From Sphagnum compactum (taxonomy: Eukaryota): a stretch of 64,000 bases of DNA. A program made the translations under genes and the position numbers. The stretch is taken from positions 16,420,213-16,484,212 of the forward strand of contig OZ234493.1 in the NCBI GenBank assembly GCA_965153455.1, written 5' to 3'. The notes under the pieces were generated by a model. That model was not told the origin of the DNA. It was given only the letters and a program-made list of their open reading frames with translations, and did no database searches. This document shows, one piece after another, positions 1 through 64,000 of the stretch (positions within the stretch are counted from its first letter, which is position 1; each line of letters starts with the position of its first letter).

Positions 1-31
1 ATTGGGATGGAAATGCATGAATTTGCAACAG

Positions 32-1719
32 AGCAGTGGTTGTGTCGGAGGTTTTGCCAGGCCTCCACCTATAACTGTACCTGAGAAATCTGGACCAAGG
101 AAATACCGGGGATCCAAGCGGCGAGTACGAGGCCATAGTGCTCGCCCTCCTCGGGACTGGTGGACCACAAGCTCCAACGACATGGACAGCAATGGGATGC
201 TCAACGCTCGTTCGTTTCAGAACTTCCCAATCGGCACCCACTCCATGCATTCCAACAATAACTCCAACAACTCCACCTTCGAAAATCATGGTCAGCCATT
301 TTCCACCTAATGCACATTGCTGTCATTTGGGCAGAATGTAAATGGGATATTAATCAGTACCCTTAACTGACCAACCTGAATCACAAGAGGGAATGCCTGG
401 GTGAAGAGCACTTAGTACCATTTCCTGTACCTTGACAGCAGTACTTCTTTTGAGCCAGTCAACAAAATGAAGCTTACTCTCCTCAAGCTTGTTGCAGCTT
501 GAATGAGGAAAATGTTAACTTTTGTTATTAGCTATGCCTCTCAGCCAAAATCAAGACTGAGTTTTCCCATTGCTTCGGGAAATGCAACAGAAACTGCCAA
601 GAAACAGAGCTTTGTATTTTTTTGCCCTAAGGTTTGAGAAGAAATTTGTATACACATGCACTGTTGGGAACTGATAGAATCAGTTGGGAGTAATTAGTGA
701 GTCATTGCCATTTTAATGAAAGTAGTGGTCTGATACTTGTGAGTTACAAGGGCACTCATTGTTATTGTCTTTGGTTTTAGTTTGGCTAAACTGACACATT
801 GTTTTGTCTTCAGAGTGTTTTGTGGATTTTTCTCTGCAATCTCATGAACATTCTTTTGCACTACATCACTTACATGGCTGCAGAGAGGGTTCCACACTTT
901 GTTTGTGATGGAAGACATGTATGAGGTTGGAATTTAGCAGCTTGGGGAATTTACCAAGAGTCATGTGCATTTCCTTGTAATCTGGCCCAGAATTCTGATG
1001 TGGAAAGATTGGGGTTGAGAAGCTAATGAGGGTGGCCACATATGCAGGGTTGATGTTGTGGAATGAGCAGCGGAGGGAGTGGGTGGGAACTAGGCCTAGG
1101 CATCAACCACAAGGATCCCGTGAACCCGTAATAAGGTCAACTCTTCCCCATACTGTGTGGGATGTAAACTTGTTACAGTCCAGCATAATGGGCATAGTGT
1201 GCCTGTCTATCCATACAGTTTTGCTGCACAGCAGCTTCACATAAGCTGAAACTGTTGTCACAGAACCTGTGTGGATCAATGCATGTACACTGAACTTTTG
1301 AGACTTTACTCTTTGCATTTCACACACTCAGGAACTTGTTTAAATGCCAGATGTTGTGCATTGAGAAGTCTTCTAAGTAGGGAAAGGCTCATATCAATTA
1401 TGGAGTGGCTATGGTGATACAGTTGGAGCACAACATATGAAGATTTGCTTGGCACCAGCCGCCCATTTCCAAAGCCTGTTCGTTTACCGGTACGTGTCTG
1501 TCACTTCAACAGAAAATGCTCCTCTCCTAAGTACCTAATCTTTAGCTGGTGAGTGATATTTGCTGAGTACACTCATTGTCATACTAGCCATGGTTCAGTC
1601 TCGTTTCTTCTAGGTTTGTGAGTCTTGCACCTACCTTTGGTGATTTTCTTTGTGTGCAGGAAATGGTGGACTTTTTAGTTGATGTCTGGGAGCAAGAGGG
1701 GTTATATGAATCACGATGA
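32..1719 (+). CDS. DUF4050 (Gag1-like clamp) family protein, 5' end lies outside the window; exons approx. 32-290, 1048-1135, 1423-1489, 1660-1719
   Basis: GT-AG exons join in frame: ...FENHG|LMLWNEQRREWVG...REPVIS|WSTTYEDLLGTSRPFPKPVRLP|EMVDFLVDVWEQEGLYESR*. This is the recognisable C-terminal signature of plant DUF4050 proteins. The first acceptor position is approximate. Confidence 0.88.
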
Positions 1720-3177
1720 CTGTGAGATTCTCACATGAATTCTTTGTGGTTGTCTCTTAATTCATAATCCCTTTCCTAGGGTTGGCTTGCTCACAGACAA
1801 AATGGTCACTGAAAGGGATTGTGAATGATGTGTCATTCTAGACACAGAAATGGGATGGTGGGTTTGTGAGCTGGTCTTATTTGCGTAAGTGGTGCTTCAC
1901 TGCTGTTGGGAAACAGAGGTTGCTGAATGAAACTGTTCACCTGACATCTGCTTCTTGAACTAACTTTGCATTTGCCTAGTGTACTCCCTTATGAACCAAG
2001 ATGCCAAATCTCCGCACCATCCACATTTGACCTTCTGAAAACGTTGTTTGAGAGCAGAACACATGTGATTTGCTTGGTCCTTCTGACAAAATTGCAAATA
2101 GATACCATGAAGTGTACATGAGACATACTTTGCAATAGATATATCATAAGTTGATGCAGTTGATACACAATGGTTAGCTTCTAAGTGTTTTTGCAAGTTT
2201 TTTTCCTGCAATCTGATAGATATGTTTTCTAGTGGCTAAAACAGGTGTACCACATCCAAGCAGTCACAAGTGGTGTCCTTAACTGATATGTTCATGCTGC
2301 AGGAGGCTATGTAAGCTTTTCTATTCCTTAGATGTTTTTTTGGACATAGACTGGCTAAAATGAATGGAGCCTTGTTGAAGTACAATTGCTGGTTATCGAC
2401 TCAATCAGTGCATTGGGAATTGTTATTATTGACACAGGTTCTGAACTTTAAAATAGGGAAGATATTTTGGGGCTTTCCCATGTCGAAAATTTGAAAGAAT
2501 AGAGGTTGGATTTAGAGAGAAAGGAATTGATAATTGACAAAGCTGTAGGCTTAATGGACATGAAAAGTTAATATGTCTATTTGATTTTCATTTAGTGTTA
2601 AGCAATTTTATGCCACCCTTTTGGTTTGCATGATTTCCAAAATAAAGCTGTATTGGGCTAATTTTTTCCCAGTATTTCTAAGGGTGATAGAAAGTGTGTT
2701 TTTGCTATTTGGTGTTTTTTTTTTAAGTATACGCCTTTGGCACATGTATAGTGCATGATAAGTGACAGTTGGATATTGTGAGTGTGTTCTATGTCTTCTT
2801 GTGACTTTGAAACTGTGATGATTATGACAATATATCAATTGTGAGCCATATGTTTACATGTCTAACAAATAGAATGAATATTTGAAGTGTTTATGTATCA
2901 TTAACTAGTGTAGCATGTTCCATTGAACACATATTGTAAGTTATTATTATTCAAAATTCAATAACTCCCATGGCAAAGGCCTGAAAAGTAGGAACTGACC
3001 TGTGTGACTGATCTTGTTGGGGCCCCTGCAATGGTACCAAGTGTGCACTGCCATTTTCCCTCAGATTGTATAATTTTATTTGTATTGAATTGTTGCTGGT
3101 GGAAATACTGAATTTTCAGTAACTCGTGCATTGCAGCTTTAAACATCGCAAAATCCTCTAACATTGCAGGTCTGAAC

Positions 3178-5426
3178 CAGTGTTGTGTGGGTACCCAGGT
3201 TAGTTGTGTACCCATTGTTGGTTTTGGTTTCAATTACCTGGAGTGGAAACGGACTTGGGCAGATGTGCAACTCGGTAGGAACCAGAACCGGGGTTAGGGG
3301 AGGTTAGAGGAACCAGTTGGGAGCCCCCCCTCCCCCCCCCTCAGCGTTGCTTTTTTTGTTGTTTTTGTGAACAATTGAAACGAGGCTTGGTTCTTAATTG
3401 GCCCAAAGAATCAAAACTTCCAATTAAAAAAAATAATAAATACTAGTTCCAATTTCAGGTTAAGGGTTTTCCTTAGGAGTTAGGGTGGCGAGTAGTTGTC
3501 AAAGGTTGAAACTTGAAGCTGTTTTTTAGGGGTGTATTTTTCTTGTTGTTACTTATTACACCATTGCCAACGTCTTCATGATTCTTTTATCATGTTAGTG
3601 CTAGTGGTGGTATTCTTTTCACTGTTGTAGTTCATGCTAGTGATTGGTGGTTATGGTGTTCTTATCGTTGTTGTAGCTTTGCCTTTGCCTAAGTTTGCTA
3701 TCACCCTTTTGATCTTGATGATAAGACAATCTTGCTTGTTTTGATAGTTTTCTTATTGTTGCAAGTAGGAATTATCGCCATCACCTTTGTAATTTGGATG
3801 ATTTCGTGATTTGCTCATTGTCGTGGTCTTTTTGTTGTTTTAACCAACAATTGTCACCATCACCCTTTTAATTTGATGATCTCATGGTCATGTTCATCAT
3901 CATTGTCTTCTCATAACTAGCAATTGTCATCATCACTTTCTTGATCTTGGTCATTTTTTGGTCTTGATTTTCAATTGTGATGATTATATTGTTTTTCATA
4001 CTCCTTGTTATAGCCAACATTTAACCATTCTTGGTTATCTTTTGATTATTTGAGTGTTTTAAGGTTTAATGCCATGGAGGATTCCTAGATTCCTCTAGAG
4101 GAGGTGATATTTCTAATCAAGAACCTTTCTTTTCATTTATGTTTTCTTTTCAATCTTAGAAAAATCACAATATGGCAAGAAGAGAGTTTTTCATAATGTA
4201 AATGAGTACAATAGATAGGTATTGTTCCTATTCCGTGGTTGTGTATACAAGTCTTTTAATTCAATTAATGTGAATGAAAAATTTCAAGATCAAGAAAGTC
4301 ACTAAAAAGGAATGCAAAGATCCACTTGCATGGTGGAAAGCCCATGAAATACATTATTCTATGTTGAGTTTGTAGCCTAACAAACTTTGGGGATTCTTGG
4401 CTCTCAAATTGAGGTGAAAAAATACAAATATTTGCACTAACATAAGGTGCTTTCAATTGGGCATAAACAATTTTGAAGTGCTTAAAAGCATCTACAAGTA
4501 TTGACCTAATGATGCCCATGTTAGTAGTTTTCCATCCACGAAGAAATTCATGAAAATGGAAGAAACCTTAATGGATAAAAGTGAAGATGTGATTACATCA
4601 CATTTGGGCTCTTGGAGTTGGATGAAAACAACAATAGGGTTCAAATACGTTTTGTTTTTGTTTCTTGCATATTTTTTGTCTCTTATTTTTTCAAGTTTAA
4701 TGGTCATGTTTATCAAAGTTGATCTAATCAATGTGTTGTTTTCAATTGTCATAGATCTTTGGATTGATGCCCAAAACAAAGTTGACACTTTATGGCCCAA
4801 ACCTTAGGAATTGGATGTGATGTAACCTAAAAATTTGCTAAGTTTCAAGTTTTTTTTGTTTATTCCTTGTTATGCCACTTTGAATTTGAGTTTGATTATT
4901 CTCTTTTGATTTTGACAAAGAAAGGGCATAATGTTAGGGTTTTTTTAGCTCAAAATTGGGTCAAAGTTTTGGGGTTTTGGAGTAAGAGGTTTGATGGGCC
5001 AAATAGGGAAGACTTTGGGTACGAATTGAAGAGTATTTGAAGTTTCTTTAGGGTTGAATTAAGGCAAAAAAGGGGTGGATTTGGGGGTGGTCAAGGGAGT
5101 TTTAAAGGTTGAATTCAAGGGTGGTAAGACCCACATTTCAAAGTTAGCATAAAAGTGCATGAGACATGAAAACATGAAACCAATTGGCATTAAAAAAGAT
5201 AGTGATCCATTAGAAACTATTACTATAGTTTTAAAACTTAAAAGGATATTAGTTATGCTTAATTTGGCGTTATCAAAGTTTTGTAACAATTTGAAATTTT
5301 TCATAAATATTTTATTTTTTCCATTGTTTCCAATGATGTTTGGCATGGTGACACCTAACCGAAAGATTATCCGGAAACTTTCCAAAACTAAGGTTTTTAC
5401 TAAAACTTAAAAACTGCACAACATTG
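3178..5426 (+). mobile_element. Defective hAT DNA transposon with transposase C-terminal remnant
   Basis: TIRs CAGTGTTGTG (3178) / CACAACATTG (ends 5426). Flanking 8-bp TSD GTCTGAAC / GTTTGAAC (7/8 match). Frameshifted KDPLAWWKAHE...LGILGSQIEV...IYKY*PND at about 4316-4515 resembles the hAT dimerisation domain. Confidence 0.85.
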
Positions 5427-8400
5427 GTTTGAACTCTAAACATTTTAAACTTTGCTCATTGCATTTTTGTTTATTTAGGGCTTTTTATTTATACCAACAA
5501 CATGGTAGTCAAGGGCCTATGGTTTGAGAAATATTAACATGACAAAATAAACACACTACCTTCCTTAATATTAAAACTTCAATTTGTGAATATCGTACCT
5601 ACAATTAGTGTCTGACACTTCTTTATCAATTATTTAGTTATTTAAAAATGTGAGGTTCAACTGGTTCAAATTTAATTTTATAGAATTTTAACAATTGAAC
5701 AATAAATATGCAAAATACATCTTGTGTTATGCATTTGTCATCACAACCCAATGATCTTCAATTTTCAACAAGTCTAACTGATATTGATAAAACTTTATTT
5801 ATTTTTCAATTAGACCTTTTGCGAATTATTTTGCATTGAGCATTAGTTGTAGGTACAATAATGGAAGCTAATATGTGTGGCATAAAGACCTTGAAAAGGA
5901 GTGGATATAAGCATAGGACTTGAATTCCTATAATAAGCCCATTCAATGTCCTTACTTGGCACAAGAATTAATATTTTTGTTTTCATAAATGGATGGTCTT
6001 GATTCATTTGAGAGGATAAGAGGCTTTGTCGAAATATGAATTGTATTAAGTGTAAGGTGCCCTCCACATTCATTATAATTTTTTGGTTAATCCTTATGAT
6101 TGCATAATGTTATTTTCCATTATTTTGTTTCACATGATACAAAACATGATTGTGAACAATGTTGTTTTTAAGAAGAATTGTTTATAGTTAAAGTAGTGAT
6201 TATTCATTGGAAGATATTAAAAAAGTGATGATCAACCCTTAGAAGATTTAATCAAACTTGGGTATTAAAAAAAAATTACAAATCTTTCTATATGTTTGGT
6301 GATACAACAAAAACCACATACACCAATCTAGTAAAAAAATATTTCTCACTTTTGGTGATTGGAAGCCTTTAAAACAATTTTTCCAATTTTAAAATTTAAT
6401 TTCACATTAAAAAAGAGTTGATGATGAGTGGGAAAAATTTACCTTTCAAATTGATTGAATTGAATGTTGTTTGATAAATCCATGTGAAATGTTCTTTAAC
6501 TAGAGATAGTTTTATGTTGGTTTTTCATGTCAATAAAGGTCCCATGAATCATTGTTTATAAAAGAAAGATGAAATTTCATTAAGGCTAAATATGAACAAA
6601 CATTAAAGGTTTGTGTGAAATTCCATCTTTCCTTTTTGGTTATAATTCACTGTTTACATTCTAGTGATGATAGTTCATCAAAGTTGGTTTAGGCATAACA
6701 ACTTTGTATTTCATAAGTCATAAGTCGTCACTTGGATAATTCCAAACTAAAAGATGTTTAGCCCATTCCCAAGTAACAAGGCATGAAAAGGTGTTTCTTT
6801 GAATTTGTATGTTTTAAAAAAAAATCTAAAACTATATTCACAAGTAGATCTTCAATACCTTCTCCACCAATTTGCATCTCATTTGTCTTCATTTGAATTT
6901 GAATATCAATTCAAAATGCATGCAATGTCATTCAATGTTTTCATTCAAATGGAATTTAATTTCCACAAAATCGATTCATTTTTCTTATCAATTCATTAGT
7001 TGATCATCATTGGTAGTGCACAACAACATGGAGCCCAAGTTTGATGAATTAAATCATTTTAACACGTGAAATGGTTAATATTCAAGGTTGAGATTTAATA
7101 TGGTAAACTTTTTGTGTAATTTTCAAATTGAAGTTAGAATTATTTAATATTTTGATGAAAGTAGGAAAACAATGAACTAATATTTTTGGCACAAATTTTC
7201 ACAATAAAATCATTGTTCATGACTCCATTATATTGATGTAGAAGTGACAATTGAGAATTAGTGAAAGGTTAAAGTCATTTGATACCTTTCAAACCTTTTA
7301 TGAATGGAAAAAAGACCAAGAATGTCTTACATTCAATAAGATCAATTGTTATTGCATCAAGAATATTGGTTTGGTAACATAGTCAACAAGGTCAAACAAA
7401 TTTTATCATTTGTAATGTTGCAATTAACATACATTGTAAACTCTAATGTATCTTATATGTCCTATTTTTCTTTTGAGCTTCACATTTGAAAGCCATGCTA
7501 TTGCAATTGGTAATGACTAGCACTAAGGCCTTAAACTATAAAAGCCAATGTCCACCTAGGTATTGGCATGTTGGCCATGGTCTTGTGCCCTTGTCCACAT
7601 ACCCTTGGCCATTTGAACATTGCCTTTTTCAACTTTTCAACTCCTCCCTAGCCATTGTGCCATTATTGATAATGAGGCATGGCAAAAGGATCAACAATGG
7701 CATTTGAAATCAACAAAAAAAATTGTCTTATTATTACACAAAGGATTTGTTTTTAAATTATCAATGCAATTATTGATGCATTTTTATGTTTTGGGGTTAT
7801 TTTGCAAGATCTTTCACACAAAATAAACACGGAGTTTTGTTAAATTTGACCTTACAAGGTTCTTTCATAAAATGGGCTTTGACATTTTAAGTATTTTGAT
7901 CTAAGTTGGGCACTTAAGAAGGTTACAAAATGTTGAAAAAGACAACAATTGAAAGAGGTTATCCTTGTTAACAAATGAATGGTCCATAATGTCAAGTCAT
8001 ACACATCATATTGACGTGGATTGGGGTAGTTGAAGAATAAGAAAAATGGCTAATGATTTCAAAAGGTTTGCCTTTTCTTCTTTGACATGTCTTTTTGTTG
8101 ATGTCAATGGAAGGTGATGACTAATAGAAGTGTTTTGCAAGTATTTCAAAGGTGGACATTACATGGAATAGACACATTCAAAATGGAAACAAAGAATGTA
8201 AATAAGTTATAGTCATGATAAAAGTTGAGGGTTGAAGACAAGTCAATTCTCATTGGGAAACATCCACACCCACAAAGAATGTCACTATGTGAAGATGTTT
8301 CAATGACAAGATAGTGTGACCAAAAAAGGAGTTGAAAGTCTTGTGTTGAAAATTCAGGACTCTCTTGATGACAAAAGCTCTCCTCACAAAGGATTCAACT

Positions 8401-9275
8401 CAGAAGATACATACCACTTAGTCATTAGAATCCCTATTTTCATAAATCATTCCAACATAACACACATTTTCACCAAAATTTGACAAAATGCCCCAAGCCT
8501 CATCACGATCAGACCTATGAAAAAATTCACAAACATGTTTCATTACATTCAACAAAGGATCATTGTGCATAACTCTACACTTGCACATGCTTGAGACACT
8601 ACAAAACTATGTTTCCTTCGCAATCTTGCATAGTAAAATAATTGTCAATTGTCAATCATGAATTTTTGCCAAAAAAGTGCACATCCAAAATAGAAAATAA
8701 GAATTACACTATATGGTAACAACAACAACCCTAACCATATTTTGGTGTTACAATAGTAAAATAATGGATGGATGATTTATATGACATAGCATTTCAAAGT
8801 ATTGGTGGATTTGTGTGCTGGATGTAATCATAAGGCAAAATGTTCATTAAACTCGCATTTTGGAACAAGATCCTAAATGGGACACAACATAGCACCTTTG
8901 GCAAAAATTATATTATTTTAGAAATGCTGAGGTTTAAGGAAAAACTTGCCAAGGAAAATGAAGGGTCTTTTAAAAAATGGAATCTTCAAAATGAAGACAA
9001 ATGTGTGTTGATCAGTGGCTTTTTTTTGGGTTGAATTTTTGCACTGTGGTGAGAAGAAAAAACTATGTGCAAATTATACAAACTTCAAACAAGTATTTTT
9101 TGGGGAACTTTTTTGCAAAAGTCGTCTTATTTTGAGGGACAAGAGTCAGAAGTCACTGCATCTAGACGCGGAGTTCATAGAAGTCACCAGATCAACGCAC
9201 GATTCTGGTATTGTGAAAAAATTGGACTTTCTTGCCTGAGCTCTTCTCAAGGATGATCACCAGTCCACAGAACTA

Positions 9276-9590
9276 ACAAGGGGTGCACCACAGTGTGGGC
9301 TTGCCATTCACATTAAAAAGTTATCCTAAGGCAAAAGAAGAATTATGAAAACTCAAATATTTCATCATACAAAAACATAATCTTCCAAAAATGCTCTAAA
9401 AGAAAACAAAATTCTTCAAGATATTATAACTCTATAACAAATCTCAAGTTTCAACACAAGCCAAAACACGATCTTTCAGAAATCCTCATATAAAAATAGA
9501 CCTATTACCCAGGAGCCAAAATCCATTAAGCTACTATACCCTATAATGAATCTGAACACAATATCCTTGCCTACCAAGGCAAGACCAGCA
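9276..9590. repeat. Dispersed ~300-bp repeat (MITE-like), copy 1
   Basis: Colinear similarity to 48108-48424 (ttgccatt[c/t]acattaaaaag...aaactcaaatatttca...tctcaagttt...caagccaaaac...aatcctcatat...ggcaa). Confidence 0.75.
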
Positions 9591-10637
9591 AAATTGAAAA
9601 AAAGAAAAGAAAAGAGAAATCCTGGTGCTGATTTGCTGAAGCTGCCCCTGCACTAGGGGTCGTAGGTGTATACTTTGGCTTTCCATAGACATTCGTGTTT
9701 TTGTTCATCCTCTTTCACTTAGTTTAGGGCACTTTTTTTCTTCATTTCATGGCTCCTTTCCTTTTATTCCAATTCTAACTATGATGAGTACTATTGAGCT
9801 TTGTTGCTATCTGTTGCTCATTCTTGAGGATCATTGAATATGAAAGAAGTTAGGCTCCATTGAGCATTCTCTTGTCCTCATTGAACCTTTGCTTCCATCA
9901 AAGGAAGCCCATTCCAAACACACACACAAAACTTTTGAAATGATCTTTGGAAACATCAACCTGGAACAAGTTCAACAACCATTTTGGGGAGATGCATGGG
10001 ACAAAGTTCAAAACCATTTCCTGACTTTCTTGAGAACCATCAATGGGAAGTTAACTATTACCATGTAGACACTATGGGCACAATCTTAGTAAATTTAAGA
10101 GACCCGTTGATAAATACCACTAGTTCGAAATTCATACAACACCCATTCAGCATTTTTTTTGTGCAGAATTTCGCACAAGTGAAGAACTATGAAAATGGAT
10201 TATAATTTTACATATTTTCTTTTTTGAGAAATAAAACTCCAATTTCTTTTCAAGTACTGAAAAAATTACATCACATTTTCACTTGGATTTTAGAGGCAGA
10301 AGCATTTTGTCTGACCAGCTTTTTACATTTTGAGCAAGCTTTATAGACATGTTGTCATTCAATGCTAAATCTCTCTTCGGATGCTTGCACATGACCTAAC
10401 ATTAAGAATTTGGAAAAACAGAACACTCTCACACCAATGGACACAAATTCACACACAAAATCAACAAATGGACATCTTGTTTACAAGAGAGAAGCATGGC
10501 TGGGTGAATTGATCAAAGTAAAGTAAATCACCCTGTGAAAAGGAATTAAACGGAACCCATAAAAAGATTGAAAATTTAAACCCAGTAATTAAGCCAAAGT
10601 CGAATACTTGTTATATTTGGTTCTCTCCTACCAATTT

Positions 10638-10990
10638 GAGCTCCACACTGCTGCACACTACGAGTGAGAAGATCCACTATTTTATTTTTTTCTTATGTTT
10701 TCGTATAGTATTCTATAATTTATTTTTTTTTCAATGTCAAGTTTAATTTATATCAATATACATTTCATGGGGATGTTAATTTATTTTTTCATATCCATGT
10801 TGATGGATAGGGAAAAAGAGTGAGGTAATTATAAAATGGAGATAGTTATTAGAAAAGGTGAGAGATAATTATTAAAAAAGTTAACAAAAAAGAAGTAATT
10901 ATTTTTTTAAAAAAAGTAATTAAGTTTGAAAATGAGGTATTATTTCTGAAATTGCCTTTGGAATGATCCATGGACAACCATAGAGAGGAT
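10638..10990. repeat. Dispersed MITE-like repeat end, inverted copy at 32130-32458
   Basis: atccatgttgatggatagggaaaaagagtgaggtaattataaaat... matches the reverse complement of 32250-32312. The terminal motif gagctccacactgctgcacacta also appears in reverse orientation near 7012-7037 and 32430-32456. Confidence 0.7.
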
Positions 10991-11393
10991 TCCAAAAAAA
11001 TCCCTTATATACCAGTTCTGATTACTGGTCACTGGAATAACAAAATAGATTATGCTTAAATCATGCTTAAATCATGCTCTCGCTACAACAAACATCTTTA
11101 CATATATTTAAGTGTAGGGATGGGTACTTTACGAAAGTAATGGACCTTAAGGTGCCTACTCCTTAAGAATGGGTGGGGGAGGGGGATCTTACACCTATAA
11201 AGAACATGCATAATTTAAGTGTAGGTAAAACATTAGGATAGGTGCTCTACAAAAATAAGGGACCTTGAGACGAGAGCCAATTAGGCAGATGATGACCAGA
11301 ACCAGGTCATTTGGTCAGAACTAGGCCACTCACTTCTCAGGGTTGAGGGTCCTCCCAATGGCCATTACCCAACACATAAGTAATTACATTGGC

Positions 11394-12330
11394 TAGGGCA
11401 ACAATTAAATTTTTTTAAATATATATTTCCTCAAACTGAACTACAGCTGGGATGAGGGCAACAAGCTCAAAACTTAATTACATAAGGTATGGTAGGTAGT
11501 ACCTTAACCATTCCTTTCATTTTCTTGCCAAATATTTATTTATTTCTTGTTTTTTCATTCCTGCAATAACAATAAGAATTTCCTAAAATTCTGGGTACTT
11601 TCAAAGACCTGGCCATTTAAACATGGAAATAAATAGATAAATATTTATTTATTTATTTACCATGTACAATAACCAACAATGTAATTTTTGTAGAACTTCC
11701 CGCATTGTGGACACCTAATTTTGGAAAAAATCAGCATTATTGAAAATAATTTAATTATTGCTGGAATGGTAAAGTTGTTACAGTAGTACCTAACATAGGA
11801 TAGGGCAACAATTAAATTTTTTTTAAAAAAGTTTTCCTAAAATTGAACTTACAGCTGGGATGAGGGAAAAAAAATGTCCAAAACATAAATCACACTACTG
11901 TAATATAGGGGCAGCTTCAGCACAAATCTGTTGATTAATTAATTAATTAATCAAGTAATGAAGATTCCATTCCAAAAAAAAGCATTTCAAAAGATTCTTC
12001 GATTTTCCGTCACCAAAAAAAAAATTTTTGAGGGAAAAAAAGGTTAAATTTTCAGCATTTCAAGAAAAAAAAAGTAATTTAAAATTTGAAATTTTCCTAA
12101 AAATGACCCACAGCTGGGATGAGGGAAAAAATGCCAAAAACTTAATTACACTATTGCAGTACAGGGGCCGCTTCAACACATGTCTACCAAGTAATTAATT
12201 AATTTTGAAGATTCCATTTAGAAAAAAATAAGGAGTACATACTTCAAAAAGATTGTTCAATTTTCCATCACAAAAATGTGTTCTTCCAGAAAAAAAATTA
12301 AAAATTAAAAAAAAATTCAGCATTTCTAAA
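11394..12330. repeat. Three imperfect local direct repeats containing ACAGCTGGGATGAGGG
   Basis: Core acagctgggatgaggg...aaaac[t/a]taa[t/a]t[t/c]aca at about 11443, 11851 and 12109. Copies 2 and 3 share a further ~150 bp (gggg[c]a/cgcttca...gaagattccatt...). Confidence 0.75.
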
Positions 12331-13151
12331 GATAATATAATTTTGTGCCGAAACAAGCCGCCAAGAGGTACCTACTATGGTAGTCAACAAGCATAATAAT
12401 AATTAATAATTAATAATTAATAAGATGAGGTTGTTGGGATGACGCTCCAAGAGTAGGTAAGCACCAAATTTGGCCCCACCACAAAGGGGCCAAAATTGGC
12501 ACCAGCTCAAAAAGGTGGGGAGCGAATGATTGAAACAGAGAAAGGAGAGAAAGGACCTCTGTACATAGTTTGCTCTTGTCGCAATTCTAGGTCGTATCGT
12601 GTATCTTCCGCATCTTCTCGTCATTCAATTCTGTTCGTAGCAATCGATCGAGTTTAGGTGGATCCTGTTGTTGTTGTTGTTGCGCCGCATCTTTCTCTCA
12701 CACCGATCGTCTTATGGTTCCATTCAGCTGCAATAATTTAATTTTTTCTTTCTAAAAAGAGCTCTGTTTTTTCCTTCTCTTGTGTAGCAGCAGCAGCAGC
12801 AGAAGCACTGTGTTTGTTTGTTTTTTCTTCGAAGTTTGTTTTGTGGATCTCAGAAAACGGTGGATTGGGTTTTTTGTTGGTGGTAGTGTTCTTCTTCTCG
12901 TGTAGTGTTTTTTTTTTTTCCGGTGGTGGTAGTAGTAGTGATGAGCTAGCTGTGGCTGGAAACTGCACCTCCAGTATGAGGAAGAGGAGTATTTTTCGGT
13001 GCTGGCAATGTGGGAGGGGTGATAGGGAATTGGAGAAGGAAGAGAACTTGGTAGGGGAGGAGACAAGGATATAAAGCAGAAGAAAGATGGTGATAGGAGT
13101 TTTGTCTCGGTTAAAAGAGTTTTTTCTTGCGCTGAGATTTTTTTAGAATAA

Positions 13152-16096
13152 ATGGGTCACTCGCATCATTATTCTCATGAAGCTGGCTTTCGTGTACGTT
13201 GCTCCTGCAAGCGAGCGACGGCCGTTGTGTGTGGGAGTAACGTCTTGGTGGTGCTGTACATGCTGCATTCCTTGCTACTCCCTCTGTATCTTACCCCTTC
13301 TTCCCATTCCTCCATCGTCCTCATCCGCCGTAACGGTTTGTGTTCTTTTCCCTCCCTTTTTTTTTCTCCATCCTCTTGTCTTTGGGGGCTTACAGTCTCA
13401 AAACCCTAATAGTTTCCCCTTAGTGATATGCAATCCATTTGATTCTCTCTTCCTCCTCCATGGTGACAGAAGATCGGTTTCATGATGATCTTTCCATGGA
13501 GAAGATCGCCGCCCTAGAGGGGAACTTGCACGTTATTTCCAGGAGACCAACCGAAGGATCTGTGAACAAACCCTAAAACTGTGCCCACATACCAAAGATC
13601 TGAAAAACTGACAGGAAGGTTGCACCACACTGGGATTGACAACAGCAAATTGGAGCTTTCTTGAGTGGTTTAGTTGAATTTCAGAGGTCATCCTTTGTGG
13701 TGTCAAAGGCATGACAATCCAAACTATGCTTTGATAATGGCTGTGACTTCTCTCCATCAGTGGAGTTTATGAGTTTGAGTGATGCAAGGGGCAGTTGAAT
13801 AATTCAGGCATGGGAGAGATTGCAATTTCATGGAAGATGGGGGATTGCAGGTACTTTGCAGCCAACAGTAATGAAATACACTCAAGCACAAATGAATCGC
13901 ATGAAGGAGGCGAATAAGGCACGGCAGGCTGCTCAGCCTCTCAAGCTGATCAAATTAGTGAGCATTTGCATCCTTTTTGAAGATTTGGTTTGTTGTGTGT
14001 ATTGCGTAATTGGTTTTTTTGCTCATGTTTTGCATCTCTCCTTTAAACTCAGGAGTGCTAACCAGTTTGCTTGGCTGGATGGGAAAAGGTAAAGGAGCTC
14101 CAACAAGAATCAGGAAGGGTGGCAGAGGACAGTCGCACATTGAATGCAGCTCATCAGAATGCAGCAGCAGCAGAGCTAGCCTCTCGTTTGAAAGCAAAGC
14201 TGTACAACCCAAACAATCAGCAAGGTCTGAGGCACAAATCTAGACGTCCCAAGACACTACCTTTCCAAGTTCGAAAACTCCATATCAATTGGGTTGATCT
14301 GCAATAATATGCCTGATCTCTTATCGTTATTAGATCCTTAAACCTATTGAGTCCTGAAGACTGAGTTTCCAAGTGTTTGCAGGATTAGACAAATGGAGGA
14401 GACAAAGGCTTAAATTGATCAAAAAAAGAGAAGAAGCTGTGCTGGCAACTGCACAAGAGTCAGGTCAAGAAAAAGGTGCAGAAAGATCATTATACATTTT
14501 TGTTTGTGCAACTTCAGGTTAATGCACATAACAAATCAATTTCTTTGTTTCTTTAAATCAAATGCACAGTGTGTCTGTTATTGGCAAGCACACCACCTTT
14601 TGCTGGGTTTTCTTTAAATGTAATGTGGCACTAGTTGAGAAATTTGCTCATCCCCTGAATTGGGTTTGCATCAGCAGAAGAGGTACCATTTGCTGAGGAA
14701 TTGGCAATTGTTGAAGCTTCAAGTCTGTTAGTTGAAGAGGAAGGGACTGGTCTGCTTCCAAGTGGAGCTGAGATAGGTAACCATGATACTGCCCTACAAT
14801 AATTTGTATCAGACCATCTGTCCTCCCATCATTTTATATGCTGCTAACCTCAAAGACAGGGTTTCTGTTTGAGACTGGAAAACCCTGCAGGCTATTAGGG
14901 TAATGTCTAACACTTCACATTTGATTGACACACAAGTGTAGGGTTTTAGATTGTCCACTGCCTACAAGTTTGAGTTTCCAGCAGCCTGGTTGCAGTTCAT
15001 TTGAGATTAAGAGTCATTGGATACAGATTACATCATCAGTCTGGTCAAGTTTTACACCATTTGATATCATTCCATGTGTCCATTGGAACGATTCTGTGCA
15101 TGCATTGGTGAGGGGTTGGAATTTGTGTGGAGTGATGTCATGACAACATAGACCAGCTGCTTTTGAATATGAAGCACAACTCCACAAGAATGTGATCTTG
15201 ACATATAAACCCTGATCTCCTAGATTTCTTCACTGCTTTAAAATCCTCCCTTAAGTAGATTCTCAATGTGGATGAGAAACTTGAGGCATTTAAATCCATG
15301 GTCTACTGCCTTTGTTCATGTGCATGAGTGCAGAAGATGGAATAATACCAGGGAGACCCCTGCCAGAAGAATGTCGTGCGGAGGCTCATACAGACTATGA
15401 TGGGGCAGCAGTGCGCTGGGGTCTGACATATCATGTTGAGAGTGCTGCAGACTGCTGTCAGGCATGTCTGGACCATGCACGTAGTGCTGAAGGAGATGGC
15501 AAAAAGTGCAATGTGTGGGTGTACTGCCCTTCTGAAGACGGCTGTTATTCTCCTGACATCTATGAGCACAAGCACCAAGAGTGTTGGTTGAAACAGGTCA
15601 GTTTTGCTATTCAGGATTGTCATGCATTCAATTGAAAGGTGCTTTGAAACTAAACGTTATCTCTGGTCTTCTCGTTTTTTCCTTTTTGTAAACCCTGCCT
15701 GCGAGTTTAAGCATAGGTACTTCACCCAAGAAGAATAAGCAGCAGCTGTGAGCATACTATCCTGTTGCTTGCTGTTTGTTGTAGCCATGATCATGAGATT
15801 GAGTTTTGCTGCATTTCAACTTTCAATACTCCTCCTTGACCCATCTTCTCAAGCAATTTGCAGAGCTCTAAGTTTCAAGTTCAGTGTGTTAGATTGTACT
15901 GAATATGTCTTGCGCTGCTCTACTTGATGCATCCTTGGGGAACCAAATGCACTTTCCTAAATGCTTGTGTTGTTGATGATGGCAGGCAGATGAGCCGAAG
16001 CTTAACTTCAAGGGGCGATATGATGAGGAATATCGAAATCAACATCCTATCGCCCCTGTCATTGTTCCCTGGGTTTCAGGGGTCATAAGGTTGTAA
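13152..16096 (+). CDS. Type II membrane-anchored protein with C-terminal Apple/PAN-like cysteine-rich domain; exons approx. 13152-13335, 13851-13957, 14089-14224, 14383-~14475, ~14675-14776, ~15334-15596, 15986-16096
   Basis: N-terminal hydrophobic anchor (CSCKRATAVVCGSNVLVVLYMLHSLL) and a coiled middle. C-terminus reads ECRAEAHTDYDGAAVRWGLTYHVESAADCCQAC...CNVWVYCPSEDGCYSPDIYEHKHQECWLKQ|ADEPKLNFKG...VPWVSGVI, a conserved plant family. Junctions are GT-AG; the middle exon limits are less certain. Confidence 0.87.
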
Positions 16097-18175
16097 CAGT
16101 CCATGCTGCTCTCTGCATGGGTAAATCTCTGACAATCAATGATGAGATTTGCTACAACTTAGGGAAGAACTTTAGATATTTATCTTCTGCAATGAAATTT
16201 TCACTGTATATCATTCCACTGTGTTTTTGGTACCAGAATATGCCCTGTTTGTTTTCTTGCAGAAACATCACTAACATCTGAACCTGAGCCAAGACTCTGA
16301 AAACCCTTCACGGGACCCTCAAAACGATTCTCAGACCGCCTGTAGTCTAATCATGTGATTCCATGAAAGAGCCATCTCGAACTGTCAAGAAAACCTCATT
16401 CTAAACACACAAGGTCATAGTATGGTCGAGGAACATAAACTGTGTATGTTATTTTTCCAGCACCAGAATGAAAGGTTCTGCAGAGCACCGTAACTGCTGT
16501 AGAGAGTTCAAGCTCATTCACCTCTCGCTGGAAAATACCTCAAGCCCTCTGTACACCTGAGGATCTTTGGATGCACAAAGCTTCAATTGACCTGCTGCTG
16601 AATTGACTTGCTCTTTCTAAGCATAAAATGGTCTGTTTCTGTTGGTGCCAACCATCATCTGTGCCAGATTCCAGGTGGTCAATTTGGCCATTGTCAACTC
16701 ATTTGCAGCATTTTTACCATTAGATGATGATACTGGAACTTCTTGCTTGTCTTTCTTGCTGTGTGAGTTTTCTTCTTAGTTGCAGTAGATGAATCAAGTT
16801 CTTTCAGAGTTTAGCTATTTGGTTTTGGCTTGTGCACTGGGAGGATGACAGTATTTGTGATTCTTGCTTGCTTGCTTCCAATTGGCTCTTTGATCCTCCA
16901 GCTGCTTCAGTTACCTGCAACAAATCTGTACAAACCATTGTGAATCTGTAATAATAAGCTAGTGAGAAAACTGCACATGTTCAGAACAAAAAAACAGCAA
17001 AAGTACAATGTCCTCCAGGAGCTTCTGCATGCCACCGAGTGATCCGATCCACGTTAAAGATCTTCTCACAGTAAGCGAGACAGTGTCACACAACAAAACG
17101 CAGGATCGTTACATTCTCCAAATTAATTGAGAAGAAGACGGAACGGAAAGGAGGGAGAAAAACCAACTTTGGTTTGCTGGCTTCGTCTCCTATTGCACTT
17201 CTTGTACGGTAGTTGACTGTCGCCAGTACAGCAGCCTGCCCAAATACAACAACAAAACGAGCGCAATCGCTTGTCCCACCGTCACTCGCATTGACATCTG
17301 GAGCGTCCGCGTGGTGGCCATGTTTTCTGTTGCTTGCTTGCGGCTGTTGCTTCGTTCAGTAGTGAACCTATCCCGCTTCTCACAACCGCGTCACGTCCAG
17401 GTGATCCTGGTGCTTTCTCTCCCCTGCCCTGTCGTTCTTATAAGATTTTGAGATTCTTTCTACAACTGTCGGCACTTGGGCACATTTTCATGATTTGCTT
17501 CCTCCTCTACTGTTTGTTCTTTTTGGATGTTTGCAGTTTCCAGATCATGGGATGCATCCTTGTGTTCCTTTCTAGTCTTTTTTTCCTTTTTCTTCTGTCG
17601 CCTGTTGAAAAGCTTTTATGTTGTCGACGGTTTCCAATCTTTTTTTGCAAGACGCAACAAAAATAGGGTTATACTTGGTAACTGTCTTTGGAAAGGGAAT
17701 AAGTTTCATTTGAGCTTTTCTGTTTTCAGCTTCGTGGCATTTGGAACTTGCAGGGACAAAACTCATGTGCAATTTTTTTTGACAGGAGCAGCCATGATCA
17801 ACCAAAAGGGAATGGCACTAAGGAAACATGTGATGCAGAGAAGAAAGTGTAGTGGAAGCTTGGTGAGACATAGGCTAGATTAGAGTGTTTTGATTAGAGG
17901 TTTCTTCAACCTGATAGGACTGTTTATCCGATAATGCTCTTGGATGAACATAATAAGAAACAAAAATGAATTCAAGGCCAAATTGTTAGAATTTGACAGC
18001 AGGTCCATGAGAGAATAGGGATGAGAAAAAATTCACGATTTTAGATTTACGATGAGCTCTCCACCCAATTTTAGGATCACACAAGTTGTTACAAATTTTA
18101 TAATTCACTCAATTCACCCTTGGGCCTATTCGCAAGGGGAGAACATCCCGGATGCAAATGTGACCTTGTTTCTTA

Positions 18176-18519
18176 GGCTCACTTTACACTAGGAGTAAGG
18201 GCCATTGTTCAACCCAAATCCAGCATTCCTATTGGTGCAAAAGTTGAAATCAGCCCCAAGGGCTTTGCACTAGGAGTCAAGGCTGAAATAGAAAAAAAAA
18301 CTTTTCAATCTGCCCCAAGTACTAATAAATGCTGAACTCTATGGCCTTGAATTGGCCCGAGGCCAATAAAAGGATACCATCAAATTTGGGAGGCCAATTT
18401 GCAATGCTTGGGGCTAATGTTCTAGCATTTATTAGTAACTTGAGACCAATTTGCAACCCAAAAGTGCTCAAAGTTGGCCCCAAGTTTTTTCCGCCCTGAC
18501 TCCTAATGTTATGCGGGCC
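18176..18519. mobile_element. PIF/Harbinger (Tourist-like) MITE, 344 bp
   Basis: Imperfect TIRs GGCTCACTTTACACTAGGAGTAAGGGC / GCCCTGACTCCTAATGTTATGCGGGCC, with TTA on both flanks (18173-18175, 18520-18522). Confidence 0.82.
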
Positions 18520-21500
18520 TTATTATTATACAAATGTATGCACAAGGTCATCAATCCATGGCGGTCTTACCTCTATCTAATTGAGGCGAACATCACACGT
18601 AATGAATTATTTAACTAATCTTAACTCAAGTATTTCATAATTTCAAAAAATTAAGTGCATAAAACATAAATATTTAAAGTTTAAAATAACTTGGTAAAGT
18701 AAACTATTAAGATGTTGATATTCAACAAAAATGATGACACCTGAAGTTTCAAGAACAAAACTCAAACAAGAAGAATTGAATGACAAATGAAAAATCAACA
18801 ATTAAAACCAAACAAGTAACTAATTTTTTCAAGGCTCAATGGCATGTGAAGAATGAACAATAAAATGAAACAAGGAATAAAGAATTCCAAGGTAGAATGA
18901 CAAGTGCAAGAATTTTGTAAACAAACTTTAAATTGAATGTGAAACTATAATTGACTTTCAAAAAGTAGAGGGGTGGTGACTAATTTTTTTGTTGTTTTTT
19001 TAATCATATTTGTGTTTATGTGTTCTCAATTTTTGGGTTGTTCACATTTCTTCTTGACCCCAACAATCTGAATTTCAAACTTGAAACTTTCTTTTATTGT
19101 ATGGTGGGGATTTACCATCAATCTTATTGCAACAAGCTCATTGTTGGAAGCCGAATGCATTTGTACTTGTTGCCTTGAGTTTTATTTTTAGTGAACATTT
19201 AACATCGATATTCTATTCAAGTCCTATTGCCAACATCGTTGAATGAATAATTGTTCAAGCTTGCAAGGAGAAGGGGAGTGTGTAAACTAATAGCTCCAAA
19301 GTTGTATGGAACAATAATTTTAAAGCATTTAAGCTTGCAATCCAACTGAATGAATTTTGCCAATGCAAGTTTGCACTTTAGCAAATCTAAACCCAACCAT
19401 AGAACTTGAAGAATACAAAAGAAAATCTGATAATTCTATTCCAAGATTTCCTTAAGGGGGTTTTGCCTAGAAAGGGATTCATTGTGTTAACCCATTTTAT
19501 TACACATGTATAAGTTTCTAGCCAAATACTTAAACATTCACTGACTCCAAGATAAGTAACATTTACCAATTTTCCCATCCCATTTATTTCCAAGTGGAAG
19601 AGTGAGGCTCTTTCCATCAGGTTTCAATTTATTAACGGTTAGTCATTGGGATAATTGATAGTGAAATAGGTTCATATGGCTACCCCAATCATCCCCATTC
19701 CTAGCATTATCAAGGGTGAGACTATGTTGGTAATAGTGAAATTGATGAATGGACAAGTTGAGGGCAAAACATCAAGGTCAACCTTCTCCTTTCCACCATT
19801 TTTTGAATCTTTTCAATTTTGTTATCATCATTTATGAGTAGCATGGATTGCTCATTTTAGTGCTAAAAAAATGTCATCCCTAGAAGATCTGGCAACTTAA
19901 GATGCAAATGAATTTGGATTGACAACACATCGATCAAGAACCTCAAAAACCAATTAGCTACTCAAACCATCGAGGGTAGTAAGGTTAAAAGTTTAGAAAA
20001 TCACTTGAAGATCCAAGGTAATGAAAAAAAGTTGGCAAATTGAATTAAGGAATTGAAATTGTTACTCTAGACTATTGATGAAGCAAGTGGAGCAGCTATT
20101 TGTTCCAATCCTTGAACTAGTTGCAAAATCTAAATGGGAACAAGAGGAGCACAATGAAAGGAAGGCCTTTAGTTGAAGATTTGTTGTGGTTGTTGAACTG
20201 TTTGAGGTGAAATCAAGGCAAGCTCAATTAAATGGTAGATGTTTTTTGTTGATGGTCATTAGTGGTTGTGTTGGAGGTGCAATGAACTTGTTGATTTTTC
20301 ATGGAGTGCTTCAAGGCTTATCATGTTGAATTGTTTGGTGAATGTGTTGGCCTAGAATTGATTGGTTACATTTCAAGTTTTTGATCTATAATGAATCCTT
20401 CAAGTGACAATATGCCATTACATTGATCTAGGCATTGCAAAAATATCTTGATTTAAAGAACAACTTCTCTTTTGAATTTTGTTTCAAGAATGTTTTCCCT
20501 TGTTAACAATTAGTCATTAGTCATTATGAGCCTTTCTTTTGGTTACAACAGGACCTCACGAAGTGCATGAATAATTATCCTTTGAGTGGATAGTATTGCC
20601 TATAATTTCACCTAGAAACATCTATTTGGAAATATTACAAAATTGACTTTCATTTTCCCATGGCACAAAAATTTCAAGTAAAACATGTCAGTATCAAATG
20701 AATGTTATTGAAAAATCTAACACAACCAATCCAATGTAAGAATGATATTTTTCATGATTAGATATTGATCTTTATCAAATTTTTGGAAAATAATACTATA
20801 ATTAGGTTTGGAAAATGCATTCCTCACTTAGTTGATCCTTTTATCTTCAATATAATCAGAAAATTTTAAAGTTTCATGGCTACCATGTGAGGTCCGGAGA
20901 ATGATGGTGTTTTTCTTGGCACAATGCTTGTGATAACACTTATAAACAATAACACAATTCAAAATACATCATTGTAGCTTACATTAAATACACAATCTTT
21001 GGTGAAAATTAATATAGTTTATTGTATTGCCAAGGATTATGAACTTGATATTGAAGCAAGGCATTTTAAAGGTGTGTCATTGATGTTTTTGGGGGAGTTC
21101 AGCAAATTTCTAAGAATTTTGATATTTAAATATAATTGCCCTAAAATCAGCTAAGTTGAGGAAGCAAATTCGCCTTGTTTGTAACAATTGCTCCCCAATC
21201 GCTAGGTGGGAGGTTGCTTTGATTGCAACAATATGGGTGACATTTTTTACATGACAACCCAATGAAAGGTGTATTGATGCGAACCACATTTCCACCAAAT
21301 TTTTACATTATATAAATCACTTTATTAATCATAAAGCAAAACATTTTTTATTTCTATGTGAAGGGTATGGTGTCCAATAGAAATAAATGTATTGCAAACT
21401 TACTTTAGTTAAAGTGCATGATTCAAAAATTGAATATATTACATAAATGGCCATGACTTTTGCTATGAAGCTCCTTGCATGTCTATAAAAAAAAAATTTA

Positions 21501-24288
21501 AAATTTGTCCATGAATATTTAGTCACTTCCATTAACAAAATGTCCTTTTAAGATTAATAAAAGTAAAACATCCATTTGTGGAAAAACCTAATCTGATTAG
21601 CAAAGAACTTTCCAGTATTGTAAGGTTTGTAAAATTTGAAAAGTTCTTTACATAAAATAATGAACATTTATTTTTAGCTCATCCTTGATTTATAATGAAT
21701 TTGTCAATTTGGTTTTAGAACATGATTTTGGGATGACTTATTTGCACAAGATATGGTGGGCAGTAAAAGTCATTGCATAGTATAAATCCTAAAGTGAATT
21801 GGCTAGATCATTTGATTGGTCCCCATGGCACAATCTCTTGTTATCATTGATCGATTAAGTTATCTGAATGGTCCATTTGCTTTGTTATTAGTGGCCTCCC
21901 ACTTTTGAGTCCCACTTTCAAGTTTATGGATGGGGCTTGAAATATGTAAATAAGTAGTAAGGGAGGTGAGAAAAGTTGATGTAGATTTCAATATTCGGTA
22001 TGTGTGGGGATGCTTTAAAAATTCACAGAAAATCATATAGTGTATTACAATACAAACATTATAAAATAAATAGTTACAATGAATGGGCATTAAATTAAAA
22101 CTTCAAATACTCAACATGTGATTGTATAAGTACATGAGTGAAACTTGTACATAAGATTCAACCAAAAAATTACAAGAACCAAAGTCAAAACAAACATGGT
22201 CAAGAAATCTAGGAAGTAGAATTAAGAAACTTTTGACAACCAAAACCATTTAGATAAGTGATTGAAACCATTATACATGAAATTGAACGTGCAAGTGAAA
22301 AACAATTATTTCTATGTGTAACGAAAAATTCAATACAAGAACAAAAGGTGAAAAACAATAAAGTTTTGAGTTTTTATGTATGAGTGAAAGTTTAACAACA
22401 ATAAAAATCAATAAAAAAATTAATTACTATGTGTGCGTAAAATTTTAATACATGCCACTAAATATTGAAAAAAATAAAAATCAATTGTTCATAATGTATG
22501 TATTTAATTTCTTGTAGTTCAAAGACTTCTTAATTCAATTACCTTCAATAGCCGTATATTGTCCTTAAGGACCATGTAAAAAGTAAAATATTTAAGTTTG
22601 TTTTATCATGATCAAAGTCGATTTTGCATCAACTTCAACCAAAAGGTTGATACAACACTAATGTTTCAACAAACATGAAAGCAACTTATCATGTATATTG
22701 GAACAACCTCCTGAAGAGTGAGTGTTCATAAATGGGCGTCTTTCATGATTGACCAATGAAGAATGAAAAGGTAAGGGTGATGGATAAATTTCATCTGATG
22801 TCCCTGAACTATCATATGAAATATCACATTTCTGTAATCAATCTTCAAAGTTGTCAAAAAACACACATAGGAAAGCCATGTTTGGAATTCTTTGGAACCT
22901 TTGTGAAAACCCATGGGAAATCTTATTATACAAAAGACTATTAGCAAATGATTCCATACCAGTTTTGTCGTACAAAGTTTTATCCTTGTTTCAAGAGTTT
23001 TATATTTATCACACTTTCCACATACACATTCTACTACATATTCCAAAAGCTTGCTCTTGCTTTTGTTCAACTTGCAAAAAAATTATTTTCCCCCATGGCT
23101 TCCCAAAAGGAGAACTATGTAAACTCAGGCTTGTGCCAAGGTTGCAAACCATGCATATATAAGGAGCACTCTTGTGCCATTTCATAGAACTCCCATCCCC
23201 TAAATTTTCACCTATAATATCCAGTTTTCATGGATTTGTAAATTGAGATGAACGAGAAATTTAGGTAATGAGAAATTTAGTTACCTATGCACACTCTTGA
23301 AGGCAAAATGGTCCATATGACCATCAATCGGATGCAGGCATCAAAGTTTGCCGAGATTGTCTTGACTGGTCCATATAACCATGAAACTAATAAGGGGATC
23401 AAAGTTTACCAAGATTGTCTCAACTGGGTGTTCTTCATGGCCAATTTTGTGGTTGGATCAAATTCATCTATCAAAGAAATGTAGCCTATGGGATAATTGC
23501 CAGTACCAAGACTCTTATTCCTTGTGAGCTTTTGTAGAGAAGTCACTAACAATGTAGGCTACATTAATTGCCAGAAAATAAAAACAAGTTGCAAAGAGTT
23601 GTCCAACAAGCATAGGTACATTTTTCTCACTAATTTCTGTCCCTCGGGTAAGGGTAAACCTCAAACACATGTTATCTGGGCAGGGTATTAAGGTAGTCCT
23701 AAATATTTACCAACTAGCTAGGGTAGTTAAAAGGGTAGCAGAAAGTCAAGTACAGTATATATTTAGCACATGTCAAATAAAGGAAAAATATGTACCTGCT
23801 CAACACTAGCATAAAGTTTAAGAGAAACCCTTGAATGTGAAGTTTTCCCTGAAAGAATTGTAGATCTTCAATAATAAATTGTACATTTCGACCAGCAGAG
23901 TTGGGCCATTTTGGCTACTAGGTATATCCTCTACTAGAATTACACTGTGTTAATGCCTTCATAAAAGCATGGTGATGGCACTAAAAAAAGTTGGCATTGA
24001 CAGATGGGTGGACACTCTAGAGTTAATAGGAGAGGGAGCAAGAGTTGAAATTGCCACTGACCTGAATATGCAATGCAAAATGCGGAAATCCCTCCTTCCT
24101 TGTACAATAGATGGAGCAGCTGCTGTCATGGGTTTACAATTCACGGGCATTATGCTTGATGTCTGGACCATTCTTTTGAATGCTAAATGAGACTTCAGGG
24201 CTAGTAAAAAAATTCCAACAAATTTGGCAAATAATAAATGGCAAGGGTTGGTGGTAATTCAAAAGCATCAGGGCTTGACACCATTATC

Positions 24289-26631
24289 CTACATCTTGGA
24301 TATCCGCCGCTCAAACCTCACGTAAACTTCCTGCAGGAAAATCCAAGGTAAAAACAACTGCGTGAGTACCCCACCAGCCAAGCCCTGGTTTTTCATGCAT
24401 GGCCTGTTGCAAAATACAGTTTTAGACCAAACTCTTGTTCTAAAGAGGAAAGGAGAACTTTTGATGGTGAAAAAGAGGTGGGAGAACTTGATCACAATTC
24501 CAGTCAAAACACTTGCATAAAGCCTTTTACAGTTTTGTTGAATACTAACCTTGATCTCACCAGAGCTCTCCAACTGACAACCAGACACAATAGATTGATC
24601 AAGGTTTACAAGCCACCCAGTTTCAATAACAGTTCCACCATTTTGAGCCATGTTCACATAAGTCCACAAATCCTTGGGAAGGAAAATGGTGTCATCAAGG
24701 AGTTCTCTTTCCCATTCTTTGGAAGAAACAGGAGTGAGCTCAGTAATCTGGCAAGATTTTGCTTCCTGCAAAAAAGAAAACAATTATATCCACCTTCACC
24801 TTTAAACATATAGCAAGTGCAATGTTTAACACCAACAGAATGTTCTGCTGCATCACTTGAATTCAACTAGAATGAAGCTGCATGACTCCTGATGGCACAG
24901 TACCAGCAGAACAAGTAAGTGTTTCTCGCAATTCATAAATACAAACTCATGTATTTTACAAGGTAATTATTCTTGACATCCTCACTTACAGCAGGAGATA
25001 TGGATTTGCATTGCAAACTGATTCACATGATCCACATGACTTTTGCAAAGCAATACACAGGAGCTCTGGTTTGCTGGCACTGCAAACTGATACACATGAT
25101 CCACATGTGTTTTGCAAATCAATATGTGATGGCATCATTTGCATCCTCACTTGCAGCAGGAGTTACAGTTTGCTTGTGTTGCAAACTGATTTACATCATC
25201 CACATGCATTTTGCAAAGCAATACATGATGGCATCCTTTGCATTCTCCTTTGCAGCAGGAGCTGCAGTTTACTTGCATTGCAAACTGAGTCACAGATGCT
25301 CATTCATTTTGCAAAGCAATTCATGATGGCATCCTTTGAATTATCACTTACAGCAGCAGGAGCTACAGTTTGCTTGTGTTGCAAACTCAGTCACATGATC
25401 CAGATGCATTTTGCAAGTGATGGCATCTTTTGCATCCTCACTAACGGCAGCAGGAGCAACAGTTTGCTTGTGTTTCAAACTGATAAATCACATAATCCAT
25501 GCATGTAGATTGTAAGGCAATAAGGCAAGAGAGACATCCTCACTTACAGCAGCAGGAGCTTCAGTAACAGTTTGTGTTGCAAACTGATCCACATGCCAAT
25601 TGCCAGCAAGAGAAGATGCTTCAAGTCTGGCTTGCGTAGCAAAGGCAGAGGTACTGGAAGCACAACCACCAAGAGACTCCCCATTGCGGAAAGGACCTTC
25701 CCAACTCTCACGGTATACTATAATAGAGTTCCGTCTCGGCAGCAACTGGTGCAGCACCCGCACTCGTGTGCGGCCGTTGTTGTCTTGCACCACCAGACAC
25801 TGCTCTACTGCCAAACCTTCCCCTTCTCGCACCACAAGCTTTCCAGGGCCAGGACCAGGATTCTCAAGGATTGTTGGCTGACCACGCCACACGGCAGTAT
25901 ATGAACCATTCTTATGATATGCAAGTGCTGATGCAGCAGCAGCAGCTCCACCTTCTTGTGTGCTGCACTCTTCCACACTGAAAGTGGTTGCAGCATCAGC
26001 TTCGCAGCCGACAGTGGGAAGCAAACGGATCACCTTATACCAAAGCTTGCCTTTCTGTGCTGGCTGCGGAAGAGTTGGACACTGCGTTTGCCAATCATGG
26101 ATCTCCACTCCCCACTCTCGGAAAGTCTCTGGAACAACCGCACTTGGCAACTCCAGAGGCTCACCCCGAGTCGTAAACTCTGCTCCATAGCCATCCCATT
26201 CACCTCCCACCTGTGCACAGAACGCTTGCCAGCTTTCTTCTTCACCACCTGGAGGAGTCGTCGTCCTCTTCCCCTTTAGCACAATCCTGAAATTGTGTGC
26301 AATTGTAGGAGAAGCTTATCCAACAACGAGAGAAGGAACACTCTACTGTTGTAAGCTTACCTCCTTCACGACCTTCACCGTCAGTAGCAGCGGTCTCGGC
26401 GGTGAGGGGGTTCACGGCTTTTGTTGTGGTACATAACGGCGTGCTGCTCCTGCTGCTGTTGCTGCTGTGGATGTTCAACCTCCTCTCCTTCGCTGCACCA
26501 GGCGCTGGAAGAAGGCGTTGTTGCTTGTAGGAAGCAGACAGGTGCCAAGCAATTGGCTTAAGAAATGGAGATGAGGAGATGATGCAGTTGTAACTGGGCG
26601 AAGAAGCAATTCTGAACGAGAAGGACACCAT
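24289..26631 (-). CDS. Conserved uncharacterised, probably plastid-targeted protein; exons 26631-26361, 26248-25548, 24765-24550, 24330-24289
   Basis: Ser-rich transit-peptide-like N-terminus (MVSFSFRIASSPSYNC...). Conserved-looking core WQAFCAQVGGEWDGYGAEF...VVPETFREWGVEIHDWQTQCPTL...RLLPTVGCEADAAT...YRESWEGPFRNGESLGGCA. All junctions are GT-AG and phase-compatible. Confidence 0.85.
24977..25600. repeat. Intronic tandem repeat, about 6 imperfect ~100-bp units derived from the exon-2/intron-2 junction
   Basis: Unit catcctcactt[a/g]cagcagcaggagct.cagtttgcttgtgttgcaaactga...cacatgcattttgcaaagcaat..atgatggcatc recurs. The same sequence forms the true exon end at 25536-25596. Confidence 0.85.
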
Positions 26632-26905
26632 CTCTTCTCCCTCTCTTTTCTGGCGTCGGTGCGTTCGCCGTGTCTCGTGCAACTCGCAAGAGGAAGCGTT
26701 TCCGTCGCGTTGCACTCCGTATTTCCCTCGTTTTTCCTTCACGGAAATCGTGAACGTACACACAACAGCAGAAGACGCAAATCTCGTCAGGAAACAAGCC
26801 CTAAAAGCTGACAAACGCCAAGAAGATCAGAAAACCTCTTCGACGCGTCGTCTTCGTCTTCCTTCGAATTGTCTGGAGATTGCGGCGCAAGCCGTTGCAG
26901 GAATC
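26632..26905. promoter_or_regulatory. Putative compact bidirectional promoter / shared 5' region
   Basis: Only 274 bp separate two divergent start codons (26631 minus, 26906 plus). The interval is CpG-rich relative to the window. Confidence 0.55.
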
Positions 26906-29653
26906 ATGGAAGGTCGTAGCCGGTAAGTGATTCTCTTCCCTTCCCCCCCCCTTCTCTCTCTCTTTTCTGGTCCCTTATTGCGGTTCACGATTGTGCGATG
27001 TTTTGTTGCTTAGATCTGTGACTTCATTTTCTTCTCTGTGTGTCGAGAGGATTGATTAGCAGCGAGCGATGTTTTTTTCTGTTTGGATCTGTGACTTCCT
27101 TTCTTCTCTGTGTCGAAACGATTACTAGCATAGGATGTTTGATGTATCGATCCAGCGATGTTGCTGCTGCCTTAATGATGAAGAGTAGTAGTAAGCAATA
27201 GGATCTGCAGAAGGTAAATTAGAGGTGAGCAAGAGTGATTGGAGTTTGGAAAGTATGGCAAGTGCAGGGTGTTATGCAAGTTCTTCATGCATGGAGCGTG
27301 TTTGAAAGGAGAAGATTGCATGTTCTCTCATAGCTGGAGTGACCAGGCTAGCCAGGTAAGTAAAGAGCATCGTCTCTCCTAACAAGCTTCATGCATCAAA
27401 GTGTTTCCTTTCAGGAAATTATGCTCACAGCTTTCAATTTGCGCATGGCTTTGGTTTTCTCCTCAATTAGAACATTGTTTTTTCAGTGGTCCTGTCATGT
27501 GTGTGTACTGATTGTTGTATGATCATGTGCAGGTATGCACATTTTATCAGCGTGGCCTTTGTTCTTATGGCAGTCATTGCAGGTATGAGCATGTAAAACT
27601 CTCCCATCCAGTGTCAAATAATCCTCTCCTTCCCCTACCAAGACCTTCAGTGGTAGCTTTTAACTCATCTCCAGACACAAGTAGGGCAGAAGAGAGCTCA
27701 AGCAATACCCATACACAAAGTGCCTGGCAACTCACAGAAGGCAAGGCTAATCTGGGTCCCCGATTTCTGGAAGAAGATGATGAAAAGGATGTTGAAGAGA
27801 TTGAAATGCCAACGTCCAACGACCCGAGTGAGATGCCAATCTGCGCGTTTGCAGCTGCTGGCATATGCCCTCGGGGTGATAACTGCCCGCAGATTCATGG
27901 TGAATTGTGCCCAACTTGTGGGAAGCATTGTTTGCATCCATTTCGTCCATCAGAACGTGATAACCACAGCCAGCAGTGTGAACGTAACCAGAAGAAGCTT
28001 GAGGCACTTCGCAAGAGCCAAGAAATCGAATGCAGTGTCTGTCTGGAGCGGGTGCTTTCAAAGCCAACAGTTGCTGAGCGGAAATTTGGATTAATGTCAG
28101 GCTGTGATCATCCATTTTGTGTTGGCTGTATACGGGGTTGGCGGAGTGGTTCTCATGCACCAGGGATGGACATTGATACTGTTGTGCGGGCCTGCCCAGT
28201 TTGTCGAGTAGCTTCACATTTTATAGTCCCAAGTGTTGTTTGGTACTCAAGTTCGGAAGAAAAGGAGGATATAATCAACGGCTATAAGAACAAGCTCAGG
28301 TGTGTGCATGAGAACCTAAAGCTGTTTGTTCTATTTGATGTCCCTATCACGACTTGAGGTTTTATTACCCATCTGACATACTACTTGACAGATGGTAACC
28401 TGATACGTAATTGCCCTTTAAGGTCATACTCACCCTATAATTGATCAGTCTAATGACCAGCCAGCTGGTTGGATTTTGACTTGGAAGATTGGTGCAGCCA
28501 CTCTGGTAGGCTTGTCATGTGGCTGCACCCAGCGGTGACCATCAGTCTTTTATTTGGTTGGGTGCCTGATTTGTCAACATTTGTGTATATAGATTGTGCT
28601 CTGATTTGTCATAGGTGGGTGGTGTGTTGCACATTAAATGACTGGTGTATGCCCTCCTTTTCCATCCCTTGAACAATTCAAGCAATCAAGGAGATCAAGT
28701 GGACCCAAAAGTCCATATTGGTCTCTAGGTGTTTGCATTCTTATGTGAGAACATATAGAATGCTTTACCTTAGCTCCTGATGCACACACATGTAAAAATA
28801 CATGCACAATGTTTTTGTAATTGAATGTTAGGGGTGTATTTGTGTGTGCAGTGATATTGATTGCAAGTATTTTGACTATGGAAATGGAACCTGTCCTTTT
28901 GGAACTAGCTGCTTCTATAAGGTAAGGAAACCAGCTTTTTTTGTTCTCTGTCCTCTGTGCAACTCAAATTGTTATGTCAGAGTGTAGCTGACCCCCATGT
29001 GACCATGTTGTCTTAACACCATTTGACAACTCCAGTTGGCATCAGATGGTCCTGCTCAGGATTTTGCATATTTAGCTGGTTTCATATGTTGAATTTCCTT
29101 CATGTGCAGCATATGTTTAGAGATGGAAGTAGGGAGGAGGTGAAGTTACGTCACCTTGGTGCTGCTGATGGGAACACTGTCATTGCCAAAAATGTTCGGT
29201 AAGCTTTTCAGGCTCCCCTTGCTGAAAGGTTTTCTCCTTTTTTTTTGTCCGATCCTTAGGAGCTTTGTGGTTTTCATGAAATTCTTAACATCTTTGGTCA
29301 GGATGTAAGATGACCAAAGATGCATACATCATTTTAAGCTCAAGACTACCCTGCTGTGATTTTTTGTGGCTTCCTGACTGCAATCGTCCATGTTCTTTGA
29401 TATCAGACCTTAAGTGTGCTGCAGTTAGGTCAAGGGAGAAATTATTCTGGCAGATAAAGGGTTTGAGTGTTGCAACTTCTGAAAGCTTCTGCCCTCTCTA
29501 ATGTCGGAGAGGATTTCATTCTATTCTGCATTTTGAAGGTTATGTGCCACTTGTTGTAATGGTTTGCAGTTTTTGAATCCAATGTTGTTTTGATTTTGTC
29601 TTCATATGGACAGGTTATCAGACTTCTTGGACAGATTGGATATTGCCAGGTGA
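26906..29653 (+). CDS. MKRN: E3 ubiquitin-protein ligase makorin (C3H zinc fingers + RING); exons 26906-26922, 27268-27355, 27533-28299, 28852-28921, 29110-29198, 29614-29653
   Basis: C3H fingers [40 protein letters not shown] and [19 protein letters not shown]. Makorin Cys-His motif, [12 protein letters not shown]...[21 protein letters not shown]...CPVCR, and final finger [23 protein letters not shown]. Phase-consistent GT-AG junctions. Confidence 0.95.
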
Positions 29654-32129
29654 ACTGGATGGATGAGAATGCAAGCGGGAACCAACATGGAGACCCAGCT
29701 TGCCAAAAATACTAATATGACAGGAAGGACCAAGTATCTAAGGGCTTTTGACACAATAACTGCACACAACATGTGCATTCATAATCTGTAAGCTTTTTAC
29801 TTTGCCCCAGCAATTCTACCTGCACTCAAACAGGTTGCCTGACTGATCTATGGGGTAGTAAAGATTCATACCCTGTTGTCCAGATATCATGATCTGGGCA
29901 GAGATGGTAGTTGTGTTATCAAATAAGTTACAGGGTTGTCTGACTGATCAATGGGTATTTTATATATACTTCTCTACACCCACTATTGGGAGCTGATGAA
30001 GTGAGTAGGGTGTCATGGCAGCTAGTCATAGCTATTCATAGTGAAATTGATTGTCTGATACTTTGCAAGTGACACTTGTAATGTTACGACGAGACTGGTT
30101 TTCATCATCTGATATCATCCTGGTGATATTTGCTTGTTTTAGATATGATCTGAGGATGTGAATTTGCGAACAAGGAGGGGAGAATATTAAAGGCCTCGGA
30201 AGTACTTTGTTTACAACTGCCAAAGAATTTGAATAGACAGTGAGATGTGCAGTTGTCATTGAGACTTAAGGTGTGTTGTATTCAATGCATTCATTGAACT
30301 TTTGTTGTCCTCCACCTGAAATGTCAGGTGTCTATTATCTGAGCTATTACAGTAAAAAAACTCTTCAAATCTGTGTCAGCTTCTCTGCAATGAAAATGCC
30401 AGTGTGCATTGCACCTTCAAAAGTTAGTTTCTTGGATGGAGCACATTCTTTTCTCTCTTCAGAAGAATGGAATGCTAGTAGTATGAGATGTTTTATGACC
30501 TCGTCATTTAATTCATTGCTAGGATATGGGACTCAGAAGTTTGGTTCTACTGAATTTAGAAGCACACTTGTTGTGTCAGCATGGACATCTAAAATTATTT
30601 TACAGGATCTTCAACCTTGCAGGCCTTAGCAAGATTGCGTAATTCTTAGGGTGTTGAAACAAAGTTGGATGACTCATACACCCAGTACCTCGTGACCCCA
30701 ACTCCATTAGAACAAGGTTGGCTACAATGTTCAAACATCCAGAATGACAATTGTACAATGGTGAATTTGGGTATTTTTCTAAGTATTGTGAAGCCATCTC
30801 CACCAAGATAGAATATCCCTTGCACTATGTTTTAATTTGTGGATTTATGTCCCAATTCACCTATCCCACCAAATCTGGTCCAACCTCTAAAGCCCAAGAT
30901 TGGAATCGGTGAAAATCTCTCTTTTGCCTCCAAATTGTAACTCAATTCAAGATTAGCCACCATGGCCATGGAATTCGAATTCATGAAATCACATTGCCCT
31001 TAATGAGCATCCATGGCATCAACAACTTTAGTTGTTTCGGACATGGTTCACATATGCCCTTATTTCAAGGGAAAAACATTTTTTTGTTAAAGAAGAATGC
31101 CAACTTTGTTGCAAGTTCCTTCACAATAACATGAGGGATTGACAAAGAAGCAACACATTCTAGGATGGGGTGTGATGACTACAAGTTAAAAGAACATATT
31201 TGTTGAGCTGCGACACCTACTTTCCCAGAAGGAAGTGAGGAATGCTAAAACATGACATTGCAAAGTTTTATGGTTATGTGGTTGTGTTGAATGAATCTAT
31301 GAACTAATTTGAAAAAGACACTCTACATAAAGTGGTGGACCTTCAAAGTGGTGGACATTCTCCAAGCTTGGTGATTTAATGAAAATCTTTAGTTGTTGTC
31401 TTTAGAATGTTATAGGAATATAGTGTAGGTTGCACTTCTCTATTCAAGAACTTCGCAAAATAATGACTTGTAAACTTAATACACATCACAAATTGTCAAT
31501 GACTATATTACAAATGATACAAAATGTTTTGTAAATTCAAGGTTGTGATAATTACTCATACAAATATTTTTCTAAAACATATTTTAGCCACAACTCTAAT
31601 TCAAGATTTATGTTCTAAGCTTTCAATCTAATATGCACAAATGGAAACTTTTGGATTTAGAAGTTGGCTTACCATATTGGATTTCACATAAAATTATCAT
31701 ATTTGCATGATATTTCCAAAATGTGATTGCAAATATGATACTTCCCACAATCACAAAAAAGGGAAGTATTGTTGATAGTGTCCATTTTAACATCTAGTCA
31801 TTTGTTTAGGGGGGAAAGAGGGGGGGGGTCCCTAAATAAATTGATGATACCTTGTTACCACGTATAGTTGGACATTCATATTGAATCTTTTGATAACCTT
31901 GTTAACATGTTTGTGTTGTAACATATGTACATATATAGATTATAATAACTTCAACATAAACTTAGTAATATTTCAAATCTAGTTGAAGAATTGTGGATTA
32001 GTTGTATGCTTGATGTAAACTTTTTGAAAACCCATTTACATATAACATTATTCTAGTGATGTAGGAATTGATTATATGGGGTTCTTTGCAAAAGGTTTTG
32101 TATGTCACTTTTACATGACCATTCTAGTC

Positions 32130-32458
32130 GTATGGTCGTCCTTGGAACCATTCCAAAGACAATTTCGAAATAACTACCTCATTTTCAAGTTTAACTACTT
32201 CATAACTACTTTCTTTCCTATTAACTTTCATAATAAGTATTTCTCACCTTTCCTAATAACTACTTCTATTTTATAACTACCTCACTCCTTTTTCCTATCC
32301 ACCAACATGGATTTTAAAATAAAAATTAACATGTGTCTTTTCATGTCCATGAATTTTAGATTAATTTAAATTAAATTGATATTGACATAAATACATGAAA
32401 ACATTTATTTTAAAAATAGTTGAATGTCACTAGTAGTGTGCAACAACGTGGAAGTCAA
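32130..32458. repeat. Dispersed MITE-like repeat end, inverted copy of 10638-10990
   Basis: Reverse-complement similarity to 10638-10990 over about 330 bp. Confidence 0.7.
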
Positions 32459-33244
32459 ATGTAATACATATGATTAGTTATTGTAAAAATTTGAGACAAT
32501 GGTTACAACATGGATTCCTTTCAAATCTATGAAGAATATGACTATCATTCCGAGTTTTAGTAATCTTCAAACCCATAATTAGAAAACTATTAATTTCCAA
32601 GAAAATTGTTTCTAATGTCATGAAATTTAATGTAAATTTCCATGCAATACAATCTATTCAAATAGTTGCACATTACAAACATTTCAAAGTATAACCTTTT
32701 TTTAAAAACTTTTTTACAAATATGTATGTGACCTTGGATGCAAGTAAGAATGGATACTTACAAAACCAATGAATAGGTGCCATTTTCCCAAGGCGAGATG
32801 TATTTAGTTATATTATTATCCACAACATATATTCCCCCCCCCCCCCCCCCCCCCCCAAATGTGGTGTGTTTATGTTTGTCGCATTGAAGATTCCATTAAA
32901 GTTGCTTTGATCAATTGCATCAATAATTTTGAATAAATGATATTTCAAATTCCATGCGCCAAAACATGAACTATTGTAGCATTGAAATGGAAGTACTCTA
33001 AATCCCATAAAAATTCTAAAAGATCTATGAAAAGTAATTGTGATAAGCGAATGATTAAGAAGGCCAAATCCTAGTAACAACAATTGTGTTGAATGACAAC
33101 ATATATTATAAAAAATTGTGAAACTTTGAGTTTATGGACCTATTGGAATACCTTTCCACATTTACAAAAACGATAAATTAATTAAATGGACAAATGTTAC
33201 ATTAAATATACATGTTGAATTTAATCATATAATGAATATACAAA

Positions 33245-36200
33245 TCACATCCTTTTGGAAGTGGAGCCAAATCTTTTCCATAGTGCGTTGAAAGGTTCTT
33301 GGATTAATGTGGCAATATATTGCAATCCTTTCTTTTTGTTCAATCCTTCCAAACGCTGCAAAACTTCTTGCATTTTCGGTCTTTGATTTGGGTCTTCCTG
33401 TAAGAAACAAATGTCATAAAAGTTAGATGTTTATTATATAATTGTTATACATTACAATCAAACCATGGCAAAATGCTCCAATAAATAGGACCATATGTTC
33501 ATGTCTCAATTTTCATAACATAATTTGAACATATATCCTTCAAAAAGGAGTGTAGAAACCAACTTATATTTGTATTCAACAACACAATTTTATGTTATTT
33601 GAAACTAGGATACTCAAATTGACTTTACATATCAATCATGCAAATGGTTTAAGGAATTCCAAATGAAATTGAATGTACCATTTGCATGTGCAAACCTTCT
33701 TAAGAAGTTTTACATTCATTAATCAATCCAATTTAACTTATTTCACTAGTAGAAAAAGCGTGGTTTAGTCACAAACAACATTTGCCACTAAAAGTTAACT
33801 TAGTAGCAAATGACAAATTAGGAACGACGCTAGTTGCAAACAACATATGAAATATTTGTTTTCATAGAATACACGTATGACAATTTTACACATGTATCCA
33901 AGGATGAGTTCTTGCGACTACACTTACAACTACAATGTACAGCAATATGTTCACACCTGGTAACCTAAGAATGTAACACATGGCATCATTTGAATTTTTT
34001 TCAACTATTCAATTAAAGCAATTTTATTGTGCCATGTGGTGGCTTAAGATTGAACGACGTGACAACTCAAAATTTATAATCATTTAAGGTTAATTTAAGG
34101 TTGGACCACTTATGATAGGCCAATTGGCACTTGAGCTAAGCCTAGGTTAGGCCACCTAACCTAAGTAAGTGCCTAATGTACCTAACCTGATTTCAAGGTA
34201 AACCATTTAAAATAGGCCATGTGGCACCTAGGCTATGCCTAGGCCACTTAGCCATTGTCTAGCTTAGGTAGGTAGGTACTTAGGTCTAGGTCTAAATTGT
34301 TACAACAAAATCCAATTTTATTTTAAATTTAACCTATTATGTGGAGCGTATGTGATTAGCTCCTCCCATATGGCAACTAAAAAAATTTAATGTGTTTACA
34401 CCAAATCAACCTATTTATATAGTTTGTAAATTTGAAATGGAAGACAAACAATATGGGATAAAATTTTATCTATAGCTCTTAGTCGCATAGTTCTAACCTA
34501 GTTGCAACTATTCTTTAAGATATACTATTACATAGCCTACCTACTAGGTAGCATAAGTTTTTACTAGGTAATAATTTAGATAATATTTATTGGAAGTCAA
34601 AATTTAAATAGTTTTAAAATAATTATTTATTTAAAATGCCTATTTAGATAGCCTCTAAATAAATATTTATAATTAAATAGGCCTATTAAGTAGCTAGTGG
34701 ATACGTAGGTATGTATGTAGGTACCTAATAAATAGCTAGGTAGCTAGGTAGATAAATGGTACATAGGTAGGTGTACATATTAGGTAGGTAGGGTATATGC
34801 ACCTAGTAAATAAATAGGTAGGTAGTAGGTAGGTATTTAGTAATTACGTAGGTAGGGATGTAAGTGGTATGTACATAAATACATAATAGGTAGGTATATG
34901 GTACATATGTGGGTACCTAGTAATTAAGTAGGTAGGTAGGTAATTAGGTAGGTAAGCATTTAGTAGGTAGGTATATACATATAGATAAATATGTATTATT
35001 AAATAATCTATATGTGTAGTTACTAGGTAACATATGTACCTTATGTACTTATAATGTAACTATTTTGGTTGCATGTGCAACTAAATGTATATATGATGTT
35101 GTAAAAATAAAAAAACATCATGAAAAATCAACCTATTGAAAAGATGAAATAGGTCCTAATTGCAACCTAGTTGAAAAGAAGACCAAAATCCATCCAAATT
35201 TGAAAATTAGTTTCAAAGGCAACCATTCATAGTTATAAGCGACATTTAGTCGCACATAGTCACACAAGGAATGGTTGCAAATGACAAGATTTCTATTAGT
35301 GTTTCATATTGTTTCAAATATTACATTGAATCCATGATTTTAGGTTTTTGAAATTTGCTTGACCACAAATTGAATGATAAAATAAAAGATTTGGCACAAG
35401 ATTTACCTTGATGCATTGAAGGGAAATTTGCAAAAATGATTTGGCTTCATTTCGATCAAACCCAACAATTGAATTATTAATTGCAACATCAAAAATTTGT
35501 TGAAATCCATCTTCTTCCTCTTGAACCTCTTGTACCCATTGGATAAAGTGGCGAATGTGAATTTCATTTCCATCTAAAGTCAATGGTGATCCATTCACAA
35601 GTCGAATCAACAATACTCCAAAGCTATACACATCACTTTTTGTTGATGCTTGATTTGAATGAATTTCTGGTGCCATATATCCGCTTGTTCCTGGCCTAGA
35701 AGTTGAAGCTAATGCAATCTGAATTTAAAATTTCAAAAATATCAATAATTTCAATGGGCGTTGCATGCATTGTCAAAATTCATAAAACCCATACCCAATA
35801 TGGTATAATACCAATAGGAAACTTGATTTTTTTTTAATCACAAAAGTTGCAATCCTTTTGTTATTACTTGTGCACACATAAAAAGAAATTTTGTAATATA
35901 AAATTTGTAATTTCATGAATTATTACATTAAGTGTTTTTCAAATATTCATTTTACATTGTGATTGTTTATCATATTTATTCCATGACCTATAATAATGAA
36001 AATATAAAATTATTAAATTGTGGCCCACAAGAGTGTTCAAATTTGCAAAGTTCATAATTGCACTAAAATATAATGCCCATGCATTTAATCAACAAAAAAA
36101 TAATGGTGGGGCACATACCACATTTTCATTCGTGCCATGTAAAATTTTTGCCAACCCAAAATCAGCCAATTTTGGGGTGTAATCCTTATCCAAAAGGATA

Positions 36201-38314
36201 TTTCCTGGTTTGATGTCAAGATGAACAATGGTTGGATCACATTTATGATGCAAATGTACCAATCCTCGAGCGACCCCTATAATGATGCATATTCGTTTGT
36301 CCCAATCCAAACGTTTATCTCCATCAAGCCATTTGTCAAGAGATGAATTTGAAATGTATTCATAGACCAACATGTGTTTTAAGCCTTTGATACAATAGCC
36401 CAAAAGATGAATCAAATTCATATGTCGAATTGATCCCAAGGTGTTCATTTCTGATACGAAAGATTTTTTTGCACCTTCATTATGTTCACCACTCCATTCC
36501 AAAACTTTAATCGCAATCGTAATGCCTTTCCAACAACTTTGATACACCTCACCATAGGCTCCTCTCCCCAAACTAGGTCCGAAATTCAATTCATCGTATG
36601 TAAAAGATCGAATACTCGAATTTAATGGCAACGATTCTATTATCGGTTGGTATTCATCGAACATCCATTTCAACCATTTTCGATCTTGTTCATCATTTGG
36701 TGTGAGATTATGAAGTTTATCGATCGCTTCCAATGCTGCTTGATATTTGTTTAAACTCCAATTCATGTGGGCATAAACTATTAAAGTGAATGCATTGTTT
36801 GGTTCAAGAACATGAGCCTTGTCAAGGTCCTCCAAGGCTCCTTGATAGTCATCCAGGTTCCTTTTAATAGCTCCACGATGTCGCAAAGTGAATGCGTTGT
36901 TTGGTTCAAGAACATGAGCCTTGTCAAGGTCCTCCAAGGCTCCTTTATAGTCATCCAACATCCTTTTGACCTCTCCACGAACACTCAAAGTCAATGCATT
37001 GTTTGGTTCAAGAACATGAGCCTTGTCAAGGTCCTCCAAGGCTCCTTGATAGTCATCCAACATCCTTTTGACATCTCCACGATGTCGCAAAGTGAATGCA
37101 TTGTTTGGTTCAAGAACATCAGCCTTGTCAAGGTCCTCCAAGGCTCCTTGATAGTCATCCAACAACCTTTTGACCTCTCCACGACTCCTCAAAGTGAATG
37201 CATCATTTGGTTCAAGAACATCAGCCTTGTCAAGGTCCTCCAAGGCTCCTTGATGGTCATGCAATATCCTTTTGACATCTCCACGAGCACTCAAAGTGAA
37301 TGCATTGTTTGGTTCAAGAACATGAGCCTTGTCAAGGTCCTCCAAGGCTCCTTGATAATCATGCAACATCCTTTTGACCTCTCCACGACTCTTCAAAGTG
37401 AATGCATTGTTTGGTTCAAGAACATGAGCCTTGTCAAGGTCCTCCAAGGTTCCTTGATAGTCATGCAACATCCTTTTGACCTCTCCACGAACACTCAAAG
37501 TGAATGCATTGTTTGGTTCAAGAACATGAGCCTTGTCAAGGTCCTCCAAGGCTCCTTGATAGTCATGCAACATCCTTTTGACCTCTCCACGACTCCTCAA
37601 AGTGAATGCATCATTTGGTTCAAGAACATCAACCCTGTCAAGGTCCTCCAAGGCTCCTTGATAGTCATGCAACATCCTTTTGACCTCTCCACGAACACTC
37701 AAAGTGAATGCATCGTTTGGTTCAAGAACATTAGCCTTGTCAAGGTCCTCCAAGGCTCCTTGATAGTCATCCAACATCCTTTTGACCTCTCCACGAGTGC
37801 TCAAAGTGAATGCATCATTTGGTTCAAGAACATGAACCTTGTCAAAGTCCTCCAAGGTTCCTTTATAGTCATCCAACATCGTTTTGACCTGTCCACGAAT
37901 CCTCAAAGTGAATGCATTGTTTGGTTCAAGAACATCAGCCTTGTCAAGGTCCTCCAAGGCTCCTTGATAGTCATCCAACTTCCTTTTGACCTCTCCACGA
38001 TGTCGCAAAGTGAATGCATCGTTTGGTTCAAGAACATTAGCCTTGTCAAGGTCCTCCAAGGCTCCTTGATAGTCATCCAACATCATTTTGACAATTCCAC
38101 GATTCCTCAAAGTGAATGCATCGTTTGGTTGAAGAACATCAGCCTTGTCAAGATCCTCCAAGGCTCCTTGATAGTCATCCAACATCCTTTTGACAATTCC
38201 ACGAATCCTCAAAGTGAATGCATCGTTTGGTTGAAGAACATCAGCCTTGTCAAGGTCCTCCAAGGCTCTTTGATAATCATCCAACATCCTTTTGACCTTT
38301 TCACGAACATTCAA
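33245..38314 (-). CDS. TPR-array / RLK-Pelle-type non-RD Ser/Thr kinase fusion; exons ~38314 (first ATG 38287)-36119, 35718-35407, 33397-33245; 5' end uncertain
   Basis: 15 near-identical 34-aa TPR units plus one divergent capping unit, then a kinase with LGRGAYGEVY, IAIK, HLDIKPGNILLD, ADFGLAK, GTSGYMAPE, KSDVYSFGVLL and CIK|EDPNQRPKM. Both introns are phase-0 GT-AG. About 877 aa from ATG 38287 with no internal stop. Confidence 0.88.
33744..35301. mobile_element. Non-autonomous CACTA (En/Spm) element in the last intron of the TPR-kinase gene
   Basis: Starts CACTAGTAGAAA and ends TTTCTATTAGTG, with 3-bp TSD TTT on both sides. Subterminal tagtcgca/tagttgca repeats, internal (TAGG)n-like low complexity and no ORF. 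Confidence 0.88.
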
Positions 38315-38356
38315 AGTGAATGCATTGTTTGGTTGAAGAACATTAGCCTTGTCAAA
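36683..38356 (-). repeat. Homogeneous coding tandem array, 102-bp unit, about 16 units (TPR)
   Basis: Plus-strand unit caaagtgaatgcat.gtttggttcaagaacat.agccttgtcaaggtcctccaaggctccttgatagtcat.caacatccttttgacctctccacga repeats at an exact 102-bp period. Confidence 0.97.
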
Positions 38357-38953
38357 GGTTGAAGAATATCAACCTTGTCAATGTTCTCCAAAGCTCCTTG
38401 ATAGTCATTTGACATCCCTTGTACATTTTCATGAGTCTTCAAAGGGATTGCCTTGTTTTGTTCAAGAACATCACCCTTGTCAGACTCCTCCAAAGCTCCT
38501 TGATAATCATCCAACATTCTTTTGACCTTTGCACGAATTCACAAAGTGAATGCATCGTTTGGTTCAAGAACATGAACCTTGTTAAGGTCCTTGAAAACTC
38601 TTTCATAATTGTTTAACACATGTTTGACATATTAATAAAAATCCCTAAAATATGTGCAATGCTTGGTTTAATAACATCATGTTTGTCAAAGTCTTCAAAA
38701 GTTTTTTCATCTTCCTTGAAGACCTTTTTTTTCATGTGCACAAGTTCTTAAACTTAATGCACTTTTGGTTCATTGAAGATAAACCTTGTCAAGGTCTTTC
38801 AAGGCTACTTGATAATCTTTCAACACCTTTTTTTCATATTTTCCACGTGTGTTATTTAATTGATTCCATTGTTTAATTCATGAATACTAGCCTTGTGAAC
38901 GTCTTCCATGGTTTTTTCATAAGCATTTCATTTGTCAAGAACATGAAATAATG

Positions 38954-38955
<2 letters not shown>
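38357..38955 (-). pseudogene. Degenerate upstream TPR units (about 5-6) with a stop and frameshifts
   Basis: Recognisable DYQGALE/DLNKVHVLEPNDAFTL*/EDFDKHDVIKP/DYQVALKDLDK fragments lie in shifting frames. A 26-nt partial duplication at about 38330-38380 puts them out of frame with the main ORF. Confidence 0.8.

Positions 38956-38996
<41 letters not shown>
38956..38996. repeat. (TA)n microsatellite
   Basis: About 20 uninterrupted TA units. Confidence 0.95.
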
Positions 38997-38998
<2 letters not shown>

Positions 38999-41900
38999 TT
39001 GAACATGAAACAAAATAATTGCGATAGAAAGTTTTTTTTGGGGATATTCCACCAACCTATGTCACCTTACTTTCATATAGATTTGAAATGTAATCATTAC
39101 TTACACAATGATTAGCATACATAATTCTTATCATTGATGAGTATTCCACTTAGTTTAAAGAATGTGATTTGGTAATAAACATTTCATTACGTTATGCAAT
39201 TTGTTCAATTCAATAAATGTAGATAAAAGATGTGCGTCCAAATCAATATATATTTTTCCATTTCTTGATGGAGCTAAGGTGGCAAGCATCCCTAGGCAAA
39301 ATTTGATTTAACTAACAACATTATGTCAAGGAACTCTAAAAATTTGGAACCAATAGGCATAGGTGTAACAACCCTTTCACCCTAAACATATTTAAGAATC
39401 ACTTTTAAGCGAAGAATTTCCAAAAAAAGGAATTTGCAACAAAATAACATGTATGTAAAAACTTGTGTTGCGTTTTGGTGATTTTTGCCCAAAAAATTGA
39501 TTGATCATTATTTTGTATCATGTTTTACTATTGAAATTTCTCTTCCCATTCCCTTGTCATGCAACTTGAATGTTTACAAAATTGATTTGGTCGAAACATA
39601 ATGGACAAATGATAAATTACAAAGAACAAATTATTGAATCATTTAAAACATGCATTCATGTAGTTAGTTTTCATGTTGATATTCCATTTCAATGTGATTT
39701 GAATGACAAACTTGATCATTGTTGAACAATGTTGTTGCACAACTCCATCACGTGCATATTTACATGCATATGCACAAACCTTGGCAAACATTACTATTGT
39801 AGTACTCTATTTATGTGAAATCCATAACTTTTAATTGTTGCAAAACTATTTCGAGTAGCTAGCTAATGCGAGTCCCAATTTTGTTCAAATTAAACTCTTT
39901 AATATAATCCCGTTTGAAACCTAAAAATATCATATTCATGTTTTAGTTATTCACTCATTCCATTCATCACAACCTTCATACCTTTCACACCTTGATTAAG
40001 AACACAAACTTAACTTTGACGTTGCAAGACATATTGAGTTCAAGACGATAGAAGTTTGTGTGTGAAACACATACCTACAAGTTTTGAGAAATTGCAAAAG
40101 ATGTGATGTTCAAATGACCTTGATAGTTTTTGTTGTCTTTTAGCGTTGGTTGCTAGCCCAATCAAATGCATGTGAACACTATGGCAATCAAGAAAAACAC
40201 CAAGTTAACCCACCTTAATAGAAAATCATGGTAGATGAGTATTTGTGCAAATTTGAATCATTATACAATCGTTACTTGAGGTCAAATATTCATAACATTA
40301 CTAATGCGTTCAAGGACATGGAACCAAAGTTTTGGTGTTTGAGACCTACCAAGTTTGACATAAAAGACGTGATGATATGTGAAAAGCATTTGCACGTGGT
40401 GATTGGATGATGAACACTTCTCTTGTTGTTGCGTTGAGCCACAAAGCCGTATAAACATATGTGAAGAGATTGATGGCAATAGTGCAACAAGGGAACCAAC
40501 CTTGATAAAAGTTTGTAGCAAACTGGGGGATGCAAATTTGGGCCAAGGGAGAATTAGTCCATTGGATTCCTTGCACTTATGCCGGACTCGTGAACATCTT
40601 GGAAGGTGGTTCTGATTAGAGGTTGAGAGAAAGGATCCAAGTGGTCCTTCCAGGATGGTGCAAACCGTGTGCCATAATTTAGGCTGGTTAAAGTTTTCTG
40701 TGCTACCCGCTCAGAACTTTACTCCGGAATATGTTATTGCAGCTGGATGCTTTTCTGTCTTTTCTGTTGTCGTCTTGTGCTTTCACATTGCTCAAGATTG
40801 GAAGTCTTTAATAAAGCGACGCAGTCTGTGCGTGAGTACTAGACCTGCAACTTCCTGTGATCACTGATTTTTCTGGCTATAAGATAATGGATGCAAGTGG
40901 TCATTGATGGATTGCACCGTCCATGTGTCAGCAAAGAAAAGTGAGGCCGGTTAGCAATCCTCAGTCGGAACTTTCCTCTTGTATAGAGAATATCAACTCG
41001 TTGCTTTGTGTAGCTTTTTCTCCCCCTCATTACCTGCCGGGAAACATTGTTCATAATTTCATTTACCATAAAGTCATGGCACGTGCCCCATGTTGGTGCT
41101 TGGCCCCAAACTTGAGCATGTGTAAGTTTTAGACTTGAAAATTTTCCTGTGACCGGTGCTTTTCAGGCATTACAGAATTGATGGATTTGGTCATTGTTTG
41201 ATAATGCACAACCTGAGTCAGCAGATATAACTGGGGTTGTTAGAGCTGGAACTAGTGAAATTGTCATGGCTGAAATTCGCCATTTTGCTATGAATGAAAG
41301 TCCCAAGCAACATGGTCGAGGGAACTTTTTGAAAAAATCCTTAAAAAATTGTCACATTTTCAGGAAGAAGAGAGCTATGAAATAGCCAAAACAAACTAAA
41401 TTGAAGGATTTGGGCAGATTTCTAACTTTCTTCTTTTGAAATCCCCATATTTAGTTAATAGGTTCTATTGGTTTGCCAACATGTAATAAGATTGCCATAA
41501 TTTTTACTTCTTTATTTGTCTTGTAATCAGACCTGACTAAATCCTCTTGTGGCTGATTGCCTGTTTTGATGCGACATGAGAAAATTGAAAAAAAGGAACA
41601 GCGGCTGGACCCTCTGAATTGATCGTTTGTCAGCAAAGAAGACTTATTAGTGGAGGTAGGCCTGAGGGCTCAAAATGCAATCTAAATTTTCAGAGCGCCA
41701 CCTGGCATCATTTGAATGAGGCCTCTTAGTGACCATATTAAGCCCAAAAAATGTTAAATCTGAACTCAGACACCCTGATTTAGTCTAACCATGGGATATT
41801 TGTAATGTTTAGAAATAATTTAAATGGACTAGCTTGGGTTCACCCAAAGGCTCTCAAGTCACTGTGCCCTTGTTGGCTGATTGAATATCATTGAAACTAC

Positions 41901-42647
41901 TTAATTGCTGGATGGGAATTTGAAAAAGTTTCTTAGAGTCCACAATTTTTTTATAGAAACAATCAAGGCATTGAGGCTAGTGTTGCCCTGTTATTGGGGA
42001 ATTGTTTTTTGATAAATATGTTGGGTACTAATAAAGGGCACAATGACAGGCTATTGCAACCTACATGCCGGTTCTCACTTGCAGCAATATTTATTTTGTA
42101 AAAAAAAAAGGTGAGCTAGAGTTGCACAAGAAGTCCAAGACCATATAATTCATAGGGCTCTTGTGAAAATCCCCTCCGATCTCATTTGTATCATTGAATC
42201 CATCATAGACATGTCTGTGGACATCAGTTGCAGAAAGTGTCCAGGTGCTGAAGAAGACTTATGTATGCCAGTGATTTTGCAGCTGCTGCTGGCTTGTTTA
42301 ACCCCCCCCCCCCATGTAGTAGGCTAAGTAGTATTCAGTTTTCTAGGCAGCTTGGTCTACAACGTTAGAGAACAACAGTCTGTTAAGATCCTGTAAATAG
42401 TCCAACTGTTCCAAATTAGTACTGTTCTTTTTTCCAAGTCTCATGCTGTGACTAGCAATCGTTCAGTGTGTTTGTAGTTGCTGGAAACAACAGGCTATGT
42501 GAAATTTTCGAAGTCCTCACCTCTTCTTAATAGGTAATGAACTAGGTAATATTGCAGAGGAAGCCTGTAATATCATGATCCGCTCTGTCTGTGTCGACTC
42601 TCTCTAGTGACCCAAGCTGACAACGTTTAGGTTAGTGCTCCTAGGAA

Positions 42648-42783
42648 TGGCTTAGCCATGTACAGGGTCCTAAACCCTAGAAGATGCTTATTGCATGATT
42701 AGATCGGGAATGCTTTGGCTTAGCCATGTACAGGGTCCTAAACCCTAGAAGATGCTTATTGCATGATTAGATCGGAAATGCTT
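42648..42783. repeat. Near-perfect 68-bp tandem duplication
   Basis: tggcttagccatgtacagggtcctaaaccctagaagatgcttattgcatgattagatcgg[g/a]aatgctt occurs twice with one mismatch. Confidence 0.95.
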
Positions 42784-45700
42784 GTCAGTGTATTTCTGTC
42801 ATCCTCAGCTGGTCTGTTTTGCTTTCATATGTTTGCTTTGGGGTTAGTCCCCTGATTTGTTTTGGGAAAGCCTTCTGACATGACTTTGTGCTCTGCAGAC
42901 GGACTTGATAGCTGCAGAGTTCAATGGAGGGCCACTGGATGGCGAATACTATCAGCATTCCTCCTTCACACCTCTTGAAGCAGGATTGGTACAGGAGGGA
43001 ACAAATTTTCTTATGGAAGAATACACATTTAGACTTTCTGTTCTCTATTTTAAGGACTTGGGTTAGTTAGATAAAAGTGTAGGTGACTTGCTGCCTTCTC
43101 GAATTGAAGGTCTTGTGCAAGATGGGTCAATAAAAGACGGCGTTAGGCCTACCTCCACTCCAGGTCCCAGAAGGGACCAACTAGTTGGCCCATTGAAGTG
43201 CTCCCCAAGTAAAGTGGCCCATTTGAGAACTTGCCTTTGACATACATACAATATACTAAGGCAACAGAAACGGTTTGGGTGAGCTGTTGAATCTTCATCA
43301 CATGCTCACTGGTCATGCCTGTAGTGGAGTTGGGCATACAATAGAGAAATCGGTAAATTCAGGGGGAGTTTCACAGGGTGTGTCATACCCTATTAATTTT
43401 TTCGCCTTGAGTTCCAGCGGTCCATAAAGTCCCCTGACTGTGGTCGGTTTTGGAAAAAGACGGGCTGGGAAGAGGGGTTGCCCACGTGGGTGCGCATTTA
43501 ACTGGCTTAAAATGGGGTGGACAGTCTTGGGGGTGGACAGTCCAAGACTGGGTTGAATAGGTGGACAGTCTAAGAAGTTGAAAATATCAACTTTTGGATT
43601 GGGGAGGGGAGGCGAGGGCGTTGGGGGAGGCATTTTTGGGATTTGGACGGTGGGTGAGGGGATTTGGGTGCGGTTTTTTCTTTCCTGAAGGATGCGTGGG
43701 TTAGGGGTTTAGGAGGGTCATTTTATTTTTATTTTAAGTTTTTTTCTTGGAGGGGGGGAGGGGGTGGGGTTCTAGGGGTCTTAATAGGTGGAGGTGGGAA
43801 AGGATCATTTCTAAAAGTAGCACTATTTGCATTCAGAAACAGAGGTCAAGAGTGTGGTATTCAGATTGGTTGATATCTAGCATCAACCTGCACCAAAAGA
43901 ACTTTCTTTTTTGAGCATCAATGTTCCTCACAATCATGTTGCAACTTAATGTCGTTGCTCTCAATATTTGACATCCGCTGTTGATTTTCTGGTGTTGATT
44001 TAAGGCTTTCATGTTGTTAAGCTCCTGAGTCTCAAATTTGAAATGCACCTCATCAAAGTCTTCCTTCACAAAGGTCCCTTTTGCAGTGTCTTGCTCACAG
44101 ACCATTGCTATTAACTTGCTTTAGATCTCATTGAGCTCATAATTCTTTATATCTGAAGATTTTTGCATAACTAACATGTCTTCTGGCAATGCCATGATTT
44201 TTATATTAATTATGCTTCTCATGATATTGAATTGTTTAGTCGATTGTACAACTTCAATGTTTGCATTTGTGATAGCCTTTTTCTTCATGTCCACCATCAA
44301 GATTTCTATTAGATGTGAAATATGGGTGTCCAAGGTTTCTATATTGCAATGAAGAGCTATGACCTTCCACAACTAAGCTTCATTTTGCTGTTGGAGTACA
44401 CTGCAGCTACATTGGGATATCTTTGCACTGCTTCGTTTTTGATATCAAAGTGGTCTTTCCATGACTGTGGGAGTCCTTCATGGTCACCACTTGTGCCAGT
44501 CAAACTTTAACATCCATGGATGTGGCACCTCCCAACCGGGGGTTCGGTGAAGCATACCAAGGATCCCAAGTACTATGGAAATCCTACCAAATAATCATTT
44601 CCCACACTGTTTGACACTTTCTTAATGGCACAATACATAGAGATTGAATCATTCAGGCTGCAAGACTTTTCAGATTACCAGCTTATAAAAAGCATATTGC
44701 TTTAGACTGTGGGTGGAAAATTTCGACCCATCTATTAGCAGATTGGGACAACCCATGTCTGTGTGTAAAGATTTGGAGGAGAAGATTTCTGAAGGGATCT
44801 GTCATGAGAAGAAGCTCTTGCAGTTTGACATAAGAGTAGTCAGAATGTGCTAGAATTTGGGATTCAACATATGCTGGAAAACCAAGGATAGGATTTTTCA
44901 AAATGTAGAATCATTTGAAAAATGACATAAATGGTATGCTGCAATCTCCCTTTATCCTCTCCCCTGAACAACTGCCTTTTCCTGCTTTGAGTTCCCAACT
45001 ATGCAAAAAAAACCTTATTTTCCTTGCAAGGTGTTGGAGGCAAAAATGGTAGACAGGGAAGATGCATTCAAGTCCCTTCCCCTCTTGCTCAAAAGAAAAG
45101 CCTTATTTTCTCTGCTAGGTCACAGATGCTAAAATGTACACATGGGAATTGCATTTTATTAGCATGGCCTTCTTCAAGAGCTTTCCCCTCTTCAGACATC
45201 ACACTTCGAAAAAATCTTTATTTTTCCTGAAAGGTGATCAAAACAAAAATGTACAAAAGGAAATTTCATTTTGTTCCCAGGGTCTTCACCAATTTTCCCC
45301 CGCTTCAGCTTCAATGCTGTGTAAAAACCCTTCCTTTCCCCTAAATGAAAAAAGAATAGGGAGTTTGCATTTCCCATTCAATTGCAAAGGGGATTCCTTG
45401 AGATTCTCAGATGTTCAAACAGAGGATCCCCCACAAGTTTCTTGTATTGGGTGACGCAGCACCCACACTGGTAGCATGGTAAGAACCCAAATTTTCATTT
45501 AAGTTGCTTCCGAATATTACAGGTGCACATGCTTAGGTTACAATAGGCTCTGTGAGATCAAATCTAAGATTTTTTGGGCTTAATACGGTCACTAATTGGC
45601 CTCGCTAAAAAAGGTGCAGGTATCAGTGGTAGGAGCTGGTTCACCCTGGCCGTGAGGTGTGTAAGATGAGGGCGGAGCCTGAGTCGCACTCACTGACCCT

Positions 45701-48107
45701 GACTTGACCCGCCCAAGAAAATGCCCTCCCCTTGTGAATTTTTTTTTAAGCAATTAAAATAACTTTTATCCTTTGCTTATCTTTCCGTATCAGCTTACAA
45801 GGGTCTGCTGTCCTGAAATCTTACAGGGTTCTTATGGGAACCATGACATTATGGCATACAACCCAGGCCATTGAAAATGATAAATCATTTCAGCTGAAAA
45901 ATCTTTATGCACCCGATGTCCTCTTCATAGGACTTCCTGGAGGGAGGTCCTGCCAACAAGGGCTATAAGGAAGTTCACCAATTCCATTGAGAAGAGGACT
46001 CTCCCCAATAGAAGAATACTTTCTAGAGTCATCTATTATGTCTGTTCTCTGTGACATACATCAGCAAGTGTTCAGTAAGCATTGGGTCATACTACAACAA
46101 TTTTATGGTTTGTATGCAGTTCTTTTCAAAAATAATTTTGATTTGGTGAAGTGGTAAATTTTTGTTGAAAAATCACATTTTACACCTTAAAACATGTTAA
46201 AATTTCCAAGATTTTCTCAAAGAAATATAGTAAAATTGGTTTTGTTGGAATTGTCAACACACATTTGGATTGTTGATGATACTTTATTATTGATTTTGCA
46301 ACACAAAGGTTTCAGTTTTTTATCAAAGGTTATGAGTATTTCCCTCCAAATATTATCAACTGTGTATTACTCTTTCCTTGGCAACATCTACTATTAGTAC
46401 CTTCACATTCTTGACAAAATATTTGTAGACTTGGCCAGATTTCATATAATGTCAACATTTCCTGTAGTTTTGTCTTATCAACACATCCATAAATGTAGTA
46501 CATCACATTTTCAACAAACTTCAGTCATGCTTGGGAATGCAAGTAAATCTCTGAGGCAAGTCCTGTAAAATATATCTAGTTGATCAAAATTATTTGATCA
46601 ACTAGATGTACAAATCAAATTGAAATCATGTTGACATTGTAGACTCACACTAATACTATATTGCCAATGAACTAGAGAACAAGAATTTCATTGGATCAAC
46701 AAAGTAGCCTATCTAAATTTTTAAACTTTTTTTTTGGTAACCTAGGTCGGCTAGTAGGTGCCATAAAGCAATAATCAGCCACCACTAGTGCAAACCCTAA
46801 GCCACGGCCACTCACTTCTATCAATAAGAAAATGATAAAAGAATCTCTTTTATGCTTACTGACTACTGTAGGAACACATTAGGCAGAATTTTTTGGAATC
46901 CACACCTTTTTCCACACGTGGCAAATTTGTACACTTCTAAAACATTGATCCAATAACTCATCATAACAATCAATTTGGTATTCTCATTAGTAGATCGAAA
47001 CTAGATAATTAGCCTTTAGTATTATATGATTACAAGATTGAACAATATTAAAAAAATTCAGTTATTAAACTTTTTAGGAACCGTTTAATTGTTAGTGTGA
47101 AACAAACCCAAAGAAACCCAACAAGAATGAACATGGCCATAACCTTGTGATTCAATTGCAACTTCATTGCAACTATTACCTTTTATCTATTAACAACTAC
47201 TTAGCTAACTACTTATTTTTAATTATTGTCTAATTATCAACTTGACTTAACTTATTAATTAATTCATCTTATATGACACCTAAGCTAAGTTTTGTTGAGG
47301 ACTAGGCCTAGGTTGAGTGTCGGTACGATCTCAAGCACAAAAATTTCTCAGCAACTAGACAATTATTGCAATGTTCGAGTTTTGAGAGATACAAGAAATC
47401 AATTGTGGATTTGACAAATGTGGACATGCTAACATGAGTTGCACAAATCCTAAGTACCTGTCTTGACATTCTTCGCAACCATGATGTAATTTTTTTAAAA
47501 ACCTAAGCATTTCTATTGACATTTTCAAACATGGTTCCCCTAGTCCAAGCCTTGATACAATCATGCATACATAATATATGAACTAACTTCAAACCCTCCA
47601 TTTAGGGGGCCAATTCCACCTGGGAATGTGGTTAGCTGATGATGTTTAATTGGGTGGTAAATGGTTTCTAGCTGAGGGTTTGTTTTAAAATGTAACTAAT
47701 GTTTTTTAGTGCTTTTCACTGTTAATTCACATCATGCAAGGTTGCTCTCCATCATTGATGGCAACACAAGTGGAAGTAGCACCTTGTCCCACCCAAGGAA
47801 AAAATCTAAAACCTATATATATGTGTCCTTTACAAGACACCAAAACAAGTCACCAACTTGGAAGAGCCGAGGTATATTTATGAATGCACCAAAGCTGGTA
47901 GGGTGAACCCAAATCTCATTACATGGTAATGGGCTTTGCTAGGGCATGTTCCAAGGTCTAGAGCAAATCAATATCCACCAGCGCACCATCCACTGGATGG
48001 CTGTTATGGCTAAGTTGTGGGTGGACCTCCAGTAAGTTACTATATAGTTTCACCTTGATAACCCATTTTGTGAGAAGTAGGTGTTGTCCATATGTTGGTA
48101 GATAGGT

Positions 48108-48424
48108 AACAAGGGGTGTGTCCCCCATTGTGAACTTGCCATTTACATTAAAAAGTATCCTAAGGAAAAAGAAGAATTATGGAAACTCAAATATTTCACT
48201 ATGCAAAAATATAGTCTTCAAAAAGTCCTTTAAACAAATTAAAATCCTTCAAGATATTATAAATCTATAACTAATCTCAAGTTTGAACACAAGCCAAAAC
48301 ATCATCTTTCAAAAATCCTCATATGAAAATAAACCTAATATCTAGGAACCAAAATCCCTTTAAACTACTATACTCTATAATAAATTTAAAACACAATATT
48401 CTTGCTTTGCTAGGCAATGCCAAC
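48108..48424. repeat. Dispersed ~300-bp repeat (MITE-like), copy 2
   Basis: Direct-orientation similarity to 9276-9590. Confidence 0.75.
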
Positions 48425-51400
48425 AATAAAACAGATAATTAGTTTGTAAGTAGACGATTTATACATAGGTAAGGGATGTTTTTTAAAAAACTAATTGAAC
48501 TAACTACCATCATCAGTAAGGGAACTGGAACCCAACAGAAAATTGTTTCCAGAGCATTTACATTCATTTTGCATGGTGCACTAGTGGGTGCTGGTTCACT
48601 AGGATTCCGAGAAACTTTGATATGGCTACCCAACTAACATAAACCCCAGGTCTATGCCAAGAGCACGAAGAAAAAAAAGTTTTCCGTTCAATATTCAATT
48701 GGTGGCAAATTGGCCAATTTCAACACTTTTGTCTATTGCTAGTGAACATCTGGCCCCAGCAGATTCAACGTTTGGCTTTCAAAGCAACTAAACATTCTAG
48801 GAAATTTCCATGTAGAGGAACTTTGAACTAGGTGCCAGCAAAATGCAAACACTTCGCAATATCTCTCTACTTTTACTTATGTACCTACCTAAGTTAAATA
48901 TTGTAATTTATCATAGTTCTTTTGCATTTGGCATATACTAGACTTGGCAAATTTTGTTGTTTTCAATTGATATTGAAGATACTAAGCCATGCTTGTTTGT
49001 GTTTGTGCTTGAAATGGTCAATAGTAGTGGCATTAAAACAACTTTATGTTGAGTGGAACAAAACATATGATCTTCAAGGCACAGTTCATGGCTAGCATGC
49101 AATCACTATTCAAAATGATGTTGATCCTTGCTACAACGAAACCTAGTTTGGGGTGTTGTGTGATTTTAGCGCATGCCCAACCTATAAAATTATTGGTTTG
49201 TGGGTTTTATATCACTTACCCTCTTGACAAGCTTTCAAAGCTTTCATAACTCTCTATTATATACACAACTTGAGTTCTCAAGCTACAAATGATGATGTTC
49301 CTACAAGAAGCCTAGTGATAATTCCAATGGAAACTATGATGTGGAGGTTATATGTTTAGTGCACTTGTTGTAGAAGATTTGTTTGAAAGTAGTGTAATGC
49401 GAAAGTGGGTTGTCAAGCCAGTGTGAACACTGGAACGCTCCTGGGTTCTAGGCATAATTGATTCAGCCGACTTGTTGTGACGGCGCCCCATCACTGCTGC
49501 ATGGAGTGCATGGATGTCTTCCTTCTGATGTGTGTGCTGTGAGTTACGTTGAGATGGCGGCTAATATTGATGAAGCCGAATTGATGAAGGAACTGGCGAT
49601 GGCGGCTAACGGAGGGAGCGCGATGGAACAGAATGGCTGCAAGCTTCTACGAGAAGCCAACGGAGATCAGGGAAAGGCTAAATAACTCAGGATCTGATGA
49701 TTTTGCAGAACTTTCCTTTGGAAGCAGATAAACATTTTTAATTAGGGAAAGGAAGGACAGAAGGTTAGTTTTAGGATGGCAAGGTAATTTTGGAAGAGAA
49801 GATCAGTTGATCTTGAGCAATAGGAAGGTGAGAGGACAGGGAATTGATGGACATAGCAAGGAAGAGCTTTGTGGTGAGATACTCTAGGTTGAACACCAGA
49901 ACTTTCCGCTGCGCCTGGGGATCGATCTAACTTTCACTGCAGAGTAGCTCGGGAGAGAGAAAGAGAGAGAGTGACTGAGACCAAGCAACACCAGATGTGG
50001 TGTTTTTGTGAACATTTTGGAGAGCGCTTGTGCTTTCGGGGAATGTAAATAATTTGCACTGTGATGAAAATGTTTCCTCGGATGGTTTGGTGTGAGGTTT
50101 ACCATGTATGTGTGTTGGTGCGCTCTCGAGTCATCATCTGGCAACTCGAGTGACAGAGAGATCTGAAGGTCTGTATCTGTGAGGCAAGGTCAGAGTAAGG
50201 CACATGGACACCAGGGTCCGCTGAAGTCAGTCCATGTGTCGGATGTTTTACGGACCCTCTCTTTTGGTTACAGTAGAATTAACTTTAGCTTTGAAACACA
50301 CAAGCCAAGTGGGAAACATTTGAGTCTTACAAGGAGTTCATAAGACTGGATCTTCAAGGCCAATTGTCTTAGGCTATTGGAAACCTCACCAATATTTAAT
50401 TCTTGTAAGTAACCTTTGTACATAAGGGTTGAAACATGATTGGGGTGCCACATTTGAGTCTTAAGAACTCATTCTAAGGACTCTCAAATTCACCTTTTTC
50501 TTTTCTTTTTTCATGACATGTGTTACATTTCACTTTTTTTTTCATGCCAAATGAAATAATTTTGCTCCAAATTTTATAGAAGCCTCTAAGGTTTTTTTTT
50601 TATAAACTTATGAGAGTGAAAATAATAAAATTTATCCAATTTGGGCCATGTTCTATCAATGGCCCAAAATTCCCAGAGATTTCCCTTATTTAAACTTTTT
50701 ACATTACAATAGGGCATTTGGTTTTTATCACATTCATACATTTTATACACATTAGCACATAAAATGTTTGTGTTAAAAATCTTGGGCCAAAAAAAGTTGT
50801 TTAGACATTCCTTATGAATCCTTGAATTTTTGTTCCTCATGAAACAAAGTCTTGGATTTTTTTCAAGGATTTGGTAAAAATTTTTAAACTTATTTAAATT
50901 TGACATTTTATGGATAGAATAATTCTTTTGTAATGTATCTATTTATGAATAAAATCAAACTTTTGATATGAATGTATTACCAAGTTTCAACAACATATTT
51001 AAGTGAAGGGGTCTAAGGAATATAAAATGAGACAATCCTTTTGGGTACCCCAACCATGCTTTGACCCATAAAACTTATTTTTCACAATGGTAGGTATAGG
51101 AGAAGGGTATATTTTTAAACTAAAGGTGCTTTCCATAACTTCAAAAGCACTTCTAATAGGGATCTTTCATGAAGTGGAAAGCCTTGTGCTACATAAACAT
51201 CCTAAAAATACAATAAAAATAATTATTTTTCTTTACATTTTTTCTATGTTTCTTTAAATGGGCATAACATGGGTACAACATTGATTGTTATACTTGAATG
51301 ATTCAACATTTTTTTTGGATTAACCAATCAACAATAGGTACCTTAATGTGAAGATGCACTTGACATGCAAAACATTAATCTAGTAATATAATTTGCTGCA

Positions 51401-52363
51401 ACATATGAAAGCAAAAACAAAATAAACATGGGATCTTTCCGATGTTAGTTTTAAGGTGTTTATTGTTGGATTTGCACAAAACCATAAGTGGCAAACCAAG
51501 ACTCTTCGGAAATCTTCCAGATGAAACTTCAAACCTCCATAACTTGTTGAAACTACAAAAATTAATAATTTTAGGAATTTTTTTGGTCATTTTCTAACTA
51601 AAATAGGTTTTTAGCAATTTGCATGGGAATGGGATCCACTATTAAATCAATATATATGCAAGGGAGTCAACATTTATAGCCAAATAAAATCATTTTTGCC
51701 GAAATATTGATATTAACATTAAATACATTTAGGAAATTTTTTTGAAAAAATTAAAAGTGCCAAAATTAGTGTGTTCAAAGTGTATACTTGCTCAAATTAA
51801 AGTGTAAAGATAAGTTTGGAGTATGAGAAAATAATTTTTTTCACAAAACCATCAATCTATGACAATTTATGAAAATTTATAAATTATAAATAACATTGCA
51901 TTGCCACATGACTACCATGCAATATTTCCTTGTTATGCATTAGAATTTCATCTATGTTTAAGGTTTATGAATGAAAAAGTGACATAATTTGGGGCATTAT
52001 AAGATGTAGACATCTTGAAAACAAATTGAAAACACATGATGAATGTTTTCCACAACCTCACACTCATGAAAATAATGGGATGAAATTTGGGGTGGTTATT
52101 CATGGCAGGGATTTCCATGGTAGCAATTTTACTAGATGTATACCAAATTTGCAAATGGAGTTTTTACAACATTTGTAAGCTACTAGGCATCCAAACTTTG
52201 TTAACTTGCTTTCAAAAATTTGAAATTTGGGCACATGTTATGATTTGTTGATGTCATCCAGATTCCATATCTAAGTTTGAAACGATATTGTTATCATATG
52301 AATTTTGATGAAAGTAACTCAATTGGGGGGCATTTGGAATCAATTTATGTTGTGGAATTATAG

Positions 52364-53992
52364 AGATTTGAATGGGAATGCATTAAATGGGCAAATAGCA
52401 AACACTTTCAATTCAATCTTTGGAAAACAAAATAAAAAACTCTTGTTGTTGCAAATATTGGACTTGTCTTCAAATCAATTGATTGGCATCATGCTTAAAA
52501 TGCCACTTGCCACTTGACTCAATTGCTAGTGATTGAACAAACCTTAGAACTTCAATAGCTAGTTGAAGCTCTTTTTTTGTTTATAATAAACTATGGTATT
52601 TATATGCAAGTTAAGAAAAACACATAAAAAAATCTTTGATACATAAAGTCCTTGATGTTTTGTCCATACCCTAAACTCTAAATTCAATTTGTAAATGTTT
52701 TTAGGCTTATCTACACATGAGGAAATTTTGTTTGCCCACCTTAGTTTGGGTGCAATCATATGTACTTAAAATAACAACATTAAAAGGATGTTTGGTCATT
52801 TTGCATAATGGACATCGAGGTGTTTCTCAACTTGTGGTGGAATTTTGAATATTGTGACGTTTTCATCAATGTTCATGTTGATGTTGTATTTTAACTAGAT
52901 TGTATAAATGATTAAGTAAGGGTAGACAACTAACAAAGACATGCAAAGAATGTTATTATTGAATATATAAATAAGAAGCTTTAGAAGAGGTGGTTATTTG
53001 GAAACATAAGTGTTTGAATAATTCCTAAACAAGGACTAGGGAAACCTCTATGAAATTCGTAAAATAGCCAATCCCAAAAATGTTGATTGTAGAAACATTA
53101 ACCATAATCAACTTGATGGAACTCTTGATGCCTTTTTTGGATCATTGATCAACATTTATGGAATCACCAACTTGGACATTTCATATTACAAATTTTCAAG
53201 GAATGTTTCAAGTTCATTCCATAACCTTAATGTTGGTTTGTTAGTGTTGTGAGTAAACAAAAACCTTTCAATGAAGTGGTTGCATCATGTTTTCTTTTCA
53301 CCTTTAATGTACATTGGAAATTTTGATCGTATTATATATGCAATGATGGGACTCTTAGTAATTGCTCTTCTAGTAATGGTTATTAAAAAAATTTGCTATA
53401 TTTGATATCAATATATTCATTTGGACAAATTATTCCAACTCAGAATACTAATCTAGGGCATGATTAAAGTTATCATACATTTGAAACAAGTTGAAAATTT
53501 CAATCTTGAGCCCCTTTTTTTTAATATGTCAAGTGGGAATATTTAACCTCTTTAAAAACTTATTATAATATATGGTGTATGATGAATAATCTTAATATCA
53601 TAATGAGAAATCACGAATTCATTGGGGGAAATTTCAATTTATTTTCCAAGAAAGGTTATAATAAAATAATTCATTAATAATTTACAGATCATGGAAAGTA
53701 TTGAAATTCTCATTAAAATGGATTTTGAAATGGATTTGTCTCGATTGAACTTAAATGTACAACTAATAGGATGGATTAAGCTATAAAAAGATATTGAAAC
53801 AAACTTTTGGTTGAATGGTTCTCTTTGGATATTCCTTTGTTTTGTAGGTTGATGAACAATAATAACTTCAATGGTGATTTTCTTAATGTACCATCAACAC
53901 TTCAAATTTTGGACATATCTAAAAATAAATTTGATGGAAGCTTTCCAACATTTAATTCTTCAAATTGTTCATTATCTTTCAAATATTTTTAA
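52364..53992 (+). pseudogene. Degenerate plant LRR (receptor-like protein/kinase ectodomain) exons at ~52364-52530, ~53093-53249, ~53848-53992
   Basis: AG-preceded fragments DLNGNALNGQI...LQILDLSSNQLIG, NINHNQLDGTL...ITNLDIS and LMNNNNFNGDF...LQILDISKNKFDGSFP fit the LxxLDLSxNxL/FxGxxP consensus. They contain frameshifts and stops, and no downstream TM or kinase was found. Confidence 0.78.
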
Positions 53993-54278
53993 GTGCTTCA
54001 AATTTTCATCATTGCAAGACCTAAAATGTTTGTTTATTGCAATGAATTTGTTCTATATTAAGGAGTTATTTGTTAACTCCTCCTTCAATCAAAATTTTGA
54101 AAATTAAAGAGATTTAATAATTTAAAACAACATATGCTACACTAATAATCTATTTGTATAGTGTGTCCAGCATACCCACCATGAAATTAAGAGCTATAGG
54201 GTTCAAGTGCAATTAATTTAAACTAAGATTACACATAGAAAAAGTCCAAAACATTACATCAAGCAATTATTATACATT

Positions 54279-54389
54279 CACTACAACAAAAGGTGTCCCT
54301 GTACACCAAGCAATTTCACTGGATTTTGAGTGAATTCACTGGTCTAGTGAACAGGGACTAATGAATTGCACTCACATTTTGTAGTAGTG
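54279..54389. mobile_element. Miniature CACTA element, 111 bp
   Basis: TIRs CACTACAACAAAAGGTG / CACATTTTGTAGTAGTG (15/17 complementary), with 3-bp TSD ATT on both sides. Confidence 0.88.
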
Positions 54390-55085
54390 ATTGCAATTTG
54401 AAAAACAATTTACATTCTAATTGTCAATCCAAATCCAAGCAAAAACATCTTTTGTCTCCTTTCTAGAGGAAAACTAATGGTCGTTTGAACATTTCCAACA
54501 TCAAAACAATTATATAATCACTTGATTGTCAAATTGGTTGACAAAATCATAATGCATGCATGGCATTCTTTCCATTTGATTTTTTCTTTTTTTATTCAAG
54601 GTCTTGCAAAGTTCACATGTTGCACACTTTAGCTTGAATATAACCTACTAGGATGGGATACTTGTTATTTCCCACAATAATAAGTTTGCAAAAATGCATA
54701 AAAGTCTATCTTTTTAACATACATAATGTGCTTTCAATCAAGCCAAAATCTTGTTATGTCCAAATGTGTATTAAAACCACTTGGTTATCAGGGTCATTAT
54801 AATCCTTTAGGAATCAAAAAGGAATTTAATCATGTTAATTTCAATTTGCACTTCATCAAATTTATCTGAACCACTATGTTTTGGTGCAAGCACATAAAAA
54901 TTAGTACAAAATACGAATATTATTATTCTTGCTTGAATACTTTATTATTCACAATGAATAATTACTGTAAACAAAAATATCAACCAGTAGGTTCAAATTA
55001 GTTTTAGTGGGATTGGGGGTGTTCAACCTTCAACTATGTACATAAACAATGTGAAACATCTTTTAGTAATTGGATCGGACACAAC

Positions 55086-56072
55086 ATGTGTGGGGATTAC
55101 CATCTAGTGAATAAATGGACCCATTTGGACAAATATGCCATGCCCGTACTAGAGGAGATTTTTGATGGCCTTGGTCAAGCCAAGGTTTTCAATACCTTGG
55201 ATTGAGGTCTGGCTACCATCAATTGCCATTGAAGGAGGGTGATAAGGTCAAAACAACATTTTGGGGAATCAATCATCATAGGAAGGATTGTTTGTATAAA
55301 TGGAAGTTTTTGCCATTTTTTTTAAAGAACATCTTTACAAAGTTTAAAAGGGTTGTGGATCAAAAATGTTAGCAGGTTTTGGTTTTTCTAAGTCCTACGT
55401 TCATAACATTATTGTTTTTAGCCTAACCCTAGGACGTCACATGCATCATTTGTAGGAGGTGTTTGGAAGACTTCAACAACATAACCTTAGGCTTCATTTA
55501 CACAATTGCTGATTCTTTCATACTCAAGTGGAATATCTAGGTCATATGATTTATCGAAGTGGATTAAAGGTTCAAAAGGCCAAGGTTAAAGTAATTTCAC
55601 AAGTTCCCCAACCTACAAATGTGAATTGGTTATGAACTTTTATAGGCTTTTGTAACTACTACCCAAAAGTTTGTGAAAGGTTTTAGTAGCATAGCCAAAC
55701 CTATGATGTAATTAACACAAATTGATTGGGAATTCATTTGGGGTGGTGAAGCACAAAAGTAAAATTCAAGAATTGAAAGGCATCCAAGGATGACCATTTC
55801 AATTACACATTAATTAAAATAGTTTAAGGTTGGGGGTTATACTTACCCAATTTGATGATGATGGTTGAAATGTGGTGGCATATGTCAATCAGTTCAATGA
55901 TAAGACGAAGGCCAAATACAACTCATGTGAAGGGGAGTGCTTTGCAATTGTTTGGGATGTGTGTTCATTTAGATGTTATCTTTATGGTAGCCCAATTATT
56001 TTGATTACTAATCACCAATTATTCAAATTTTTGATGGAGTTAGATCAACTCATACGAAAGTTAACCAGGTGA
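55086..56072 (+). mobile_element. Ty3/Gypsy LTR-retrotransposon pol relic (RT and RNase H)
   Basis: MCGDYHLVNKWTHLDKYAMPVLEEIFDGLGQAKVFNTLD/LRSGYHQLPL...KTTFWG, VEYLGHMI, FIGFCNYY and KYNSCEGECFAIVWDVCSFRCYLYGSPIILITNHQ...KLTR, with many frameshifts and stops. Confidence 0.92.
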
Positions 56073-57429
56073 TATTAGAAGAAATTTGAAAATCAACGAT
56101 TGAATTTGTGATTCATTTGTAATCATAATGGACACATGCAACTATAAATAATCTAGTTGCTTCATATAAGTGCCATAAGATAATTAGTCACAAAAGACAT
56201 GGTCATGAAGTTAAAAGTGTACTCACAAACCTTATGACTAGGCCATAATTTTTCATCTTTTGTCATGGATGATCTTTAATATGACATGAAACCCCATTTT
56301 GTAATTGCATTTGTGACTACATTTGGAATAGTCACATGCTACCAAATGTCCCATTGATGGGTGGTTTGGATTTAACCACGTGGTAGTTTGTAGAGCTAAT
56401 GGCCATAAAACATGTGGCAATTTTCCATTTGTTCAAGAAAGATATAATATAATTATAATAATTATATATTATAAGTATAATAACTAAATATTTTATTGAA
56501 ATAAATAAAAATGTAATTATAATAATTAAATATGTAGTACCTATCCTATTTATTACCTATTACCTAGCATAATTAATTAATATAAAAACATGATCACATA
56601 TTCACACAATAAAATAATTAATTTACCTACTACCTATCCTACTTACTACCTTTACCAAATCTACTAATTAATTAATGACTTAGTTTACCAACTACCTACC
56701 TAGTTTACATAGCCTAACTAGATTTAACCTTCATAGCCTAACCTACTAGCTATGCCTAGTAAACTAACCTATTACTACCTATAGATAATTTAGGCTAATT
56801 AATTAAGTATGTAAGCTAGGCTACCAATGTACATAGTCTTACCTAGTTTAATTTAGCCTATTAAGCTTACCTGACTTAATTTACCTACTAAGTTACAATA
56901 ACCTTTTTTAGCAACCTATTAGTCAATAAATTAATTTGTACACTTGGAATTGAAATATAAAAAATTTCACATGTCATTTAATCATTTAATTACACAATGC
57001 CAAAATGTGGTTTTTATGACTTAAACATCTTGTGATTAATGTTCAAACATAGTCATCTAATTTTAGGTGGCCTTTAGTCATTATCATCTTAATAACTATG
57101 GTCAAAATTATAACTACATCATTATATATATGATGATAATTGAAATTAAAAGTAATTATGACTAAAATATGACCACACAATTGGTGTATTCATATTGAAA
57201 CAATATTTTTGAAATAGTATAACCAAATTCACTTTAGTTTGAAATGGACCAACAAAATCTAGTTCAATTTACCATAACTTAGATTGACCTACTTTAACAC
57301 AATTTAACGTATTTTAGTTCAATTTAAATTAATTAACATATCTAGTTTAACCTAATGTAGCCTAATGTAACAATTCAATATAATTTTAAATAATTTATCT
57401 TCATTTAATTATCCTCATTTTAACCTAAA

Positions 57430-58950
57430 AATATATGAATAATTTAGTTTACATTAGTTTAGCCAATTTTAGCTAGTTTAAAAATTACCAAATTGATTTA
57501 AAATAACCAAAAATAACCCAAATTTAACCAAGTTTACCCTAAGTAGTTTATATAAGTAATATATATAAATACTCTAGTTTACTTTAGTTTAGCCAATTTT
57601 AGCTAGTTTTTAAAATAAAACCAAATTAACCAAATTAAAGAAAAATAACCAAAAATAATCCAAATTTAACCAAGTTTAATGTCAATACCCTAGTTTAGCC
57701 TAACTTATCCAAACTTTTCCAAGTTTAACCAAGTTTAATTTTAAAATAATCATGTTTAGCCACAATACCCTAGTTTACCCTAGGGTAAACTAAATTTACC
57801 CTAGTTCAACTAAATTTAATTTAAGTAACCATGTTTAACCAAATTTTGCCTCGATATTGTAATTTAACATAATTTATCCAAATTTTGCCAAGTTTAATTT
57901 AAATAGCCATGTTTAGCCAAAATTTGTTTCAATACCTTTGTGTGGTCGAATGTATATAAGTTTTGCCAAATGTAACTAGGTTTAACCTAAGTAACCAAAT
58001 TTTGTTAAATTTTGCCAAGTTTAAGCAAAATGAACCTAAATATCCATGTTTAGCTAATTTTTGCCATGTTTTGCCTCTATATCGTAGTTTAACCTAATTT
58101 ATTTAGGTTTTTCCAAGTTTATTTTCAATAAATTAATTTAATTGAGTTTATTTAAGTTTTTCCAAATGGAACCATGTTTAATTGAAGTAGCCAAATTTTG
58201 CCAAGTTTTGTTAAATCTAACCAAATTTCATTTAAATAACCATGTTTAGCCAATTTTGCTAAGTTTTGCCAAGTTTCACCTAAATAACTATGTTTAACCA
58301 TTTTTGTTCAGTTTTGCCAAATTTAGTTTAAATAGCCATGTTTAGCCAAATTTTGCCAAGTCTAGCCAAATTTATCCAAAATAACTATGTTTAACCAAGT
58401 TTTTCCAAGTCTAACCAAGTTAAACTAAAATAACCATGTTTACTCAAATTTTGCTAAGTTTTGCCAAGTCTAACCATGTTCAACTAAAATAACCATGTTT
58501 AACCAAATCTTGTTAAATTTTGCCTAGTCTAACCAAGTTTAACCAAAATAGCCATCTTTAGCCAAGTTTTCATAAATTTTGTCAATTTTAACCAAGTTTA
58601 ACCAAAATAGGGCTCCATGTTTAGCCAAGTTTTGTTAAGGTTTGCCAAGTTTAATCAAGTTTGATTAAGTTTCGCCAAGTCTAACTAATTTTAACCAAAA
58701 TAACCATGTTTAACCAAATTTTGTTAAGTTTTGCTCAATTTTGCTAGGTTCAATCTAAATAGGCATGTTTAGCCAAATTTTGTCAAATTTTGCCAAATTT
58801 ATCTTAAATAACTTTGTTTAATCAAGTTTTACCAAGTTTTTCCAAGTTTTGCCTCAATACCTTAGTTTAGCTTAATTTATCTAAGTTTCGCCAAGTTTAT
58901 CCTTAACACCCTAATTTAGCCAAATTTATCTAAATTTTGCTAAATATGAT
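57430..58950. repeat. AT-rich decamer-based satellite with higher-order 40-60 bp units
   Basis: Repeating 10-mers ttaaccaagt / tttgccaagt / ttagccaaat / ataaccatgt. Confidence 0.85.
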
Positions 58951-59559
58951 TGGGTTTTGCAAATTTTTATTTTAATGTTTTAATTTAATTAAAATTTTCC
59001 AAGTCTAATTAAATTTATCGTCTAGTTTGATCTAATTAATACCTTGGTACCTTGGCTAATTCAACATTAATTATTTTATTTTTAAAAATGTTCAAATTTT
59101 CAAAAAATATGTCTTTTAAATCAAAAAATATATTGTGAAGGAAAATAATGAATATTGAAGAATATTTCATTTGTTGAAATGAATTTTTCCAAAAAAATAA
59201 TTATTCGAGGAACATGTGTTAAAATGGCCAAGGTATTACGATATTAATTTTGTTAGGTTTTGCCAAGTTTGGTTAAGTTTAGCTTAAATAATTGTGTTTA
59301 GTTTAATTTATGCTAGTTTAATCAAAGTTTAGTTTACTTTAACCCAATCTAAATTTGTATTAGTTTATTACTTAGTAGGCCTACATTTAGGTTATGAATG
59401 CCTAAGTTAATTTAAGTTAACTTATGTTAACCAAGGTTAAGCTATTAAGTAGACTAAATTAGTCTAAATCAAACTAGGTTAACTTAAGGCAAGTTAGGTT
59501 AACTTGAGTTAAAAATATTATAATTTATTAATTAATGATAAATAATAGGTACATTTAAT

Positions 59560-59633
59560 AAATATTGTGGTGCCATGGTTAAGGACTTGTTCCTCAAAAT
59601 GGATGTGGGGGAGTTCAAATCTTCCCACTTGCA
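59560..59633 (+). other. tRNA-like (A-box/B-box) relic, possible SINE head
   Basis: TGGTGCCATGGTTAAG resembles an A box and D loop; GGGAG-TTCAAAT-CTTCC forms a T-arm/B box at tRNA-like spacing. No proper acceptor or anticodon stems. Confidence 0.4.
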
Positions 59634-60767
59634 CGCCTAAACACTTAAATGCTTAAATACTTTGGTGGCTTACGTAACTTAATAAACTTTTTTACTGCCT
59701 AGGTTAAGTTGTTTAGAATAGGCTTTCTAGGTTAGGTGGCCTAGGTTAGGCTTTCTAGGCTTGACCCTTTAGGTTAAGAAACTAGCACGTTGCAATATTT
59801 GATTAGAAAATATATATATACTTTTTTTGCTTTAAAAAAAAATTGTGGCACATGGCACTTTGTGAGGTTATCATGTGTCTTGTTGGATCCAGGATTATAT
59901 TATTTGTAACTATAGTCCTGACAAATCATAGTCGTCAATGTGGTTGCGATAACTGCGACTAATCGTATTTACAACGTGGTCTTATGTAGTCATCTCCATT
60001 CATATATATTTTTCATCAAAACATCTTGTAACAGTTTTGAAAAATCTTAGCTAGTACTTGCAATCTACCGAAGGTTTGCCTTGTAGGTTATTGTAGTCTT
60101 TTTAGGTCTAGTGGTTTGTGGGGTGGCTATTTGTTTACATTCAAACCTATCAACTAGGTACTTATGAATGTTACTAAAGATCACATGTAGTTTGAAATGG
60201 TTTTCAAAAGGTTGAAAAAATTTCGCATCGAATTTCATATGAAATGGTGGTTTTTGTGTGATGCTATTGAAATCTACGTAACAGGTTGATGCTCTACTCG
60301 ACATAGATCTTCACAATGGGTATGCATGTGATTGTGTACACATGGTGTTGTTGCTTCATTGGTGAACCACATTTTTTCCCTTCAACCTTGTTGGTTTTGT
60401 TGTCAATGCTGACACGTTTAGGTGAGGGACATTGGCAATGTTGTTGCTTGGTGCATTGGTTTTTTTTGTCACTTCTTAAAGTTGTGCATCATTATTTTGT
60501 AGGTTTTCGAGCAATTTTTGTGCTTGTAAAAAAAAAGGTCTGACCATATGGTAGCGTTGATGATGTTGAATTCTACCAAAAACCAAGCCATTTGATATGG
60601 AGCTAAAATGCCACGCACAACTTTGCGAATCAAGCCTGTGGTTGTGTCCATCGTGAGTTCAGCTTCAATGTCTGCATGCGAAATGTGCAAGGTGTCCATG
60701 AGTAACTTTACATTTCCTAGAATGCCAAGAATCAAACAAAAATGAATGTCTATATGAAAACAAAATT

Positions 60768-61085
60768 TTAAAAAATGAATTTATAAATTCGAAAAAATGA
60801 ATGCCAAGGTGCCAGCATCTTGTTATGTTGTTCCAGGAATTTGGTTTTCTTCAGAACGTAGCTATCCACAAATTGGTTCGCTTCGATGGAACACCTGAAA
60901 GCGAGGGGCACAAGATATCCTTTGTAACCGCACACATCCAGAAGTTGCAACTGGCTGTCGGTCGGATAGTAAGTTTCTTGGTCTTTCTTCGCTTTTTTGT
61001 CAATCGACGCAAGGGTGAATTCGATGAGCTCCTTCTTCAACTTCTTGAGCAGCGCGCCATAATCTGCAGTTTTCGGTGGAGCCAT
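60768..61085 (-). CDS. Unassigned ORF (MAPPKTADYGALLKKLKKEL...), possibly the 5' part of a disrupted longer gene
   Basis: About 105 codons from ATG 61085 with natural-looking composition, followed by further open stretches at 60469-60735 and 60065-60304 in other frames. No family recognised. Confidence 0.35.
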   Translation of the reverse strand: MAPPKTADYGALLKKLKKELIEFTLASIDKKAKKDQETYYPTDSQLQLLDVCGYKGYLVPLAFRCSIEANQFVDSYVLKKTKFLEQHNKMLAPWHSFFRIYKFIF

Positions 61086-61844
61086 GTTCAGTGCCTGCGT
61101 TATCTTAACATGTACACTAAAGAAAGTTCTTGAAACTTGTTTGAGGTTTGTTAAGTGACGGCAGATTGCGTGAGAGCGATCAACACAATGGCAGACTGTG
61201 TGAGAGAGATTTACACACCGGTAACACAACGACAGATTGTGTGGGTAACGGTAAGAAGTATTTTGAAAGAAATTTGTTTGGGTGTTTGAACAATTTTTAG
61301 GTAGCAATGGGCATCTGGCAGATGCACTGTGTATGGATTGGTCAATAAAAAAAAGCCTGTGCCAACTCCTAAATTATCCCTGTTGCTGTGATGAGGAAGG
61401 AGAGAACCGATCTTGAACATGAAGAATGAGCAAGTGTCAGAAGTGAGTCAGAGGTGAGTCATACTCTAATAATTGCAACATCAGCAGTTGTTGTATACAG
61501 AATTCGTTTTCTGCAGAGTCCACCGGGCTTGTATTTCCTTTTTAGCCTCTGCAGAAGCACCAAGTTTCAAGGGATTTTTTTTTGGCAATTGCATTCTCTA
61601 GTAGGAGGAGAAAGAAGGTCTTGACAGATACGGCAAGTGTCTGATGGAGCGCAAACAGGCACCAGTAACAACAACAGTTCGGATGTAAGCAAAACTTTTA
61701 GGGTTGTTTATCAAGATTGGAAAATTTTGGGTTCCTCAATTTGTTTGCGAGGAGAAAGAATTTGTTGGAGTTCTGAAGAGTGTTCTGTGATTGGTGGAAA
61801 GAGGAGAGGAAGAGTTCAGATTTCCAGAGAAAGAAGGAGGCGCA

Positions 61845-62820
61845 ATGTTGCGATCAAGTCGAGCATTGAGAGGATTTCTGGGTGTTATTATATCGGTATC
61901 GGCATCATCATTGGCCTTTGCGTCTCCTTCTATCTTTACTAATGCCAATGAAATGGGCGCCATCGCTGTCGTCTCTTCCGCTGCTTGTAAGGTAAAATTC
62001 TTATGTGTTCTCCTTCTTGGACTATAGTATGGTAATGGAACTTCTGGAGGATGAAAAGAGAGCTGAGAACTTGTTAGGGTTTTCTTGTTCAGGCAGTTCG
62101 TGGACACGGAGCGAAACGATCCATAGATGAACATGTCGAGGTTTTTTCTTTTCTTTTCTTTTCAGACACCCATTTGGTTTTTTTGTGAAATATAGTCCTG
62201 ATATGCTAGAGCATCATACTAGATTGAATTTGGATTTATTAATATTTTTTTAATTTTTTGGGTTTCATTTTTTTTCCTGTTGGAATTCTAGGTACCTTTG
62301 CCCAATTTTGGAGTTGCAGGAAAGTATGCCTTAGCCCTGTACATAACAACAGTGCGGAAAAATGCTTTGGAGCTTGTTGAGGCAGACCTGCAACAAGTTT
62401 GTGGTGCTGCAGAGACCAATCTTTTGTTTGCTGATTTTCACAAGGACCCATCTGTTTTAAAAACAGTCAGGGTGAAAGCAATTGTGGACATTTTCAAGAA
62501 CATCAAGTTCAATGATGTCATGGAGAACTTCCTAGGTATGGGATTGTACCTTTATCACACAAACCACTTCTTTTCTGGTCTTCATATAGCCAATTAGGGT
62601 TTAAGGACAGCACATAAGCATATGCTTGTTGTGATGTGAAAATAGGAGATAGTTTAAGGGTAAGGGTAAGTCTCTCAGTTTAGTTTTTCCTCAGCTCAAC
62701 AGGCCTTTGATGCATGTATTTTGCCTATTTTAGGGACTTACAAAACAAGAGTTGGAAGACATAAAGAATGCAATGAAGGGTTGTTTGAAGCCAGGCCGGA
62801 CCCTTAAGATTGAGCAGAAG
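61845..62820 (+). pseudogene. ATP5O: Mitochondrial ATP synthase subunit O (OSCP/delta) homolog, apparently incomplete; exons 61845-61991, 62292-62535, 62734-62820
   Basis: Presequence-like MLRSSRALRG..., then VPLPNFGVAGKYALALY...LELVEADL...KDPSV...RVKAI...ENFL and GLTKQELEDIKNAMKGCLKPGRTLKIEQK. The expected ENGRL-containing exon and an intact final IDxSIxGG exon were not found, and exon phases (1 versus 0) do not match. Confidence 0.75.
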
Positions 62821-64000
62821 GTAATGTCCTGATGTGCCTAAAATACTGGCTGCATTTTCCCATCTGTACAATTGCACTTTCTGACATCTTGCTCAACTGT
62901 CTGCCTACCTATCCTGAATAACTTGAAGCAGCAAATGGGCTTTGTAGATGGCTATTCCTTTCAGACATTTTACTGCCTCATGAACCAGTTCTTAGCATGC
63001 TAGACCCTTCTATTTGTGATGAAGTTGAATGATCTGATAGAATTGATTGCTCTCTCCTTTTTTCCAAAAACCATCTTGAATTGTTCAGGAGGGTTCTTGA
63101 GTATGGAGAATGCAAGAAAAACCAAAATGGTACTGGAAGTTGTCTCTAGGAGGTAAACTCTGTCCAACAAATGAATGAGACTCTCAAAGCAAAACAGTTT
63201 CCTTTCAGGATGTGGTGGAGGTTATGGCCACAAGAAGATCGATGAAGTAAGATGCATTGGTGATGGTGAGGGGAAAGGTGCAAAGCAAAGCCTCTGTGGA
63301 ATCCAAAGACAAGAACCATGACACAGGTGCACTCACAGCACAAAATGTCAATGAGAATGCGGTATACTTGGAGATGACGCAGACCATAAGCACCTATTCT
63401 TCTCTATCACATCTCTAATTTTTGATGAACCAGATGTTTTTCTATGGGAGCGAGGGGAAATTTTTCACAGAATTCTGAGATGTGGTGATGTTGATACCAA
63501 TCTGTCATAGTATCTTTTCTGTGTTCATACAAGGTATCTGAGTGGTATGCTCTCCATAATGTGCAGCAGAGAAGTTCACTATCGTTGATCCCTCTTCTTC
63601 TTTCAACCTGTGAGCCTGATGTTTACTGGCATGTTGCTGCAAGTGGATGTTGGTTTCAATGTACATGAATGGAGAGGCATCTTTGGGTGGAGTTACGAAT
63701 GGAGGGTGATTTTGGGATGGGGTTCTCGTAAGGAGCAAGTCACAGTTTTAAGGCGCAAGGTACTTCCACATTTTGCTTCCCATTCATTGTTTTTTTTGTC
63801 TGACCCAATTGGAAACCCTTATCTTACAGGTTTTTCCATTCTTCTTGCTTCATCCACTCTGCCTTTTCATCTTTGCCTTCTTTTGCATCAAAACTCCCAG
63901 AAACATAACCAGTTGGAGAAACCATCGATATCATGACATCCATCGGTAAATGTTATTTATGTGTGACTGATTTTCTTCTTCCTTCCTACTACCCCAATTG

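What the first reader, a model, noticed from the sequence alone, without database searches (positions are those of the whole stretch)
33245..38314. Soluble TPR-array / non-RD Pelle kinase fusion: candidate new class of intracellular receptor kinase
Seen: 16 in-frame TPR units join through a ~25-aa non-hydrophobic linker to a complete kinase spread over three exons. There is no signal peptide, TM helix or NB-ARC/NACHT domain in the open frame, and the catalytic loop is HLDIKPGN. Established: non-RD RLK/Pelle kinases are strongly associated with pattern-recognition receptors (FLS2, EFR, XA21), and highly internally conserved TPR/WD40/ANK arrays act as sensor domains in fungal NLR-like proteins. 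Inference: this is a sensor-kinase using a recombinable TPR array in place of an LRR ectodomain. I do not know this architecture as a characterised plant system.
Basis: partly seen in the sequence, partly recalled or inferred. Interest (0 to 1): 0.9.

Follow-up and report, generated by a model that had tools for sequence, protein, structure and literature searches.

The report
Peat-moss TPR-array kinase fusion gene
This is a real, transcribed and correctly spliced peat-moss gene that joins about sixteen near-identical TPR repeats to a receptor-type kinase, and it belongs to a large, fast-changing gene family that evolves like immune sensors, although no function has been tested.

Summary
On the minus strand, 15 regular 34-aa TPR units and one degenerate unit run through a ~35-aa linker into a complete kinase in three exons (877 aa from the first in-frame Met). 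There is no TM, signal peptide or NB-ARC. The catalytic loop is HLDIKPGN. PolyA RNA reads confirm both predicted junctions exactly and cover the TPR-kinase exon continuously.

The closest named homologues are Sphagnum hypothetical proteins. A metagenome scan gave 145 related stretches. All 80 fetched loci carry a TPR array directly 5' of the kinase, with roughly 0 to 41 in-frame units. The kinase nests in the non-RD SD-2b/LRK10L group.

Unit variation concentrates at canonical TPR positions 5, 6, 9, 12 and 13, the ligand-contact face. There pN/pS is 1.19, against 0.59 at the other positions.

This copy carries a private 26-bp duplication that frameshifts off its first two units. Its 5' end was not found.

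The sensor-kinase reading is plausible but untested. The gene is best called a new variant of plant kinase-fusion proteins. The earlier-findings index returned no Sphagnum note and nothing on this family.

The parts
38833..41900 (-). Upstream non-coding region shared by the gene family (promoter and/or 5' leader). The boundary near 41900 is approximate.
   Evidence: 9 to 35 of 80 related loci match each 250-bp bin from about 39250 to 41750, and 0 to 2 match the bins from 42000 to 43000. Divergence is about as large as kinase dS, and no conserved protein-like ORF is present. RNA depth is 5-16 up to 39600, the end of the laid stretch.
38369..38832 (-). Decayed 5' TPR units that are out of frame with the main ORF.
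   Evidence: tblastn matches of 34-58% identity reach 38832. Repeat family D6 has copies up to 38766-38832. Stops and frameshifts are visible in the sequence.
38311..38517 (-). 68-codon upstream ORF. It starts at the family's ancestral-type first-unit Met (ATG 38517-38515) and ends at a stop at 38311-38313.
   Evidence: ORF 38311..38538. In relative L013 the same Met heads an ORF that runs on into the kinase.
38331..38381 (-). 26-bp tandem duplication that shifts the frame between the first two units and the rest of the array.
   Evidence: TRF reports period 26, 2.0 copies. The 26 extra bases are absent from all 6 aligned relatives: L062, L013, L012, L014, L021, L005. No indel was reported here in the RNA reads.
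36758..38287 (-). TPR units 1-15 (34 aa, 102 bp each), starting at the first in-frame Met of the main ORF.
   Evidence: Repeat register. Pairwise unit identity is 76-98% at the nucleotide level. Pfam TPR_1 and TPR_2.
36656..36757 (-). 16th, degenerate TPR unit (SLNKYQAALEAIDKLHNLTPND...).
   Evidence: Register. This unit is conserved in the homologues.
36578..36655 (-). Conserved linker or juxtamembrane-like segment (EYQPIIESLPLNSSIRSFTYDELNFG).
   Evidence: A search with the 71-aa junction that includes this segment finds only family members: 19 representatives.
36119..36577 (-). Kinase part of exon 1: GxGxxG, the VAIK Lys, the catalytic loop HLDIKPGN (36200-36223) and DFG.
   Evidence: Pfam Pkinase 6.9e-29. 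Motifs.
35719..36118 (-). Intron 1 (400 nt, GT..AG), partly retained in RNA.
   Evidence: Joint seen in 34 reads. Intron depth is 11.8, against 54-62 in the flanking exon bins.
35407..35718 (-). Exon 2: activation segment through subdomain X (GTSGYMAPE, DVYSFG).
   Evidence: Pfam Pkinase 7e-10. tblastn 100%.
33398..35406 (-). Intron 2 (2009 nt). It carries about 1.5 kb that only 14-15 of 80 loci share.
   Evidence: Joint seen in 31 reads. Per-bin locus counts. Other paralogues have an intron of about 450 nt here.
33245..33397 (-). Exon 3: subdomain XI (EDPNQRPKM...), the C-terminal tail and the stop codon TGA at 33245-33247.
33118..33244 (-). 3' UTR (approximate).
   Evidence: Read depth of 8.5-24 and a pile of read starts at 33118. 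Family homology ends near 33100.

Best explanation
The locus is one member of a large, young gene family. Among named sequences the family occurs only in Sphagnum. It encodes cytosolic proteins in which a long array of near-consensus TPR repeats is fused, through a conserved ~35-aa juxtamembrane-like linker, to a non-RD RLK/Pelle kinase.

Shown:
- The gene is transcribed from the minus strand and spliced as predicted.
- The kinase descends from the SD-2b/G-lectin/LRK10L group of receptor kinases. It has lost the ectodomain and membrane anchor.
- The family evolves by birth and death and by gain and loss of 102-bp units.
- Framework TPR positions are under purifying selection. The positions that contact ligands in solved TPR-peptide complexes carry an excess of amino-acid changes.

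Inferred:
- The TPR solenoid is a variable ligand-binding sensor for a foreign or modified-self protein or peptide in the cytosol.
- Binding changes kinase output. Because the kinase is non-RD, it probably needs a partner kinase or another helper.
- The family therefore works as an intracellular non-self or immune sensor, analogous to the kinase-fusion resistance proteins of cereals and to the repeat sensors of fungal NLR-like proteins.

This copy has lost its first two units to a private 26-bp duplication. If it makes protein at all, it must start at the next unit's Met (38287), giving the 877-aa product.
For: Gene structure and expression.

Family:
- 12 of the 120 listed proteins form the close group (62-87% identity). 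11 carry TPR plus kinase Pfams, and every one with an organism name is from Sphagnum.
- 145 related stretches were found in metagenome contigs, and 80 were fetched. 79 of the 80 show a same-strand TPR array 5' of the kinase in the tblastn map; L015 gave no array hit there.
- The 81 kinase sequences (80 loci plus the window) form 62 clusters at 98% nucleotide identity.
- Open frames range from kinase-only to 1977 aa with about 41 units.
- Three loci (L039, L070, L073) have a second TPR-like array downstream in the same locus, about 6, 3.6 and 2 kb from the start of the first array.

Selection:
- Kinase dN/dS against the window has a median of 0.50 (range 0.37-0.72, 80 loci).
- 48 of 80 loci keep all five core kinase motifs with no stop.
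- Among 985 unique units from 74 loci, the six highest-entropy positions are canonical 6, 5, 9, 12, 15 and 13.
- Within-locus pN/pS is 1.19 at the predefined contact set 2, 5, 6, 9, 12, 13 (locus bootstrap 1.02-1.39), against 0.59 (0.55-0.65) elsewhere, over 61 loci.
- That contact set comes from PMC1261162 (passages).

Kinase placement: the clade has SH-aLRT 100, its sister moss clade 99, and both sit inside the SD-2b/LRK10L group at 99. The best solved relatives by sequence are BAK1, BRI1, a lectin RLK and IRAK4.

Paralogue expression: L046 is a contig with both introns removed relative to genomic L035.
Against: - No functional datum of any kind exists: no ligand, no kinase assay, no infection or induction data.
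- pN/pS of 1.19 at the contact positions is only just above 1 and fits relaxed constraint almost as well. The pairwise counts are not independent, ignore gene conversion and use uncorrected distances. The higher value for positions 5, 6 and 9 (1.56) was chosen after seeing the data.
- Within the window's own array, overall pN/pS is 1.04.
- This copy's ancestral start is frameshifted. RNA coverage continues at least 1.2 kb upstream with no intron. The main ORF therefore sits behind many upstream ATGs and may be poorly translated or not translated.
- 23 of 80 loci have stops in the kinase. The nearest relative, L062/L004, has most of its array out of frame.
- The quick tree carries a long-branch warning for the moss-Sphagnum join.
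Confidence: 0.55

Rival explanations
1. This particular copy is a transcribed pseudogene or a decaying family member. The 26-bp duplication cut the array off from its start codon, so the RNA is a non-coding or NMD-prone transcript, whatever the rest of the family does.
For: - The 26-bp insertion is present only in the window among 7 aligned sequences.
- The ancestral-type Met now heads a 68-codon uORF.
- RNA depth of 5-16 extends upstream to at least 39600 with no joint.
- Intron 1 is partly retained.
- Pseudogenes are common in the family: 23 of 80 loci have kinase stops, L062/L004 have a broken array, and the spliced L046 transcript has a stop at the exon 1/2 junction.
Against: - The remaining 877-codon frame, about 2.6 kb in three exons, has no stop or frameshift and keeps every core kinase motif.
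- Every unit carries a Met at the same position, so a shortened array can still start translation.
- The uORF stop lies 24 nt before the main ATG, which allows reinitiation (inference).
- The exons are well covered, at depth 24-75.
Confidence: 0.2
2. The family are ordinary cytoplasmic signalling kinases. Their TPR array is a docking scaffold for conserved partners (chaperones or other kinases), as in the BSK kinases. Unit-number and sequence variation would then be neutral by-products of a slippage-prone tandem repeat.
For: - TPR arrays are generic protein-docking modules.
- Overall pN/pS among units is near 1 in the window (1.04) and 0.77 family-wide.
- The units are close to the TPR consensus and match thousands of unrelated TPR proteins.
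Against: - A neutral repeat would not keep framework positions at pN/pS 0.59 while concentrating change on the ligand-contact positions.
- A conserved docking role does not predict dozens of paralogues with roughly 0 to 41 units and many pseudogenes.
- The domain order is the reverse of BSKs, and the BSK TPR model PF25575 was not among the 23 Pfam hits.
Confidence: 0.13
3. The proteins are decoys or guardees rather than receptors that signal by themselves. The kinase or the TPR array would mimic a host target of pathogen effectors, and its modification would be read by a separate NLR. This model has been proposed for cereal kinase-fusion proteins.
For: PMC10260397 proposes this model for kinase-fusion proteins (passages). 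A 2026 preprint abstract describes sensor kinase-fusion proteins paired with NLRs (listing and abstract only). Non-RD kinases generally need partners (PMC3426755, passage).
Against: No NLR gene or NB-ARC motif lies in the 64-kb window or in any of the 80 loci, so no genetic pairing is visible. The evidence here cannot separate this model from the best explanation, which it overlaps.
Confidence: 0.12

Closest known systems
Kinase-fusion and tandem-kinase resistance proteins of Triticeae (Sr43, Lr9, Yr36, Pm4, Snn3 and others)
   Same: Both are soluble proteins with no membrane anchor in which an RLK/Pelle-type kinase is fused to an unrelated domain. The cereal genes behave genetically like intracellular immune receptors (PMC10260397, passages; PMC10260399 and PMC13600239, listing and abstracts).
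   Different: The cereal fusion partners are DUFs, vWA, START, MSP, C2 or a second kinase, not a long repeat array. PMC10260397 states that such genes appear unique to Triticeae. Here the host is a moss, the partner is a 16-unit (family-wide roughly 0 to 41) TPR array N-terminal to the kinase, and no resistance function is known.
G-type lectin / SD-2b and LRK10L-2 receptor-like kinases
   Same: This is the kinase's closest group in the tree (SH-aLRT 99 for the enclosing group). The non-RD catalytic loop is shared: HLDIKPQN in SD2-5, and HCD, HFD or HYD in the others. A juxtamembrane-like F-T-Y-x-E-L motif precedes the kinase (that this motif is typical of RLKs is recalled).
   Different: There is no lectin, S-locus or PAN ectodomain and no TM helix. 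Identity to these kinases is only 37-41%.
Highly internally conserved TPR/ANK/WD repeat sensors of fungal NLR-like (STAND) proteins
   Same: Shared features are near-identical tandem repeats, repeat-number variation, and variable sites on the concave TPR face (PMC4986451, passages; compare).
   Different: The fungal proteins have a NOD (NACHT or NB-ARC) domain between the effector domain and the repeats, which is absent here. The fungal TPRs are the 42-aa PF13374 type, whereas these are classical 34-aa units. PMC4986451 reports that such conserved repeats are rare in Viridiplantae (0.4%).
BSK kinases (RLCK-XII, brassinosteroid-signalling kinases)
   Same: Both are plant RLK/Pelle cytoplasmic kinases that carry TPRs. 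A BSK cluster appeared among weak Atlas look-alikes (score 0.84, rank 21).
   Different: BSKs have the kinase first and a short C-terminal TPR domain (PF25575). Here a long array comes first, PF25575 was not hit, and the kinase groups with SD-2b/LRK10L. No BSK sequence was in the tree.
Moss kinase-NLRs (Pkn-NB-ARC-LRR)
   Same: This is a bryophyte lineage-specific use of a kinase in a putative intracellular immune receptor (PMC11218826, passages).
   Different: Those proteins have NB-ARC and LRR domains. No NB-ARC was found here, and no NB-ARC-containing protein was among the 120 best kinase hits.

Membership tests
RLK/Pelle (IRAK) kinase family | The kinase domain is most similar to plant RLK/RLCK and animal IRAK/Pelle kinases. 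| tested here: met
   The best solved relatives by sequence are BAK1 (8e-46), BRI1, a lectin RLK, IRAK4, SYMRK and BIK1. The tree places it inside plant RLK subfamilies.
Non-RD kinases | The residue before the catalytic Asp is not Arg. | tested here: met
   The window reads HLDIKPGN. 75 of 80 related loci read H[L/F]D.
SD-2b / G-type lectin RLKs | The kinase falls in the SD-2b/LRK10L group. | tested here: met
   The enclosing branch has SH-aLRT 99, but this is a quick tree, the sister relation to LRK10L is only 86, and there is a long-branch warning.
SD-2b / G-type lectin RLKs | B-lectin, S-locus glycoprotein or PAN ectodomain, plus a signal peptide and a TM helix. | tested here: not met
   None of these is among the Pfam hits. 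The maximum 19-residue hydropathy is 1.31, inside the kinase. The gene is therefore not filed as a member.
BSK / RLCK-XII | N-terminal kinase followed by the C-terminal BSK-type TPR domain (PF25575). | tested here: not met
   The order is TPR then kinase. PF25575 is absent from the 23 Pfam hits.
BSK / RLCK-XII | The kinase clusters with RLCK-XII. | not tested
   No BSK sequence was available for the tree. No BSK chain was among the 60 listed of 81 PDB matches.
NLR / STAND receptors | Central NB-ARC or NACHT NTPase domain. | tested here: not met
   No Pfam hit. No P-loop motif in six frames of 728,720 bases. No NB-ARC-fused close relative among the longer proteins.
Plant kinase-fusion proteins (functional class) | A soluble kinase fused to a non-kinase domain in one transcript. 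| tested here: met
   RNA reads are continuous across the TPR-kinase exon and both junctions. Spliced paralogue contig L046.
Plant kinase-fusion proteins (functional class) | Confers pathogen resistance. | not testable with these tools
   No phenotype or infection data are available.
Highly internally conserved repeat sensors (Dyrka et al. criteria) | At least 85% amino-acid identity between repeats over at least 100 aa. | tested here: inconclusive
   Three-unit stretches (about 102 aa) match other parts of the array at 77-87%. Only the best pair passes 85%. Nucleotide identity is 91%.
Highly internally conserved repeat sensors (Dyrka et al. criteria) | Repeat-number variation, and variable or positively selected sites on the concave face. 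| tested here: met
   Roughly 0 to 41 units among loci. The top-entropy positions are 5, 6, 9, 12 and 13, with pN/pS of 1.19 against 0.59. The variation is between loci and species, not shown within a population.

The most novel reading that the evidence does not exclude
Peat mosses may have evolved their own NB-ARC-independent class of cytosolic immune receptors. In this reading a shuffling, hypervariable TPR solenoid is wired directly to a non-RD receptor-type kinase and expanded to dozens of genes. That would make it the first kinase-fusion receptor family outside the cereals, and a plant counterpart of the repeat sensors of fungal NLR-like proteins.
Probability: 0.35. Interest if true: 0.8.

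Novelty: new variant of a known kind. Interest (0 to 1): 0.62.

Why it matters
Intracellular immune recognition in plants is known almost entirely from NLRs and, more recently, from cereal kinase-fusion proteins. One of the papers that cloned such a gene says they appear unique to Triticeae (PMC10260397). A moss family built differently, from a repeat array plus a non-RD kinase, but showing the same evolutionary signs would suggest that soluble sensor kinases arose more than once in land plants. Those signs are expansion, pseudogenes, unit shuffling and change concentrated on a binding face.

Such a family would also give a tractable set of candidates for how Sphagnum, a keystone of peatland carbon storage, deals with its dense microbial partners and pathogens. 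It is also a natural case of consensus-like TPR arrays with variable binding positions.

In public genomes the members are currently labelled hypothetical or 'TPR repeat protein'. Six full-text searches found no description of the family. Subscription journals and paper supplements were not visible.

Tried and rejected
- Own genome: none is held for this window, so copy number per genome could not be counted.
- Upstream coding exon or extra N-terminal domain: the 2-3 kb upstream of the array is shared by paralogues, but only about as much as synonymous sites. 'Conserved' ORFs appear in several frames and on both strands and have no Pfam hit. I read this region as non-coding.
- Transposon carriage of the ~8.8-kb family unit: no terminal direct or inverted repeats were found at its ends. 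This was not pursued further.
- Protein Atlas: only generic kinase clusters below 0.9 came back, which is uninformative.
- TPR-only homology search for an NB-ARC-TPR donor: no NB-ARC protein was among the 120 listed. The hits were family members, TPR-only proteins, bacterial TPR proteases and kinases, and Glomeromycotina TPR kinases. Their kinases are RD type and 24-32% identical, so these are convergent fusions.
- Search for longer forms: no close relative was found.
- Earlier findings of this scan: nothing on this genome or family. One note on a fungal kinase with a TPR tail was not used.
- 5' end of the transcript: not found. Coverage runs to the edge of the laid stretch, and there is only a weak pile of 5 read ends at 38485.
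- Structure prediction and complex prediction were not run. The tools return no coordinates, so the variable positions could not have been mapped, and no binding claim is made.
- Metatranscriptome and guessed-RNA contig runs X1-X3: they hold related pieces, and X1 holds both joints as contigs. Because they are contigs of mixed samples, they show presence only.

Full report
**1. What is in the sequence**

The minus strand of 36089-38368 is one open frame of 759 codons. Tandem Repeats Finder finds a 102-bp unit, 15.4 copies, 91% matches, with no indels, at 36783-38355. Pfam on the exon-1 translation gives TPR_2 at 3.7e-54, TPR_1 at 2.3e-52 and Pkinase at 6.9e-29 (residues 598-747). The next exon continues the kinase profile (positions 155-241, 7e-10).

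GT..AG boundaries lie at 36118/35719 and 35406/33398. Joining the three exons in a script gives 904 sense codons and one terminal stop. The product is 877 aa from the first in-frame Met at 38287. In 34-residue register it has:
- 15 regular units (consensus MLDDYQGALEDLDKAxVLEPNNAFTLxxRGxVKR);
- a degenerate 16th unit;
- a conserved segment, KWLKWMFDEYQPIIESLPLNSSIRSFTYDELNFG;
- a kinase with GRGAYGEV, the VAIK-type Lys, HLDIKPGN, DFG, GTSGYMAPE and the subdomain XI Arg.

The most hydrophobic 19-residue window scores 1.31 and lies inside the kinase. The N-terminus is acidic. I therefore see no TM helix or signal peptide, but this is a crude hydropathy test and not a dedicated predictor. The kinase occurs only once in the 64-kb window.

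**2. It is expressed and spliced as predicted**

A stranded polyA RNA-seq run with the same species label (X24, raw reads) was laid on 33000-39600.
- The joint 35718->36119 (400 nt skipped, CT..AC on the plus strand) is shown by 34 reads from 16 start sites.
- The joint 33396->35406 (cut +1, so 33397/35407; 2009 nt skipped) is shown by 31 reads from 21 start sites.
- A contig run (X1) holds both joints.
- Depth is 54-75 over the kinase parts of exons 1 and 2, and 13-52 over the TPR array, with no joint inside exon 1.
- Virtually all reads have the first mate on the plus strand, as expected for a minus-strand RNA in the usual stranded library.
- Intron 1 is partly retained (depth 11.8).
- About half of the reads carry alternative bases at several exon-1 sites (for example 36258, 36326, 36412). 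This suggests a second allele, homeologue or very close paralogue.

The 5' end was not found. Depth of 5-16 continues to the end of the laid stretch at 39600 without any joint.

**3. The 5' end of this copy is damaged**

Upstream of 38368 the TPR-like sequence goes on to about 38832, but with stops and frame changes. Aligning this region with six relatives shows that the window alone has 26 extra bases, a tandem duplication at about 38331-38381.

In relative L013 the Met that corresponds to window 38517 heads an ORF that runs through 18 units into the kinase. In the window that Met now opens a 68-codon ORF ending at 38311-38313, 24 nt before the main ATG. The RNA reads report no indel there, so the duplication is real in the expressed sequence.

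Every TPR unit has a Met at the same position. The family's published gene models likewise start at 'MLDDYQGALEDL' inside a unit. A protein could therefore still start at 38287, but this is not shown.

**4. It is one of many**

*Proteins.* The closest proteins (62-87% identity over the kinase) are 12 entries. 11 have TPR plus kinase Pfams. One is a Sphagnum balticum model with LRRs, a remnant TPR and the kinase. All those that carry an organism name are from Sphagnum fallax, S. tenellum, S. balticum or S. magellanicum and are labelled hypothetical or 'TPR repeat protein'. The next hits drop to 50% identity or less.

*Loci.* One scan of metagenome contigs gave 145 stretches encoding relatives, and the best 80 were fetched. 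In 79 of the 80 loci the tblastn map shows TPR-like DNA (0.3 to over 6 kb) directly 5' of the kinase on the same strand; L015 gave no array hit there. The open frame continuous with the kinase holds from 0 to about 41 units. Examples are L021 at 1977 aa, L022 at 1503 aa, L049 at 1341 aa and L001 at 1308 aa (unit counts come from a motif pattern and are approximate).

*Frame starts.* Most frames begin inside a frameshifted or stopped unit. Telltale out-of-frame readings such as TKQCIHF and RIINEPSW show this.

*Array length.* Among relatives at kinase dS of about 0.07-0.11 the array is 2.05 kb in the window, 2.3 kb in L005, 2.6 kb in L013, 3.8 kb in L062 and at least 4.2 kb in L001.

*Clusters.* The 81 exon-1 kinase sequences form 62 clusters at 98% and 42 at 95% nucleotide identity. 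The samples probably hold several species, so this is not a per-genome count.

*Tandem genes.* Three loci (L039, L070, L073) have a second array downstream in the same locus, starting about 6, 3.6 and 2 kb after the start of the first array, which suggests tandem genes.

*Paralogue expression.* L046 matches genomic L035 in three blocks with both introns removed. Paralogues are therefore transcribed and spliced too, although that one has a stop at the exon 1/2 junction.

*Extent of the shared unit.* It spans window ~33,100 to ~41,900 and ends abruptly just past the 3' end of the gene. The shared 2-3 kb upstream diverges about as fast as synonymous sites and holds no convincing conserved ORF.

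*Distribution.* A search of 1.84 billion representative proteins with the 71-aa TPR-kinase junction found only 19 hits, mostly fragments. The only named cluster member is from S. jensenii. Within what these databases hold, the family looks confined to Sphagnum.

**5. Which kinase**

By sequence, the best solved structures are BAK1 (8e-46), BRI1, a lectin RLK, IRAK4, SYMRK, PBL2 and BIK1. This places the kinase in RLK/Pelle.

A quick maximum-likelihood tree was built with 53 kinase domains picked from the 120 hits, LG+G4, SH-aLRT support only. In it:
- the window groups with the Sphagnum proteins (100);
- that clade is sister to a small moss clade that includes a Ceratodon protein (99);
- both sit inside the group formed by SD-2b/G-type lectin, LRK10L-2 and WAK-LRK10L kinases (99);
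- CRK, CrRLK1L, LRR-I, RLCK-VII and the others lie outside.

The program warns that the moss-Sphagnum join is between long branches. Labels come from database names, some of which sit on multi-kinase proteins.

The whole group lacks the Arg before the catalytic Asp: HLD in SD2-5 and the moss relatives, and HCD, HFD or HYD in the others. 75 of 80 family loci read H[L/F]D. The non-RD state is thus inherited, not a special feature of this gene. The general association of non-RD RLKs with microbial detection, and their need for partner proteins, is stated in PMC3426755 (passage).

**6. How the family evolves**

*Kinase.* dN/dS against the window has a median of 0.50 (0.37-0.72; dS 0.07-0.59; 80 loci). 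57 of 80 loci show no stop in the aligned kinase and 23 show at least one. 48 of 80 keep all five core motifs by strict patterns with no stop in exon 1. This is weak purifying selection with frequent gene death.

*TPR units, window only.* Within the window's 15 units, pN/pS is 1.04 overall, and variation is concentrated in unit codons 27, 28 and 31.

*TPR units, family.* Pooling 985 unique units from 74 non-identical loci, the highest-entropy positions are unit 28, 27, 31, 34, 3 and 1. With Pro at unit position 20 equal to canonical Pro32, these are canonical positions 6, 5, 9, 12, 15 and 13. (The second column printed is one too low.)

*Comparison with solved TPRs.* Magliery and Regan report that positions 2, 5, 9, 12, 13, 33 and 34 are the most variable and lie on the concave face. 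They also report that HOP uses positions 2, 5, 6, 9, 12 and 13 to bind its peptides (PMC1261162, passages). Five of my top six positions fall in that six-position contact set. A hypergeometric calculation of my own puts the chance of this at about 1e-4.

*Within-locus comparisons (61 loci with at least 4 units).*

| Position set | pN/pS | Bootstrap over loci |
|---|---|---|
| Predefined contact set (2, 5, 6, 9, 12, 13) | 1.19 | 1.02-1.39 |
| Positions 5, 6, 9 (chosen post hoc) | 1.56 | 1.33-1.82 |
| All other positions | 0.59 | 0.55-0.65 |

38 of 61 loci have a ratio above 1 at the contact set, against 5 of 61 at the rest.

*Caveats.* Pairs are not independent. Gene conversion is ignored. Distances are uncorrected. 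1.19 is close to neutrality.

*Parallel.* The pattern parallels the highly conserved TPR, ANK and WD repeats of fungal NLR-like proteins. There, repeat-number polymorphism and concave-face variation were described, and such repeats were found to be rare in Viridiplantae at 0.4% (PMC4986451, passages). The internal-conservation threshold of that paper (85% over 100 aa) is only marginally reached here: 77-87% between three-unit stretches.

**7. What it is not**

- No NB-ARC or NACHT domain: no Pfam hit, no P-loop pattern in six frames of 728,720 bases (window plus 80 loci), and no close relative among 85 longer proteins.
- Not a BSK: the domain order is reversed and PF25575 was not hit.
- Not a membrane receptor.
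- Other TPR-then-kinase proteins exist, from unnamed eukaryotic sources and from Glomeromycotina fungi. Their kinases are RD type and 24-32% identical, so these are independent fusions.

**8. Most likely mechanism**

*Shown:* a soluble fusion of a variable TPR solenoid and an apparently complete non-RD RLK/Pelle kinase, transcribed as one RNA. The family shows expansion, pseudogenes, unit gain and loss, and change concentrated on the ligand-contact face.

*Inferred:* the TPR groove binds a variable cytosolic ligand, either microbial or modified host protein. Binding alters kinase signalling, probably with a partner. The family then serves non-self or immune sensing. The closest working analogy is the cereal kinase-fusion resistance proteins, which are soluble and thought to sense effectors, possibly with NLR guards (PMC10260397, passages; abstracts).

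I put this reading at about 0.55. The alternatives are:
- this copy is a transcribed pseudogene (0.2);
- the family is a plain signalling scaffold (0.13);
- it is a decoy guarded by an NLR (0.12).

**9. Novelty**

Six full-text searches found no paper describing Sphagnum or moss TPR-kinase fusions. The library lacks most subscription journals, so 'not in print' holds only for these searches.

I rate the finding as a new variant of a known kind (plant kinase-fusion proteins and repeat-sensor receptors). It is well supported as an observation and as a family, but untested as to function.

Noticed in passing
window 33398-35406 (intron 2), especially 34690-34980: Intron 2 is 2009 nt here but about 450 nt in most paralogues. 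The extra ~1.5 kb is shared by only 14-15 of 80 loci and contains short TAGGTAGG-rich direct repeats. It may be an old insertion.
   Followed up: partly
window 36258, 36326, 36365, 36408, 36412: About half of the polyA RNA reads carry a second base at these exon-1 sites (for example 37 of 55 reads at 36258). A second allele, a homeologue or a near-identical paralogue is co-expressed.
   Followed up: no
P0004 (Sphagnum balticum protein model, 727 aa): It has the same kinase clade and the same last degenerate TPR and linker, but NLR-type and plant-type LRRs stand in place of the TPR array. This is either a domain swap or a fused gene model.
   Followed up: partly
P0046, P0047, P0049 (Ceratodon and unnamed moss-like proteins): The sister kinase clade (44-49% identity by BLASTP, HLDVKPQN loop) carries an N-terminal region of about 580 aa with no Pfam hit and no TM-type domain listed. 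This may be another soluble repeat-kinase fusion in mosses.
   Followed up: partly
P0121, P0123, P0126, P0132, P0141, P0145, P0151, P0153; P0139, P0140, P0149, P0168, P0211: These are unrelated TPR-array plus RD-kinase fusions from unnamed eukaryotic sources and from Glomeromycotina fungi. They share 33-57% TPR identity with the window's array but only 24-32% kinase identity, so the architectures are convergent.
   Followed up: partly
L035 / L046: A paralogue whose fully spliced transcript contig has an in-frame stop exactly at the exon 1/2 junction. It is an expressed pseudogene or uses another acceptor.
   Followed up: partly
window 27512-28357 (+): An ORF with CCCH zinc fingers and a RING finger (zf-CCCH 5.2e-12, zf-RING_2 4.2e-5). 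It is probably an exon of an unrelated neighbouring gene.
   Followed up: no
window 15294-15635 (+): An ORF with a PAN_4 domain (1.1e-6). No kinase other than the one studied was found in the window, so it is not obviously an S-domain receptor kinase.
   Followed up: no
window 38956-38996: A perfect (AT)20 microsatellite lies just upstream of the decayed TPR units. RNA reads seem cut there.
   Followed up: no
window ~33,100 and ~41,900: Family-wide homology stops abruptly right after the 3' end of the gene (from 44 to 4 loci within 250 bp) and fades about 3 kb upstream. No terminal repeats were found, so how the unit is copied to dispersed sites is unexplained.
   Followed up: partly

Follow-up and report, generated by a model that had tools for sequence, protein, structure and literature searches.

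The 64,000-nt stretch of the Sphagnum compactum genome analysed here (the window) carries a gene in which a long array of near-identical tetratricopeptide repeats (TPRs) precedes a protein kinase. Our best reading is that this gene belongs to a family of cytoplasmic TPR receptor-kinases that is specific to its lineage and evolves under diversifying selection, and that its repeats resemble the TPR sensors of fungal NLR proteins. We consider it probable that the array serves a soluble, cytoplasmic kinase of the receptor type as its ligand-sensing domain. Groove-biased variation among near-identical repeats, the pattern described below, is known from fast-evolving recognition receptors.

The array occupies positions 36794..38323 of the minus strand and consists of 15 near-identical units in one frame, each of 34 residues (102 nt), from unit 1 (38323-38222) to unit 15 (36895-36794), both inside an ORF at 36089..38368. 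A preliminary description of this DNA had placed the array at 36785-38314; the 15 in-frame TPR units are indeed there, and both ends had to be moved by 9 nt. The repeat period found by TRF is exactly 102 nt (34 aa). TRF also reports a 306-nt period, but its match level is 87% compared with 91% for the 102-nt period, and there is thus no evidence for a three-unit superunit. A degenerate 16th TPR unit (36692..36793, minus strand), which starts AFTL-IV, forms a cap that is also kept in relatives. Pfam recognises TPR_2 (4.6e-54) and TPR_1 (2.9e-52) in the array ORF, and a single unit used as query retrieves TPR proteins only (20 matches at E <= 10), with CTPR-rv4 at 6e-16. The array units are genuine TPRs, and the register proposed earlier (G8, Y17, A20, A27 and P32) is backed both by TPR_1/TPR_2 and by residue-wise alignment to consensus TPR proteins. 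An antisense ORF of 525 aa (36785..38362) is a by-product of the stop-free repeats; the RNA reads fit transcription from the minus strand.

Beyond the cap, the remainder of exon 1 (36119..36691, minus strand) encodes a linker, followed by the kinase domain from its N-lobe as far as the catalytic loop and DFG (Pfam Pkinase 2.3e-29); the catalytic loop reads H-L-D and the splice donor lies at 36119. Intron 1 (35719..36118, minus strand, 400 nt, GT..AG) is removed by a 35718->36119 joint seen in 34 polyA RNA reads of X24 and in one contig of X11. Exon 2 (35406..35718, minus strand) encodes the activation segment, the APE motif and the C-lobe (Pkinase 9.3e-10, profile positions 155-241) and has an RNA depth of 36-54. 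Intron 2 (33397..35405, minus strand, 2009 nt, GT..AG), whose 33396->35406 joint occurs in 31 X24 reads, leads to exon 3 (33245..33396, minus strand; ORF 33245..33430), which holds the kinase end, the C-terminal tail and the stop, has an RNA depth of 23-25 and resembles the C-termini of the proteins P0002 and P0011. PolyA RNA depth is 23-78 over exons and mostly 0-7 over introns, although the bin adjoining exon 1 reaches 17, and the read strand agrees with the gene model. Within the span over which RNA was mapped, 33200-36800, the three-exon gene is transcribed and properly spliced.

The domain order is TPR array, degenerate cap, linker and kinase, with TPR_1/TPR_2 and Pkinase in a single ORF, and the translation contains a readable Gly loop, AIK, H-x-D, DFG and APE. 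The best matches of the Sphagnum homologue P0009 among solved kinases are a lectin RLK, BAK1, BIK1, PBL2, SYMRK, BRI1 and IRAK4 (5e-45 to 4e-38), and the kinase region of another Sphagnum homologue, P0002 (residues 262-604), is 31-44% identical to plant RLKs; by sequence similarity, the kinase is of the RLK/Pelle (IRAK) type. The motif is present in 74 of 81 sources, with Leu preceding the catalytic Asp in 72 of them and Phe in 2, and the H-L-D loop marks a non-RD kinase. A median dN/dS of 0.35 over the kinase segment (655 pairs) is the signature of purifying selection. We found no membrane span: the maximum 19-residue hydropathy mean is 0.98 and falls within the kinase, and the linker is hydrophilic. 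The predicted protein would therefore lack the signal peptide and sensor-kinase membrane span by which a transmembrane receptor kinase is recognised. Pfam searches of the ORF, of the full-length homologues P0001 and P0009 and of two upstream minus-strand ORFs returned no NACHT or NB-ARC, and the protein does not have the central nucleotide-binding domain of an NLR or other STAND protein. An additional N-terminal domain further upstream was considered and set aside, as the ORFs at 40282-40710 and 43313-43708 match no Pfam family and the leader is made up entirely of degenerate units.

Within the array, the residues at positions 5 and 6 read, unit by unit, NV, RI, RN, RH, RI, ST, SV, RS, SV, KS, SA, RS, RH, SV and RH, in agreement with the preliminary description at all 15 units. 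Its other observations on the letters are equally accurate: position 9 is K, I, E, Q, D or A, positions 12-13 are RM, MM, RK, TM, RI, RL or RN, and the remaining codons are close to invariant, with 11 of 34 codons identical and 15 of 34 amino acids unchanged across the 15 units. Positions 28 (H/D/N), 34 (N/D), 15 (D/H) and 12 vary as well, though less than 5, 6, 9 and 13. The mean pairwise nucleotide identity of the window units is 0.905; it is 0.945 when codons 5, 6, 9 and 13 are left out and 0.61 inside those four, and the mean amino-acid identity is 0.81. Codons 5, 6, 9 and 13 collect 19 of the 42 minimal substitution events, where 4.9 are expected (binomial P = 6e-8), and a simulation that allows for choosing the best four codons post hoc gives P = 0.0011 for the same clustering. 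The variation is thus far from evenly spread. Nor is CpG hypermutability its cause, an account that the preliminary description had set against its own reading: the sole CpG of the unit consensus is in the invariant codon 7, and transversions outnumber transitions 13:6 at the four variable codons, compared with 8:15 elsewhere. The window pN/pS is 1.18 overall and about 1.2 at the variable codons too when their own pS is used. That local pS is 0.34 on 1.8 synonymous sites, and codon 5 shows synonymous variety (Arg as AGG and CGA, Ser as AGC and AGT); with synonymous variation elevated at the variable codons as well, a selection test confined to the window is indecisive.

The closest relatives of the gene are Sphagnum proteins and moss-metagenome contigs. 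The metagenome contigs contain 153 related stretches, 80 loci were retrieved, and 79 sources yielded 1366 full units, with in-frame runs of up to 50 units. Among the 120 matches listed for the P0002 kinase region, all those with at least 56% identity are Sphagnum or metagenome proteins, and the next are plant RLKs. The gene belongs to a large, young family, which from these matches appears confined to Sphagnum. We found no published description of the family, and the Sphagnum genome paper (PMC9946827) uses neither 'TPR' nor 'tetratricopeptide' in its main text; the family is apparently undescribed so far.

Codon counts along a tree of 900 unique units, with 1142 synonymous and 3351 non-synonymous changes, give a dN/dS, relative to the global dS, of 2.04 at position 5, 2.18 at position 6 and 1.81 at position 9, followed by 1.49 at position 12, 1.23 at position 15 and 1.19 at position 28. 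Measured against the local dS, positions 5, 6 and 9 are again significant (P = 0.0012, 7e-6 and 2e-4, respectively), and at positions 12, 15 and 28 dN exceeds the global dS only. An omega above 1 had been anticipated at positions 5, 6, 9 and 13; it is found at the first three with both dS baselines, and position 13 falls below 1 (0.72 global, 0.36 local). The local-dS test is noisy, as structural positions 1, 3, 7, 8, 19, 24, 28, 29 and 30 come out as 'significant' as well because few synonymous changes occur there. Constraint is strong at positions 4, 11, 14, 21, 23, 26 and 33 (dN/dS 0.09-0.3 in the 900-unit tree). In 43 other non-redundant arrays, pN/pS relative to the global pS exceeds 1 at positions 5 (2.04), 6 (2.19), 9 (1.87), 12 (1.91), 15 (1.57) and 13 (1.04), and at no other position.

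An AF2 model computed with an 88-row alignment has a pLDDT of 76.8, with one good model of five (the other four at 31-35), and places helices at unit residues 2-13 and 17-30. A model of all 16 units computed with no alignment was poor, with a pLDDT of 54 and one long helix per unit, and was discarded. The best Foldseek matches of the single confident model are 8- and 16-repeat consensus-TPR superhelices and the TPR domain of OGT (TM 0.73-0.85), which indicates that the predicted fold is an ordinary TPR superhelix. In a helical-face test the entropy vectors have a resultant of 0.68; with helix A spanning residues 2-13 of the model, positions 5, 6, 9, 12 and 13 share one face of this helix, in keeping with the preliminary description. 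The concave ligand face of TPRs includes these positions, and HOP uses positions 2, 5, 6, 9, 12 and 13, according to the account in Magliery & Regan 2005 (PMC1261162). The variable helix A residues would be expected, on the model, to line the binding groove. Two variable positions are off the classical groove, 28 in helix B and 15 in the turn.

Arrays differ even between loci whose kinase flanks are 96-100% identical. L016, L019 and L022 have 13, 11 and 12 units, a difference seen in short-read metagenome assemblies that may collapse repeats and in which alleles and paralogues are not separable, and the 5/6 strings differ between L001 and L015 and between L037 and L038. Identical 5/6 pairs occur in runs within arrays, for 10 of the 15 window units the most closely related unit belongs to a different locus, and tandem gene copies are present in L072 and L065. 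Identity at the non-variable columns is 0.896 within arrays and 0.875 between arrays, so slight an excess that recent family expansion could mimic concerted evolution.

In the long ORF, the first in-frame ATG (38285..38287, minus strand) corresponds to the position-13 Met of unit 1; it is the likely start codon of the window copy as read from the ORF, and several homologue gene models also start at a Met in position 13. Upstream of unit 1, a 26-nt segment is present twice in tandem (38331..38381, minus strand), as seen by TRF, in the sequence and in the alignment. The extra copy is found in the window only, being missing in all nine aligned relatives, and it shifts the frame between unit 1 and a leader of about five degenerate TPR-like units (38324..38900, minus strand) that is 76-95% identical in many loci. 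The leader has a stop, TGA at 38541-38539, at unit position 5, and the ancestral start, ATG at 38517-38515, is in the same leader unit. Because the 26-nt duplication severs the array from the ancestral start, the window copy may yield little or no protein. The stop itself is kept in all six leader-homologous alignment rows (L015, L003/L078 and L016/L019/L022; more than one of these rows may come from a single locus, as some are copies), and the conservation of leader and stop among paralogues makes them an old feature and not a recent decay.

The frameshifting duplication and the degenerate, stop-bearing leader could nevertheless be taken as signs of neutral decay, in which a recent tandem amplification under relaxed constraint, possibly a pseudogene, would owe its variable positions to ancestry or mutation bias. 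The window pN/pS of 1.18 with its high pS at the variable codons would fit such a history, as would the stops in the unit frame of 76 of 1349 units of other loci and the synonymous divergence within arrays (0.18), which is like that between family members (0.09-0.25). We judge this history quite improbable, however. The same few positions vary in the 43 independent arrays and in the 900-unit tree, the structural positions are strongly conserved, and frames stay open through as many as 50 units. The variable codons are dominated by transversions and have no CpG part, the gene is transcribed and properly spliced over 33200-36800, the kinase bears the mark of purifying selection, and the leader with its stop is old.

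The preliminary description had further proposed that positions 5 and 6 form a modular specificity code analogous to the repeat-variable di-residues of TALEs. This part of it is not borne out by the data: at least five positions vary per unit, and the 900 unique units contain 112 different 5/6 pairs, broadly distributed, with no small alphabet. Stated generally, each 5/6 pair would recognise a single element of a linear polymer, be it a peptide, a nucleic acid or another chain, and the string of pairs would spell a target in the manner of TALE or PPR proteins, which we hold to be very unlikely. It is true that positions 5 and 6, the most variable of all, are neighbours with the highest mutual information of any pair (0.41 bits, 0.15 when shuffled), that some pairs recur across loci (RS 119, RT 55, SV 55, RN 52 and RI 46 are the commonest among the unique units), that arrays are very long, and that the invariant basic residues R7 and K11 adjoin the variable ones in helix A. 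But positions 9, 12 and 15 are as variable as 5 and 6, and mutual information is raised in all pairs (0.06-0.38 for the others), as expected from shared ancestry. A four-unit query runs in register with the 34-aa TALE repeats, with phmmer matches of 7e-33 to 6e-18; since a single unit finds no TALE among its 20 matches, these represent weak periodic similarity multiplied by the repeats. There is no TAL-effector match in Pfam, and none of the 23 families hit is a PPR family, the period being exactly 34 aa and not the 35 of PPRs.

A TALE unit consists of a short helix, a loop and a long helix, with the repeat-variable pair in the inter-helix loop. The model instead has two essentially equal helices per unit (12 and 14 residues), and no TALE is among the best 50 Foldseek rows. 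The TALEs of Xanthomonas (AvrBs3, Hax3) share with the Sphagnum array near-identical 34-residue two-helix tandem repeats with few variable residues, but they vary at different positions and at a different number of them, and Sphagnum positions 5 and 6 are within helix A. A one-unit, one-element code is not known from any natural TPR. We give as little credence to the related idea that long arrays are programmable readers of linear polymers, whose successive units would each touch a short part of an extended peptide or other chain running through a basic lumen, with positions 5, 6, 9 and 12 setting specificity. If it were true, unit reshuffling would rewrite the target, and the arrays would constitute a natural, evolvable TALE/PPR-like TPR system wired to a kinase.

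In the receptor-kinase reading that we favour, arrays would gain, lose and swap units through unequal recombination, of which the differences among arrays are the visible pattern. Selection would hold the structural residues and favour change at helix A positions 5, 6 and 9, and less clearly at 12 and 15, along the concave groove, and each array would thereby offer a different binding surface for a variable partner. That partner would most plausibly be a microbial protein or peptide, or another non-self or rapidly evolving ligand. Its binding could alter kinase activity or assembly and give rise to a phosphorylation signal, and the protein would then be a kinase-coupled functional counterpart of the repeat sensors in NLR immune receptors. 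By analogy with these, we infer an immune or non-self role for the array-kinase.

The groove might instead co-evolve with an equally expanded family of moss proteins, and not with foreign ligands, if the array had a regulatory or scaffolding function, either autoinhibitory or client-binding. Plant BSKs (RLCK-XII) have an N-terminal kinase and a short C-terminal TPR domain that regulates the kinase. The best structural matches of the array (the superhelices of OGT, SPY and APC/C subunits) bind endogenous substrates, and expression was seen in a standard polyA RNA library from material not known to have been challenged. A BSK-type kinase is not what we find, however, as the domain order here is the opposite and no BSK is among the best 60 solved kinase matches listed for P0009. 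The whole family is non-RD, and its size, its differences in unit number, its tandem copies and its site-specific excess of dN over dS are typical of recognition receptors as portrayed in the relevant parts of two studies (PMC4986451, PMC3341825). Endogenous partner matching thus seems to us rather unlikely.

Near-identical repeat sensors that are reshuffled and selected on their binding face are known in fungal NLRs and in candidate receptors of brown algae. Such repeats are rare in plants, making up 0.4% of Viridiplantae repeats by the figure given in Dyrka et al. 2014 (PMC4986451). The Sphagnum family is a land-plant case: a large, expressed family with the putative sensor fused directly to a non-RD RLK/Pelle kinase, without a NOD or a membrane span. 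Should the recognition role be borne out, it would represent an intracellular class of plant receptors apart from NLRs and membrane receptor kinases, and would supply natural material for the engineering of TPR binders. The host, peat moss, lives in intimate association with fungi and cyanobacteria and is a keystone plant.

The non-RD kinase invites comparison with XA21, FLS2 and EFR, since characterised plant non-RD receptor kinases have a role in microbial recognition, as summarised in the pertinent section of PMC3411088. The likeness lies in an RLK/Pelle kinase without Arg before the catalytic Asp, combined with a variable repeat domain that is here the putative sensor. In XA21, FLS2 and EFR the sensor is an extracellular LRR and the residue before the Asp is Cys or Gly, whereas the Sphagnum proteins have Leu or Phe and a predicted cytoplasmic TPR superhelix without signal peptide or membrane span. 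TPR+kinase proteins of Glomeromycota (Diversispora epigaea and Gigaspora rosea; P0013, P0017 and P0035) have a similar 34-aa TPR subtype, and in P0013 the TPRs (27-746) likewise precede the kinase (794-1048); this protein is 28% identical to the query along 99% of its length. The Glomeromycota repeats are of the usual, diverged kind: their lag-34 identity is 0.28-0.38, compared with 0.83 in Sphagnum P0001.

The NB-ARC-TPR and LRR-ROCO genes of Ectocarpus, as presented in the part of Zambounis et al. 2012 (PMC3341825) that concerns them, are similarly lineage-specific, with TPR reshuffling, some positive selection and a proposed recognition role. There, each TPR is a shuffled 42-aa exon and the TPRs are joined to NB-ARC, whereas in Sphagnum the whole array of 34-aa units is in one exon and is joined to a kinase. 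The TPR, ANK and WD repeats of fungal NLRs, as characterised in the repeat analysis of Dyrka et al. 2014 (PMC4986451; Podospora anserina Pa_2_10340, nwd/het-e), are near-identical with positive selection on the concave face, and in our view offer a better analogy than the TALE code. They differ in having a NOD (NACHT or NB-ARC) and an N-terminal effector domain; Sphagnum, a plant host, has neither, and its kinase is fused directly. Their internal identity is also higher: the threshold of that analysis for highly conserved (HIC) repeats is >85% amino-acid identity over at least 100 residues, whereas the mean unit identity is 0.81 in the window and 0.62-0.80 in the 43 arrays, none of which reaches it. 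Positive selection at a few interaction-surface positions, another mark of HIC repeats, is found at positions 5, 6 and 9, all on helix A. Fungal and Sphagnum arrays are alike in being near-identical tandem repeats of a multigene family, apparently also in their differing repeat numbers and in units common to several loci, and in positive selection at a few positions, which the same analysis maps to the concave face of the TPR helices in the fungi and which would be expected there in Sphagnum.

The repeat array lies on the minus strand of peat-moss nuclear DNA, within an open frame of 759 codons (36089..38368); the best protein matches of the window come from Sphagnum fallax, S. tenellum, S. 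magellanicum and S. balticum. Pfam places TPR_1/TPR_2 repeats and the start of a protein kinase domain in this one frame, and the remaining kinase is in a downstream frame. Tandem Repeats Finder gave a 102-nt period for the window (15.4 copies, 91% matches). The 15 units obtained by splitting the translation at every AFTL run from unit 1 (38323–38222, minus strand) to unit 15 (36895–36794, minus strand), and a degenerate cap unit follows directly (36793–36692, minus strand). The preliminary description had located the array correctly, with both ends off by 9 nt and no strand given. Its readings of the position-5/6 pairs (15/15), the position-9 residues and the 12–13 pairs all agree with ours, as does the near-invariance it saw elsewhere: 11/34 codons are identical across all 15 units, and the amino acid is constant at 15/34 positions. 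Overall, the window units are 90.5% identical to one another in nucleotide and 81% in amino acid sequence. A 525-codon antisense open frame also crosses the array (36785–38362, plus strand). We rejected it as a gene: repeats that lack stops produce such a frame mechanically, and the RNA read strand fits minus-strand transcription.

The variation among the window units is concentrated in a few codons. Counting one substitution event per extra nucleotide state, we found 42 events in the 15 units, 19 of them in codons 5, 6, 9, and 13, where 4.9 are expected (P = 0.0011 in a simulation choosing the best four codons post hoc). Transversions outnumber transitions 13:6 at these variable codons, as against 8:15 in the rest of the unit. 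CpG hypermutability had been named beforehand as an explanation that would refute selection, and it is not borne out: the sole consensus CpG lies in the invariant codon 7. Within the window, pN is 0.40 at the four codons and pS is 0.058 elsewhere. The four codons' own pS is 0.34 on 1.8 synonymous sites, and is high because codon 5 uses both AGG and CGA for Arg and both AGC and AGT for Ser. The dN/dS test on the window alone is weak.

Using the cap, linker and kinase N-lobe as query against metagenome contigs, we found 153 related stretches, from which 80 loci (65–89% identity) were fetched. A DNA profile built from the window's 15 units gave 1567 unit matches in these loci plus the window, including 1366 full ungapped units over 79 sources; the longest in-frame runs comprise 50, 37, 37, and 33 units, and in 76 of 1349 non-window units the unit frame contains a stop. 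In two loci (L072, 5310–6524; L065, 1936–2316) the last kinase exon of one member leads, in the same frame, to the TPR units of its neighbour, which marks them as head-to-tail tandem gene copies. Among 120 proteins listed for the kinase region of the Sphagnum homologue P0002 (residues 262–604), every match of at least 56% identity is from Sphagnum (seven species) or an unnamed metagenome protein, and the next best are flowering-plant RLKs at 31–44%. A protein from the moss Ceratodon is 42% identical to this kinase region and has no TPR. Public annotation of the family is poor, since many annotated models take the position-13 Met as their start or begin out of frame. One partial S. balticum model, P0030, connects LRRs with one TPR-like cap and the family's linker and kinase; it represents either a genuine LRR member of the family or neighbouring genes fused by the annotation. 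We found no description of the TPR-kinase family in the literature searched, nor in the Sphagnum genome paper (PMC9946827, main text).

This family allowed selection to be examined outside the window. In 43 non-redundant arrays of at least eight units, window excluded, within-array pS (pooled) is 0.18, against a pN of 0.134. Set against the pooled pS, pN is higher at six positions only: 5 (ratio 2.04), 6 (2.19), 9 (1.87), 12 (1.91), 15 (1.57), and 13 (1.04). For 900 unique units placed on a tree, parsimony counted 1142 synonymous and 3351 non-synonymous changes, and dN/dS against the global synonymous rate was 2.04, 2.18, 1.81, 1.49, 1.23, and 1.19 at positions 5, 6, 9, 12, 15, and 28, and 0.09–0.3 at structural positions such as 4, 11, 14, 21, 23, 26, and 33. 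An omega above 1 had been predicted at 5, 6, 9, and 13; it was obtained at the first three by both global and own synonymous counts, and failed at 13 (0.72). The local test is noisy, because some structural positions with very few synonymous changes are also flagged. The kinase segment from the linker to DFG has a median dN/dS of 0.35 over 655 pairs, taken from the 37 of 81 sources in which a search pattern found the segment intact.

The AF2 model was built from an alignment of 88 eight-unit blocks. The best model (pLDDT 76.8; the other four were poor) has helices at residues 2–13 and 17–30 of each unit, and its Foldseek matches are consensus-TPR superhelices and the OGT TPR domain (TM 0.73–0.85). 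The TPR register was fixed by residue-by-residue alignment to consensus TPRs, and helix A entropy is directed to one face (resultant 0.68). Positions 5, 6, 9, 12, and 13 lie on the TPR concave face and are used by HOP for ligands, according to Magliery & Regan (PMC1261162). By homology of positions, the variable residues at 5, 6, 9, 12, and 13 would therefore map to that face.

A phmmer search of the PDB with a four-unit query (36794–37201) returned TAL effectors at E values from 7e-33 to 6e-18, whereas a single-unit query gave TPR proteins only, with no TAL effector among 20 hits at E ≤ 10; repeat periodicity can inflate scores in this way. A TALE relationship has no support from Pfam, the helix pattern or the Foldseek matches down to rank 50, and we conclude that these matches represent weak equal-period similarity multiplied by the repeats. 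The two-residue code suggested by analogy with TALEs is not supported either, as at least five positions vary and 112 different 5/6 pairs occur among the 900 units.

Unit number and order also appear to differ between closely related loci. Three loci (L016, L019, and L022) have 13, 11, and 12 units despite kinase flanks 96–100% identical, and L001 versus L015 and L037 versus L038 have quite different strings beside flanks in the same identity range, the contigs compared being short-read assemblies that can collapse repeats. Runs within arrays, such as RY RY RY or alternating ES KI ES KI, are the pattern expected from local duplication. For 10 of the 15 window units the closest relative is in another locus, often with the same 5/6 pair. 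Identity at non-variable columns is only slightly higher within arrays (0.896) than between them (0.875), and units of one array have diverged at synonymous sites about as far as the genes have from one another; either ongoing exchange or a recent duplication burst may therefore lie behind the pattern.

Reads from the polyA RNA library X24, aligned over 33200–36800, cover three kinase-bearing exons at a depth of 23–78. Intron depth is mostly 0–7, reaching 17 in the bin adjoining exon 1. Two splice joints, 36119 to 35718 (34 reads) and 35406 to 33396 (31 reads), are GT..AG on the minus strand, and first mates map to the plus strand, matching minus-strand RNA if the library is of the typical stranded type. 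About half of the reads carry alternative bases at 36258, 36326, 36365, 36408, and 36412, and a loose end at 36795 indicates a different unit 15/cap junction in about half; hence a close allele or paralogue is also expressed. Of the neighbouring plus-strand frames, one (27512–28357) codes for CCCH zinc fingers plus a RING finger and another (15294–15635) for a PAN domain; neither has an evident link to the TPR-kinase.

Upstream of unit 1 are about five degenerate units in other frames, a 1.3-kb leader that is 76–95% identical across many related loci. An (AT)20 microsatellite (38956–38996) lies in this conserved region. A stop codon at position 5 of one leader unit (38539–38541, minus strand; from sequence and alignment) is kept as TGA or TAG in 6/6 leader-homologous rows (L015, L003/L078, and L016/L019/L022); some of these rows represent a single locus more than once. 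In these relatives the frame opens just past the stop, at the position-13 Met of the stop-bearing unit, and continues into the array. A 26-nt tandem duplication (38331–38381, minus strand; Tandem Repeats Finder and alignment) is peculiar to the window; the extra copy is missing from 9/9 aligned relatives and shifts the frame between leader start and unit 1. The window's leader ATG (38517–38515) thus opens a short frame ending at 38313–38311, and the first in-frame ATG of the long frame is the unit 1 Met (38287–38285). The window copy may start there or be translated poorly, or its sequence may carry an assembly error.

The kinase of the Sphagnum homologue P0009 has plant RLK/Pelle kinases and IRAK4 as its best solved-structure matches. 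The window kinase has an H-L-D catalytic loop and is therefore non-RD, and this state is family-wide: among the 74 of 81 sources showing the motif, 72 have L and 2 have F before the catalytic Asp. Hydropathy revealed no hydrophobic span in the protein. A review (PMC3411088) reports recognition of conserved microbial signatures for every plant non-RD receptor kinase characterised, which is a correlation and not a test. The evolutionary and structural reading of the family is well supported; its receptor function, and above all any immune role, is what we infer.

Similar patterns have been described in fungal NLR repeat sensors (PMC4986451) and candidate receptors of Ectocarpus (PMC3341825), and near-identical repeats of this kind are rare in land plants. 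Glomeromycota proteins share the domain order of the Sphagnum family, but their repeats are ordinary and diverged. Unlike the fungal and Ectocarpus systems, the Sphagnum family lacks a NOD domain, is soluble, has its sensor fused directly to a non-RD RLK/Pelle kinase, and belongs to a land plant.
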